Shown: positions 1 through 64,000 of the stretch, piece by piece | How positions within the stretch are numbered: the stretch's first letter is position 1 | Layout of the letters: each line of letters begins with the position of its first letter | NCBI GenBank assembly: GCA_944387445.1 | Contig: CALXEX010000003.1 | Span: 24,538 to 88,537 of the forward strand | Reading direction: 5' to 3' | Source: an uncultured Clostridia bacterium | GTDB lineage: Bacteria; Bacillota; Clostridia; TANB77; CAG-508 | DNA length: 64,000 nt | Notes under the pieces: generated by a model | Seen by the model: the letters and a program-made list of their open reading frames with translations, nothing else | Told to the model about the DNA's origin: nothing | The model's database searches: none | Program-made: the position numbers and the translations under genes

Positions 1-1432
1 TTCTGGAGGACAACGAACCAAAATTGCTTTTTTAAAATTATTATTAAGTAAGCCAGATATCCTATTACTAGATGAACCAACAAACCATTTAGACATAGTA
101 GCGATTGAATGGTTAGAAAATTATTTAAAAAATTATCCAAAAGCAGTAGTGATTGTATCACATGATAGAATGTTTTTAGATAAGATTGTCAATAAAGTAT
201 ATGAGATAGAATATGCCAGTATGGTGGAATATAAAGGAAATTATGCAGATTTTGAAAGGCAGAAAAAGGAACGATATGAAAAGCAATTAAAAGATTATGA
301 ATATCAACAAGTAGAAATCAAGAGATTACAATCCATTGCAGATCGATTTCGATATAAGCCAACCAAAGCGAAAATGGCATTATCAAAATTAAAAAAGATT
401 GAACAAATGACAATTATAGAAAAGCCAGAAAAATATGATTTAAAAACATTTTATGCGAATTTTGATGTAAAAGTACAAAGTGGAAAACTAGTATTAAGAG
501 CAGATAAATTAGAAATAGGATATGATAAGCCAATTGCAGAAGTATCTTTTGAATTATATAAAGGACAGAAACTAGCCATTATTGGAGAAAATGGAACAGG
601 AAAATCAACTTTATTAAAAACATTGAATGGAGATATACCAAAAATTAACGGTGATTTTGAATATGGATATCATGTGCAAACAGGATATTTTGACCAACAA
701 ATGGAATTTTCAAATCCAGAAAATACGATATTTGAAGAAATAACGCAAAACTTTCCAGAATTAACAACAACACAGGCAAGAACATTATTAGGAACTTTTC
801 TTTTTACAGGAGAGGAGGTATTCAAAAAAATAAATGTATTATCAGGAGGAGAAAGAGGTCGCTTGCAGTTGTGCAAAATTTTAAAAAGCGAACCAAATGT
901 GTTATTACTAGATGAACCAACCAATCATATGGATATTGTGGGAAAAGAGAGTTTAGAAAACATACTAAAAGAATATACAGGAACTTTAATTTTTGTTTCT
1001 CATGATCGATATTTTGTAAATAAACTTGCAGATTGTATATTAGAATTTGATAATGGAAAAGCAACTTTTTATCATAAAAATTATCAGGAATTCTTAGAGT
1101 ATAAAGAAAATCATAAAGATACAACAGAAGAATTACCAAATTCCAATACAGTAGAAGAAAAAACAAACTTGAATGAAAAAAATAAGAAGAAGGAAACCAA
1201 TTCATATTTTATAGAAAAAGAAAGAAATCGAATACAAAACAAGATGAATAAAATCGAACAAGAAATAAATGACAAGGAAAAGAAAATTCAAGATATTGAA
1301 AAAGAAATGATGAAAGAAGAAATAGCTTCAGATTATATAAAGTTAAATGAATTACAGGAAGATATACAAAAAATTAATCAAGAAATAGAAGAGAAAATGC
1401 AAGAATGGGAAGATTTAAACAATAAACTTTAA
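1..1432 (+). CDS. ABC-F family ATP-binding cassette protein (two tandem ABC ATPase domains plus C-terminal coiled-coil); 5' end lies outside the window
   Basis: The ORF is open from position 2, with LLDEPTNHLD, LSGGE and Walker A GENGTGKST motifs and a K/E-rich coiled-coil tail typical of ABC-F proteins. Confidence 0.8.
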   Translation, partial: SGGQRTKIAFLKLLLSKPDILLLDEPTNHLDIVAIEWLENYLKNYPKAVVIVSHDRMFLDKIVNKVYEIEYASMVEYKGNYADFERQKKERYEKQLKDYEYQQVEIKRLQSIADRFRYKPTKAKMALSKLKKIEQMTIIEKPEKYDLKTFYANFDVKVQSGKLVLRADKLEIGYDKPIAEVSFELYKGQKLAIIGENGTGKSTLLKTLNGDIPKINGDFEYGYHVQTGYFDQQMEFSNPENTIFEEITQNFPELTTTQARTLLGTFLFTGEEVFKKINVLSGGERGRLQLCKILKSEPNVLLLDEPTNHMDIVGKESLENILKEYTGTLIFVSHDRYFVNKLADCILEFDNGKATFYHKNYQEFLEYKENHKDTTEELPNSNTVEEKTNLNEKNKKKETNSYFIEKERNRIQNKMNKIEQEINDKEKKIQDIEKEMMKEEIASDYIKLNELQEDIQKINQEIEEKMQEWEDLNNKL

Positions 1433-1511
1433 ATTTAATAGACTTTACAGGAATTTTATGATAAAATACTGCCTAAGATAACTTTGCAGTAAAAACAAGA
1501 GGAGGAAGAAT

Positions 1512-1778
1512 ATGAGTAAAGTCAGAGCTGTTAATGGATTTGAAATACGGGAAGAAAGTAACAAAGACAACAGAAGAGTAATTATCATAGAGTATAAGAT
1601 TGATAATGAATTTTTTGCACAATCAACATACTATGATGTGGATGAAGAAAAAATCCAGAAAGTTAAAGAAAAACTTGAAGATTATACATCCACAAACCGA
1701 GAGGCAGAAGAGTTATGTAGGACGTTACATTTACCGACAATAGTTCATTCAGTAGACAGAATCATGTATGACTACTAA
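1512..1778 (+). CDS. hypothetical small protein (88 aa)
   Basis: ORF preceded by a GGAGG Shine-Dalgarno; contains an in-frame CGG codon at 1545-1547; no recognisable family. Confidence 0.35.
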   Translation: MSKVRAVNGFEIREESNKDNRRVIIIEYKIDNEFFAQSTYYDVDEEKIQKVKEKLEDYTSTNREAEELCRTLHLPTIVHSVDRIMYDY

Positions 1779-2315
1779 AAAACGAATTGCAAGGAGAAGA
1801 AGGAACCAGAAAAATTTTTGGTTCCTTCTTCGATTAACTATAGTTTTCAATATTTGGATAAAAAATCTAGCAAGATAAAAAATTATACAAAGATAATTGC
1901 TTTATAATATTTGTTCTAATTATATAAATTTCTTTCATATAAATCTTGAATAAATACATCTTTTTCTTCAAAATTGTCAATAAAACCGACCTTGGCAATA
2001 TTATCATTTACCCCTTGAATCCATACAGGTCTATCATCATAAAACACATCACACTTTTCTTTATTTGCTAATATAGAATTAATCCTAGAAATATCCATAA
2101 CAAATTCCTCCTCTTAATTAAAAATAAATTATCTTTTGGTATAAAAAGCTTCTAATTAAAATATATCCAAAAATGAACTTTATATTCATAAAATATTTAT
2201 ACAGAGAAAAAATTGGTAATGAAAAGTTATAGATTTTTGCAACTTTATACAATGCTTGACTTAAAACTTGATTTCATATACAATGAAATAGGGGAAGAAC
2301 TAAAGGAGGAGTTAT

Positions 2316-3956
2316 ATGAAAATACAATACAAAGATAAAGTGATGGAAATAGATAAACCAATGACAATTAGTGAATTGTTAAAGGAAGAAATCGAAAATA
2401 GTGAATATACAGTAGTAGCTGGTATTTTTAATAATGAATATAAAAATTTAGAATCTATTATAGAAGAAGATGGGAAAATAGAATTAATTGATATTTCTTC
2501 AAAAGAAGGAATGAAGGTTTATAGAAGAACATTAATATATATCGTAGGAAAAGCATTTGAAAACATATGTCCTAACAAAAAAATGGAAGTGAATTATCAA
2601 TTATCTAATTCAATGTTTTGTGATTTAATAGATGAAGAAGTAACAGATGAATTTTTAGAAGAATTAGCACAAGAGGTTAGAAGAATCGTAAAAGAAGATT
2701 TGCCTATCAGACAAGTGATTATGAATCGAGAGGAAGCAACAAAATTTTTTAATGAAACAGAAAGCTCAAAAGGAAGATTGCAATTAGATTTAGAAGATAA
2801 TAATGAAATCTTTATGTATTACTGTGAAGACTATTATAACTATTGTTATGGAACATTAGCTAATCGAACAGGTATTACAAAAATATTTGAAATTGTAAAA
2901 TATAATGATGGATTTTTGGTAAGATATCCAAGTCAAAGTGACCCAGAGAGAATGCCAAAATTCGTAAAGAATAAAAAAATAGCATGGGCTATGGAAGAAT
3001 ATGATGATATCAATAAAATTTTAAATATCGATAGAGTATATAGAATTAATCAAGCGATAGAGGAAGGAACTGTTAAAGATATTATTTTATTGGCAGAAGC
3101 TTTACATGAAAAGAAAATAGCGAAAATTGCAGATAATATAGCCAAAAACAAAAATATAAAAATGGTATTGATTGCAGGTCCATCATCATCAGGAAAAACA
3201 ACTTTTGCACAAAGATTAGGAATTCAGTTAAAGCTAAATAGAATTAAACCAGTAACTATCTCAGTAGACAATTATTTTGTAGAAAGAAAAGACACGCCAA
3301 GAGATGAAAATGGAGAATATGATTTTGAATGTTTAGAAGCAATCGATTTAGAATTATTTAATGACCATTTAACAAGATTGTTAAATGGCGAAGAAGTAGA
3401 GATGCCACAATTTGATTTCCTTGTAGGGACGAAAAGATATAATGGAAAAAAATTAAAGTTAGAAGAAGATGAAGTATTAGTTATAGAGGGAATCCACTGC
3501 TTGAATGATAAATTAACAAGTAAAATATCAGCAGAACAAAAATATAAAGTATATATTAGTGCATTAACTGTATTAAATTTAGACAGATTTAATAGAATAT
3601 CTACAACAGATACCAGATTAATTAGAAGAATTGTAAGAGATTATCAATTTAGAGGATATTCAGCCAAAAATACAATTGCAACATGGAATAAAGTAAATGA
3701 GGGAGAAAAGAAAAATATATTCCCATTTCAAGAAGAATCAAACTTCATATTTAATACATCACTAGTATATGAAATAGGAGCATTAAAACCAATTATTATG
3801 CCACTACTAAAAGAAATTACCAAAGAAGATCCAGAATATGCAGAAGCATCTAGACTAATGAATATGCTAAAATATTTTGAAGAAATACCAAAAGAATTTG
3901 TACCAAACAATTCATTATTAAAAGAATTCTTAGGTGGAGGAGATTTTAAATATTAG
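2316..3956 (+). CDS. uridine kinase/phosphoribulokinase-family P-loop kinase with an N-terminal TGS/ThrRS-like domain
   Basis: P-loop IAGPSSSGKTTFAQRL and a PRK/URK-type fold; the domain arrangement is common in Clostridia. Confidence 0.6.
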   Translation: MKIQYKDKVMEIDKPMTISELLKEEIENSEYTVVAGIFNNEYKNLESIIEEDGKIELIDISSKEGMKVYRRTLIYIVGKAFENICPNKKMEVNYQLSNSMFCDLIDEEVTDEFLEELAQEVRRIVKEDLPIRQVIMNREEATKFFNETESSKGRLQLDLEDNNEIFMYYCEDYYNYCYGTLANRTGITKIFEIVKYNDGFLVRYPSQSDPERMPKFVKNKKIAWAMEEYDDINKILNIDRVYRINQAIEEGTVKDIILLAEALHEKKIAKIADNIAKNKNIKMVLIAGPSSSGKTTFAQRLGIQLKLNRIKPVTISVDNYFVERKDTPRDENGEYDFECLEAIDLELFNDHLTRLLNGEEVEMPQFDFLVGTKRYNGKKLKLEEDEVLVIEGIHCLNDKLTSKISAEQKYKVYISALTVLNLDRFNRISTTDTRLIRRIVRDYQFRGYSAKNTIATWNKVNEGEKKNIFPFQEESNFIFNTSLVYEIGALKPIIMPLLKEITKEDPEYAEASRLMNMLKYFEEIPKEFVPNNSLLKEFLGGGDFKY

Positions 3957-3964
3957 GAGAAAAG

Positions 3965-4279
3965 ATGGAAAGTAGAAAATTTACAGAAATTGATGAAGAA
4001 TTTATATGTGATAATTGTGGAAAAAAGGTTCCAAAACTAGGCTATTCTTGCAGAGATCATTGCCCATATTGTTTACATTCTAAACATGTAGACAAAAATC
4101 CAGGAGATAGACAGGAAACTTGTCATGGAGACCTAGAGCCAGTTTCTTTAGAAATTGATGGAAAAAAAGGTTATGTGATTATTTATAGATGTAAAGCATG
4201 TGGAGCAATTAGAAAAAATAAATCGGCTAAAGATGATAATATGGATTTAATTATAGATTTAAGCAGTAAACAAATATAA
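3965..4279 (+). CDS. RNHCP-domain zinc-ribbon protein
   Basis: Cys-rich with CDNCGKK..CRDHCPYC..CKACG, matching the RNHCP motif. Confidence 0.5.
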   Translation: MESRKFTEIDEEFICDNCGKKVPKLGYSCRDHCPYCLHSKHVDKNPGDRQETCHGDLEPVSLEIDGKKGYVIIYRCKACGAIRKNKSAKDDNMDLIIDLSSKQI

Positions 4280-4374
4280 AAAAGAAGGGGCAGACGTTAT
4301 ATGAACTAATTTTTTAGTTCTATCGTCTGTCCCTTTTGTTTCATTTTGAAACGATTTGGCACGTTCCTAACGTT

Positions 4375-6831
4375 TCAGATTTCTTTATTTAAATTTCCAT
4401 TTGTATAATGGCTACCGTCAAATCTTTGATTATTATGTACTCTATGAATAATTTCATTGATTTCTTCAATTGTCTCATCTAAAACATCAATTCTTGCATA
4501 ATCAATATTAAACTCTTTTGGATAGATAGATGTTATTTTACTATTAAAGATGGTTGTAACTGTTTGTATATTATCAGGTAAAATTCTAAATTTCATATGT
4601 AAACGGTCTTTTAATTCATAGATATTATCTGTAATACATCTTTGTTTACAAGTTGGATAACATTTATCGGTTTCACCCAAAAGGCAATAATTCATATTTA
4701 ACAATGGGGTTCTACCATAAACGATTATTTCATTTGGTAAATCTGTGCAATCACATAAATTATGAATAATTTCTCTATTTAATTCAGGAGATATGGTATA
4801 TCGGCAAATTCCCAAATTTTTTAATTCTTTTATCGTATTGGAATTATACACATTAAAGGTATAATTGGTGATTAATTCTAAGTGTTTATTTAAATCTGCA
4901 AAAAGTGTATGTAATAATTTTATATTACAGATATTTGAAATGACAAATCCTTTAATATGGTAATTGTTTAAAGTGTTTTCTATATTGTTAGATAATAGAT
5001 TTTTGTAATTGGATTTTATAATAGTTGGCATATAGATATATACATGAAAGTTATTATCTAAAACATGTAAAATTTCTTGATAGTCTTTTATAGAAAAATA
5101 TTTTAAAGGAATATATACATTTTCAATATCATGTAGTTGCGAATAATCAAAATCTTTATGCAAAATGTTTAATAGAAGAGATAATTTTGTCTTTTTTATA
5201 GGATGGCTTTGCATATCAAGTTGTTCTTTTTCAATTCTAATAATGTCTTTATCTGTAGAGGAGTTTTTATCTATATTAGAAGCGTTTCTTTTAATTGTTT
5301 TAATAACATATTGTTCCACCATTTGTAAAATGGTTCTTCTTAAATCATTTAAGGTACTTAATTTAGGAATAAATAATTTATCATCAAGTTCTATTTCTAA
5401 ATTTTTAAAAGCATAAGGGGTAGATGCTGTTTTAGAAAATTGAGAAATGATGGTATTTTTATCCATTGGCCTTGTTTTTGCTTTTAAAGGAATGACATCA
5501 CTTGTATATTGTATGTTTAAATCTTTATATAATTCGATGTTACTAGCAGATGTAACTGTAATAGAAATTGGTTTATGTTCTTTCATAGTAATATGACAAT
5601 TTAGAAGTATTTTCCTATTTTCTTTTGAGCAACTATTTTGTGCCAAAAGATTTAATTTTTTAGAACTCATTTTGTAAATTTGATTTCCTAATTTAATGTT
5701 TCCTTTCATTCTACCAATGACAACTGTTTGACCAATTTCAGTAAATTTAATGTTTTTCATATTGGTATCCATTAATTCTGAAATGGTATAAGTACCTTGT
5801 TCTTTTTCTAAAGAAATGGTATCACCAATACCAATTGGTTCATTTAATTTAACCGTAATATATCCTTTTTTGGCATTATATTTCTGAACTTTACCTAGAA
5901 ATAATCCCATATTATTTGGTTTTTCTTTAAATACCAAATTACGGTTAGCCTCATTGCTTAAATGTCCAGAAGAAGACATACCTCTATTAAACACTTGTAG
6001 CAATTCTTTTTTATCATCTTCATCTATTACATAGTCATTATCAGATAAAGCTAAATCTATATATTTTCGATAAATTCTTGTTACAGTTGCTACATACTCA
6101 GGGGACTTCATACGTCCTTCTATTTTAAAAGACTTTACACCAGCTTCAATTAGATTTGGAATATATTCTAATCCACATAAATCTCGAGTGCTTAATAAAT
6201 ATCCAGAGTTAATGGTTTTATTATTTTCCAATAATTCAAATGGAAGTCTACAAGGACCTGCACATTTTCCTCTGTTTCCAGAACGTCCACCTAACATACT
6301 AGAAAATAGACATTGACCAGAATAAGAGATACAAAGAGCTCCATGGATAAAGGTTTCTATTTCAATATTTGTATTTTTACAAATATAGGCAATTTCATTA
6401 ACAGAAAGCTCTCTTGCTAAAACGACTCTTTTAAAGCCAAGTTCTTGTAATTCTAAGGCTCCATTTAGGTTATGGACAGTCATTTGTGTACTGGCATGAA
6501 TTGGCAAATCAGGAAAAGCACTCATTAATGCCATAGCCAATCCTAAATCTTGAACAATAATCGCATCAATCCCAAATTCATAAGCTTTTTTTGCGACATT
6601 CATGGCAGATTCAAATTCTGTATCTGTTACCAATGTGTTTAATGTTAGATGGGTTTTGACACCACGAATTTTTGCATATTGAATGGCTTTTTCTAAATCG
6701 TTAAGAGAAAAATTCGTAGCAAAAGCTCTCGCACTGAAAGTATCGCTACCGAAATAGACGCTGTTAGCACCATTTTGAACACCAGCTTTTAAACATTCAA
6801 AATCACCAACAGGAGAAAGTAGTTCAACCAT
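4375..6831 (-). CDS. peptidase U32 family protein (collagenase-like, long form)
   Basis: N-terminal U32 signature region (ELLSPVGD...SVYFG...ARAF) in an 818-aa protein; TGA stop. Confidence 0.8.
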   Translation of the reverse strand: MVELLSPVGDFECLKAGVQNGANSVYFGSDTFSARAFATNFSLNDLEKAIQYAKIRGVKTHLTLNTLVTDTEFESAMNVAKKAYEFGIDAIIVQDLGLAMALMSAFPDLPIHASTQMTVHNLNGALELQELGFKRVVLARELSVNEIAYICKNTNIEIETFIHGALCISYSGQCLFSSMLGGRSGNRGKCAGPCRLPFELLENNKTINSGYLLSTRDLCGLEYIPNLIEAGVKSFKIEGRMKSPEYVATVTRIYRKYIDLALSDNDYVIDEDDKKELLQVFNRGMSSSGHLSNEANRNLVFKEKPNNMGLFLGKVQKYNAKKGYITVKLNEPIGIGDTISLEKEQGTYTISELMDTNMKNIKFTEIGQTVVIGRMKGNIKLGNQIYKMSSKKLNLLAQNSCSKENRKILLNCHITMKEHKPISITVTSASNIELYKDLNIQYTSDVIPLKAKTRPMDKNTIISQFSKTASTPYAFKNLEIELDDKLFIPKLSTLNDLRRTILQMVEQYVIKTIKRNASNIDKNSSTDKDIIRIEKEQLDMQSHPIKKTKLSLLLNILHKDFDYSQLHDIENVYIPLKYFSIKDYQEILHVLDNNFHVYIYMPTIIKSNYKNLLSNNIENTLNNYHIKGFVISNICNIKLLHTLFADLNKHLELITNYTFNVYNSNTIKELKNLGICRYTISPELNREIIHNLCDCTDLPNEIIVYGRTPLLNMNYCLLGETDKCYPTCKQRCITDNIYELKDRLHMKFRILPDNIQTVTTIFNSKITSIYPKEFNIDYARIDVLDETIEEINEIIHRVHNNQRFDGSHYTNGNLNKEI

Positions 6832-7192
6832 AATTTCACCACCTTTTTCGTTTTATACTATCTATATTATTTCAAAAAATCTTTTTTAATCAATTTTACC
6901 TAATTATAACATAAAATGCCTGAAAATTCTAGGTTACATAAAGTTACAACAAAAAAGCGGGAAATATTTTATTCTATATTGTCAGATAAAATAAAATATG
7001 ATTAGAACATTTATGGATTTTTTAATATAGAAGATGTATCATCATTTTATATACAATAAACAAAAATGTGATTCAAACAGCAAAAATACCTGTAAAAATG
7101 TGATAAAAATAATAAAAAACTTTGCAAAAATGTGATTATATGGTATAATGATAATAGATAATGTATATATTATAGATGGGAAGTGTTGCCAG

Positions 7193-8491
7193 ATGAAAAG
7201 ATTTATAATGGAAAAATTAATAAAATGGAAAGATAGTAAATATAGAAAACCATTAATTCTAAAAGGTGCTAGACAAGTAGGAAAAACATATATTATAAAA
7301 CAATTTGGGGAAGAGAATTATGAAGGAATTGCTTATTTCAACTTTGACCATGATGAAGATTTGCATAATTTGTTTGTCAATACAAAAGATCCCAAAAGAA
7401 TACTAGAGCAATTAGCATTCATATATGGAAAAGCAATATTACCAGAAAAGACATTAATATTTTTTGATGAAATACAAGAATGTCCAGACGCTTTAAATAG
7501 TTTAAAATACTTTCAAGAAGAGGCAAATGAATATCATATTGTTTGTGCAGGAAGTTTGTTGGGAATAAGATTATCACATACATCCTTTCCAGTTGGAAAA
7601 GTAGAATTTATGAATATGTATCCAATGTCTTTTAGTGAGTTTTTAATTGCTGATAATTGTGAAAACTTAGTAGAGTATATGAAATCTATTACAAAAATTG
7701 AAAATATTCCAGAAATATTTTTTAATCAATTAGAGGAAAAATTAAAAGCATATTTCATTATCGGAGGAATGCCAGAAGCTGTATATTCATGGGTAAATGA
7801 AAAAAATATGGAATTAGTAAATGCCATACAAGAAAATATATTAAAAGCCTATGAAAGCGATTTTTCAAAACATACACAAAATCATGAAGCAAATAAGATT
7901 TCTTTAATATGGAATAGTATACCATCACAATTAGCAAAGGAAAATAAGAAATTTTTATATCAAACCATAAAAGAAGGAGCACGTGCAAGAGAATATGAAA
8001 GTGCGTTAAACTGGTTAAATGATGCAAATCTGATATATAAAGTATATAATGTTAGCAAGACAGATTTTCCATTAAAAGCATATCATGATTTAAGTTGTTT
8101 CAAAATCTATATGAATGATGTAGGATTACTTAGAAGAATGGCAAATTTAGATAGTAGAATTGTGATAGAAGGAGATAAATTATTTGAAGAATTTAAAGGT
8201 GCTTTTACAGAAAATTATGTATTAAATATGCTAACAATGCTTTACGAAGAAGTTCCAAATTATTTCACTTTTGATAGATATGAAATAGATTTTGTGATTC
8301 AAAATAGAAATAGAATTATACCAATAGAGGTAAAATCTAATAAATCAACTAATCATTCTAGTTTAACAAAATATAATGAAAAATTTAATAATGATATATC
8401 TATCAGATTATCAATGAATAATCTAAAAAAAGATGATAAAGTGTTAAATATACCGTTATTTTTAATTGAATATATGGAGAAATTTTTATAA
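7193..8491 (+). CDS. AAA-type ATPase with DUF4143 (archaeal-ATPase-like)
   Basis: P-loop GARQVGKTY with DEIQ Walker B and the family's C-terminal domain; start is ambiguous (7148, 7193 or 7208), and 7148 would sit over the predicted -10. Confidence 0.65.
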   Translation: MKRFIMEKLIKWKDSKYRKPLILKGARQVGKTYIIKQFGEENYEGIAYFNFDHDEDLHNLFVNTKDPKRILEQLAFIYGKAILPEKTLIFFDEIQECPDALNSLKYFQEEANEYHIVCAGSLLGIRLSHTSFPVGKVEFMNMYPMSFSEFLIADNCENLVEYMKSITKIENIPEIFFNQLEEKLKAYFIIGGMPEAVYSWVNEKNMELVNAIQENILKAYESDFSKHTQNHEANKISLIWNSIPSQLAKENKKFLYQTIKEGARAREYESALNWLNDANLIYKVYNVSKTDFPLKAYHDLSCFKIYMNDVGLLRRMANLDSRIVIEGDKLFEEFKGAFTENYVLNMLTMLYEEVPNYFTFDRYEIDFVIQNRNRIIPIEVKSNKSTNHSSLTKYNEKFNNDISIRLSMNNLKKDDKVLNIPLFLIEYMEKFL

Positions 8492-8676
8492 TTGTAGATA
8501 AAAAATAGAAAATCATGTTAGTCAATATGTGATTTTCTATCTTTTTTTGACTTTTATCAAAAGAATAAAATAAACAAAAATTTTCTTAATTTATTTCATT
8601 TTGTTCGCTTGAAATGTAAAAAAAATAGTATATAATAGAAAACATAGGAAAGAGAAAAACAAAGGAGCAAAGATAC

Positions 8677-11600
8677 ATGCAAGAAACGGTAAAAACAAAA
8701 AAAGTAGGAGAAATATTTCGTGACTATCAAACAAAATCCAATATACAATATGCCAATATTCAAGGATTAAATGTAGTAAAAAAGACAAATACTTTGCAAG
8801 TTATATTGTATTTTGACGAATATATAGAAATCAAAGAACTATGGTTTTTTGAAAAATTTTTAATCGATAGATTTCATTTTGAACATATTGATATGATTAT
8901 CAAATATCATGAAGGTGTTGTACTAAAAGATATTAAGACAGAATGGAGAAATATTATTGCTTATATGTCACACAAATATCCATTAATGAAACCAATGCTT
9001 TTATTAAAAAGTGATGTAGAAGTTGATGGAAATGAAGTTAATATCAAAATGCATATTCGAGGAGCAGAATTTTTAAAGGCCAAAAAAACAGATAAAGAAT
9101 TAGAAAAAGTTTTGAAAAATTTATTTGGAAAAGAATATAAAGTAAATCTTACAGAACAATTATCGAAAGAAGAAATAGAAGAAATACGAGAAGAAATTAA
9201 GCAAGTAGAAGAAAAAGCTATAGCCCATATTGAAGAATTAAATGCTGAAAAACAAAGAGAAAATGTAAACAATGAAAATCATGATGAATATGGAAATGTA
9301 CCAGAATACAATGATCCAGATTATGTACCACCTACAGATATGGAAGGATATATTCCAGAAGAGGCGATGGATGGAATACCACCAATAGAAGGAATGGATG
9401 ACTTCCATGAACAAGAATATATTATGGGAAAACCATCAAAAGCGAAAGAAAATAAGGTAGCGATAAAAGATATTACAGCAAGTAATTCTAGAATTACCAT
9501 AGAAGGAAGAGTGTTAACAAGTGAATGTCGTGAAACCAGAACAGGAAAAGGTATGTTGATTTTTGACATTTATGATGGAACAGGAACAATTACTTGTAAA
9601 TCTTTTGCAAAAGATGCAACAGAAGGCAATGAAATTATTGATAAAATTCAAGATGCAAAAGTGATTAAAGCAGTTGGAAAAGCAGGATTAGATGCCTATG
9701 CTGGTGATGTAACGATTATGGCAAATACGATTATGGTAAGCCATATGGATGTTCCAGAATTACCAGAAGAAGATGAAAGCACACCACTAATATTGGGAAT
9801 GAATCCAAATATTACAGAACCATTGGTAAAAATTGCCGAATTAAATGTAGATGATGGAAAAGTTTCTATTGAGGGTGAAGTTATCGATATGGAGGATAGA
9901 GAACTAAAGTCAGGAAAAACCTTGCTTAGTTTTGATATCTATGATGGAACCAGCAGTATGACTTGTAAAGCGTTCTTAAATAAAGATAATAGCAAACGAG
10001 TGATTAAAAGAATTAAAAATGCCAAAGGATTGAAGATAGCTGGAACAGCACAAATGGATTCTTTCTCAAATGAATTGACAATTATGGCAAATACGATTGT
10101 AGAAGGAGAAGGCATTAAAAAGAAGATTAGAGAAGACCATGCAGAAGTAAAAAGAGTAGAACTTCATATGCATACAAAAATGAGTCAAATGGATGCCATG
10201 ACCTCAGCAACAGATTTAATCAAAAGAGCTATGAAATGGGGAATGAAATCAATTGCGATTACTGACCATGGTGTTGTACAAGCATTCCCAGAAGCCCATA
10301 AGTTATTGGGATATGACAATCCAGATATGAAAATTATTTATGGTGTAGAAGCCTATTTAGCACCAGATAATACAAAAACCGTATATAATGGTAAAAAACA
10401 AAGTATTGATACCACATATTGTGTATTAGACTTGGAAACAACAGGATTTTCAGCAACAACTGAAAAAATTACAGAAATTGGTGTTATGAAAGTAAAAGAT
10501 GGTGAAGTTATCGATGAGTTTAGTTGTTTTGTCAATCCTGAAAAACATATTCCAGAAAGAGTTACAGAAGTTACCAACATTACAGATGAGATGGTAAAAG
10601 ATGCAGAAACCATTGATAAAGTATTTCCAAAATTATTAGCATTTTTGGGAGATGACAAAGAAACGGTTATTGTAGCACATAATGCAAATTTTGATGTTGG
10701 ATTCTTAAAACAAAATGCCAAAGTATTGGGATATGATTTTGATTATACGTATTTAGACACTTTAAGCTTAGCGAAAGATTTATTCCCAGACTATAAGAAA
10801 TACAAATTAGGAAAAATTGCAGAAAATTTAGGAATTAAAGTAGAAGTCGCACACCGTGCTTTAGATGATGTAGATACAACAGTAAAAGTATTTAAAGTGA
10901 TGGTGGATATGTTAAAGAAAAAGGGAGCAACTATCGTAGAAGACATTGATAGAGTAGCAAAAAGTGAAGAGGCAAAAAAAGAAGAATACAAAAAACTAAA
11001 AACTTATCATGCTATTATCTTAGCTAAAAACTATGTAGGATTAAAGAATTTATATAAATTAGTATCTTTATCACACTTACATTATTTTTATAGAAAACCA
11101 CGTATTTTAAAAAGCTTGTATAAAAAATATTCAGAGGGATTGATACTTCGGAAGTGCCTGTGAAGCAGGAGAGTTATATCAAGCAATTGAGCTTGGAAAA
11201 ACCGATGAGGAAATCGAAGAAATAGCCAATGACTATGATTATTTAGAAATACAACCAACTGGAAATAATCAATTCTTAATTCGAAATGGAACAGTTGCAG
11301 ATGAAGAAGCCTTAAGAGATATTAATAGAAAAATTGTAGAATTGGGAGAAAAATTAAATAAACCAGTTGTAGCTACTTGTGATGTGCATTTTATGGACCC
11401 ACAAGATGAAATTTATAGACGTATTTTAGAAGCAGGACAAAAATATGATGATGCAGATAATCAAGCACCATTATATTTAAGAACAACTGAAGAAATGCTA
11501 GAAGAATTTAGCTATTTAGGAAAAGAAAAAGCCTATGAAGTGGTTGTAACAAATACCAATAAAATATCAGATATGTGTGACCAAATCAGCCCAATATCTC

Positions 11601-22308: not shown

Positions 22309-22563
22309 ATGCAATTAGTAAATATTGGATTTGGAAATATTGTATCAGCAGAGAGAATTGTAGCAATTGTTAGTCCAGAATCAGCACCAATTAAAAGATT
22401 AATACAAGAAGCAAAAGATAATAAAACAGCAGTAGATGCAACATATGGAAGAAGAACAAGAGCAGTATTAATTATGGATTCAGGACATGTTATCTTATCA
22501 GCTGTACAACCAGAAACAGTTGGAGGAAGAATTGATAAAGACATTTCACAAGAAGAAAACTAG
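22309..22563 (+). CDS. remA: DUF370 / RemA-like regulatory protein
   Basis: [30 protein letters not shown] is characteristic of RemA/YlzA. Confidence 0.75.
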
Positions 22564-22680
22564 ATGATGATTTTGGGGACGGAGAAAAAAATCATCATTT
22601 GATTGATAGTTATAAAAATAGAAATAATAATTAAAATTAGAAAATGATGATTTTTTTCTCCGTCCCCAAAATCATCATTT
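22564..22680. repeat. perfect ~36-bp inverted repeat pair (each arm itself a hairpin) filling the remA-rpoZ intergenic region
   Basis: ATGATGATTTTGGGGACGGAGAAAAAAATCATCATT ... 45-nt AT-rich spacer ... its exact reverse complement. Confidence 0.8.
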
Positions 22681-22703
22681 AAAAAGAAAGGAATGAATAG
22701 AAA

Positions 22704-22895
22704 ATGATAGTAAAACCTAGTGTTTCAGAATTACTCACAAAAGCAAACAATCGTTATGAATTAGTAATTGCAACAGCTAGAAGAGCAAGACAAATTGCTT
22801 CTGGTGCAACACCTTTAGTAGAGACCAAAGAGGAATCACCAGTAACAATCGCAGCTATTGAAATTGCAGAAGGGAAGGTTACAATAGAATGTTAG
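22704..22895 (+). CDS. rpoZ: DNA-directed RNA polymerase subunit omega
   Basis: YELVIATARRARQI motif. Confidence 0.8.
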   Translation: MIVKPSVSELLTKANNRYELVIATARRARQIASGATPLVETKEESPVTIAAIEIAEGKVTIEC

Positions 22896-23470
22896 TCATA
22901 TTATCTGGAGTAGCAGGCGCAGGAAAAGATACAATAAAAAGAGAACTAATCAAACGAATGGAAAATGTAGAATCACTTCCTTCATTTACTTCAAGACCAA
23001 TCCGTGAGGGAGATGTAGAAGGAGGAACTTATCATTTTGTATCAAGGGAAGAGTTTGAAGCAATGATAGAAAATGAAGAGTTTTATGAATATGATATTCA
23101 TCATAATCAATATTACGGAACTTCTAGAAAATTATTGAATGAAAAAATAAAAAGTGGAAAAATTATTGTAAAAGATATTGATGTGAATGGAACAGAACAT
23201 TTAAAAGAATTGTTGGGAAATGATACAAAAGTTGTTACCATATTTTTACGAGTTCCAAAAGAAGAATTAAAACACCGATTGGAAAATAGAATAGACAAGC
23301 CAAGCCCACAAGAAATCATATTACGTTTAAACCGTTTTGATTATGAAGAATCTAGAATTAGTTTATATGATTATGTATTAAAAAACAATGATTTGGAAAA
23401 AACTGTACGAATTATTATGACTATTATAGAAAATGAAGTAAGATTGGAGAAAGAAGAAAATCAAAATTAG
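22889..23470 (+). CDS. gmk: guanylate kinase
   Basis: P-loop SGVAGAGKDT and SFTSRPIREGDVEGGTYHFVS; overlaps the rpoZ stop. Confidence 0.75.
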   Translation: MLVILSGVAGAGKDTIKRELIKRMENVESLPSFTSRPIREGDVEGGTYHFVSREEFEAMIENEEFYEYDIHHNQYYGTSRKLLNEKIKSGKIIVKDIDVNGTEHLKELLGNDTKVVTIFLRVPKEELKHRLENRIDKPSPQEIILRLNRFDYEESRISLYDYVLKNNDLEKTVRIIMTIIENEVRLEKEENQN

Positions 23471-23579
23471 ACAATCCTATTATAAATATACAAAAATAAG
23501 CATGAATAGAAATATTTATGTTTATTTTTTTTCTTTTGGATGATATAATGGAGAAAATGTAATAACTAAAGGAGCAAAC

Positions 23580-24410
23580 ATGAATAGCTACAATGATTTA
23601 AACAAATTAATAGAAGAAATAGAAAACAATTTAAAAAATGAAATAGATTATCAGCAGTTAGCTAAGATATTGGGAACGTCTACATATACAATGCAAAGAA
23701 TTTTCACATTTTTAACAGGAATTACGATTACAGAATATATTAGAAAAAGAAGATTAAGTAAAGCGGCTGAGGAATTAAGAAAAACCAATCATAAAATTAT
23801 TGATATTGCTATACAATATCATTATGATTCACCTGTTTCATTTTCGAATGCTTTTAAGAAAATGTATGGAGAATCTCCTGCAAATTTTAGAAAACGAAAG
23901 ACACGAATGACCATTTATCCAAAACTAGAATTTCATTCTGCCGTAAAGAGCATGGAAGCATTAAGTTATAGAATTGAAGAAAAAGAAGAGCAAATTTATT
24001 ATGGAAAGGCTACAAAAGTTATATCTGGAACAGATAAAAAGTCAATACAAGCATTATATGCAGAATCTAGAAGAGATGGAACAATAGATTTTTTAAAAAA
24101 ACATCATGAGGGAAAGGCTTTATATTATGGAATTTATGAAGATATTTATAGAAATGGTGAATATCAAAAAATAGCAAAATATTATTTAGTAGGAAAAACA
24201 CCAAAGAAAGACTTTATACAAGTAAATATTCCAAAAGCAAAATGGGCATGCTTTACTGTACAAAATCGTAAACAAAAAGATATCTTAAAAGTATATCAAA
24301 ATATCTATTTTAATTGGTTACCAAATTCAGAATATACAAAAATTTTAGAATATCCTAAATTAGAAATTTATTATCCGAATTATAGCGAGATATGTATTGC
24401 AGTGCAATAA
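23580..24410 (+). CDS. AraC-family transcriptional regulator with GyrI-like effector domain
   Basis: N-terminal AraC HTH (ITITEYIRKRRLSKAAEEL...HYDSPVSFSNAFKKMYG). Confidence 0.7.
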   Translation: MNSYNDLNKLIEEIENNLKNEIDYQQLAKILGTSTYTMQRIFTFLTGITITEYIRKRRLSKAAEELRKTNHKIIDIAIQYHYDSPVSFSNAFKKMYGESPANFRKRKTRMTIYPKLEFHSAVKSMEALSYRIEEKEEQIYYGKATKVISGTDKKSIQALYAESRRDGTIDFLKKHHEGKALYYGIYEDIYRNGEYQKIAKYYLVGKTPKKDFIQVNIPKAKWACFTVQNRKQKDILKVYQNIYFNWLPNSEYTKILEYPKLEIYYPNYSEICIAVQ

Positions 24411-24518
24411 TTTAATAAATTTGATATCAAAAAAATAAAGTTACATACCTTTATTAGATATATAGTCTAATAAAGGTATTTTATATTATATGAAAAAGAA
24501 AACAAAGGAAAGAAAAAG

Positions 24519-26183
24519 ATGAAGATTTTTGAAGGAATCACAAAATATATAATCATATTAATTTTATTTAGCCTTCTCATTTCTTATTGTAACTTGCAAA
24601 TAGCCATGTATATTCGTTATGCAATAGATGGTATCTTATTTCATAATTTAGAAGAAATTCCGAAATTCATACAACCAATCATAGAAATGGATATTATCAG
24701 AAGTTTAATCATTTTAAGTGGTATCATTATGGGAATTAGAGGCATATTGGTTTTCGTAAATTATATAAGGGAAAGAATAACCACAAAATTCACATTAAAA
24801 ATTGGTGCAAATTTAAAAGAAGCATTATATGCACATATATTAAAATTAGAATATGATAGTTATTATTCCTATAGTAAAGTAGAAATGCTACAAAGAGTAA
24901 ATGAGGATGCAAAAGCGTATAGCAATTTTTTTAAAGTACAGTTTAATGTGATATTAGATATTGTATCTTTAAGTATTTTTATTATCATACAAGGTGTTAC
25001 GCTAAATGTATCTATTACGATATTCTTGATGGTAACAATAGTGGTTATGTTACTATTTGCCTTATGGTATTACCGAAAAATGACACAAATGTTAGAAGCA
25101 TTGATTTATAAGAAAAAGCAACTATTAGGGGCAACCATTCAAAATATTCATAATTTTAAATTTGTACGAATTTATAACAGACAAAAAAAGGAGATACAGC
25201 AATATAAAAAGTTAAATCAAAATTATACAAAGGAAGATATCAAATTTATAAAGTTTGTTTTATTTTATGAAATTATTAGTGAACATATTATCTATTTAAA
25301 AAATCCAATATGTTATTTATTAGGGGGAATTTCTATTATTAATGGAAATATGACACTAGGAGCATTAACTGCTTTGATTTTATTATCTGACAAGATCTTA
25401 TGGTGTTTATATTCCTTTGGAGAAAATTTAGAAGTTGTAGATACTTTTTTTGTGGTAAGAAAAAAGATAAAAACATTGATGGATTTAAAGGAGGAAACAG
25501 AGAAAAATTATCACTATAGTTTAGATGGAGAGATTGTATTTCATAATGTTTCGATAAACATATCAGAAAGAGAAATTTTACGTAACTTAAACTTTTGTAT
25601 AAAAAAAGGAGAAAAAGTAGCGATTATTGGAGAAAATGGAACAGGAAAAAGCATGATAGCAAGAGCTATTATGGGAATTGGAAATATAGAAGGAGATATG
25701 TATCTAAATTATCATAATGTGAAACAATTAGATAAGTCTAATATAAGGGAATATATAGAATATATTTCAGGAGAGGGAGATGTATTTATTGGTACAATAA
25801 CAGAAAATATATTATTGTGGGAAAGGAAAAGCCAAAAAGAATTAGAAAATGTCATAAAAGAAGTGGCATTTGATAAAGATATAAAACAATTAGAACAAGG
25901 ATATCAAACATTAATAGGAGAAAAAGGAGTAAAACTTTCAGGAGGGCAAAAACAAAGAATTTTAATTGCAAGAGCTTTGATGAGAAAGAAACCAATTATG
26001 ATATTTGATAATGCATTTAGTAAACTAGATGGAAAAACAAGTAATCAAATTCTTAAAAATTTAACTATACATTATCCAGAAACAACCATGATTTTTATTA
26101 CACATAAACCAGAAATTAGAAACTATGTAGATAAATGTATAAATATAAGAAATAAAACATCGGCAATAGAAAAGATAAAATAA
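24519..26183 (+). CDS. ABC transporter, fused permease/ATP-binding subunit (exporter type)
   Basis: TMD followed by an NBD with GENGTGKS, LSGGQKQR and a Walker B. Confidence 0.75.
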   Translation: MKIFEGITKYIIILILFSLLISYCNLQIAMYIRYAIDGILFHNLEEIPKFIQPIIEMDIIRSLIILSGIIMGIRGILVFVNYIRERITTKFTLKIGANLKEALYAHILKLEYDSYYSYSKVEMLQRVNEDAKAYSNFFKVQFNVILDIVSLSIFIIIQGVTLNVSITIFLMVTIVVMLLFALWYYRKMTQMLEALIYKKKQLLGATIQNIHNFKFVRIYNRQKKEIQQYKKLNQNYTKEDIKFIKFVLFYEIISEHIIYLKNPICYLLGGISIINGNMTLGALTALILLSDKILWCLYSFGENLEVVDTFFVVRKKIKTLMDLKEETEKNYHYSLDGEIVFHNVSINISEREILRNLNFCIKKGEKVAIIGENGTGKSMIARAIMGIGNIEGDMYLNYHNVKQLDKSNIREYIEYISGEGDVFIGTITENILLWERKSQKELENVIKEVAFDKDIKQLEQGYQTLIGEKGVKLSGGQKQRILIARALMRKKPIMIFDNAFSKLDGKTSNQILKNLTIHYPETTMIFITHKPEIRNYVDKCINIRNKTSAIEKIK

Positions 26184-26233
26184 GCTTGGAAAAAAGCAAT
26201 TTTTCTTATGCAAGAACAAAAGGGAGAAAATGT

Positions 26234-27920
26234 ATGAAAGAAACTTTGAAGAAATTAAAAAAAATGTATCAACATACAGGGTATCATAAAAAATTTATCG
26301 CTTTATGTATGTTAATTATTGTGACAGCGATTATCGAAATGATGACAGTTCCTCGTATTGTAGAGAAAATATTAGATGTAGAAATACCGGAGCAAAATGT
26401 GAAAGGATTGGTTCTATGGGTATGTATATATATATGTATATTACTACTTCAATGTTATATGGTTTTAAAGCATTGTGAAATGCGTTCTCTTTTATCTAGA
26501 TGGATAAAAAGTGATTTAAGAAATGCAATATTTGAAAAGCTTCAAAGGGTAAAAGCTAAATTTTTTGACCAAAATGCATCAGGACTTATTTTACAATTTT
26601 TACAAGAGGACACACAAAACTCAGGAGAATTGTTTCCAATTCGATTAGTAGAAATGCTTGTAATGGGACTAGCACGATTTGGAATTATTGTGATTTTTTT
26701 AATATGGACAAATATACAAATAGGATTTATGATTTTAGGGTTATATGCTCTTGGACTTGGTATTACTCTATTATTCAATCGAAAAACAATGGTAAGAATT
26801 TCGGAAATTAGAAAGATTAATGCCAGTATCTATACAACCATTAATGAGGGGATACAAAGTTTCTTTAGTATAAAATTATTAGGGATTGTGAACAAAAGGG
26901 TACAATTATTACAAGAAAAATTAGAAGAATATAATCGTGAAAATACAAAATTAGAAAAAATTATTAGTACATATAATGCCATATTTACCTTTATTACTTC
27001 ATTATCTACCATTATCATTATCTATTTTGGAGGAGTAGAGGTGATTCAAGGTGTGATGACTTATGCACAAATTATGATTATGATAGATTATGCTTCTTAT
27101 CTGACATCTGAATTTAGTTGGTTTACAAGACATTTAACAGATATTAAGGAAAGTTTTTTTGCATATGAAAATATATTAGAACTATTAGAAGAAACAGAGG
27201 AGGAGGATTTAGAGGCAGGAGAGAAGATAAAAGAGAAAATAACGAGTATTGCATTTCAGCATGTATATTTTTCATATAATGATGATAAGAAAAATATAAA
27301 AGATGTCTCTTTAGATATACAAGAAAATGAGAAAATTGCCATTATTGGAAAAACAGGAGCTGGAAAAACCACCATTACCAATTTATTAACTAGATTGTAT
27401 GAACCACAAAAAGGAGAAATCCTGATAAATGGAAAAGATTATAGAGAATATAGTATTTCATCTATTAGACATAAGATTGGATATATTATGCAAGAAGTTC
27501 AAATTGTACCAAACACTATTATTGATAATATAAAATATGTTAATAAACAGATAACCAAAGAAGAAATTATTAGGATTTTTAAAATGTTAAAATTACATGA
27601 AAAAATTATGACATTACCAAAAGGATATAACAGTAATATATATGAAGAAACAGATTTGTTTTCAGCTGGTGAAAAGCAAATTATGAATTTTGCTAGAATT
27701 ATGGCAATGAATCCAGATATTATTATCTTAGATGAGGTAACTTCTAATTTGAGTTGGAAAAATGAAGAATTAATAAAAAATGCGATAGAAAAGGTAAGTA
27801 AACGGAAGAATTACTATTATGATTGCACATAGATTAAATGTGCTTGAAAATTGTCAAAAAGTGATAGAGATGAAGGAAGGAAAAATTGTATCTGCAATGT
27901 TTGACAACAAATTGACATAA
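26234..27920 (+). CDS. ABC transporter, fused permease/ATP-binding subunit; interrupted as sequenced by a +1 frame break at in-frame CGG 27803-27805
   Basis: The ORF stops at 27832, but deleting one C gives ...VSKGRITIMIAHRLNVLENCQKVIEMKEGKIVS... ending at TAA 27918-27920 (H-loop restored). Confidence 0.75.
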
Positions 27921-27987
27921 TTTCATTTGTATGATATAAAATGAAAGAAGAAGCTTGTTGTAAAACATTCTCGTAGAAGGAGGAAAA

Positions 27988-28197
27988 ATGGCATTAAAGA
28001 AAAAAGCAATCTTAAAATGGTTGGAAAAACCGGAAGGTAATTTTGATGAACTGAAGGAGGCTTTTGATGGAAAAGTGAGTAAAAATAGCATCTTAACTCC
28101 TAAAAATGACGACTGTCAAATGCGATTAGGCCCGTTTCCGGAGGGAACAAAAATGGTGCCTCCTGCTAGTAGAGGTGTATCTCGGTTTAAAAAATGA
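27988..28197 (+). CDS. small hypothetical protein (69 aa) with its own promoter, strong SD and intrinsic terminator
   Basis: TTGACA-17-TATGAT(ATAAAAT) promoter, AGGAGG SD, and a hairpin plus T-tract at 28282-28318; in-frame CGG near the C-terminus. Confidence 0.45.
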   Translation: MALKKKAILKWLEKPEGNFDELKEAFDGKVSKNSILTPKNDDCQMRLGPFPEGTKMVPPASRGVSRFKK

Positions 28198-28281
28198 GAT
28201 TTACTTTCTAGCTAAAAAGAGGGTGGAAGTAAGGTAGAATAGGGTAATAGAATCAACGAAATCTTACTCTATGATAAACGC

Positions 28282-28318
28282 GGTTAAGTAGTACCACTAC
28301 TTAACCGTGTTTATTTCT
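28282..28318 (+). terminator. rho-independent terminator
   Basis: CGGTTAAGTAGT-ACC-ACTACTTAACCG stem-loop followed by TGTTTATTTCT. Confidence 0.7.
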
Positions 28319-28497
28319 ACCTTTTTAAAGGGGCTAATTTAGAGAAAAATACTTTTTTGAATTTTAATTATAAAGCAAACTCTTGTTTTTATTAAAAAAG
28401 TATAGTATAATGTGACTGAATTAAGATAATAGATTTTATCATATAAAATAAAAAATTTAAAATTGAAATATCAACATAAATTATGGAGGAATAAATT

Positions 28498-31332
28498 ATG
28501 AATGACAAAATAATTATAAAGGGTGCAAAAGAACATAATTTAAAAAATATAAATTTAGAAATACCAAGAGATAAATTAGTTGTTGTTACAGGACTATCTG
28601 GCTCAGGAAAATCTAGTTTAGCATTTGATACCTTATATGCAGAAGGACAAAGAAGATATGTAGAAAGTTTATCTTCTTATGCTAGACAATTCTTAGGATT
28701 AATGGAAAAACCAGATGTAGAAAGTATAGAAGGGTTATCACCAGCCATTTCCATAGACCAAAAAACAACATCAAAAAATCCACGTTCTACAGTGGGAACG
28801 GTTACAGAAATTTATGACTATATTCGTTTGTTATATGCCAGAATTGGTGTGCCATATTGTCCAAACTGTGGTAAGAAAATTGAAAAACAAACCATAGATC
28901 AGATTGTAGATAATATTATGGAATTAGAAGAAGGGACAAGAATTCAAGTATTAGCACCAGTGGTTAGAGGAAGAAAAGGTGAATATACAAAACAATTAGA
29001 GGAATTCCAAAAAGAAGGATTTGTAAGAGTACGTATTGATGGAGAGATGTATGAACTTTCAGATGACATAGAATTAGACAGAAAGAAAAAACACAATATT
29101 GAATTAGTTGTTGATAGATTAGTGATTAAACCAGAAATTTTAAGTCGATTAACAGAATCAGTAGAAATTGCTTTAAAACATGCTAACCAATTGGTGTTAA
29201 TTGATGCAGTTGGAAAAGGAGAAAAATTATACAGCTGTAATTATGCCTGCCCTGATTGTGGTTTTAGTTTTCCAGAACTAACACCTAGAATGTTTTCATT
29301 TAATAATCCGATGGGTGCTTGCCCAACTTGTACAGGAATTGGATATTTAATGAAAATGGATGAAGATTTAATTATTCCAGACAAAAATAAAACTTTATAT
29401 GATGGTGTCAAAGCCTTTGGTTCAAGTACCATGAAAAAAGGTGACACCATGGCAAAAATGTATTTTGAAAGTATCGGAAAACATTATGGAATTGATATCA
29501 GAGGAAAGAAAATCAAAGAATTGCCTAGAAGCTTTATGGAAAAAATCTTGTATGGTACAGGTGATGAAGAAATTGATTTTGAATATGCATCACCAGCAGG
29601 AGTAAGAAGATTTAGAGCACCATTTGAAGGTGTACTTCCAACATTAGATAGACGTCATAATGAAACAAAATCACAAGGAATGCGTGATTTTTATGAAATG
29701 TATATGACGAATTCTCCATGTTATGCATGTCATGGAGCCAGATTAAAACCAGAAATTTTATCTATAAAAGTAGGAGATAAAAATATCAATGAATTAACAG
29801 CCATGTCAATCAATCAAATAAAAGACTATTTAGACAATTTGCAATTAAATCAAACAGAAGCTATGATTTCAGATTTAATTTTAAAAGAAATCCATCAAAG
29901 ACTACAATTTTTAATTGATGTTGGACTAGAATATTTAACACTATCTAGAAGTGCAGGAACTTTATCAGGAGGAGAAGCACAAAGAATTCGTTTAGCAACA
30001 CAAATTGGTTCTGGTTTAACAGGTGTACTATATATCTTAGATGAGCCAAGTATTGGATTACATCAAAGAGACAATGATAGATTATTAGCAACCTTAAAGA
30101 AATTAAGAGATTTAGGAAATACTTTATTAGTTGTAGAACATGATGAAGATACAATGTATGCAGCAGATCAAGTGATCGACATAGGACCGGGTGCAGGAAC
30201 GCATGGTGGACAAGTCATGGCACAAGGAACTGCCGAAGAAATCAAACAAGTGGAAAATTCTATTACAGGAAAATATTTAAGCGGAAGATTAAAAATTCCA
30301 GTACCTAAAAAAAGAAGAAAACATACAAAATCAAAAGTGATTGAAGTACAAGGTGCCACAGAGAATAACTTAAAAAATATTAGTGTGAAATTCCCATTAG
30401 GCGTATTTACTTGTGTGACAGGTGTATCTGGTTCAGGAAAATCTACATTGGTGAATGAGGTACTATATAAAACGATTGCAAAAGAATTAAATGGATCTAA
30501 TGAAAAGCCAGGAAAATGTAAAGGCATTAAAGGAATCAATCAAATTGACAAAATTATCAATATAGACCAATCACCAATCGGAAGAACACCACGTTCAAAC
30601 CCAGCAACATATACAGGCGTATTTGATTTAATAAGAGACATCTTTGCCGAAACAGAAGAAGCAAAACTAAGAGGATATCAAAAAGGAAGATTTAGCTTTA
30701 ATGTTGAAGGTGGAAGATGTGAAAGTTGTAAGGGTGATGGTGTTCATAGAATTGAAATGCATTTCTTACCAGATATTTATGTACCTTGTGAGGTATGTAA
30801 AGGTAAAAGATATAACAGAGAAACCTTAGAGGTAAAATATAAAGGAAAAACGATTGCAGATGTGTTAGATATGACTGTTGAAGAAGCTTTACAATTTTTT
30901 GATAAAATTCCAAGAATTAAACAAAAAATTCAAACTTTATATGATGTAGGACTAAGTTATATAAAACTAGGACAACCATCAACAACGTTATCAGGAGGAG
31001 AAGCACAAAGAGTAAAATTGGCAACAGAATTATCTAAAAAGGCAACAGGTAAAACATTGTATATTTTAGATGAACCAACTACGGGACTTCATATCGCAGA
31101 TGTTCATAAGTTAGTGGACATTTTACAAAGATTAGTCGATACAGGAAATACAATTATTGTAATTGAACATAATTTGGATTTAATCAAAACTTGTGACCAT
31201 ATTATTGATCTAGGTCCAGAAGGTGGAGATAATGGTGGAGAAGTTGTTGCTGTAGGAACACCTGAACAAGTTTGTTTAAATGAGAAAAGCTACACAGGAA
31301 AATTTTTAAAGAAATATTTAGAACAAAATTAA
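28498..31332 (+). CDS. uvrA: excinuclease ABC subunit A
   Basis: Two ABC ATPase modules with zinc fingers ([16 protein letters not shown]) and the canonical UvrA N-terminus. Confidence 0.95.
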
Positions 31333-31403
31333 AAAGAAAACAAAAAGAACTTATGTTAATATGAGATTAAACATAAGTCCTTTTTTGATTCCTGTCATCG
31401 ATA

Positions 31404-31982
31404 TTAGAAAAATATTTCAAAGCATTTTCTAAAATTGAGAGTTACATTGTCAAACTTGAAGGACATGTGCCCTTTTGAAAGATCTAATTCTTGAATTGGT
31501 TTATACCAACCAGGCTTATGTGTCCAGATTTTTTCTCCTTCCCAAGTAATTGATTCTCGTATAAAATGCCATCCAGAAGACACTGGATTGGTATAAAGAA
31601 GGATTTTATATGAATGTGATGAACTGGATTTGAAAAAGTCACATTCTACAGCATGTAGGCCCAAGAGGGCACAGTCTCTCTTTACACATGTTGCAAGACA
31701 TTTAATTTCAAATGGAGTGAAAGCATATTTGCTCCCAGATAGAATATTTTTACCTAGAATGTGTAATACATTTTCAAGTTCATCATCATCAAAAATGTCA
31801 CTCTCATTAAAAAGAGCAGTTATTTTTCCAGGAGAATAACACCGTTGCGTTTCATCTGGATAGTGAAGTCCCAAAGCATGGGCATAGCAATTTGTATTTT
31901 CCTGATTTCGATATTCCGGACAAAAAGGCGGGAAATCTCCCATTGATTTTTTGATTTCTTCAAAAATTTTTTTAGATTCCAT
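31404..31982 (-). CDS. hypothetical protein (192 aa), slightly GC-elevated
   Basis: Long ORF with one in-frame CGG (plus-strand CCG at 31842-31844) read as Arg in a continuing frame. Confidence 0.5.
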   Translation of the reverse strand: MESKKIFEEIKKSMGDFPPFCPEYRNQENTNCYAHALGLHYPDETQRCYSPGKITALFNESDIFDDDELENVLHILGKNILSGSKYAFTPFEIKCLATCVKRDCALLGLHAVECDFFKSSSSHSYKILLYTNPVSSGWHFIRESITWEGEKIWTHKPGWYKPIQELDLSKGHMSFKFDNVTLNFRKCFEIFF

Positions 31983-32201
31983 AAAATTCCTTTCTTTTTA
32001 ATAGCTACCTGAACAATATGATAGCTGAATACATGGTTAATTGTTACATATATATATTAACATAAAACTGATTAAAATACAAATATACGTTTTTGTATAA
32101 ATTATTTTTTTTTACAAATACTAAACATTAATATAGAAAAATTGAATTTTAAGGTTACCCCATAGGGGTCAAAAAATTGTGTTGCATGAAAGGAGAGAGG
32201 T

Positions 32202-33137
32202 ATGTTTAATTTTAGAACAGATTTAGCACTTGAGAGAAGAGAAATATACAGAACAGCAAATAAATTAGAAAATGAAATTAATGGGATAGAAAGTGAAGAG
32301 CAACAAGTTGATGAAAATATAAAAGTAGATAGAGTAAAAATAACCAATGAAGAAGGAGAAAAGGCAATCGGAAAGCCAAAAGGTGTGTATGTAACGATTG
32401 ATATTAAAAATTTAAAAATTGCAGGAGAAGAAGAAATCCAAAAATCAGCAGATACAGTATCAAATGAATTAAGAAAAATTGTCGATAGTCATGTTGACAA
32501 AAATGGAGAGATATTAGTGGTAGGACTTGGAAATATTTACGTAACACCTGATGCACTAGGACCAAAAGTCATCAATGATATAGAAGTTACAAGACATATG
32601 ATAAAATATTTACCACAATATGTAAAAGAAGGTGCTAGAAATGTAAGTGCCATATCACCAGGTGTATTAGGAACAACAGGCATCGAAACAGTAGAAATCT
32701 TAAAAGGAATTGTTGATAATACACATCCTAAATTATTGATAGTGATTGATGCATTGGCTTCTAGAAGTATAGAAAGAATTAGCAGTACTGTACAAATATC
32801 AGATACAGGAATTGTACCAGGTGCAGGTGTAGGAAATACCAGAAAAGAAATTAGTCAAAATACATTAGGAATTCCAGTAGTAGCAATAGGAATTCCAACA
32901 GTTGTAGAGACAGCAGTTTTAGTAAATGATTCTTTAGATTTATTTATTACAAAATTACAAGATGAGGCAAAATCTAATGAGTATTTAAATCAACTAAAAG
33001 AAGAGGATAATTATGAAGAAATAAAAGAAGCTTTAGTTCCACAAGATTATAATTTGATTGTTACTCCAAAGGAAATTGATGGATTAATTGAAAATATGAG
33101 TAAAATTGTTGCAACAGGGATTAATCAAGCAATATAA
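32202..33137 (+). CDS. gpr: germination protease (spore endopeptidase)
   Basis: GPR-family sequence (ILVVGLGN...TPDALGP...IDALASRS). Confidence 0.75.
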   Translation: MFNFRTDLALERREIYRTANKLENEINGIESEEQQVDENIKVDRVKITNEEGEKAIGKPKGVYVTIDIKNLKIAGEEEIQKSADTVSNELRKIVDSHVDKNGEILVVGLGNIYVTPDALGPKVINDIEVTRHMIKYLPQYVKEGARNVSAISPGVLGTTGIETVEILKGIVDNTHPKLLIVIDALASRSIERISSTVQISDTGIVPGAGVGNTRKEISQNTLGIPVVAIGIPTVVETAVLVNDSLDLFITKLQDEAKSNEYLNQLKEEDNYEEIKEALVPQDYNLIVTPKEIDGLIENMSKIVATGINQAI

Positions 33138-33274
33138 CTAGATAAATGATAGATAAATGATAAACTTGTAGAAATTGTAGAAAAATGGTTGAAAAAATTT
33201 TCTTCTTAATATATAATTCTTATAGAATAGGAAAAAATTTTCTATTTAGCAAAAATAAGAAAAGAGGGATTTCT

Positions 33275-34033
33275 ATGGATAAAGAAGAAAATGTAAATGA
33301 GACAAAAAAAGAAGAAGTAAAAAAAGAAAAAGTAGAAGAACCAAAATTCAGTAAGGTATCAGGAAAAGATTTAAAAAAAGAATCAGAGATGAATCATATA
33401 GAAAATAAAAAAGAAAAGAAAAACAAGAAAGAAAATAAAGAAAAAGGAAATAAAAAAGTTGGTTATTGGGTTGGTGGAATCATATTATTAGTAGTTGTAT
33501 TAGTAATTGTAACAGCATTATTATTAATACCAACAACTCCAGAAAAAACGGTAGAAGGAATGTTAAATAGTTTAAAAAATGCCGATTTCGAAAGTGTTAA
33601 TAAATACGTAAATTACGATGAAATTGTAAATGAATCAGAAATGTTACAAAATTCAGAAATGGACGAAGAAACGCAAAGTTTATTATTTGATAAATTAACG
33701 TGGAAAATTTTGAATATTGCAAAAGAAGAAAATACAGCTAGTGTAGAAGTAGAAATTACAAATAAAGATTTTGACAAAATAATAACAAATTATACACAAG
33801 AAGCTTTAAAAATAGCTTTTAGTGGGGAATCTTTTACAGAGGAACAACAAAATAACCAATTAAAAGAACAATTAAAAAATGAAGAAGTTGGAACAAAAAC
33901 TGTAACAACAACAATCCAATTAACAAAACAAGATGGTGATTGGAAAGTACAACCAGATGAAAGTTTAGTAAATGCATTATTGCCAGGATTGCAAGAAGCA
34001 ATTAATTCTTTAAACTCAATTATTAATGGATAG
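33275..34033 (+). CDS. hypothetical membrane-anchored protein (K/E-rich N-terminus, single TM, extracytoplasmic domain)
   Basis: ATG at 33275 with an AAAGAGGGA SD; a TM helix VGYWVGGIILLVVVLVIV. Confidence 0.45.
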   Translation: MDKEENVNETKKEEVKKEKVEEPKFSKVSGKDLKKESEMNHIENKKEKKNKKENKEKGNKKVGYWVGGIILLVVVLVIVTALLLIPTTPEKTVEGMLNSLKNADFESVNKYVNYDEIVNESEMLQNSEMDEETQSLLFDKLTWKILNIAKEENTASVEVEITNKDFDKIITNYTQEALKIAFSGESFTEEQQNNQLKEQLKNEEVGTKTVTTTIQLTKQDGDWKVQPDESLVNALLPGLQEAINSLNSIING

Positions 34034-34130
34034 TATCTAGAATGCTATAGAGGAGATGCACCTATAAATATTAAATTCCTATTTAATATTTAGGTGCATT
34101 TTACTTACTATTTTGCAAATATTTCGAAAT

Positions 34131-35009
34131 TTATGTGGACTTATTTTTAGTGAGTGTCTTTTTATGATATCGATATAAATTACAAATTTCACAATTTAAA
34201 CAGATGGATACACGATTTTCAAAAATCAATTGTAAGGTATTGATAAATTCATCTATTTTGTTATCAATTAGATGAATATAGATTTTTTTGGGCAGTAAAT
34301 TCAAAAGGGAATTTAAGGTATAGTCATTTGTTGAAAAAGATATATCACTTAAATACTTGGCATTAAAAATATTTTCTGAATTTAGAATTATATTTTTATT
34401 TTCGTCTAATAAAATAGATTCAGAAGAAGTATAAATTAAATGCACAATATTAGAATGATTTTTTTGCGAATGAATATATAGTTTAAGTAGAGAAATAAAT
34501 TCTAGATACTCTTTTTCAATAATATAGTTATTGACACTTTCAGATACAATATCATCTAAAATAGAAGTATATGTTTGTATTCTAAAATTGATAAAACCAT
34601 CTAATATCAGAACAGAATGATGGGAGATAAATGAATAGATAGATTGATATAGTGCTTCAAATTTTTTGTCAAACCATTCATAATATTCATCAGATAAAAT
34701 AGTATAGCAATTTTTTAAGATTTTATTTCTTTCAAGAGCATCAAAATAAAAATAATTTTTATCAATTGTTCTTTTTAATAGCATATCTTCAAACTCATCA
34801 ATAATCAAAAAAGATAGAAGATTACTAATTTTAGAAAAGAAGTAAGGGTAATCATCGTTAGCAAGATAATGGATAATAATATTTTTGTAGTTTTTAAACT
34901 GATTTTCAGAAAAGCAAATATGTTCTATTTCGGAATGTTTCAATTCGTTTAGTAGATAATCTAGTATTTTAGAATTATTTGTTTTTATACATAAAGATTT
35001 CATATACAA
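34131..35009 (-). CDS. YtxC-like putative sporulation protein
   Basis: Size and overall pattern resemble the YtxC family; weak call. Confidence 0.35.
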   Translation of the reverse strand: MYMKSLCIKTNNSKILDYLLNELKHSEIEHICFSENQFKNYKNIIIHYLANDDYPYFFSKISNLLSFLIIDEFEDMLLKRTIDKNYFYFDALERNKILKNCYTILSDEYYEWFDKKFEALYQSIYSFISHHSVLILDGFINFRIQTYTSILDDIVSESVNNYIIEKEYLEFISLLKLYIHSQKNHSNIVHLIYTSSESILLDENKNIILNSENIFNAKYLSDISFSTNDYTLNSLLNLLPKKIYIHLIDNKIDEFINTLQLIFENRVSICLNCEICNLYRYHKKTLTKNKST

Positions 35010-35139
35010 AAATACCCCTTTCTCATAAACTAGTATCTACCAAACTTAAAAAACTTATACATTATTATATGATAAGAAAAAAAATAAGTGAATGATAGGA
35101 AAGTGTCAAAAAAACCACATATTAACATGTGGTTTTGAT

Positions 35140-36726
35140 CTAATAATAAATCATATAATCAATGTCTGGAAAAACACAATCCTTTTTAGAAATATCTTTT
35201 AGAAAATCTGCATCAATTGTATTGTCTTTAATTTGATAATACAATTTTGTAAATCGACCAATATGATCTTTAATTCTTTTTTTGGCATAATCTACCATTG
35301 TACCATTTGTTATGATAAATAACCAATCACTACTTTGTGCTAATAATAATTCTCTAGCACATTGATTTAAAGCTTTTTTCTTTAAGCCTTTTGCATTTGG
35401 ATATAAATGAGCAAGTTCACACATTCTATCACCTGCAACATGAAGATGTCTATGTACATAATCATTAGTAGGGTTTAACCATACTTCGCTATATCCATTA
35501 GCACCCCAACTAGATCTACAAGGAGAAGCAACTTGCATATTTGGATATTTATCGATATATTCAGATGGTGTAATTAATTCAAAATTACAATCATCATAAT
35601 AGATTTTTTTAAATAAAATGTATAACCAATAAGGACCTTCATACCACCAATGACCATATAATTCGGCATCATAAGGACATAATATGATAGGTGGATTTTC
35701 TGTATATTGGGCAAGGTTTTCAATTTGCGCATTTCTTGAATCGAAGAAGTGACCTGCTTGTCTTTCGGCTGAATCTTTTGCCCATTGAAGGTTATAATAA
35801 TCTTTAAATTCTGTTTTCCCTGTAATTCTATAATATTTGATACCAGTATGAACTCTAACGCCATTATGGGCAATATATGGTTTTATGTAGTCATAATCGG
35901 CATCATAACCAATATCACGGTAAAATTCTCTATAATTAAAATCACCAGGATATCCATTAATAGAGCTCCATACTTGTCTGGAAGATTCGATATCTCTACC
36001 AAAAGCAATAACTCCTTCTGGTGAAACAATAGGTGCAAAGGTACCATACAAAGGTGTAGGGTCTGCATATAAAATTCCATGGGTTTCGGTTATAATATAA
36101 TCAATTCCAAATTCTTTTAGATATTTATCAGCTTCTGGTACATAACCACATTCAGGAAGCCAAATACCACGAGGTTTTCTTCCAAAATATCTTTCATAAG
36201 TTTGTACGCCAACTGCAATTTGAGCTTTTACAGTTTTTTCATTGACATATAATATTGGGAAATATCCATGTGTAGCACCACAAGTAATAATTTCCAATAC
36301 GCCAATATCTTGAAAATGTTTAAACCCTTGAATCAAATTACATTTAAAAACATCTTTAAATATATGTAAATCATTTGAATATCGATCATAATAGTAATGA
36401 GCCAATTGATTTAATCGTTCATCACCAGCAGTTCTTTTAATTTCTTTTCCAGATAATTCTATCATTTGTTTTAAATAACGAATATATTTTCTTTGTAATA
36501 ATTTATTATCTAACATAGAAAGTAGAGGAGGGGTCATAGACATTGTAATTCTAAAATTAACACCTTCATCTACTAATTTTTGAAAATTTGTTAATAATGG
36601 TATATAGGTTTCAGATATTGCTTCATATAACCAAGATTCTTCTAAATAGTCATCACTTTCAGGATGATGGATAAATGGAAGATGTGCATGAAGAACGAAA
36701 CTAACATATCCTTTTTTCTCTTGCAT
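35140..36726 (-). CDS. glycoside hydrolase family 57 (1,4-alpha-glucan branching enzyme type)
   Basis: N-terminal GH57 motif FVLHAHLPF..HPE. Confidence 0.75.
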   Translation of the reverse strand: MQEKKGYVSFVLHAHLPFIHHPESDDYLEESWLYEAISETYIPLLTNFQKLVDEGVNFRITMSMTPPLLSMLDNKLLQRKYIRYLKQMIELSGKEIKRTAGDERLNQLAHYYYDRYSNDLHIFKDVFKCNLIQGFKHFQDIGVLEIITCGATHGYFPILYVNEKTVKAQIAVGVQTYERYFGRKPRGIWLPECGYVPEADKYLKEFGIDYIITETHGILYADPTPLYGTFAPIVSPEGVIAFGRDIESSRQVWSSINGYPGDFNYREFYRDIGYDADYDYIKPYIAHNGVRVHTGIKYYRITGKTEFKDYYNLQWAKDSAERQAGHFFDSRNAQIENLAQYTENPPIILCPYDAELYGHWWYEGPYWLYILFKKIYYDDCNFELITPSEYIDKYPNMQVASPCRSSWGANGYSEVWLNPTNDYVHRHLHVAGDRMCELAHLYPNAKGLKKKALNQCARELLLAQSSDWLFIITNGTMVDYAKKRIKDHIGRFTKLYYQIKDNTIDADFLKDISKKDCVFPDIDYMIYY

Positions 36727-36853
36727 TTAAATTCTCCTTTTTTTGTTACTAAAATTTTTATGTATCTTATTTTTCACTTATAGAAAATGTAATTTGCTAT
36801 AAGGCAAAAAATGAATGAGACACTTTTGAATGGCAATCTCAAGTGTCTCAAGC

Positions 36854-37852
36854 TTATTTGAATTTTGAAGAAAGACTTCCAGATGATGGATTACCAGAAG
36901 AAGGATTAGATAAATCATAAAATTCTTCAATATTCTCATTTTGATAAATTGCTTTATAAATATCATATATATTATATATTTTTCCCATATTTCTAATAAA
37001 GGAAACATTTGCTGAAATTGGCTTTTCGATTTGGACACCTGTTTTTACATTTCTAAAATACACCATTTTTTGTTCTTTATTAAATAAGATGTGATCATTT
37101 GGTGATTCGATTTCATTTGAAGTAGATATGTAAATATAATCTGTATGAATTTTTGGATTTTCTTTGATAGGACGTCTACCTAATTCAATTTTATAATCAC
37201 ATTTAGCATCATTGACATGAAGATACCAGCTATTAGCAAAATCATTAATGTCAATTTCAAAACTGTAATTCATGGTTGTATTATGAACAATTAAAACTGG
37301 TTTTGTGGTTTCGAAAAAGTCTTCACCATATTGTTCTTTATAGTTTTCTCTATCTTTATCAGAGATATCCCAATATATAAATAGATTGGTAGGAGTTTGC
37401 GCCAATACTTTTACAACTGTTTGGTTATAACGATATGGTAAATCATAATATTCTACAATATCTACTTTTTGCTTTTTGGTTGTCGTATTTTTCTTCCTAG
37501 AAGCAGTAGATTTCTTTGTAGCAGATTTTTTAGCAACAGTTTTTGTAGATCTTTTTTTAGCTGTTGATTTCTTAGTGGTTTTCTTTTTTGTTGTTGTTTC
37601 TACTGATGTTTTACTAGCTGATGCTTTTTTTGTGGCAACAGTTTTAGGAGTAGCAGAAGTCTTTTTTGCTACACTTTTTGCAGTAGAAGATTTTTTTGTA
37701 TCTGTTTTTGTAACAGCATCTTTCTTTGCAGTTGTTTTTTTAGCAACAGATTTTGATGCTTTTTTAGTTGGTTCTTTTTTCTTTGTAGTTATTTTTGGTG
37801 TTGCTGTAACTGCATTTGTTTCTTCATTTGTTTCTTTTGTTTTTCTTGGCAT
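36854..37852 (-). CDS. DUF4912-like protein with a Lys/Thr/Ala-rich histone-H1-like N-terminal region; conserved partner of GH57 enzymes
   Basis: Low-complexity KKxxAKK N-terminus and globular C-terminus; adjacency to GH57. Confidence 0.45.
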   Translation of the reverse strand: MPRKTKETNEETNAVTATPKITTKKKEPTKKASKSVAKKTTAKKDAVTKTDTKKSSTAKSVAKKTSATPKTVATKKASASKTSVETTTKKKTTKKSTAKKRSTKTVAKKSATKKSTASRKKNTTTKKQKVDIVEYYDLPYRYNQTVVKVLAQTPTNLFIYWDISDKDRENYKEQYGEDFFETTKPVLIVHNTTMNYSFEIDINDFANSWYLHVNDAKCDYKIELGRRPIKENPKIHTDYIYISTSNEIESPNDHILFNKEQKMVYFRNVKTGVQIEKPISANVSFIRNMGKIYNIYDIYKAIYQNENIEEFYDLSNPSSGNPSSGSLSSKFK

Positions 37853-38019
37853 TGTATATCCTCCTATGTAAATCTCTTTTATTACTTTTATATATTATAC
37901 TAAATGAAAAAGAAATTCAAGGGGATAATATAATTTTTTAAATTTATTTTATATAACAAATTGAAAAAAAGAAATACCTTTTGTATAATATCAGTGTATT
38001 ATAAGAGGAGGATTAAAAT

Positions 38020-38478
38020 ATGAAAGAAGAAAAAAATAAACTGACTATAAGAGTGGCAGGAATTGTTCCGATGAATGATGGATTTATATTCATGCATAGA
38101 AAAAATGTAAGAAGAAACAAAGATTATCAAGAATATTATACATTCCCAGGAGGACATCTAGAAGAAGGAGAAACATTAGAAGAAGGTGTGATAAGAGAAA
38201 TCAAAGAAGAATTTGGTATACATGTAAAAGTAATAAAAATTTTATATGAATTGGAAAATGATAAATTAAATATGAAAGAATATTTCTTTTTATGTGAATA
38301 TCTAGATGGAGAATTTGGGACAGGAGATGGGGAAGAATTTTCAGGTAATCCAGAATACGAAGATTCAGGTGACTATATTCCGGAAATTGTGAAACGAGAA
38401 AATATACAAGATTTAGTTTTATTACCTTTAGAAATAAGAGAAAAATTTGTACAGGATTTGAAAGCAGGAAACCTATAA
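38020..38478 (+). CDS. NUDIX hydrolase
   Basis: Nudix box GGHLEEGETLEEGVIREIKEEFG. Confidence 0.8.
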   Translation: MKEEKNKLTIRVAGIVPMNDGFIFMHRKNVRRNKDYQEYYTFPGGHLEEGETLEEGVIREIKEEFGIHVKVIKILYELENDKLNMKEYFFLCEYLDGEFGTGDGEEFSGNPEYEDSGDYIPEIVKRENIQDLVLLPLEIREKFVQDLKAGNL

Positions 38479-38486
38479 TCATAAGC

Positions 38487-38605
38487 TGTAACTATTCAGT
38501 GGTAAAGATATTTGATATTAAACGTTTTCTTGTATATTTATTTTTTATGAAAAATAAATATACAAGAAAACGTAATTAGAAATTTTATACCACTGAATAG
38601 TTACA
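38487..38605. repeat. 119-nt two-tier perfect hairpin/palindrome between the NUDIX gene and the lexA promoter
   Basis: Outer arms TGTAACTATTCAGTGGTA / TACCACTGAATAGTTACA; inner 25-bp perfect arms AACGTTTTCTTGTATATTTATTTTT / reverse complement. Confidence 0.8.
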
Positions 38606-38682
38606 ATAATTTTAAAAAAATCAAAAATTTGTTTGACATTTTTTTGTTTGTATGATATGATGAAACAAAATAGGAGAATGGA

Positions 38683-39342
38683 GTGAAGAAAATGCCAAAA
38701 AAGAAGCAAGAATTAAATAGAAGAGAAAAATCAATTTTGCACTTTATTGAAAAACAAATTATGACACAAGGATATCCACCATCAGTAAGAGAAATTGGAA
38801 AAGCGGTTGGATTAAATTCAACAGCAACCGTACATGGTTATTTAGCCAAATTAGAAGAAAAAGGATATATTAAGAAAAAAGACAAAAAAGGAAGAACCTT
38901 AAGATTATTAAAAGGAGCTTCTGGAGAAGCAAAAGTTACATCAAGTAAAGATTTCTATACACAAAAAGAATTGGTTGAAGTACCAATTATAGGAAAAATA
39001 ACAGCAGGAGAACCAATATTAGCCGTAGAAAATATTACAGATACTTTCCCAATTCCTATTGACTTTGTTGGAAATTCAGAAAGCTTTATGCTAACTGTTA
39101 GAGGAGAAAGTATGATAGAGGCAGGAATATTAGATGGAGACTATATTCTTGTTAAAAGACAAAATACAGCGAATAATGGTGAGATTGTTGTTGCTTTAAT
39201 AGGAGATGAAGCAACAGTTAAAACATTTTATAAAGAAGAAGATCATATTCGTTTACAACCAGAAAATTCTACAATGGATCCAATTATCGTACCAGATTGT
39301 GAAATATTAGGAAAAGTTGCAGGTGTATTTAGAAAAATGTAA
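38683..39342 (+). CDS. lexA: LexA repressor
   Basis: N-terminal wHTH ([29 protein letters not shown]) and C-terminal S24 peptidase with Ser-Lys dyad (GESM...VKRQ). Confidence 0.9.
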
Positions 39343-39526
39343 GGAAAAAAGGGCATTGGACTTGAATAAAAGCCAATGCTCTTTTCGTAAGAAGTCTAGT
39401 TTTCATTATAACCAGTAAATAATTCACAAAAAATTCACAATAGAAATATTGATTTATGACACTATGTCACGTATAATAAATAGTACAGTGTCATTTTTTA
39501 TTGTATAAGAAAGAAGGAGGAAAAAC

Positions 39527-41815
39527 ATGCTAAAGGTATTAAAAAATTTAAAAAAATCATTAGGCGCAGTTATTGTTATCATCATATTGCTATGTGTGCA
39601 AGCGACTACAGACTTAGCATTACCAGATTATACTTCAAAAATTGTAAATGAAGGTATACAATCAGGTGGTATTACAAGTGCTGTACCAGAAATTATTTCT
39701 AAAGAAGATATGGATAATATGCTTGTATTTACAGATCAAGATGATGAAATTTTAGAAAATTATACAATGATTTCAGCAACAAATGAAAATGGATATGAGA
39801 CGCAAGAAAAACATGAAGAAAAAGTAATAAAACAATATTATGGACATGATTATGAAGTTAAAACAGATACAATTTATGTTTTAAAAGATATTAGTGAAGA
39901 GCAAGAAGAAAATTTAACTGGAATCATTGTAGATCCATTAATGGAAATGACAACCATTACAAGTGAAGAAACAGCAAACAAAATAAAAGAACAATTATTA
40001 CAAAATGTTCCAGAAACACAAAGAGAATACATACAGAATATGTCATTAATGGAAATCATTGCACAAATGCCAGAAGAGCAAAGAGTACAAGTTTTAGCAG
40101 AATTTACAAAACAAATTGAAGAAATGAGCGATTCTATAAAGGAACAAGCAGTCATTTCATCTGTAAAACAAATCTATATAAATGCTGGTATTAATACAGA
40201 TGATATTCAAAATAAGTATATTTTCAAAACAGGACTACAAATGTTAGGAATTGCCTTAATTACAATGGTATGTGCAGTAACGATTATGTTGTTATCATCA
40301 AGAGTAGCAGCAAAATTGGGAAAAACATTAAGAGAAAAAGTATTTAAAAAGGTAATGACATTTTCAAATGCAGAATTAAATCAATTTTCAACAGCATCAT
40401 TGATTACACGTAGTACAAACGATGTGCAACAAATTCAACAGTTAATTACAATACTATTTAGAGTTGTTGTTTATGCGCCAATTATAGGAATTGGTGGATT
40501 TGTTAGAGTACTTACCAGTACAGATAATTCAATGGCATGGATTATTGGCGTAGCAATATTAGCTATTCTATTTATTGTAGGAACTCTATTTGCGATTGCA
40601 ATGCCAAGATTTAGAAAATTGCAAGATTTAATAGACAAATTAAATGAAGTTTCAAGAGAAATTCTTACAGGATTGCCAGTTATTAGAGCATTTAACAAAG
40701 AGAAAAAAGAAGAAGCTAGATTTGATGTGGCCAATAAAGATTTAATGAAAACCAATTTATTTGTAAATAAAGCTATGTCAATGATGATGCCTTTATTAAT
40801 GTTCATTATGAATGCAATTATGATATTAATTGTTTGGGTTGGAGGACATAATGTTGACCAAGGCATTATGCAAGTTGGAGACATGATGGCATTTATCCAA
40901 TATACAATGCAAATTGTTATGGCATTCTTAATGATATCTATGATTTCTATTATGCTTCCTAGAGCAGCAGTTTCTGCTAGAAGAATTAATGAAGTAATAG
41001 AAGCTAAGCCAAGTATCAAAGATAAAAAAGAAACCAAAAAATTTGATCCAAATAAAAAAGGATTAGTAGAATTCAAAAATGTTTCATTTAGATATCCAGA
41101 TGCAGATACAGAAATCTTAGAGGATATTAACTTTACAGCAGAACCAGGAAAAACAACAGCCATTATAGGAAGTACGGGAAGTGGTAAATCAACGGTTGTA
41201 AACTTAATACCAAGATTTTATGATGTTACTGGTGGAGAATTATGTATAGATGGTGTTAATGTCAAAGATGTTTCACAAAAAGATCTAAGAGACATTATAG
41301 GATTTGTACCACAAAAAGGTGTGCTATTCTCAGGAACCATTGAATCAAATATTAAATACTCTGATGAAACTATGTCAGATGAAAGAATGGTAGAAGCAGC
41401 AGAAATTGCCCAAGCAACAGAATTTATTAATGAAAAAGAAAATAAATACCAAGACCCAATTGCACAAGGTGGAGGAAATGTATCAGGTGGACAAAAACAA
41501 AGATTATCTATTGCAAGAGCCATTGCAAAAGATCCAGAAATTTTTGTATTTGATGATAGTTTCTCAGCATTAGACTTCAAGACAGACAGTGCATTAAGAG
41601 AAGCGCTAGCTACCAGAACGAAAAATAAAACAGTTATCATTGTTGCCCAAAGAATTAGTACCATTTTAAATGCAGACAAAATTATTGTCTTAGAAGAAGG
41701 AAAAATGGTAGGAATGGGTACACATGAAGAATTAATGAAACATAATGAAACTTATAGGCAAATTGCCTTATCACAATTGTCTGAAGAAGAATTAGGCGAG
41801 AAAGGAGGTAAGTAA
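39527..41815 (+). CDS. ABC transporter permease/ATP-binding protein (exporter, long extracytoplasmic N-terminal insert)
   Basis: TMD and NBD with GSTGSGKST, VSGGQKQR and FDDSFSALD. Confidence 0.8.
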   Translation: MLKVLKNLKKSLGAVIVIIILLCVQATTDLALPDYTSKIVNEGIQSGGITSAVPEIISKEDMDNMLVFTDQDDEILENYTMISATNENGYETQEKHEEKVIKQYYGHDYEVKTDTIYVLKDISEEQEENLTGIIVDPLMEMTTITSEETANKIKEQLLQNVPETQREYIQNMSLMEIIAQMPEEQRVQVLAEFTKQIEEMSDSIKEQAVISSVKQIYINAGINTDDIQNKYIFKTGLQMLGIALITMVCAVTIMLLSSRVAAKLGKTLREKVFKKVMTFSNAELNQFSTASLITRSTNDVQQIQQLITILFRVVVYAPIIGIGGFVRVLTSTDNSMAWIIGVAILAILFIVGTLFAIAMPRFRKLQDLIDKLNEVSREILTGLPVIRAFNKEKKEEARFDVANKDLMKTNLFVNKAMSMMMPLLMFIMNAIMILIVWVGGHNVDQGIMQVGDMMAFIQYTMQIVMAFLMISMISIMLPRAAVSARRINEVIEAKPSIKDKKETKKFDPNKKGLVEFKNVSFRYPDADTEILEDINFTAEPGKTTAIIGSTGSGKSTVVNLIPRFYDVTGGELCIDGVNVKDVSQKDLRDIIGFVPQKGVLFSGTIESNIKYSDETMSDERMVEAAEIAQATEFINEKENKYQDPIAQGGGNVSGGQKQRLSIARAIAKDPEIFVFDDSFSALDFKTDSALREALATRTKNKTVIIVAQRISTILNADKIIVLEEGKMVGMGTHEELMKHNETYRQIALSQLSEEELGEKGGK

Positions 41816-41816
41816 T

Positions 41817-43634
41817 ATGCCAGGACCAATGGGAGGACCTAGAAGAGGTCAAACAACAGAAAGAGCAAAAGATTTTAAGAAAACAACAAAAAAATTAATA
41901 CGTTCTTATTTAGTAGATTATAAAATACCAATTATTATTGTTATGATATTTGCAATTGGTAGTACCATATTTACCATTGTAGGACCTAAAATATTAGGAA
42001 ATGCAACAACAGAAATCTTTAATGGATTGGTTAGTAAATTAAGTGGTGGAACAGGAATTGACTTTGGAAAAGTTGGTCAAATTGCTTTAATGTTATTAGG
42101 TTTATATGTTATCAGCGCATTATTCTCTTTTGTACAGAGATTTCTAATGACAAACGTGGCACAAAAAATCACATATAAATTAAGAAATGATATAGCAATC
42201 AAAATTAATAAATTGCCAATGAAGTACTTTGATAAAAAGACACATGGAGAAGTATTATCTATTATTACAAATGATATTGATACATTAAGTATGAACTTAA
42301 ACCAAAGTATCACTGAAATTATTACATCTGTGTGTACGATTATTGGTATTTTGGTTATGATGTTTTCAATCAGTTGGCAAATGACACTAATTTCATTAGT
42401 AATCTTACCAATAGCAGGCATATTAGTCACATTTATTGTCAAAAAATCACAAAAATATTTTATAAAACAACAAGATTACTTAGGACACGTAAATGGTCAA
42501 GTAGAAGAAATATATGGTGGATTAAATATTGTAAAAGTATTTAATGCTGAAGGAAAAGTAACAAAAGATTTTGAAAAGGCTAATGACGAATTATATCATT
42601 CTGGTTGGAAATCACAATTCTTATCAGGTTTAATGCATCCGGTTATGAACTTTATATCAAATGTAGGATATGTAGCAGTAGCGGTAGCTGGTGGATATTT
42701 AGCAATTCAAGGAACCATTACCGTTGGAAATATCCAAAGTTTTATACAATATAATAAACAATTTACACAACCAATTAACCAATTAGCACAAATATCTAAT
42801 ATGTTACAAGCTATGATGGCAGCAGCAGAAAGAATCTTTGAATTCTTAGAAGAACCAGAAGAAGTCGTAACTGCAAAAGGAAATATTGATACTTCTAAAC
42901 TAAAAGGAAATGTAGAATTTAAACATGTTAAATTTGGATATGATCCAGAAAGAACAATCATCAATGACTTCAATAGCAGTGTACATGAGGGACAAAAAAT
43001 CGCAATTGTTGGCCCAACAGGAGCAGGAAAAACAACCATGGTAAAATTGTTAATGCGTTTTTATGATGTCACAGATGGAGAAATCGATGTCGATGGACAT
43101 AATGTAAAAGACTTTGATAGAGGCGAACTTCGTAAAATGTTTGGTATGGTTTTACAAGACACCTGGTTATTTGGTGGAACAGTAAAAGAAAATATCAAAT
43201 ATAGTAAAGAAGATGCAACAGATACAGAAGTTGTAGAAGCAGCGAAAGCAGCACATGTACATCACTTTATCAAAACATTACCAAATGGATATAATTCTAT
43301 GATCAATGAAGAATCAACAAACATATCAGCAGGTCAAAAGCAATTACTTACTATTGCCAGAGTTATATTAGCAGACCCTAAGATATTAATATTAGATGAA
43401 GCAACAAGCTCAATTGATACAAGAACAGAGATACAAATACAATCAGCAATGGATAATCTAATGAAAGGAAGAACAAGCTTTATTATTGCACATAGACTAT
43501 CAACCATTAAAAATGCAGATTTGATTTTAGTTATGAATCATGGTGACATTGTAGAACAAGGAACACATGAAGAGTTACTTGCTAAAAATGGATTTTATGC
43601 TGATTTATATAACTCACAATTCGAAGAGCTTTGA
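41817..43634 (+). CDS. ABC transporter permease/ATP-binding protein (heterodimeric partner of the upstream gene)
   Basis: GPTGAGKTT, SAGQKQL and LDEATSSID motifs; start 2 nt after the upstream stop. Confidence 0.8.
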   Translation: MPGPMGGPRRGQTTERAKDFKKTTKKLIRSYLVDYKIPIIIVMIFAIGSTIFTIVGPKILGNATTEIFNGLVSKLSGGTGIDFGKVGQIALMLLGLYVISALFSFVQRFLMTNVAQKITYKLRNDIAIKINKLPMKYFDKKTHGEVLSIITNDIDTLSMNLNQSITEIITSVCTIIGILVMMFSISWQMTLISLVILPIAGILVTFIVKKSQKYFIKQQDYLGHVNGQVEEIYGGLNIVKVFNAEGKVTKDFEKANDELYHSGWKSQFLSGLMHPVMNFISNVGYVAVAVAGGYLAIQGTITVGNIQSFIQYNKQFTQPINQLAQISNMLQAMMAAAERIFEFLEEPEEVVTAKGNIDTSKLKGNVEFKHVKFGYDPERTIINDFNSSVHEGQKIAIVGPTGAGKTTMVKLLMRFYDVTDGEIDVDGHNVKDFDRGELRKMFGMVLQDTWLFGGTVKENIKYSKEDATDTEVVEAAKAAHVHHFIKTLPNGYNSMINEESTNISAGQKQLLTIARVILADPKILILDEATSSIDTRTEIQIQSAMDNLMKGRTSFIIAHRLSTIKNADLILVMNHGDIVEQGTHEELLAKNGFYADLYNSQFEEL

Positions 43635-43825
43635 TGGATGAAAAAGTAGAATATTTTGTAGCATATGAGAAAGAGCATTTTGAGAATATCTCCACGAAAC
43701 ACAAAGACCAAATGAAAAATATTATAAATGGTAGAAAATTTAATGTTAAGTGGGCTTTGCCACTTGAATATTTTGGGGTAGAAATAGTGAAAAATGATAA
43801 AGAAAATAAAGTATATGATATATAA
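43631..43825 (+). CDS. hypothetical small protein (64 aa)
   Basis: ORF overlapping the ABC gene's stop; no family. Confidence 0.3.
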   Translation: MMDEKVEYFVAYEKEHFENISTKHKDQMKNIINGRKFNVKWALPLEYFGVEIVKNDKENKVYDI

Positions 43826-43950
43826 ACATATACTTTATTTTTATGGAAACTTTAAATAGTTAAAATTTTGTGCAAAATCTAAAAAATAATTTTTATTCAC
43901 TTGACATTAAAACAAATGTTTGATAAAATCAGCAAAAAGGATGTGGTACA

Positions 43951-44760
43951 ATGAAAACGTTAATAGTAAAGAAGCAAGCTATAAATATAACTCTAGTAGA
44001 TAATGAGGAATATATATCTTTAACAGATATTGCTAGATATAAAAATAGAGAAAATCCAAAAGGTGTGATACAAAATTGGATAAGGAATAGAAATACAATA
44101 GAGTTTTTAGGAATTTGGGAATTAATACACAACCCAAATTTTAAAGGCATCGAATTCGAGGCCTTTAAAAAAGAGGCTGGATTAAATAGTTTTACATTAG
44201 CTCCACAAAAATGGATAGAATCAACAGATGCTATAGGATTAGTTTCTAAATCTGGCAAAGGTGGTGGAACATATGCACATAGAGATATTGCTTTTGAATT
44301 TGCTTCATGGGTTTCAGTAGAGTTTAAAATATATTTAATTCAAGAGTTTGAAAGATTAAAAGAAAATGAACAAAGAGAAATAGGTTGGAGTGCTAAAAGA
44401 GAATTAAGTAAGATTAATTATATAATACATACAGATGCAATAAAAAACAATTTAATACCTAAAGAATTAACGAATAAGCAAGTAAATTTAGTATATGCCG
44501 AAGAAGCTGATGTATTAAATATGGCATTATTTGGAATGACAGCAAAAGAATGGAGAAAAAAGAATCCAAATAAAAAAGGAAATATAAGAGATTATGCAAG
44601 TATAAATGAATTAATATGTTTAGCAAACTTAGAAAATACAAATTCAATATTTATAAATGAAGGGATGCAACAATCTCAAAGGTTGTATAAATTAAATCAA
44701 ATAGCAATATCACAAATGAAAATATTAACGAAAGATAATGAAAGAAAATTATTAAAATAA
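43951..44760 (+). CDS. KilA-N domain protein (phage antirepressor-like DNA-binding N-terminus)
   Basis: KilA-N-like N-terminus (ISLTDIARYKNRENPKGVIQNWIRNRNTIEFLGIWE); own TTGACA-17-TAAAAT promoter. Confidence 0.6.
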   Translation: MKTLIVKKQAINITLVDNEEYISLTDIARYKNRENPKGVIQNWIRNRNTIEFLGIWELIHNPNFKGIEFEAFKKEAGLNSFTLAPQKWIESTDAIGLVSKSGKGGGTYAHRDIAFEFASWVSVEFKIYLIQEFERLKENEQREIGWSAKRELSKINYIIHTDAIKNNLIPKELTNKQVNLVYAEEADVLNMALFGMTAKEWRKKNPNKKGNIRDYASINELICLANLENTNSIFINEGMQQSQRLYKLNQIAISQMKILTKDNERKLLK

Positions 44761-44781
44761 AATATGACAAGGAGAAAGTAA

Positions 44782-46212
44782 ATGGAGGAAAGTTTAATTG
44801 AAGAAATAAAAGTATTAAATAGGGAAAATGATATGTTCGGAACTTATGATAAAGCAATAGCAATTTGTAATTTTTTAAATTTAGAGGATAGTAAGCAATT
44901 ATTAGAAAAAAACAATTTAATTGCTATATATGGTCCATGGGGAATTGGTAAAAGTTGCTTAATGAAAACAATACAAAGTAACTTGCCTGAAAATAAATTT
45001 GAAACAGTATGGTTTGACACTTGGAAATATGAAAAAGATGATAATTTACCATATTCATTGCTAAAATTTATGACTAAGGATAAGAAAATCAGTAAATTAA
45101 AAGAAAATGGAAAAAATATGCTAGAAATAGGATACAGTATATTAAAAAGCATGGCAAAGGGAATAGATGTTAATTTAGGAATAATAAATATAAAGCCAGG
45201 AGAGGCTATAGATGAGGTACAAAAATTAGATGAAGAAAGAGTAAAAAATATAAAAGATAATAAATGCTTGTGGGAAAAAATAGATGAATTCGAAAAAGAA
45301 TATAGTAAAATGACTTTTAATAATAAAAAATTAGTTGTATTTTTAGATGATTTGGATAGATGTGAATCAGAAAATATTATTAATCTAATATCTTCTATAA
45401 AATTGCTATTATCTGTAAATAAAAATATTATATTTATAATTGGAATAGATAAAAAAGCTGTTACTTTAGCATTGCAAAATAAATATAATAATGATTTCAA
45501 CAAAGCAGATGAATATTTAGAAAAAATATTTCCTATTAATTTTAGTATAAGCAATAATATAAATGTAGAAAATTTTGAAGATAGTATTGTTAAGATTATG
45601 AATATTAGCCATGAGGATTCGAAAAAAATAGTGGATTTTTTTGATAGTATTGCTTTTAGCAATTCTAGACATATAAAGAAAGTGTTAAGGAAATATATTT
45701 CAATAAAAGAATATTTAATAAGAAAAAATATTGACTTAAGTAATATATATAATATTATTTTAGTGTTGTATTTTATAATTATACACATTTTTCATAATGA
45801 TGAATATAAATACTTATTATTAGAAAATAAGGAAACAGTTTATAATAAAATATTATTAATAAATTATGATAGAAACACAGGAAGAAAACTAGAAAATCAA
45901 TTTGAGCAATATAATAAAAAGGAGTGCAATGTAAATTATAATAATGGAAAAAAATATGAAGTATTTAAAATATTAGTAAGGTTTTCTTCATATAAATTAA
46001 AAATAAAAGAGTTAAAAGCAGCTAAATACCTTGAAGGAGGAGCATCTATAGAATATTATAATTGGCTTGGATTATTTGATGATTCTATTTGTAAGAATTT
46101 TATTGAATTTATTATGAGTGATACTAATTTTTTAGATATACTTTTTGAAAATAGAACATATAATGATGAAAGAGTATATAATATGATAAATGAAATAAAT
46201 AATATTATATAA
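44782..46212 (+). CDS. KAP-family P-loop NTPase
   Basis: Walker A YGPWGIGKS and Walker B FLDDLDRC with an inserted hydrophobic segment. Confidence 0.7.
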   Translation: MEESLIEEIKVLNRENDMFGTYDKAIAICNFLNLEDSKQLLEKNNLIAIYGPWGIGKSCLMKTIQSNLPENKFETVWFDTWKYEKDDNLPYSLLKFMTKDKKISKLKENGKNMLEIGYSILKSMAKGIDVNLGIINIKPGEAIDEVQKLDEERVKNIKDNKCLWEKIDEFEKEYSKMTFNNKKLVVFLDDLDRCESENIINLISSIKLLLSVNKNIIFIIGIDKKAVTLALQNKYNNDFNKADEYLEKIFPINFSISNNINVENFEDSIVKIMNISHEDSKKIVDFFDSIAFSNSRHIKKVLRKYISIKEYLIRKNIDLSNIYNIILVLYFIIIHIFHNDEYKYLLLENKETVYNKILLINYDRNTGRKLENQFEQYNKKECNVNYNNGKKYEVFKILVRFSSYKLKIKELKAAKYLEGGASIEYYNWLGLFDDSICKNFIEFIMSDTNFLDILFENRTYNDERVYNMINEINNII

Positions 46213-46326
46213 TAAATTTTCTTCCCTCGAAGATGCACAACACAATTTGAAGAAGTTGAAGAATAGGATCCATTGGGACCAGGTCCGTTTGGAGCATTAC
46301 AGAATAACAATAAATTCACTTAAATA

Positions 46327-46360
46327 AAAGGAAAGGCATCAAAATATATGCCTTTCCTTT
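46327..46360. terminator. bidirectional intrinsic terminator between convergent genes
   Basis: AAAGGAAAGGCAT-loop-ATGCCTTTCCTTT. Confidence 0.7.
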
Positions 46361-46406
46361 CATTTATGCTATTTTTAAATATGGCATATTCGCCATATTT
46401 AGAATA

Positions 46407-47084
46407 TCAATTTCTTCTCTTTCCAAAAATAGAAAGAATTCTTAAGAAGATATTGATAAAATCAAGATATAATTGCATTGCACAATAAATATAGATTTTT
46501 TCTTGATCAATATTAGGCTCTAATTGTAAAGCTTTAATTTTATTGATATCATAAACAGTAACGCCAAAGAATACTGCTAAGATGAACCAGTCTAATATTA
46601 AATCCAATACAGAACTATCAAAGAAAAATAAGTTTATTAAGCTAAGTACTAAACCAACAATTAAAAATACATTTAAATATGTATGCCAACTACTTAAATC
46701 TTTGTCTGTTTTATATCCAATCAAACTTAAAATACCAAAAATCAAAGCAGAAGCAATAAATAAAGTAATAATTGAATTTAATTCAAAAACTGCAAAAATA
46801 ACAGATAAAGTTACTCCATTTAATCCGGCATATATAAAATACAGTATTCCAACGATAACTGGTGGTAATTTTCTAAATAGAAGACTAAATAATAAAACAG
46901 CAACTAATTCCGCGATTAATAATCCTGTAAAATAATCATTAAGTACAATGTTAAAAAATAATCCTGAAGAGTAGGTATACCAAGCAATTATTGCAGATGC
47001 TAATAAACCAAGGAACATCCAGAAAAATGTTTTTCCAAAAAGTTTATTTTCAATAGGTGTATTTTGAACTTCATTTTCTTCCAT
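46407..47084 (-). CDS. Bax inhibitor-1/YccA family membrane protein
   Basis: Seven-TM profile and size typical of BI-1. Confidence 0.65.
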   Translation of the reverse strand: MEENEVQNTPIENKLFGKTFFWMFLGLLASAIIAWYTYSSGLFFNIVLNDYFTGLLIAELVAVLLFSLLFRKLPPVIVGILYFIYAGLNGVTLSVIFAVFELNSIITLFIASALIFGILSLIGYKTDKDLSSWHTYLNVFLIVGLVLSLINLFFFDSSVLDLILDWFILAVFFGVTVYDINKIKALQLEPNIDQEKIYIYCAMQLYLDFINIFLRILSIFGKRRN

Positions 47085-47326
47085 AAAATAACTCCTTTCA
47101 TTATAAATTTGTATAAAAGTTCATTTATTATGTATCTCTATAATTTAGTATACAAATAAAAGAGGAAATATGCAATATGTAATTTAAATTCTTAAAATAT
47201 ATTAAAGTTTCTTGAAATTTTATAGAAAGTATGTCATATTAAATAAAGACAAAATGTAAAGTAAAATGATAAAAATGTCCTAAACAGAAACGTCCCCAAT
47301 GGGACATAAAAGGAGGAGATATTTTA

Positions 47327-48016
47327 GTGAAACAAAAAATAAAAAAAGAACTACAAGATTTAGCAGATGTAAAATATAAAGAGTTTCATCAAGGATTATG
47401 TCCTGGTACAGGAAACATAATAGGTGTAAGGGTACCAGTTCTTAGAGATTATGCAAAAAAAATATCTAAGGAATATGAAATTAATGATTTATTAGGAAAT
47501 ATCGATAATGAATATTATGAAGAAATTATGTTACAAGGAATGTTAATTGGACTAAAAAAGGATAAAGAGATAGCCGATGTACTAAAAGATATTGAAAAAT
47601 TAGTACCTAAAATAGATAATTGGGCAATTTGCGATGTGTTTTGTGCAGGACTAAAAATAACGAAAAAACATAAAAAAGAAATGTGGGATTTCTTGCAAAA
47701 ATATTTAAATTCGGACAAAGAATTTGAAATTCGATTTGGTGTTGTGATGCTATTAGATTATTATATATCAGAAGAGTATTTAGATAAGGATTTTAAAATA
47801 TTTGATGATATCAAAAGTGAGAAATATTATGTTCAAATGGCAGTAGCATGGGCAATATCTATATGTTTAATCAAATTTTATGATAAAACAATAGAATATC
47901 TAAAACAGGCGAAAATAGATAAATTCACATATAACAAAGCATTGCAAAAAGCAATAGAATCATACAGAATAACAGAAGAACAAAAAACAGAATTAAGAAA
48001 AATGAAAAAAATCTAA
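47327..48016 (+). CDS. DNA alkylation repair protein (AlkD/AlkC-like HEAT-repeat glycosylase family)
   Basis: Family-typical N-terminus (KYKEFHQGLCPGTGNIIGVRVPVLR) and WAICD motif. Confidence 0.6.
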   Translation: MKQKIKKELQDLADVKYKEFHQGLCPGTGNIIGVRVPVLRDYAKKISKEYEINDLLGNIDNEYYEEIMLQGMLIGLKKDKEIADVLKDIEKLVPKIDNWAICDVFCAGLKITKKHKKEMWDFLQKYLNSDKEFEIRFGVVMLLDYYISEEYLDKDFKIFDDIKSEKYYVQMAVAWAISICLIKFYDKTIEYLKQAKIDKFTYNKALQKAIESYRITEEQKTELRKMKKI

Positions 48017-48131
48017 AATTATATTTGATAAATATTGTTTTTATGTTATAGTAATAAAGAAAGTTTGTAAAACAAAATCAAAGTGTTATACAATAAAGCA
48101 AAAAATACAAAAGAATACAAAGGAGATAATC

Positions 48132-49859
48132 ATGAGAAGAGGAAAAAGAGAATTAGGAAAAGAACCAAAAACAATATCGTATGGAGAAACAGAAAAAAAG
48201 AAAAAAATTATCATTGCAACAGGAATAATTATCATAACAATGATTATATTATTTATCATAGCGATGATAGCAAATAATTATATTATTTTAGATAATAATA
48301 CAACAACAAATTTAATCATTAATAATACAAATGTAACGTCAAATTTAAAAAATGAAATTATCCAAGAAGATGGTGTTATTTATTTATCAGAAGACGATAT
48401 TGCCAATTTCTTTGATAAACATATTTATTTAGAAGAAGAGAATCAAAAAATTATTACAACGTATGATAAAAAAATAGCAGAAGTGAGTTTAGATGAAGAT
48501 GTAATCAATATCAATGGAGCAGATAAAAATATATCTGCACATGCTGTTGAAAGAGATGGTACTGTTTATATACCAATTTCAGAAATGACAGAAGTATATG
48601 ATATAGAGATTGATAATATTGAGAATACAAACATAATTACAATGGATTCACTAGATAGAGGACAGAATAAAGCGGTTGTCACATCTACTGTATCTGTAAA
48701 ATCTTCAACCAATTTTATAGCAAGAACAGTTGATAGAATAGAAAAAGGAGAAACGGTTATTGTGATTTCTTCTGATGGAGGTTATTCTAAAATAAGGACT
48801 GAAAATGGGAAAATTGGATATATTAAGACCAATAAATTGGCAAATGAATATGTTGTTAGAGAAGATATGCCAGAAGAAAAGCAAATTGAAGGAAAAATCA
48901 ATATGACATGGGATTACTATTCAGAAGTGGGAAGTGCACCTGATAGATCAGGAACAACAATAGATGGTGTCAATGTTGTATCTCCAGCATTCTTCTATAT
49001 AGATGAGAATGGTATTTTTAGAGAAAATATAGGTGCTAGTGGAGAAGCGTATATTGATTGGGCACATGGTAATGGTTATAAAGTATGGCCAATGGTTTCT
49101 AATGCGCCAGCAGCAAATGAAAGCTTAGAAATCACATCAGAAATCATGAATAGTTATGAAAATAGAAAACAATTAATAGAGCAAATTGTTGAAGCATGTG
49201 TTACATATGACCTAGATGGAATTAATATAGATTTCGAAAATATGAAACAAGAAGATAAAGATGTATATTCAAGATTTATAATAGAATTAACACCAAGATT
49301 AAATGAAATGGGAATGGTTGTTTCAGTTGATGTAACAGCACCAGATGGTGGAGAAACATGGTCAATGTGTTTTGATAGAAATGTTATTGGAGATGTAGCA
49401 GATTATATTATATTTATGGCATATGACCAAAATGGTCTTTCAAGTACAAAAGCAGGAACAACAGCAGGATATAATTGGATTGCATTAAACTTAGTAAAAT
49501 TCTTACAGACAGAAGAAATAGATTCAGACAAATTAATATTGGGAATACCATTTTATACAAGATTATGGACAGAAGATTCAAATGGAGAAGTTGTAAGGAA
49601 TCCAACAGTCAATATGGAAGATATAGAAGAAGTATTGCCAGACAATGTGCAAAAAACATGGGATGATGAATTAAAACAATACTATGTAGAATATCAAGAT
49701 GGAAGTTACACTAGAAAAATGTGGATAGAAGATGTAGAATCATTAAAAGCAAAAGTTTCATTGGTTAATGAAAATAATTTAGCAGGTGTAGCATCTTGGC
49801 AATACGGAATGGAAACGGAAGATGTATGGCCAATGTTAAAAGAAGAACTTGAACAATAG
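48132..49859 (+). CDS. membrane-anchored glycoside hydrolase family 18 (YaaH/YdhD-like spore peptidoglycan hydrolase type)
   Basis: N-terminal TM helix; GH18 catalytic motif DGINIDFE. Confidence 0.7.
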   Translation: MRRGKRELGKEPKTISYGETEKKKKIIIATGIIIITMIILFIIAMIANNYIILDNNTTTNLIINNTNVTSNLKNEIIQEDGVIYLSEDDIANFFDKHIYLEEENQKIITTYDKKIAEVSLDEDVININGADKNISAHAVERDGTVYIPISEMTEVYDIEIDNIENTNIITMDSLDRGQNKAVVTSTVSVKSSTNFIARTVDRIEKGETVIVISSDGGYSKIRTENGKIGYIKTNKLANEYVVREDMPEEKQIEGKINMTWDYYSEVGSAPDRSGTTIDGVNVVSPAFFYIDENGIFRENIGASGEAYIDWAHGNGYKVWPMVSNAPAANESLEITSEIMNSYENRKQLIEQIVEACVTYDLDGINIDFENMKQEDKDVYSRFIIELTPRLNEMGMVVSVDVTAPDGGETWSMCFDRNVIGDVADYIIFMAYDQNGLSSTKAGTTAGYNWIALNLVKFLQTEEIDSDKLILGIPFYTRLWTEDSNGEVVRNPTVNMEDIEEVLPDNVQKTWDDELKQYYVEYQDGSYTRKMWIEDVESLKAKVSLVNENNLAGVASWQYGMETEDVWPMLKEELEQ

Positions 49860-50060
49860 GGACGTGCCAAATCGTTTCAAAATGAACCTAAAAGGGACAG
49901 ACCTCAAAATGGTTTGTTCCTTTTATTGTTCCTCTTAATGTGATGAAAAGGTCTGAATAAAAAGTTTTCAAAATCATATGAAAAGCATTAGAAACCCCTT
50001 GACAACAGGTTTTTCAATGGTATAATACTAGTAAAGTGACATTTGGAGGGATTTTGACGA

Positions 50061-50708
50061 ATGCAAAAAGAAAATGTATATTTTTCTGTGGACAAATTTG
50101 ATGAAATGACAGATGAGCAAATTGTATTAGAGGTACAAAAGGGAGATAAACAAGCTTTATCATATGTAATGAATAAATATAAGGAATTAGTGAATATAAA
50201 AGTTAGTAAATACTTTATGGTTGGTGCAGAAAGAGATGATATTGTTCAAGAAGGATTAATTGGATTATTTAAAGCAATTAAGATGTTTAATAAGGATAAA
50301 AATAATAGTTTCAAATCATTTGCAAATATGTGCATTGAAAGACAATTAATAACAGCTATCAAATCTTCAACAAGACAAAAACATATGCCATTAAATTCGT
50401 ATTTATCATTAAATGCTTCTGCATATGATAATGAAGAAGAAAATGGAATGGAATTAATTAATATGCTAGATAATAAAATGGTAGAAGATCCATTAGAAAC
50501 CGTGATGAAAAAAGAGTATTATGAACAAATTGAAAGTTCAATAGAAAAATCTTTAAGTACTTTTGAAAAACAAGTTTTAGATGGGTATGTAAAAGGATAT
50601 AGCTATGTGACAATTGCAAAACAATTGGATTCACCTGTAAAATCCGTAGATAATGCAATACAAAGAATTCGAAAAAAAGCAATTAAAAATATGTTAAATG
50701 AAATTTAA
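50061..50708 (+). CDS. sigH: RNA polymerase sigma-H (sporulation/stationary-phase sigma factor)
   Basis: DDIVQEGLIGLFKAIKMF...SFKSFANMCIERQLITAIK closely follows SigH. Confidence 0.8.
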   Translation: MQKENVYFSVDKFDEMTDEQIVLEVQKGDKQALSYVMNKYKELVNIKVSKYFMVGAERDDIVQEGLIGLFKAIKMFNKDKNNSFKSFANMCIERQLITAIKSSTRQKHMPLNSYLSLNASAYDNEEENGMELINMLDNKMVEDPLETVMKKEYYEQIESSIEKSLSTFEKQVLDGYVKGYSYVTIAKQLDSPVKSVDNAIQRIRKKAIKNMLNEI

Positions 50709-50742
50709 GGGAAATTGAGAATAAACTCAATTTCCCTTTTTC

Positions 50743-50818
50743 TGGGGCTTCTAACGGGAATTGAACCCGTGACCTCAGCCTTACCAAGGCTGCACTCTAC
50801 CAACTGAGCTATAGAAGC
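50743..50818 (-). tRNA. tRNA-Thr (anticodon GGT), CCA encoded
   Basis: Cloverleaf GCTTCTA acceptor, anticodon loop CTTGGTAAG, T-arm GGTTCAATTCC; 76 nt. Confidence 0.85.
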
Positions 50819-50919
50819 ATATATAAAATCTATAAACTGTAACCAATTATACAATAGAAAAAAAGAAAAGTAAATATTTCTATTGACTTTTTTTAAAAAA
50901 AGTAATAAAATAAGTAACA

Positions 50920-51157
50920 TAAGATAAAGACAAGTAAGAGAAAAAGTAAAATAAAGGTTGTCTAAAGAGAGGATTGGCTATTAGCTGAGAGCTAATCTAG
51001 AAAAACATATTTGAAAAACTACCTCTTCAAGTTTTTGGTGAATAAGCCAAACGTGTAAGATACGTTATCATCTTTTTAATTAAGTGAAAAATAGGATGGA
51101 ACCGTGTATATAGATGCACTCCTATGGATAAAAAATCCATGGGAGTGTGTTTTTATT
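50920..51157 (+). promoter_or_regulatory. T-box riboswitch leader (threonine specifier ACU/ACC) with terminator
   Basis: TTGACT-17-TAAAAT promoter, AGAGAG GA-motif, specifier region AAAAACUACC, T-box sequence AAUAGGAUGGAACCGUG, and a terminator hairpin with U-tract at 51116-51157. Confidence 0.75.
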
Positions 51158-51922
51158 ATGGAAAGTTTAGGTAGAAGAAAAGCAAGATTTGAAATATTTC
51201 AAAAATTAGAAAGAAATTTTTGTAACCAATCATTATTAGATAACCCAAGGACAGTAGAGGATATATTAAATCAATTTGAAAACTATAGTATGCTTCATAT
51301 GTATTCATCGCAAGCAGACAGAATGAGCGATATCGAATATTTGGATAAGATATTGCCAAGAATGCAAAGTCTATATGAAAATGATTCTCACTTTACTGTG
51401 ACGGATGAAGGTAATATACGAATTTCATTACCATTATTAAGAGATAATGGTAGTGGAAATCTAGAAAAGAAAAAAGAGATACAATATAATAAAACAAATG
51501 GTGGAATGGAAAAGATAAGTATATTAGATTGTATCCAAGATGGAGAAAAAGAATTATCAAAACGTGTTACATACAAGTACAATCAAAATGGAATAGAGAT
51601 GGAAAGAAAGGCAGAAGAATCTGAAAAAACAGGTGAAAGTTCAAAAGAAATTACTGTAACTAAAAAAAGATTAGAAAATCATCCACATATTATAAAAATA
51701 ACAACGCAGATGGGAGAAAGCCAAGAAGATGGATATTATGATATTAGAAATGGTAAACATCTAGAAAATTTAGATCATAAACAGGGGAAAAGAGTAGAAG
51801 GTCAAGAAATAAAGGGATTGACAAAACAAGAACAACAACAAATAATAGCAAAAACAAATTCTATTTATCGAGGTGGACTTGAAAACTTAATGGGAATAGA
51901 CATAGAGCAAAGAAATAGATAA
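51158..51922 (+). CDS. hypothetical protein (254 aa) sited between the thr T-box and thrS
   Basis: ATG directly after the T-box terminator; no recognisable family. Confidence 0.45.
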   Translation: MESLGRRKARFEIFQKLERNFCNQSLLDNPRTVEDILNQFENYSMLHMYSSQADRMSDIEYLDKILPRMQSLYENDSHFTVTDEGNIRISLPLLRDNGSGNLEKKKEIQYNKTNGGMEKISILDCIQDGEKELSKRVTYKYNQNGIEMERKAEESEKTGESSKEITVTKKRLENHPHIIKITTQMGESQEDGYYDIRNGKHLENLDHKQGKRVEGQEIKGLTKQEQQQIIAKTNSIYRGGLENLMGIDIEQRNR

Positions 51923-51941
51923 TGATAAAGGAGGTTTTATT

Positions 51942-53876
51942 ATGTTAAAAGTTACTTTAAAAGATAGCTCAGTAATTGAGGTGGAAAAAGGAACGAGCAT
52001 TCTAGAAGTGGCAAAAAAAATTAGTGAAGGGTTAGCAAGAAATGCAACTTGTGGAGAAGTAGATGGAGAAGTGAAAGACTTAAGATATGAATTACAAGAA
52101 GATTGCAATTTAGTTATTCATACATTTCAAGAAGATGATTTAGAAGGAAAAAAAGCGTATTGGCATACAACATCACATATTATGGCACAAGCTGTAAAAA
52201 GATTATTTCCAGATGTAAAATTTGCTATAGGACCAAGTATTGATAATGGATTTTACTATGATTTTGATGTAGAAACACCATTTACAGATGAAGATAAAGC
52301 AAAAATCGAAGAAGAAATGAAAAAGATTATTAAAGAAGATTTAGAAATTGAAAGATTTTCATTACCTAGAAAAGAAGCTTTAGAACTAATGAAAGACCAA
52401 CCATATAAAGTTGAACTAATAGAAGAATTACCAGAAGGAGAAGAAATTAGTTTCTATAAACAAGGAGATTTTACAGATTTATGTGCAGGACCTCATTTAC
52501 TTAGCACAGGAAAAGTAAAAGCTGTCAAAATTCTTTCATCTTCAGGTGCTTATTGGAGAGGAAGCGAAAAAAATAAAATGCTTCAAAGAATTTATGCCAT
52601 TTCTTTCCCAAAAGCTAGTCAATTACAAGAATATTTAGATTTTTTAGAAGAAGCAAAACAAAGAGATCATAGAAAAATTGGAAAAGATTTAGATATTTTT
52701 ATGACACATAAATTAGTAGGTTCAGGACTTCCAATGTATTTACCAAATGGTGCAACTATAAGAAGAATCTTGGAAAGATATATTCAAGACAAAGAAATTG
52801 CATTAGGATATGCGCATGTTTATACACCATCACTTGCCAATGTAGAATTATACAAAACAAGTGGACATTGGGATCATTATAAAGAAGATATGTTCCCTGT
52901 TATGAAAATGGATAATGAAGAAATGGTATTAAGACCAATGAACTGTCCACATCATATGTTGATATATAAACATCAAATGCATTCATATAGAGATTTACCA
53001 ATTCGTATAGGAGAATTAGCACATGATTTCCGCTATGAATCAAGTGGTAGTGTTTGTGGACTAGAAAGAGTTCGCCAAATGTGCCAAAATGATGCCCATT
53101 TATTTGTAAGACCAGATCAAATAAAAGAAGAAGTTGGAAGAGTTTTAAATCTAATAAAAGAAGTATATCAAAAAGATTTTGGTTTCCCAGAGTCAGCCTT
53201 TAAATATAGATTATCATTAAGGGACAAAGCAAATAAAGAAAAATATATTGATAATGATGAGATGTGGGAAACAGCAGAAAGTCAATTAAGAGAAATCTTA
53301 AAAGAATTAAATATAGATTTCTATGAAGCAGAAGGAGAAGCAGCATTCTATGGACCTAAAATTGATATTCAAATTAGAACTGCTTTAAATCATGATGTGA
53401 CAATTCCAACTTGTCAATTAGACTTTGCATTGCCAGAAAGATTTGAACTAGAATATATTGGAGAAGATGGAAAAGCACATAGACCAGTTGTTATCCACAG
53501 AGCAATCTTAGGTTCTTCTGATAGATTTATATCTTTCTTATTAGAAGAAACAAAAGGAAATCTGCCTGTATGGGTAGCACCAGTACAAGTAAAAATTCTA
53601 CCAATTACAGATAATCAACATGAATATGCTTATAAAGTAAAAGAAACATTACAATCAAAAGGAATTCGTGTAGAAGTGGATGATAGAAATGAAAAAACAG
53701 GATATAAAATTCGTGAAGCACAATTACAAAAGATTCCATATATGTTAATTGTTGGCGAAAAAGAGGTAGAAGGAAATACAGTATCTATCCGTTCAAGAGA
53801 AGAAGGCGATATTGGTGCAAAATCAGTAGAAGAATTTATAAAAGAAATAATGGAGAAGATAGATAGTAAAAAATAA
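51942..53876 (+). CDS. thrS: threonine--tRNA ligase
   Basis: TGS, editing and class II core with anticodon-binding domain; 644 aa. Confidence 0.95.
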   Translation: MLKVTLKDSSVIEVEKGTSILEVAKKISEGLARNATCGEVDGEVKDLRYELQEDCNLVIHTFQEDDLEGKKAYWHTTSHIMAQAVKRLFPDVKFAIGPSIDNGFYYDFDVETPFTDEDKAKIEEEMKKIIKEDLEIERFSLPRKEALELMKDQPYKVELIEELPEGEEISFYKQGDFTDLCAGPHLLSTGKVKAVKILSSSGAYWRGSEKNKMLQRIYAISFPKASQLQEYLDFLEEAKQRDHRKIGKDLDIFMTHKLVGSGLPMYLPNGATIRRILERYIQDKEIALGYAHVYTPSLANVELYKTSGHWDHYKEDMFPVMKMDNEEMVLRPMNCPHHMLIYKHQMHSYRDLPIRIGELAHDFRYESSGSVCGLERVRQMCQNDAHLFVRPDQIKEEVGRVLNLIKEVYQKDFGFPESAFKYRLSLRDKANKEKYIDNDEMWETAESQLREILKELNIDFYEAEGEAAFYGPKIDIQIRTALNHDVTIPTCQLDFALPERFELEYIGEDGKAHRPVVIHRAILGSSDRFISFLLEETKGNLPVWVAPVQVKILPITDNQHEYAYKVKETLQSKGIRVEVDDRNEKTGYKIREAQLQKIPYMLIVGEKEVEGNTVSIRSREEGDIGAKSVEEFIKEIMEKIDSKK

Positions 53877-53959
53877 ACAAGTTATATAGTAATAAGAAAA
53901 AAAGGGTACACATGATAAAAGGTGTACCCTTAAAAAGTAAACACACTATTAGCAAAAAA

Positions 53960-54100
53960 ATTGATTGAAATAGTTGACACCAATAGCATTTTATGGTAAA
54001 ATAGGTAACTGTAATCCGCTTAGTCAAGGTACATAAATACTAACTAATAGCGTTAGTTACCTTTTTTTAAGGATTAGCGAGTATACAAATAAGGGAGGTG
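53960..54100 (+). promoter_or_regulatory. rplU promoter (TTGACA-17-TAAAAT) and L21-leader-type structured 5' UTR
   Basis: Consensus promoter followed by a long stem AGGTAAC...GTTACCT with a T-tract. Confidence 0.6.
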
Positions 54101-54108
54101 CATTTTAG

Positions 54109-54495
54109 ATGTACGCAATAATTGAAAGCTGTGGAAAACAATACAAAGTAGCAGAAGGAGATGTTGTATTTTTTGAAAAACTAGATGCAGAAGAAGGTAA
54201 AAAAGTTACTTTCGATAAAGTTATCTTAGTTTCAGAAGAAGGAAAAGTACAAATTGGAAATCCTTATGTGAAAGGTGTAAAAGTAGAAGGAAAAGTAGTT
54301 TCTCATGGTAAAGGTAAAAAAATCATTGTTTTCAAAATGAAACCTAAAAAGAATTATAGAAGAAAACAAGGACATAGACAACCATATACAAAAGTAGAAA
54401 TTACATCAATCAAAACAACTGCTAAGAAAGCAGAAACAAAAACAGCAAGTGCAAAGGCTGAAACAAAAAAAGCTACTGAAAAAGCAGAAGCGTAA
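54109..54495 (+). CDS. rplU: 50S ribosomal protein L21 (with Lys/Ala-rich C-terminal extension)
   Basis: [20 protein letters not shown]. Confidence 0.9.
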
Positions 54496-54554
54496 TTATT
54501 TTAGAATAATCAAAATGAGATATAAAAAATCTGAACCGAAAGGAGTGAAAGAGC

Positions 54555-54815
54555 ATGGCTCATAAAAAAGGTCAAGGTAGTAGCCATAACGGTAGAGAGA
54601 GTGAATCAAAGCGTCTTGGAGTAAAAAGAGCTGATGGTCAATTCGTTCTAGCTGGAAATATCTTAGTAAGACAAAGAGGAACAAAAGTACATCCAGGAAC
54701 AAATGTGGGTAAAGGTAGTGATGATACTTTATATGCATTAGTAGATGGAGTAGTTAAATTTGAAAGAAAAGGTAAAGATAAAAAACAAGTTAGTGTTTAT
54801 CCAGTAGAATCATAA
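54555..54815 (+). CDS. rpmA: 50S ribosomal protein L27 (no N-terminal propeptide, no prp gene between)
   Basis: [25 protein letters not shown]. Confidence 0.9.
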
Positions 54816-54967
54816 AATATAAATAAAGAGAATCAAGTTATAAGCTTGGTTCTTTTTTTGTTGTATAGAAAATTGTTTTTTCAATATTTTTCTATAAATA
54901 CTAGTTTTTATATTAGAAATTATATATAATAGAAACAAATAATATTAACATTTAAATTATATTATAA

Positions 54968-55513
54968 ATGAACTTATGGAGTCAAAATATGGAGAACAAT
55001 AATTTTACAGGAAATTCAAATCAAATGATTGATTTTTTAGGAAATAGATGGAATTTTGATTGCTTGGGGTGTGCTATTGTAAAAGGAGAAGTACAAATTC
55101 CAGGAGGTATTATTTATGAAGGAAAACATGCAATATTAGGAGCAGACCCAGAAATTCCAATTCCCGGTTTTTTAATTATAAATGTAAAAAGACATATCTA
55201 TTCATTTTCACAATTAAATAAAGAAGAAAGAAATGAAATAGGAAATCTCATTACATATGCTGAAAAAGCATTAAAAGAATTAAAAATTGTAGATGAAGTA
55301 ACTTTAGTGCAAGAAGAACGTTCGAAACATTTGCATATTTGGATTTTTCCGAATTATGATTGGATGGCAGAAAAATTCGGAAAAGGAATTTCTTATTTAA
55401 GAGAGATTGCCGAATATGCTAAAAACAATCATAACGAAGAAAATAGTAGAAAAGTATTAGAAGTGATAGAAAACATAAAAGAATATTTAAAAAAACATAA
55501 TATTACTGAATAA
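54968..55513 (+). CDS. HIT-family protein
   Basis: Histidine triad HLHIWIF. Confidence 0.6.
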   Translation: MNLWSQNMENNNFTGNSNQMIDFLGNRWNFDCLGCAIVKGEVQIPGGIIYEGKHAILGADPEIPIPGFLIINVKRHIYSFSQLNKEERNEIGNLITYAEKALKELKIVDEVTLVQEERSKHLHIWIFPNYDWMAEKFGKGISYLREIAEYAKNNHNEENSRKVLEVIENIKEYLKKHNITE

Positions 55514-55545
55514 GAGCAAAGTAAAAGGAAAAGAGGCGTAAGTAT

Positions 55546-64000: not shown

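Follow-up and report, generated by a model that had tools for sequence, protein, structure and literature searches.

Gene-end repeats in uncultured Clostridia very probably belong to a REP/REPIN-like family tied to a RAYT-type transposase

Three copies of a short repeat lie at gene ends in the window, that is, the whole 64-kb stretch of DNA from an uncultured Clostridia bacterium analysed here, and they very probably represent a dispersed REP/REPIN-like ("TIRtron"-type) repeat family tied to a RAYT-type Y1 transposase. This kind of repeat family is known, while the present family is new, and the repeat is probably mobile. The original prediction had pointed out three similar sequences downstream of genes for a U32 peptidase, a GH18 hydrolase and a nucleotidyltransferase, and had proposed a conserved 3'-UTR element, a terminator module or a protein/sRNA binding site. 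All three sequences are present and the gene names hold (CTP_transf_like for the last); as to function, a terminator-like module and a candidate protein-recognition hairpin are retained, but not a dedicated 3'-UTR or sRNA element.

Copies in the window and architecture of the unit

A covariance model built from related genomes, R1, matches copies 1, 2 and 3 with 65.3, 58.3 and 31.5 bits (E-values of 1.2e-18 over the full length, 1.9e-16 and 5e-8, respectively). When the 16-nt core is searched with up to 3 mismatches, the window gives 6 matches where 1.3 are expected; none of the shuffles gave as many as 6. The features, in order of position, are the following:

4276..4337, minus strand: terminator-like hairpin of copy 1 (RNA fold -33.2 kcal/mol, z -5.9), with A-tract (4337-4334), 5' arm GGGACAGACG (4333-4324) identical with the unit tail, 27-nt loop with a small stem, 3' arm CGTCTGCCCC (4296-4287) and T-rich tail (4286-4276)
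4324..4368, minus strand: copy 1, complete 45-nt unit (sequence and R1), with head AGGAACGTGCCAAAT, hairpin CGTTTCA (4353-4347) / AAA / TGAAAC (4343-4338) and tail AAAAGGGACAGACG
4369..4377, minus strand: left extension of copy 1, TGAAACGTT
35086..35116, plus strand: internally deleted unit remnant, GTGAATGATAGGAAAGTGTCAAAA (alignment to L073; R1 10.5 bits, E 0.18)
49850-49857, plus strand: extension of copy 2, TGAACAAT
49858..49903, plus strand: copy 2, complete 46-nt unit (sequence and R1), with head AGGGACGTGCCAAAT, imperfect hairpin CGTTTCA (49873-49879) / AAA / TGAACC and tail AAAAGGGACAGACC
49890..49930, plus strand: intrinsic-terminator-like hairpin of copy 2 (terminator scan; fold -29.1 kcal/mol, z -4.1), with A-tract, 5' arm GGGACAGACC (49894-49903) identical with the unit tail, loop TCAAAAT, 3' arm GGTTTGTTCC (49911-49920) with G-U pairs and tail TTTTATTGTT
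58142..58188, plus strand: copy 3, diverged compact 47-nt palindrome (sequence, fold and R1)

The unit is 45 or 46 nt long in all 84 distinct head-hairpin-tail units, and runs from the head GGGGACGTGYCAAAT through a 7-bp hairpin to the tail AAAAGGGACAGACC. The head, which starts with (T/A)T(A/G)GGGACG, and the tail are conserved as unpaired sequence rather than as structure, whereas the stem of the hairpin varies in sequence by lineage yet stays paired, with one dominant variant per genome that differs genome by genome. Covariation analysis supports the pairing: the paired fraction of hairpin cells is 84%, whereas shuffling gives 69.7% and none of 500 shuffles was as high, and changes on both sides of the stem number 66 against 32.5 expected, a count inflated by the kinship of the copies; with slid partners as controls, pairing reaches just 20-42%. 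A perfect hairpin is missing in about half of the units, the common GTTCC...GATACC variant being one example. The hairpin described initially, GTTTCA-AAA-TGAAAC, forms perfectly in copy 1, whereas copy 2 has an imperfect version (TGAACC) and copy 3 a compensated variant, GTTCAA/TTGAAC; orthologous units at the site of copy 2 in L076, L016 and L110 carry compensated stems.

A left extension (TGAAACGTTA / TGAACGATA) stands 5' of most units in related genomes. The outer end of the unit holds TGA and TAG in two frames and another TGA in the third, so that any incoming reading frame is closed, and the element often provides the stop of the gene before it. Exact 5-mer complementarity between the extension and the 5' arm of the hairpin is found 51 times versus 25.5 ± 4.2, and the variant-specific 9-bp helix that the two might form is, as a whole, 62.3% paired versus 60.4 ± 0.9% with partners shuffled. 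The idea that the extension arms commonly form a free-standing target hairpin was dropped, L009 being the single real case.

The position assigned to the element was amended in part: rather than starting 0-9 nt after the stop, it begins up to 9 nt further upstream and, in copies 1 and 2, takes in the stop codon. The TGA stop (4377-4375) of the U32 peptidase gene (4375-6831, minus strand) makes up the first three bases of the copy 1 extension, and the TAG stop of the GH18 gene (49857-49859) overlaps the first bases of the copy 2 unit. Copy 3, earlier described as more diverged, is not truncated and has a different form, in which two outward-facing heads share one hairpin, with GAGGACGTGTCAAACTGTTCAA as left arm, AAA as loop and TTGAACAAATTGATACGTCCTT as right arm. 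Convergent genes border the palindrome, which starts 10 nt past the TAA (58130-58132) of the cytidylyltransferase-like gene, folds with -28.8 kcal/mol (z -6.5) and is matched by R1 on both strands (31.5 bits plus, 16.5 bits minus). The remnant has kept the extension and a mutated head and has lost hairpin and tail, its R1 match covering the head and last bases only; a complete unit occupies the same position in the syntenic locus L073. The window total is 3 loci and 1 remnant in 64 kb. Another R1 match, at 11984-12033, falls within a conserved coding region and was set aside as a chance match. At the gathering threshold, an Rfam scan of the window returned tRNA only, and permissive Rfam scans of copies 1 and 2 and of the composite element gave only sub-threshold generic or miRNA-like hairpins.

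The inner part of the architecture has a terminator-like shape. AAAA precedes the tail and TTTT follows its inverted partner, so that tail, loop and inverted tail read as an A-tract, a GC-rich stem and a T-tract, which looks like a two-way intrinsic terminator with predicted activity; the segment AAAAGGGACAGAC of the initially reported motif is the 5' arm together with the A-tract of this hairpin. In copy 1, the 10-bp stem is followed by TTCTTTTTT, and a simple terminator scan missed the hairpin because its loop exceeds 8 nt. Read on the plus strand, the stem has TTTTGTTTCATTTTG after it, and 4279 is the last position of a convergent gene with an RNHCP domain; termination could thus occur in either direction at this hairpin. 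The copy 2 hairpin was detected by the scan with 15 pairs, 5 GC. No T-run follows the palindrome of copy 3, where the terminator scan found none. Copies 1 and 2 are old half-decayed pairs: the distal head has been lost to decay, leaving just the terminator-like part. Any activity as a terminator seems to be a side effect of the palindromic architecture, or a use that was made of it. Past copy 2, a 12/12 promoter-like match is seen at 49999-50026, ahead of the next gene, which encodes a sigma-70-family factor.

The family and a Y1 transposase gene in related genomes

That the three sequences belong to a genuine family is confirmed by an exact-pattern scan of one genome per species, all counts being conditional on that motif. 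At least 116 blocks of 8 kb in species-representative genomes contain the motif; at least 103 of these are low-GC blocks, from at least 24 uncultured Clostridia, Eubacteriales or Bacillota assemblies, and thirteen high-GC matches (GC 0.38-0.63) were excluded by their GC content as due to chance. Among the matches listed, a single assembly has up to 20 heads, and the 851 kb of DNA selected by the motif, from 24 related assemblies together with the window, contain 177. Units occur solo, as head-outward inverted pairs or as compact palindromes. Complete inverted pairs account for 37 of the 115 head-hairpin-tail units, with 8-263 nt between the tails, and 15 of the 115 are closed by a degenerate inverted tail and a T-rich tail, like copies 1 and 2 of the window; L090 and L094 are 100-nt near-perfect palindromes. 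Some pairs enclose about 200 nt of 'cargo' with inverted ends of its own. No direct target-site duplication was seen in the inspected flanks of pairs. A 102-nt perfect pair had no match in plasmid and phage collections, and four identical matches from a motif scan of viral contigs were discarded as chance, having no head or tail context.

The same units bound a transposase gene. Positions 4164-4919 of L012 encode a 251-aa HUH/Y1 protein that matches Pfam Y1_Tnp (36.2 bits, cut-off 23) and, at its C-terminal end, HTH_11 (residues 216-249; 28.5 bits, cut-off 25); its best NCBIfam match is REP_Tyr_transpos (E 5e-17, 62.2 bits), below the curated cut-off of 80. The HxH and Y---NP motifs (H60-A-H62 and Y120-IFNNP) are invariant across 19 homologues, as is S140 after the Tyr helix in the homologue alignment. 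A phmmer search of the PDB with the transposase found nothing; with a 19-sequence profile, the sole significant sequence match is 4ER8, E. coli TnpA-REP, which is also the top fold match (E 3.7e-5, target TM 0.64), ahead of IS608 and ISDra2 (2A6O, 2XMA and others). Inverted units stand on both sides of the gene in L012, L099, L117, L119 and L121, and one flanking unit is visible in L068, where the locus end cuts off the other side. The hairpin of these units changes from locus to locus (TGGACA/TGTCCA in L119, TTGGACAA/TTGTCCAA in L121), with head and tail unchanged from the common form, and in L068 and L099 the flanking units carry the dominant stem of the host genome. Between inverted units, no coding sequence other than the Y1 gene was seen, except that the interval in L099 also has an uncharacterised reverse-strand frame. 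In homologues from 100% down to 51% protein identity, the neighbours of the gene are ileS on one side and an ABC ATPase gene on the other; the 851 kb hold three transposase copies, two at this position and one, in L068, beside the ileS end at the locus edge. No Y1 transposase gene is found within the 64-kb window, so the link to the window's genome rests on close relatives (84-92% nucleotide identity).

By analogy with related enzymes, the protein that binds the hairpin of the unit is most likely the single-strand DNA transposase. The units would be short non-coding derivatives of a 'TIRtron', that is, a single-copy RAYT-type (HUH, Y1) gene with inverted terminal units. If it acts like IS200/IS605 TnpA and TnpA-REP of E. 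coli, the transposase would recognise the hairpin in single-stranded form, with cutting or rejoining of the DNA beside the conserved flanks; this presumed mobilisation would spread or maintain head-outward pairs of units. The units would come to lie, and persist, right at gene ends.

Comparison of orthologous sites gives some measure of turnover. A filled position has a unit-less orthologue in 16 cases, estimated to represent about eight independent loci, and orthologous genes with and without a unit are otherwise syntenic. As many as 111 filled sites are also filled in related genomes, and the identical GH18 protein, which strains share and six contigs encode, is followed by the same gene spacing in all six, which shows no strain-level polymorphism at copy 2; recent movement is therefore not demonstrated. 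Three candidates for a clean empty site relative to the window were rejected, L073 because the window has a deletion remnant there, and L110 and L075 because different hairpins are present, which leaves exact insertion junctions not definable.

With gene ends taken as the ends of open frames of at least 80 codons, without a gene finder, 98 of the 177 heads (55%), among the matches listed, have the stop of the preceding gene 2-15 nt ahead of their GGGACG. The same spacing occurs at 1.3% of random positions and 2.7% of random intergenic positions, which excludes random placement with respect to gene ends and upholds both the location at gene 3' ends and the fixed orientation to the upstream gene. 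E. coli REPs, too, reportedly lie close to stop codons, as Liang, Rudd and Deutscher are said to have found in 2015. Some units adjoin the ribosome-binding sites of divergent genes and one adjoins a tRNA 3' end. From site to site, the outer boundary of the unit falls at different distances upstream of GGGACG, 0 to about 9 nt, and no direct duplication is visible. Synonymous changes are seen at two sites, CTT to TTG in L016 and TAA to TGA in L096, after which the flank matches the local stem variant. The placement at gene ends probably reflects tolerance or selection rather than targeting.

Competing explanations

One rival, close to the original prediction, is an RNA function: the sequences would be primarily a 3'-UTR element that selection maintains at certain genes (a stabiliser, a terminator, or a site for a protein or an sRNA), with the likeness to transposase repeats being secondary. 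The fixed orientation and the 55% of heads that stand 2-15 nt past the stop agree with this, as do the 111 filled sites that are also filled in relatives, the compensatory hairpin changes in orthologous copies and the strong folds (z -4 to -6.5). Against these stand the identical units that are inverted around the RAYT-type Y1 gene in every lineage examined, and the fact that a third of the units form symmetric, head-outward pairs legible on both strands. Heads that adjoin the ribosome-binding sites of divergent genes or a tRNA end, stems specific to each genome, unit-less orthologous sites and the lack of functional relation among carrier genes fit poorly with a dedicated RNA, as do the absence of any Rfam match and a conserved head and tail that are unpaired. 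A functional 3'-UTR RNA is therefore considered unlikely, and the dispersed repeat family tied to the transposase is preferred.

Two other kinds of mobile DNA may be compared with this preferred reading. Ordinary MITEs that arose by deletion from a DDE-type IS, with TIRs of about 45 bp (GGGGACGTG...CACGTCCCC) and the Y1 gene as merely a frequent neighbour, would account for head-outward pairs around 8-263 nt of variable DNA and for the cargo of about 200 nt with inverted ends in some pairs. They are nonetheless very improbable here, given that no target-site duplication was seen in the inspected pair flanks, that the Y1 transposase is the only coding sequence seen within an inverted pair (bar the extra reverse-strand frame of L099), that the hairpin covaries as expected for single-strand HUH enzymes, and that the transposase gene seems fixed at one chromosomal site rather than travelling with the copies. 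Site-specific recombination sites of the integron attC type, marking cassette ends, would also appear as imperfect palindromes directly after stop codons, and the outer GTTAGGG / CCCTAAC agrees at 6 of 7 positions with the attC core, which we take to be GTTRRRY / RYYYAAC. The copies are, however, scattered among housekeeping genes over 54 kb with no cassette array, the translated intervals between inverted units show no integrase-type gene, the associated enzyme is an HUH transposase, and orthologous genes with and without a unit are otherwise syntenic, all of which makes attC-like sites extremely unlikely.

A bolder extension of the transposase-linked family, doubtful but worth stating, would see the units as portable 'gene-end cassettes', with stops in three frames on both strands around a two-way terminator, delivered to or fixed at stop codons by a domesticated HTH tyrosine transposase, and with the adjoining coding sequence co-evolving with the hairpin. 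The changes in L016 and L096 that match the local stem are a hint of such co-evolution.

Relation to known systems and significance

The closest parallels are with REP/REPIN sequences and their RAYTs in E. coli, Pseudomonas and Stenotrophomonas (PMC3116915, PMC5581495, 4ER8). Both systems have many short extragenic palindromes, head-outward pairs that form long hairpins, genome-specific 'master' variants, units placed after genes and between convergent genes, and a Y1/HUH gene, in the present family probably single, that stands between inverted units at a constant syntenic position, a hint of vertical inheritance. In contrast to REPs, the unit described here has no GTAG tag (the tetranucleotide is not conserved at the unpaired 5' end of unit heads) and consists, in 45-46 nt, of a head, a short hairpin and a tail without being itself a palindrome. 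The enzyme differs from RAYTs in a C-terminal addition of about 110 residues, HTH included, and in scoring under the NCBI RAYT cut-off. REPIN-RAYT work is almost entirely in Proteobacteria, and two surveys of REP and TIR repeats, whose families lie in other phyla, list none from Firmicutes or Clostridia, whereas the host here is a low-GC lineage of uncultured Clostridia.

TIRtrons (TIRYT), in which a RAYT-like gene lies within long inverted repeats instead of classical REPs (Di Nocera 2013, PMC3733652), correspond to subclass 2.1 of class 2 of TnpA-Y1 (Quentin 2018, PMC6006769). The features of this subclass, a C-terminal HTH, Y---NP and a serine downstream of the Tyr helix, are all found in the present enzyme, a candidate member (PMC6006769), whose HTH_11 differs from the Bac_DnaA_C, HTH_23 and HTH_28 reported there. 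The TIRs of TIRtrons contain the motif GGGG[AT][CG]A[CG], with which the tail (A/G)GGGACAG agrees at 7 of 8 positions in most units (AGGGACAG), GGGGACAG being found in a few, e.g., in L003, and the head GGGGACGT at 6 of 8. In some species TIRs are likewise moderately abundant dispersed families that occur as dimers. Quentin 2018 described no REP-like hairpins next to subclass 2.1 genes (PMC6006769), whereas the flanking repeat here has a covarying hairpin and has spread widely. In CGTC-tagged REPs (Di Nocera 2013), CGTC stands beside an 8-9-bp stem with a 4-5-nt loop and a CCA tail; here, the reverse strand does contain CGTC (CACGTCCCC), but about 8 nt separate it from a stem of 6-7 bp, and the CCA tail is absent.

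Elements of the IS200/IS605 type (IS608, ISDra2) have in common with this family the enzyme fold, a hairpin with conserved flanks and the lack of target duplication. Their ends are different and non-inverted, they are multi-copy together with their transposase and they insert beside a defined tetra- or pentanucleotide, whereas the present family has one unit, inverted, at both ends and a gene that seems to stay at one site. Intrinsic terminators share the A-tract, the GC-rich stem of about 10 bp and the T-tract, and copy 2 was detected by a standard scan; unlike in ordinary terminators, the 5' arm is a repeat common to unrelated genes, and about 30 nt of conserved head and hairpin, unneeded by a terminator, lie ahead of it. 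Rickettsia RPEs and Neisseria Correia/NEMIS elements are also small palindromic repeats in or adjoining coding sequence that are co-transcribed and can change C-termini, translation termination and mRNA fate. RPEs differ in being in-frame and translated, whereas the present element ends the frame after a few codons. Correia elements, which are MITEs of the DDE type, duplicate TA; the enzyme to which the present repeat is tied is of the Y1 type.

The family thus offers a clear case, in uncultured gut Clostridia, of a syntenic transposase with a flanking hairpin that shifts with the enzyme lineage and with repeats at many gene ends. Many contigs with the transposase gene measure just about 1 kb, and the repeats are therefore a probable cause of breaks in metagenome assemblies. 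They also change the C-termini of predicted proteins, and anyone annotating gene ends in these genomes should allow for them. Were the idea of gene-end cassettes true, subclass 2.1/TIRYT enzymes would maintain a REPIN-like population that shapes the ends of transcription units in a Gram-positive lineage.

Gene-end units and their maintained hairpin

The original prediction described three repeats of about 45 nt following a U32 peptidase, a GH18 and a nucleotidyltransferase gene. Sequence inspection found three look-alike sequences at those places, and the gene identities were confirmed:

Copy 1, minus strand, after the U32 peptidase gene
Copy 2, after the GH18 gene
Copy 3, after the cytidylyltransferase-like gene

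The family is real and highly non-random: allowing 3 mismatches or fewer, a 16-nt core matches the window six times where 1.3 matches are expected, a number that 100 shuffles never reached. GC-rich words of the GGGACG type are rare in the window, whose GC content is only about 28%. Rfam, searched over the whole window at the gathering threshold, returned tRNA only.

A motif scan with the exact pattern ACGTGYCAAAYYGTTNNAAAA, one genome per species, gave at least 116 blocks, a set that, like the counts drawn from it, depends on selection by the exact motif. Thirteen blocks of higher GC content (0.38-0.63) were rejected as chance matches. The matches listed include 103 blocks of low GC content, spread over 24 assemblies whose labels read uncultured Clostridia, Eubacteriales or Bacillota; nine of these blocks share synteny and 84-92% nucleotide identity with the window, which therefore comes from a member of the same group. 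A relaxed head search of the matches listed found 177 heads in 851 kb, window included. In all 84 distinct sequences from the aligned matches, the basic unit measures 45 or 46 nt; a short extension usually lies to the left of its head:

Head, (A/G)GGGACGTG(C/T)CAAAT
Hairpin, 7-bp stem and 3-nt loop
Tail, AAAAGGGACAGACC

Stem variants are CGTTTCA/TGAAACG, CGTTCAA/TTGAACG, CGTTCCA/TGGAACG, TGGACAT/TTGTCCA and TTGGACAA/TTGTCCAA. The small hairpin noticed at the outset is a real, maintained feature. Among 60 distinct 45-mers, 84% of stem cells are paired, against 69.7 ± 1.3% with shuffled 3' partners (0 of 500 shuffles reach 84%), and both sides have changed in 66 cells against 32.5 expected, counts that overstate independence because the copies are related; sliding the partner by 1-3 columns lowers pairing to 20-42%. 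A perfect stem is missing in about half of all units, the common GTTCC...GATACC variant included. Globally, covariation between flank and stem is weak (62.3% versus 60.4 ± 0.9%). At two loci the flank fits the local stem variant: a synonymous Leu codon change from CTT to TTG gives TGGAAC (L016, ~2990-3000), and a stop changed from TAA to TGA gives TGAAC (L096, ~3850).

Placement of the 177 heads, by open frames of at least 80 codons (crude gene-end calls)
98 heads, stop of an upstream frame on the same strand at 2-15 nt before GGGACG, a word within the head
9 heads, frame closing within the unit
13 heads, next to a divergent gene, at its ribosome-binding site and start
12 heads, gene end 16-200 nt upstream
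1 head, nearby stop and divergent start together
44 heads, other placement

The gene-end position of the window copies is shared by many of the heads in the matches listed, where placement is non-random: a stop 2-15 nt upstream is found at 1.3% of random positions, or 2.7% of those outside long frames. Stops peak at offset -2 (TAG of TAGGGACG, 42 cases) and at offsets -9 to -11 (TGA of TGAAACGTTA or TGAACGATA, 39 cases); in the window, the GH18 gene stops at the head's TAG and the U32 gene at the extension's TGA. Since extension and head close two frames and a TGA in the 3' arm of the hairpin closes the third, translation would stop fast in every frame, and the unit may in this way act on translation. 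Its placement may reflect targeting or the mere survival of harmless insertions.

One unit (L110, 6215-6326) begins where a tRNA gene ends, with no base between them (…CCCCA followed by TAGGGACG). In place of a unit, the window (50707-50743), L076 and L107 carry terminator-like hairpins of other kinds at this site, those of L076 and L107 being a GGGGACGGAC-type repeat. The window tRNA is:

50746-50818, minus strand, tRNA

Inverted units around a Y1 transposase gene

In locus L012, two inverted units 1.2 kb apart surround one ORF of 251 aa, whose product scores above the Pfam cut-off for Y1_Tnp and carries an HTH_11 domain at its C-terminus. Among NCBIfam families the REP-associated tyrosine transposase fits it best, though at 62.2 bits, below the 80-bit cut-off. 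The H-x-H and Y-x-x-x-N-P motifs and a downstream serine are conserved in 19 homologues; a PDB profile search with these gave 4ER8, E. coli TnpA-REP bound to the REP hairpin, as sole match, and 4ER8 is also the top fold match of the AlphaFold model (mean pLDDT 78), followed by the IS608 and ISDra2 transposases. The fetched loci hold two further copies of the gene (L068 and L099), and for homologues of 77%, 72% and 51% identity the neighbours are always ileS on one side and the same ABC ATPase gene on the other. Inverted units stand on both sides wherever both flanks are readable, L068 being cut off on one side; their head and tail are conserved, with a different hairpin in L119 and L121. This is the defining REP-RAYT arrangement, named REPtron or TIRtron by Di Nocera et al. 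(PMC3733652), and the transposase may mobilise the units. No transposase gene was seen in the 64-kb window itself. Contigs carrying homologues (protein search results P0002-P0120) are mostly ~1-3 kb long, as expected if flanking repeats break metagenome assemblies.

The units may additionally serve as a 3'-UTR element acting at the RNA level. A purely RNA-level role, however, leaves unexplained the transposase flanks, the symmetric pairs, the heads beside gene starts and a tRNA end, and the genome-specific variants. Derivation from a DDE-type transposon, as a MITE, is unlikely: target duplication was not seen, and the Y1 gene is the only coding sequence seen between inverted units, its interval in L099 also holding a further uncharacterised reverse-strand frame. 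The scatter of the copies and their housekeeping context make an integron-like site unlikely.

Arrangements, terminator shape and turnover

The compact palindrome, in which two heads have one common hairpin, takes in 54 heads, and copy 3 is a diverged example. With 3 mismatches allowed, 111 heads have the head-hairpin-tail form (115 units in a separate arrangement tally), and 12 heads have neither form.

Arrangement of the 115 head-hairpin-tail units
37 units, complete head-outward inverted pairs, 8-263 nt between tails
15 units, closed only by a degenerate inverted tail and a T-rich stretch
8 units, closed in some other way
52 units, solo
3 units, unclassifiable, locus edge too near

Copies 1 and 2 are among the 15. 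Since AAAA precedes the tail and TTTT follows its inverse, tail, loop and inverted tail make up an A-tract, a GC-rich 10-bp stem and a T-tract, by sequence the shape of a two-way intrinsic terminator, and such hairpins may terminate transcription. That of copy 2 was detected by a terminator scan; that of copy 1 comes from folding only (-33.2 kcal/mol, z -5.9), has a longer, structured loop, and also faces a convergent RNHCP-domain gene ending at 4279.

Among the matches listed, each assembly is dominated by a stem variant of its own (for example GTTCCA in 15/20 heads, GTTCAA in 13/17 and GTTTCA in 10/13, one assembly each), and in two of the three genomes open to this comparison that variant is also the one in the transposase-flanking units. 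The copy 2 site has four stem variants in four genomes, three fully paired and the window's imperfect; the copy 1 site holds a unit with terminator in the window, a compact palindrome in L033 and a 330-nt composite pair in L018 and L084. Sixteen filled positions, estimated at about eight independent sites, have an orthologue without the unit and with flanks 85-97% identical, and 111 filled sites are filled in relatives too. From these variants, remodelled sites and counts, the family is old and passed on mainly by inheritance, with units slowly gained, lost and remodelled internally, resembling REPIN populations as described (10.1101/2021.07.10.451892). Among strains with an identical GH18 protein, gene spacing after the GH18 gene is unchanged. 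In L009 (~6820-6860, plus-strand coordinates), GGAACGTTAG-AAAATATT-CTAACGTTTC represents two extension arms without head, hairpin or tail, where L041 has a complete unit; the only one of its kind in 416 free extension motifs, it may be the footprint of an excision.

Several other segments were observed. A cargo of ~200 nt lies between the tails of inverted pairs, in both orientations (L084, 2190-2456; also L018, L019, L043, L075, L098, L104 and L107). The cargo ends in inverted sequences of its own (CGATTTTGTATAAGCTAAATTT / CGATTTTGCGTATCTAAATTT), carries a hairpin at its centre with T-runs after it on both strands, and matches no Rfam family; it may be another mobile element nested inside the pair, or else a gene for a small RNA. 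Thirteen copies of a second small repeat, ATGTCC..GGGGACGTTTCTGTTTGGGACAT, occur in 11 sequences, the window and 10 related loci; this second family shares the word GGGGACG with the main family and sometimes adjoins the main unit's tail (L064, L079). Most of the 17 matches to the shared word TTTGGGGACGGAG (10 sequences including the window) belong to a terminator-like repeat, AAAAAGGGATTTTGGGGACGGACTCATTTTTCCCTTTTT, related to the 22561-22681 palindrome. The site of the 38487-38605 palindrome holds a 350-nt composite unit pair in syntenic L075, hence different palindromic filler at one site in two genomes. The 1.6-kb segment is absent from the otherwise collinear L018, L033 and L084 and is thus, on sequence comparison, probably an insertion or lineage-specific gene.

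6973-8592, 1.6-kb segment with an AAA_14 and DUF4143 ATPase (ORF 7148-8491)
13499-13537, plus strand, ATGTCC..GGGGACGTTTCTGTTTGGGACAT repeat
22561-22681, palindrome with 40-nt arms, 98% complementary, with GGGGACGGAG, just upstream of a small gene starting at ~22705
38487-38605, intergenic nested palindrome, outer 18-nt and inner 24-nt arms, both 100% complementary
47269-47307, minus strand, ATGTCC..GGGGACGTTTCTGTTTGGGACAT repeat

Kinship with REP and TIR systems

REPs comprise GTAG- and CGTC-tagged super-families in eight phyla in total, Firmicutes being unmentioned (PMC3733652), and Group 1 RAYTs occur in Clostridia too (Bertels et al., PMC5581495). TIRtrons, or TIRYTs, are RAYT-like genes flanked by long inverted repeats, many with GGGGWSAS and some forming moderately abundant dispersed families (PMC3733652). 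TIRYTs fall mostly in TnpA-Y1 subclass 2.1, whose proteins are long, carry a C-terminal HTH and share a conserved serine (PMC6006769); beside the genes of that subclass, REP-like hairpins were not found (Quentin et al., PMC6006769). Compared by features rather than by clade, the present enzyme appears to belong with subclass 2.1, and the tail (A/G)GGGACAG is close to the published TIR motif; on both counts the case fits the TIRtron type. Unlike in TIRtrons, the flanking repeat holds a maintained hairpin and, in a Clostridia lineage, has dispersed into a REPIN-like family. Because the GTAG tag is lacking and the enzyme scores under the NCBI cut-off, the family is placed in the broader REP/TIR-RAYT kind and not with classical REPs. 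The role first suggested, a 3'-UTR element, terminator or binding site, was partly right, and the gene-end family stands; by identity its members are transposase-associated palindromic repeats capping gene ends, a previously undescribed family of a known kind.

Follow-up and report, generated by a model that had tools for sequence, protein, structure and literature searches.

A candidate anti-phage cassette of a KilA-N gene and a KAP NTPase gene in an uncultured gut Clostridia bacterium

Within the window, i.e. the whole 64-kb stretch of DNA that was analyzed, we found a two-gene cassette of an uncultured gut Clostridia bacterium in which a gene for a KilA-N protein is followed by one for a KAP-family P-loop NTPase, both on the + strand. 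The two genes are distributed independently of each other, and the locus is variable and exchanged horizontally between species. With a probability of about 0.6, we interpret the cassette as two stacked, co-transcribed and separate single-gene anti-phage candidates served by one constitutive-looking promoter.

Layout, promoter and boundaries of the cassette

The accessory cassette measures about 2.35 kb from promoter to 3′ tail (43896-46251). According to the ORF list, the KilA-N gene (43951-44760, + strand) encodes 269 aa and the KAP gene (44782-46212, + strand) 476 aa. The spacer between them on the same strand (44761-44781) has 21 nt and contains the ribosome-binding site of the KAP gene (AGGAG). 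Since a terminator scan of this spacer found no terminator-like site, the two genes are probably co-transcribed. The cassette is preceded by ABC exporter genes and followed by a convergent Bax1-I gene, with which it shares a bidirectional intrinsic terminator (46327-46360) composed of a 13-bp stem and a T run. Both ORFs, the 21-nt gap and the flanking genes had been described in this form in a first-pass annotation of the same DNA, where the 3′ gene was called BI-1. The remainder of the 64-kb window contains housekeeping genes, and neither an integrase nor a prophage lies close to the cassette. An Rfam scan for structured RNA gave tRNA-Thr at 50746-50818 as sole match.

A sigma-70-type promoter was located at 43901-43929 on the + strand. 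It comprises a -35 element (TTGACA, 43901-43906), a 17-nt spacer and an extended -10 element (TGaTAAAAT, 43921-43929), and TTGACA-17-TAAAAT with the extended TG was the top + strand match of the region in the promoter scan (11/12). The score alone proves little, because AT-rich DNA yields many weaker matches, 25 of which were found here compared to 37 expected in shuffles. The positions of promoter and ribosome-binding site were conserved in five species (window and loci L016-L019), even with an unrelated upstream flank, and by this positional conservation the consensus promoter proposed earlier was borne out. At L019, the conserved block starts just a few bases 5′ of the -35 element. The promoter spacer also contains the motif AAAC-N4-GTTT (43910-43921), whose half-sites are conserved in the five species. 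SOS control of the cassette promoter was nevertheless rejected, because the motif occurred at chance frequency in the window (3 copies versus 4.1 expected) and was absent from the lexA promoter.

On the 3′ side, the alignment revealed a conserved tail on the + strand (46213-46251, TAAATTTTCTTCCCTCGAAGATGCACAACACAATTTGAA) as a right boundary common to all five species. Its core motif occurs just once in the window and, among 171 loci searched, was found only after this KAP clade. The tail is followed by lineage-specific junction DNA (46252-46326), which is partly shared with L016 only and contains a BamHI site and the short palindrome GGACC-A-GGTCC (GGGACCAGGTCC, 46275-46286; arms of only 5 bp). 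The window holds no second copy of this palindrome, and none was found in other species. The first-pass annotation had proposed that the region 46213-46330 has an atypical GC content and a BamHI-containing palindrome and represents a scar. The GC content is indeed higher (35% versus roughly 19-26% in neighbouring windows of the sequence), but the difference is modest, and GGATCC (46266-46271) adjoins the palindrome and lies outside it. What stands of the scar is that the conserved block truly ends on its right side near 46251; a gene remnant or a dispersed repeat was rejected, as neither coding similarity nor a repeat family was found. Within the 3′ flank, the position of the junction alone is meaningful.

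Family membership of the two proteins

The KAP protein matched Pfam family KAP_NTPase (PF07693) with 97.9 bits versus a cut-off of 20 (E = 8.4e-28, aa 45-263). The Walker A motif GPWGIGKS is located at aa 51-58 (nt 44932-44955) and the Walker B motif FLDDLD at aa 187-192 (nt 45340-45357), within VVFLDDLD (aa 185-192). Among 65 homologues, residues G51, W53, G54, G56, K57, S58, L188, D189, D190 and D192 were invariant, and the Walker B residues V186, F187 and L191 were nearly so. Profile and conservation thus substantiate the initial assignment to the KAP family and both Walker motifs. The hydrophobic stretch had been described as inserted, but the single one of this protein (aa 319-337, Kyte-Doolittle value 2.06) sits after Walker B and not between the two motifs. 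Between Walker A and B no 19-aa window exceeded a Kyte-Doolittle value of 0.91 and no TM insert was recognized; the insert present there (aa ~100-160) is polar and of low pLDDT in the model. TM helices inserted in the NTPase domain are typical of the KAP family, which was reportedly described among P-loop NTPases by Aravind et al. in 2004. They are not universal, and the membership therefore stands on profile and motifs. The AF2 model (pLDDT 83.8, pTM 0.81) has a C-terminal alpha/beta region of ~170 aa without a recognizable effector domain. The gene has a low GC content (19-25%) and is under purifying selection (dN/dS 0.22-0.31).

The KilA-N protein matched Pfam PF04383 with 73 bits versus a cut-off of 23.8 (E = 1.8e-20) and phrog_2657 with E = 4e-58; PHROG family 2657 is annotated as transcriptional regulator. 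Its N-terminal part (aa ~1-140) is a KilA-N/APSES-like DNA-binding domain; the protein further has a long helix (aa 123-165) and, towards the C-terminus, a conserved helical region. It was modelled with AF2, and KilA-N fold matches were present in BFVD. Its overall architecture also weakly resembles the DNA-binding dimer DdrC (winged domain, long helix, helical bundle; E = 4e-3, TM 0.32). Sequence relatives with solved structures were found neither for this protein nor for KAP. The gene is likewise under purifying selection (dN/dS 0.08-0.33), and 12 sequences of the family from different phyla, at 52-74% identity, share 72 invariant residues.

A search with the PADLOC HMMs, which the first-pass annotation had recommended, assigned each protein to a catalogued candidate family. 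KilA-N matched PDC-S22 over its full length (E = 1.4e-129, aa 2-267 versus profile positions 5-272 of 281), and KAP matched PDC-S20 (PDLC04959; E = 2.1e-28, aa 41-407 versus profile positions 37-404 of 464). The pairing is, as proposed, not a named system, yet each gene alone matches a candidate model. The suspected association with defence and mobile elements also held. Distant orthologues of KAP lie in defence islands, with AAA_21 plus RloB/AbiLi-AbiLii, a Schlafen-type helicase, the NgoPII restriction-modification (RM) system, type I specificity subunits and Cas9 as neighbours. Six other genomes carry an ORF of ~96 aa after the KAP orthologue; it was rejected as a hidden partner, being absent from the window and without a Pfam family. 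Members of the KilA-N family occur in phages, satellites, plasmids and transposons of several phyla. In Staphylococcus phage EW the gene has ImmA on one side and the integrase on the other, in Streptococcus satellites it separates repressor from integrase, and further copies accompany Tn3 resolvases or are carried by an ICE-like plasmid. For 15 of 44 KilA-N genes in viral contigs the downstream neighbour was an integrase or recombinase.

Distribution, exchange and competing explanations

All genomes compared were metagenome assemblies. The promoter-to-tail block was common to the window and L016-L019, and the right flanks were unrelated. Between the window and L016 the cassette was 97-100% identical at the nucleotide level versus about 53-72% for the adjacent ABC gene, and between the window and L017 KAP was 94-100% identical versus about 50-76% for the flanks. 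Judged by these alignments, the cassette behaves as mobile cargo, i.e. as a discrete, variable and horizontally exchanged unit. The N-domain allele of KilA-N was swapped (53-60% aa identity) before a KAP with 92-97% identity.

All sampled lineages of the genus showed the synteny LexA-ABC-ABC-KilA-N, and the slot behind it varied. KAP was internally deleted in L010, L011 and L014, leaving a 48-aa ORF, reduced to a 41-aa stub in L188, L189 and L191 (aa 1-5 joined to aa 83-114), and truncated in L208. In the commonly recovered lineages P0131, P0181 and P0204 KAP was absent, homology to the window did not extend past the stop codon of KilA-N, and the slot was empty or contained an 88-aa ORF or TspO. 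Hence, KAP is dispensable within the population. Earlier it had been considered that the pair might be absent from close relatives or, as evidence against a defence module, that both genes might be syntenic across the genus. Of the two genes, KilA-N was retained after the LexA/ABC genes, and KAP was intact, internally deleted, stub-like, absent or replaced.

A KilA-N gene upstream of KAP was found only in seven loci, all from the KAP clade with at least 85% identity (window, L016-L019, L198, L208). Within the available flanks, such a gene was missing from all of the ~32 KAP orthologues that could be evaluated (33-63% identity), and none of 80 KilA-N loci on IMG/VR viral contigs contained the KAP gene. 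The KAP clade was absent from IMG/VR, and phage records gave one weak, partial match only (26.7% identity, E = 2e-6). At L019, KAP is intact and KilA-N has a premature stop. As the genes do not co-occur across the diversity of either family, we do not count KilA-N/KAP as a new obligate system of two parts. The functional module postulated earlier was not supported, since the genes are distributed independently and KilA-N persists where KAP is deleted.

Under the preferred reading of two separate candidates, we infer anti-phage activity, trigger and effector mechanism as follows. KAP, more likely the active defence protein of the two, would be a STAND/AAA+-like switch powered by ATP. Triggered by a phage cue, it might assemble in a nucleotide-dependent manner or change its conformation, upon which the ~170-aa C-terminal domain would block infection, mirroring the stand-alone KAPs tested in Enterococcus. 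KilA-N would be a DNA-binding protein that moves independently and belongs to PDC-S22, a very widespread family whose members typically neighbour the integrase and repressor genes of prophages or satellites or lie within RM operons. After the ABC-exporter genes it would be a stable resident that supplies the promoter, the slot behind it serving as variable cargo space. Most plausibly it acts on foreign DNA, in analogy to BstA, or regulates transcription. Several observations could be read differently. The 21-nt coupling, the common promoter and the fact that several species kept the pair could mean real cooperation, the translational coupling of KilA-N family members to other NTPase and RM genes could point to a general role as partner instead of independence, and the genus-wide synteny of KilA-N behind housekeeping genes would also suit a domesticated regulator.

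Cooperation in its strict form would be a two-component system in which KilA-N, upon sensing or binding phage DNA, switches on the KAP effector and neither protein works alone. One promoter, the short gap without internal terminator, the seven loci that kept the pair, the movement of the whole cassette between species and the coupling of a KilA-N family member to a YobI-type NTPase gene in L138 agree with it. We nevertheless regard it as very unlikely in view of the ~32 KAP orthologues without KilA-N, the 80 viral KilA-N loci without KAP, intact KilA-N genes where KAP is deleted or absent, the intact KAP beside the prematurely stopped KilA-N in L019, and the swapped N-domain before a nearly identical KAP. 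A looser arrangement is unlikely rather than very unlikely: KilA-N might be the transcription factor for its own promoter and the downstream cargo (KAP here; RM, YobI or nothing elsewhere), with KAP as sole defence gene. Its DNA-binding fold, the PHROG 2657 annotation and the weak overall resemblance to DdrC fit such a role, and wherever cargo is tightly coupled, KilA-N precedes it in the same orientation, the promoter being conserved with the gene. However, many loci lack a co-oriented gene after KilA-N, such as L172 with a convergent P-type ATPase and L086 and L194 with housekeeping neighbours, and a regulator without cargo is hard to explain. The extreme conservation of the family across phyla is also unlike that of locus-specific regulators, and no operator repeat was demonstrated.

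The idea that PDC-S22-type KilA-N proteins are a portable front-end, as DNA sensor or licensing factor, for many effectors (KAP, YobI/Tmn-type NTPases, and type I, IIG and III restriction enzymes) is distinctly improbable in our estimate. If true, the N-domain swaps before an unchanged KAP would reflect an arms race over recognition, and KilA-N-KAP would be one case of a modular "KilA-N + effector" immunity class. Finally, the locus might have no role in defence, with KilA-N as a domesticated regulator of the LexA/ABC-exporter locus and KAP as an NTPase with another cellular or a selfish, addiction-like function. The genus-wide LexA-ABC-ABC-KilA-N synteny and the housekeeping surroundings without a nearby integrase or prophage speak for this. 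It appears highly improbable, because species differ far less in the cassette than in its flanks, the GC content of KAP is low, the KilA-N family is found on phages, satellites, plasmids and transposons, KAP orthologues occur in defence islands, and the idea of a LexA box in the promoter found no support.

If KAP is active, it would be a compact, apparently soluble addition to the newly validated stand-alone antiphage KAP-NTPases, and its confidently modelled C-terminal domain is a starting point for further work. The locus also illustrates clearly how defence genes come and go naturally in an uncultured gut lineage: KilA-N is retained and exchanged between species, and cargo in the slot behind it is acquired, lost or degraded. 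It reveals no new kind of system, both proteins being members of already catalogued candidate families, and does not open a long-standing question.

Comparison with known systems

PDC-S20 and PDC-S22 were defined as single-gene "guilt-by-embedding" phage defence candidates (10.1101/2024.01.29.577857). As in that discovery paper (10.1101/2024.01.29.577857), KilA-N family members elsewhere in our data set are tightly coupled to, and embedded in, type I, IIG and III RM operons. In contrast, the member in the window is not embedded in a known system and heads a small operon with KAP beside housekeeping genes. BstA is a prophage abortive-infection protein known from Gram-negative prophages, with a self-immunity DNA element, aba; aba elements are homologue-specific, functionally defined and overlap the 5′ end of the bstA gene (PMC8585504). 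Like the KilA-N protein, BstA is a two-domain protein of about 270-310 aa encoded by a stand-alone gene, with an N-terminal KilA-N(-like) DNA-binding domain, and members of the KilA-N family likewise directly follow the repressor modules of prophages or satellites. Membership of the KilA-N protein in the BstA family was rejected (BLASTP E = 0.085, hhalign probability 0.7%, no match to the PADLOC BstA model). The BstA reference from phage BTP1 was fetched via the published aba sequence and was itself matched by that model at E = 2e-124.

KAP shares its NTPase core with PifA, responsible for F-plasmid exclusion of phage T7, and with QatA of QatABCD, and gave weaker PADLOC matches (E = 5e-17 and 4e-19, respectively). 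It belongs to neither, as the alignment to PifA is restricted to aa 13-258 (positions 13-255 of the 720-position profile), and the NCBIfam QatA model scored 72 bits versus a cut-off of 600, with KilA-N and Bax1-I as neighbours and no qatBCD. Its best structural neighbours in Foldseek were archaeal PAB2304, RdrA of RADAR, Orc1/Cdc6 and BrxC (E = 1e-5 to 4e-3), which are oligomeric AAA+/STAND-like ATPases; TM-scores were low (0.3-0.43) at 10-15% identity, and neither an RdrB-like deaminase nor a BREX partner gene was present.

The closest functional precedent are stand-alone KAP NTPases with a C-terminal region of no known function, for which antiphage activity was shown in 2026 (PMC13552941). 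EF_KAP and three KAPs from gut metagenomes protect against phages, and Walker B and the C-terminal region are required (PMC13552941). This protection is not abortive infection, EF_KAP being equally effective at MOI 1 and 10 (PMC13552941), so the abortive-infection role suggested for the pair in the first-pass annotation found no support with respect to KAP. The match of the window KAP to the PDC-S20 model is only moderate (E = 2e-28), and it differs from the tested KAPs by having neither an N-terminal TM helix nor one between the two Walker motifs, no serine recombinase close by, and a C-terminal region of ~170 aa compared to 322 aa in EF_KAP (PMC13552941). Because it has no recognizable effector domain or canonical membrane insert, its likeness to EF_KAP is architectural only: both combine an N-terminal KAP NTPase domain and intact Walker A and B motifs with a C-terminal region without known domain, and both come from gut Bacillota.

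Organization of the two-gene unit

The KilA-N gene (43951-44760, + strand, 269 aa) and the co-oriented KAP gene (44782-46212, + strand, 476 aa) are separated by a terminator-free stretch of 21 nt with an AGGAG ribosome-binding site. A TTGACA-17-TAAAAT promoter with extended TG (43901-43929, + strand), the top plus-strand promoter match of the region, is located 5' of KilA-N, and a strong bidirectional terminator 3' of KAP (46327-46360) is common to the convergent Bax1-I gene. The proteins scored far above the Pfam thresholds for KilA-N and KAP_NTPase, respectively. Walker A (GPWGIGKS, aa 51-58) and Walker B (FLDDLD, aa 187-192) of KAP are invariant or nearly so among 65 homologues. As all these elements were found, the two-gene unit with its own promoter described in the first-pass annotation is real. 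The hydrophobic stretch said to be inserted in KAP was not found as such: the sole hydrophobic helix (aa 319-337) comes after Walker B rather than between the Walker motifs, and the insert between them is polar and poorly modelled. The 3' flank described as atypical in GC is enriched, but only mildly (35%), and the BamHI site adjoins the palindrome (arms of 5 bp) instead of lying inside it. The 3' half of KAP has a GC content of 19% compared to 28-33% in the flanks.

The DNA comes from a gut Clostridia bacterium that is uncultured and recorded solely in metagenome assemblies. The neighbors of the unit are housekeeping genes, encoding LexA, a two-gene ABC exporter, Bax1-I, a DNA-alkylation-repair protein, a GH18 protein, a sigma factor, tRNA-Thr and ThrRS, and no integrase or prophage was present near the cassette in the window. 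A 64-aa ORF (43631-43825), whose start overlaps the stop of the second ABC-exporter gene (translational coupling), is kept in the comparison loci L016-L018 and replaced in L019; in L016 it is part of the highly similar exchanged block. In L174, L176, L177, L179, L188, L190, and L191, two ORFs of 327 and 280 aa take the place of an undivided second ABC-exporter gene, reflecting either a frameshift or pseudogenisation, or else an assembly error. Within the promoter spacer (43910-43921) we observed a palindrome, AAAC-N4-GTTT, with half-sites kept in five species and a variable central 4 nt. It looks like an operator, but its frequency in the window does not exceed chance and it is missing at the lexA promoter. 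The lexA promoter region (38636-38663) carries an 8-bp inverted repeat, TTTTGTTT-N12-AAACAAAA, overlapping the -10 region, which may be the LexA operator of this organism.

Exchange of the cassette and the slot behind KilA-N

The same block was found in four other species-level genomes (L016-L019). In the alignments, its left edge lies a few bases 5' of the -35 element, and its right edge, ~39 nt past the end of the KAP reading frame, falls at a conserved tail found solely in the KAP clade of the cassette; past this tail, the right flank differs in each genome. Between the window and L016, the cassette is 97-100% identical at the nucleotide level compared to 53-72% for the adjacent ABC gene, and for L017 the values are 94-100% for KAP and ~50-76% for the flanks. 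KilA-N of L017-L019 carries another allele over its first ~140 residues (53-60% aa identity), while the last ~70 residues and KAP are 92-100% identical, and therefore the KilA-N gene is a recombinant mosaic. Both genes are under purifying selection (dN/dS 0.08-0.33). As judged from these alignments, the cassette is discrete and mobile. Directly after the cassette in L016 (11571-12206) is a 211-aa ORF with an N-terminus resembling IS200/REP-associated tyrosine transposases (family by inspection only); repeats of a TTGGACCGGTTC-like motif, which resembles GGGACCAGGTCC of the window, border this ORF on either side.

The LexA-ABC-ABC-KilA-N synteny was present in all lineages sampled in the genus, and the next position is variable. 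KAP is intact in the window species and four others, has lost two internal segments in L010, L011, and L014, where a 48-aa ORF is left, is reduced to a 41-aa stub joining residues 1-5 to 83-114 in L188, L189, and L191, and is truncated in L208. In the widely recovered P0131 lineage nothing precedes a convergent P-type ATPase gene, in the P0181 lineage an unrelated 88-aa ORF precedes Bax1-I, and in the P0204 lineage the slot holds TspO. Homology to the window ends at the KilA-N stop codon in lineages without KAP. Thus, KilA-N was retained without KAP, and KAP was eroded more than once. The L208 gene (4001-4660) matches KAP residues 1-220 only and follows an intact alternative-allele KilA-N; in L019, KilA-N is prematurely stopped (9149-9913, 254 aa) ahead of an intact KAP. 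The 88-aa ORF (L180:6968-7234, + strand, equivalent position in L181-L187), between KilA-N and Bax1-I, has a promoter-like sequence of its own.

Genomic contexts and structure models

KilA-N was found upstream of KAP only in the KAP clade of at least 85% identity (window, L016-L019, L198, L208). In the available flanks of the ~32 evaluable KAP orthologues from genomes and metagenomes (33-63% identity), no member of the KilA-N family was encoded. These orthologues adjoin AAA_21+RloB (AbiLi/AbiLii), a Schlafen-type helicase, the NgoPII restriction enzyme, type I specificity subunits, type II methylases and Cas9. The KAP clade was absent from IMG/VR, and phage records gave a single weak, partial match (26.7% identity, E=2e-6). 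Just 3' of KAP orthologues in six genomes lies a convergent, conserved ~96-aa ORF (MNNLREVNDDILKDWL...YYRNGFxDGxQLxxGC) that has no Pfam family and is absent from the window (L020:11567-11860, L022:13565-13855, L022:18972-19259, L023:2681-2971, L027:1604-1888, L031:4283-4585, L031:8677-8976, L033:3687-3980; all - strand). Since two of the six genomes hold two copies, it seems to punctuate defence-gene cassettes.

The KilA-N family comprises 894 clusters at 50% identity (E<=1e-30), and relatives at 50-65% identity occur across Bacillota, Bacteroidota, and Pseudomonadota. Usual sites of its genes are as follows: in Staphylococcus phage EW the gene separates an ImmA/repressor module from the integrase, in Streptococcus satellites it stands between repressor and integrase, and elsewhere it neighbors Tn3-type resolvases, is carried on an ICE-like plasmid, or stands alone amid housekeeping genes. 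On viral contigs, a tyrosine or serine recombinase gene follows directly in 15 of 44 non-redundant cases; KAP was found at none of 80 such loci. Some of the remaining genes are translationally coupled (overlaps or few-base gaps) to type III, IIG or I restriction genes or a YobI-type NTPase. Coupled partners are a 1217-aa YobI-type NTPase (L138:649-5108), a type III mod/res pair (L100:1553-7303), a PLD-SNF2 helicase with an Eco57I-type enzyme (L121:1547-9418), a type I HsdS (L125:3426-6348), and an Eco57I-type methylase (L094:4073-7399).

Neither protein had a sequence relative with known structure. KAP was modelled with confidence (pLDDT 83.8, pTM 0.81); the model shows an ATPase core and a helical domain, and its C-terminal alpha/beta region is well modelled. 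Its closest solved folds, with low TM-scores (0.3-0.43), are the oligomeric AAA+/STAND-like ATPases PAB2304, RADAR RdrA, Orc1/Cdc6, and BrxC. For KilA-N, only residues 1-140 are modelled with confidence; they are followed by a helix of 43 residues and by a helical stretch of low model quality. The model matches viral KilA-N proteins and bears a weak resemblance to DdrC, a DNA-binding dimer, and to APSES domains.

Relation to known defence systems

The first-pass annotation regarded the pair as a candidate defence module, which is reasonable gene by gene, but a new two-gene system is unsupported. PADLOC assigned each gene to a candidate model, though as separate single-gene entries: PDC-S22 matches KilA-N over its full length (E=1.4e-129) and PDC-S20 matches KAP (E=2.1e-28). 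PifA and QatA gave weaker PADLOC matches to KAP, confined to the core, and the NCBIfam QatA score was far under the cut-off. The PDC candidates trace back to genes nested within BREX, DISARM, and type I RM loci (10.1101/2024.01.29.577857). By their distribution, KilA-N and KAP are not an obligate pair, and the data agree with two single-gene defence candidates stacked side by side and co-transcribed. Because KilA-N genes recur in tight linkage with various defence genes, a genuine modular partnership keeps a low probability. What the analysis shows is the structure of the genes, their family membership, distribution, variability, and exchange; the functions of both proteins are proposals, and the interest of the cassette is modest.

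KAP is the better-supported candidate effector. In a 2026 study, stand-alone KAP NTPases of E. faecalis (one protein) and of gut metagenomes (three), which all carry a fused C-terminal region of unknown function, gave phage protection; the E. faecalis protein required Walker B and the C-terminal region, and its mechanism is not abortive infection (PMC13552941). KAP might act as an ATP-dependent switch whose C-terminal domain performs or senses something yet to be defined. KilA-N is a separately mobile DNA-binding protein, here the stable resident and promoter donor, and may either act on invading DNA like BstA or regulate transcription. BstA is the sole characterised KilA-N-like defence protein (PMC8585504); homology to KilA-N was not detectable, and architecture and genomic habit are common to BstA and the KilA-N family. 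Overall, each gene of the cassette adds to a kind already catalogued and the two do not form a new two-gene system.
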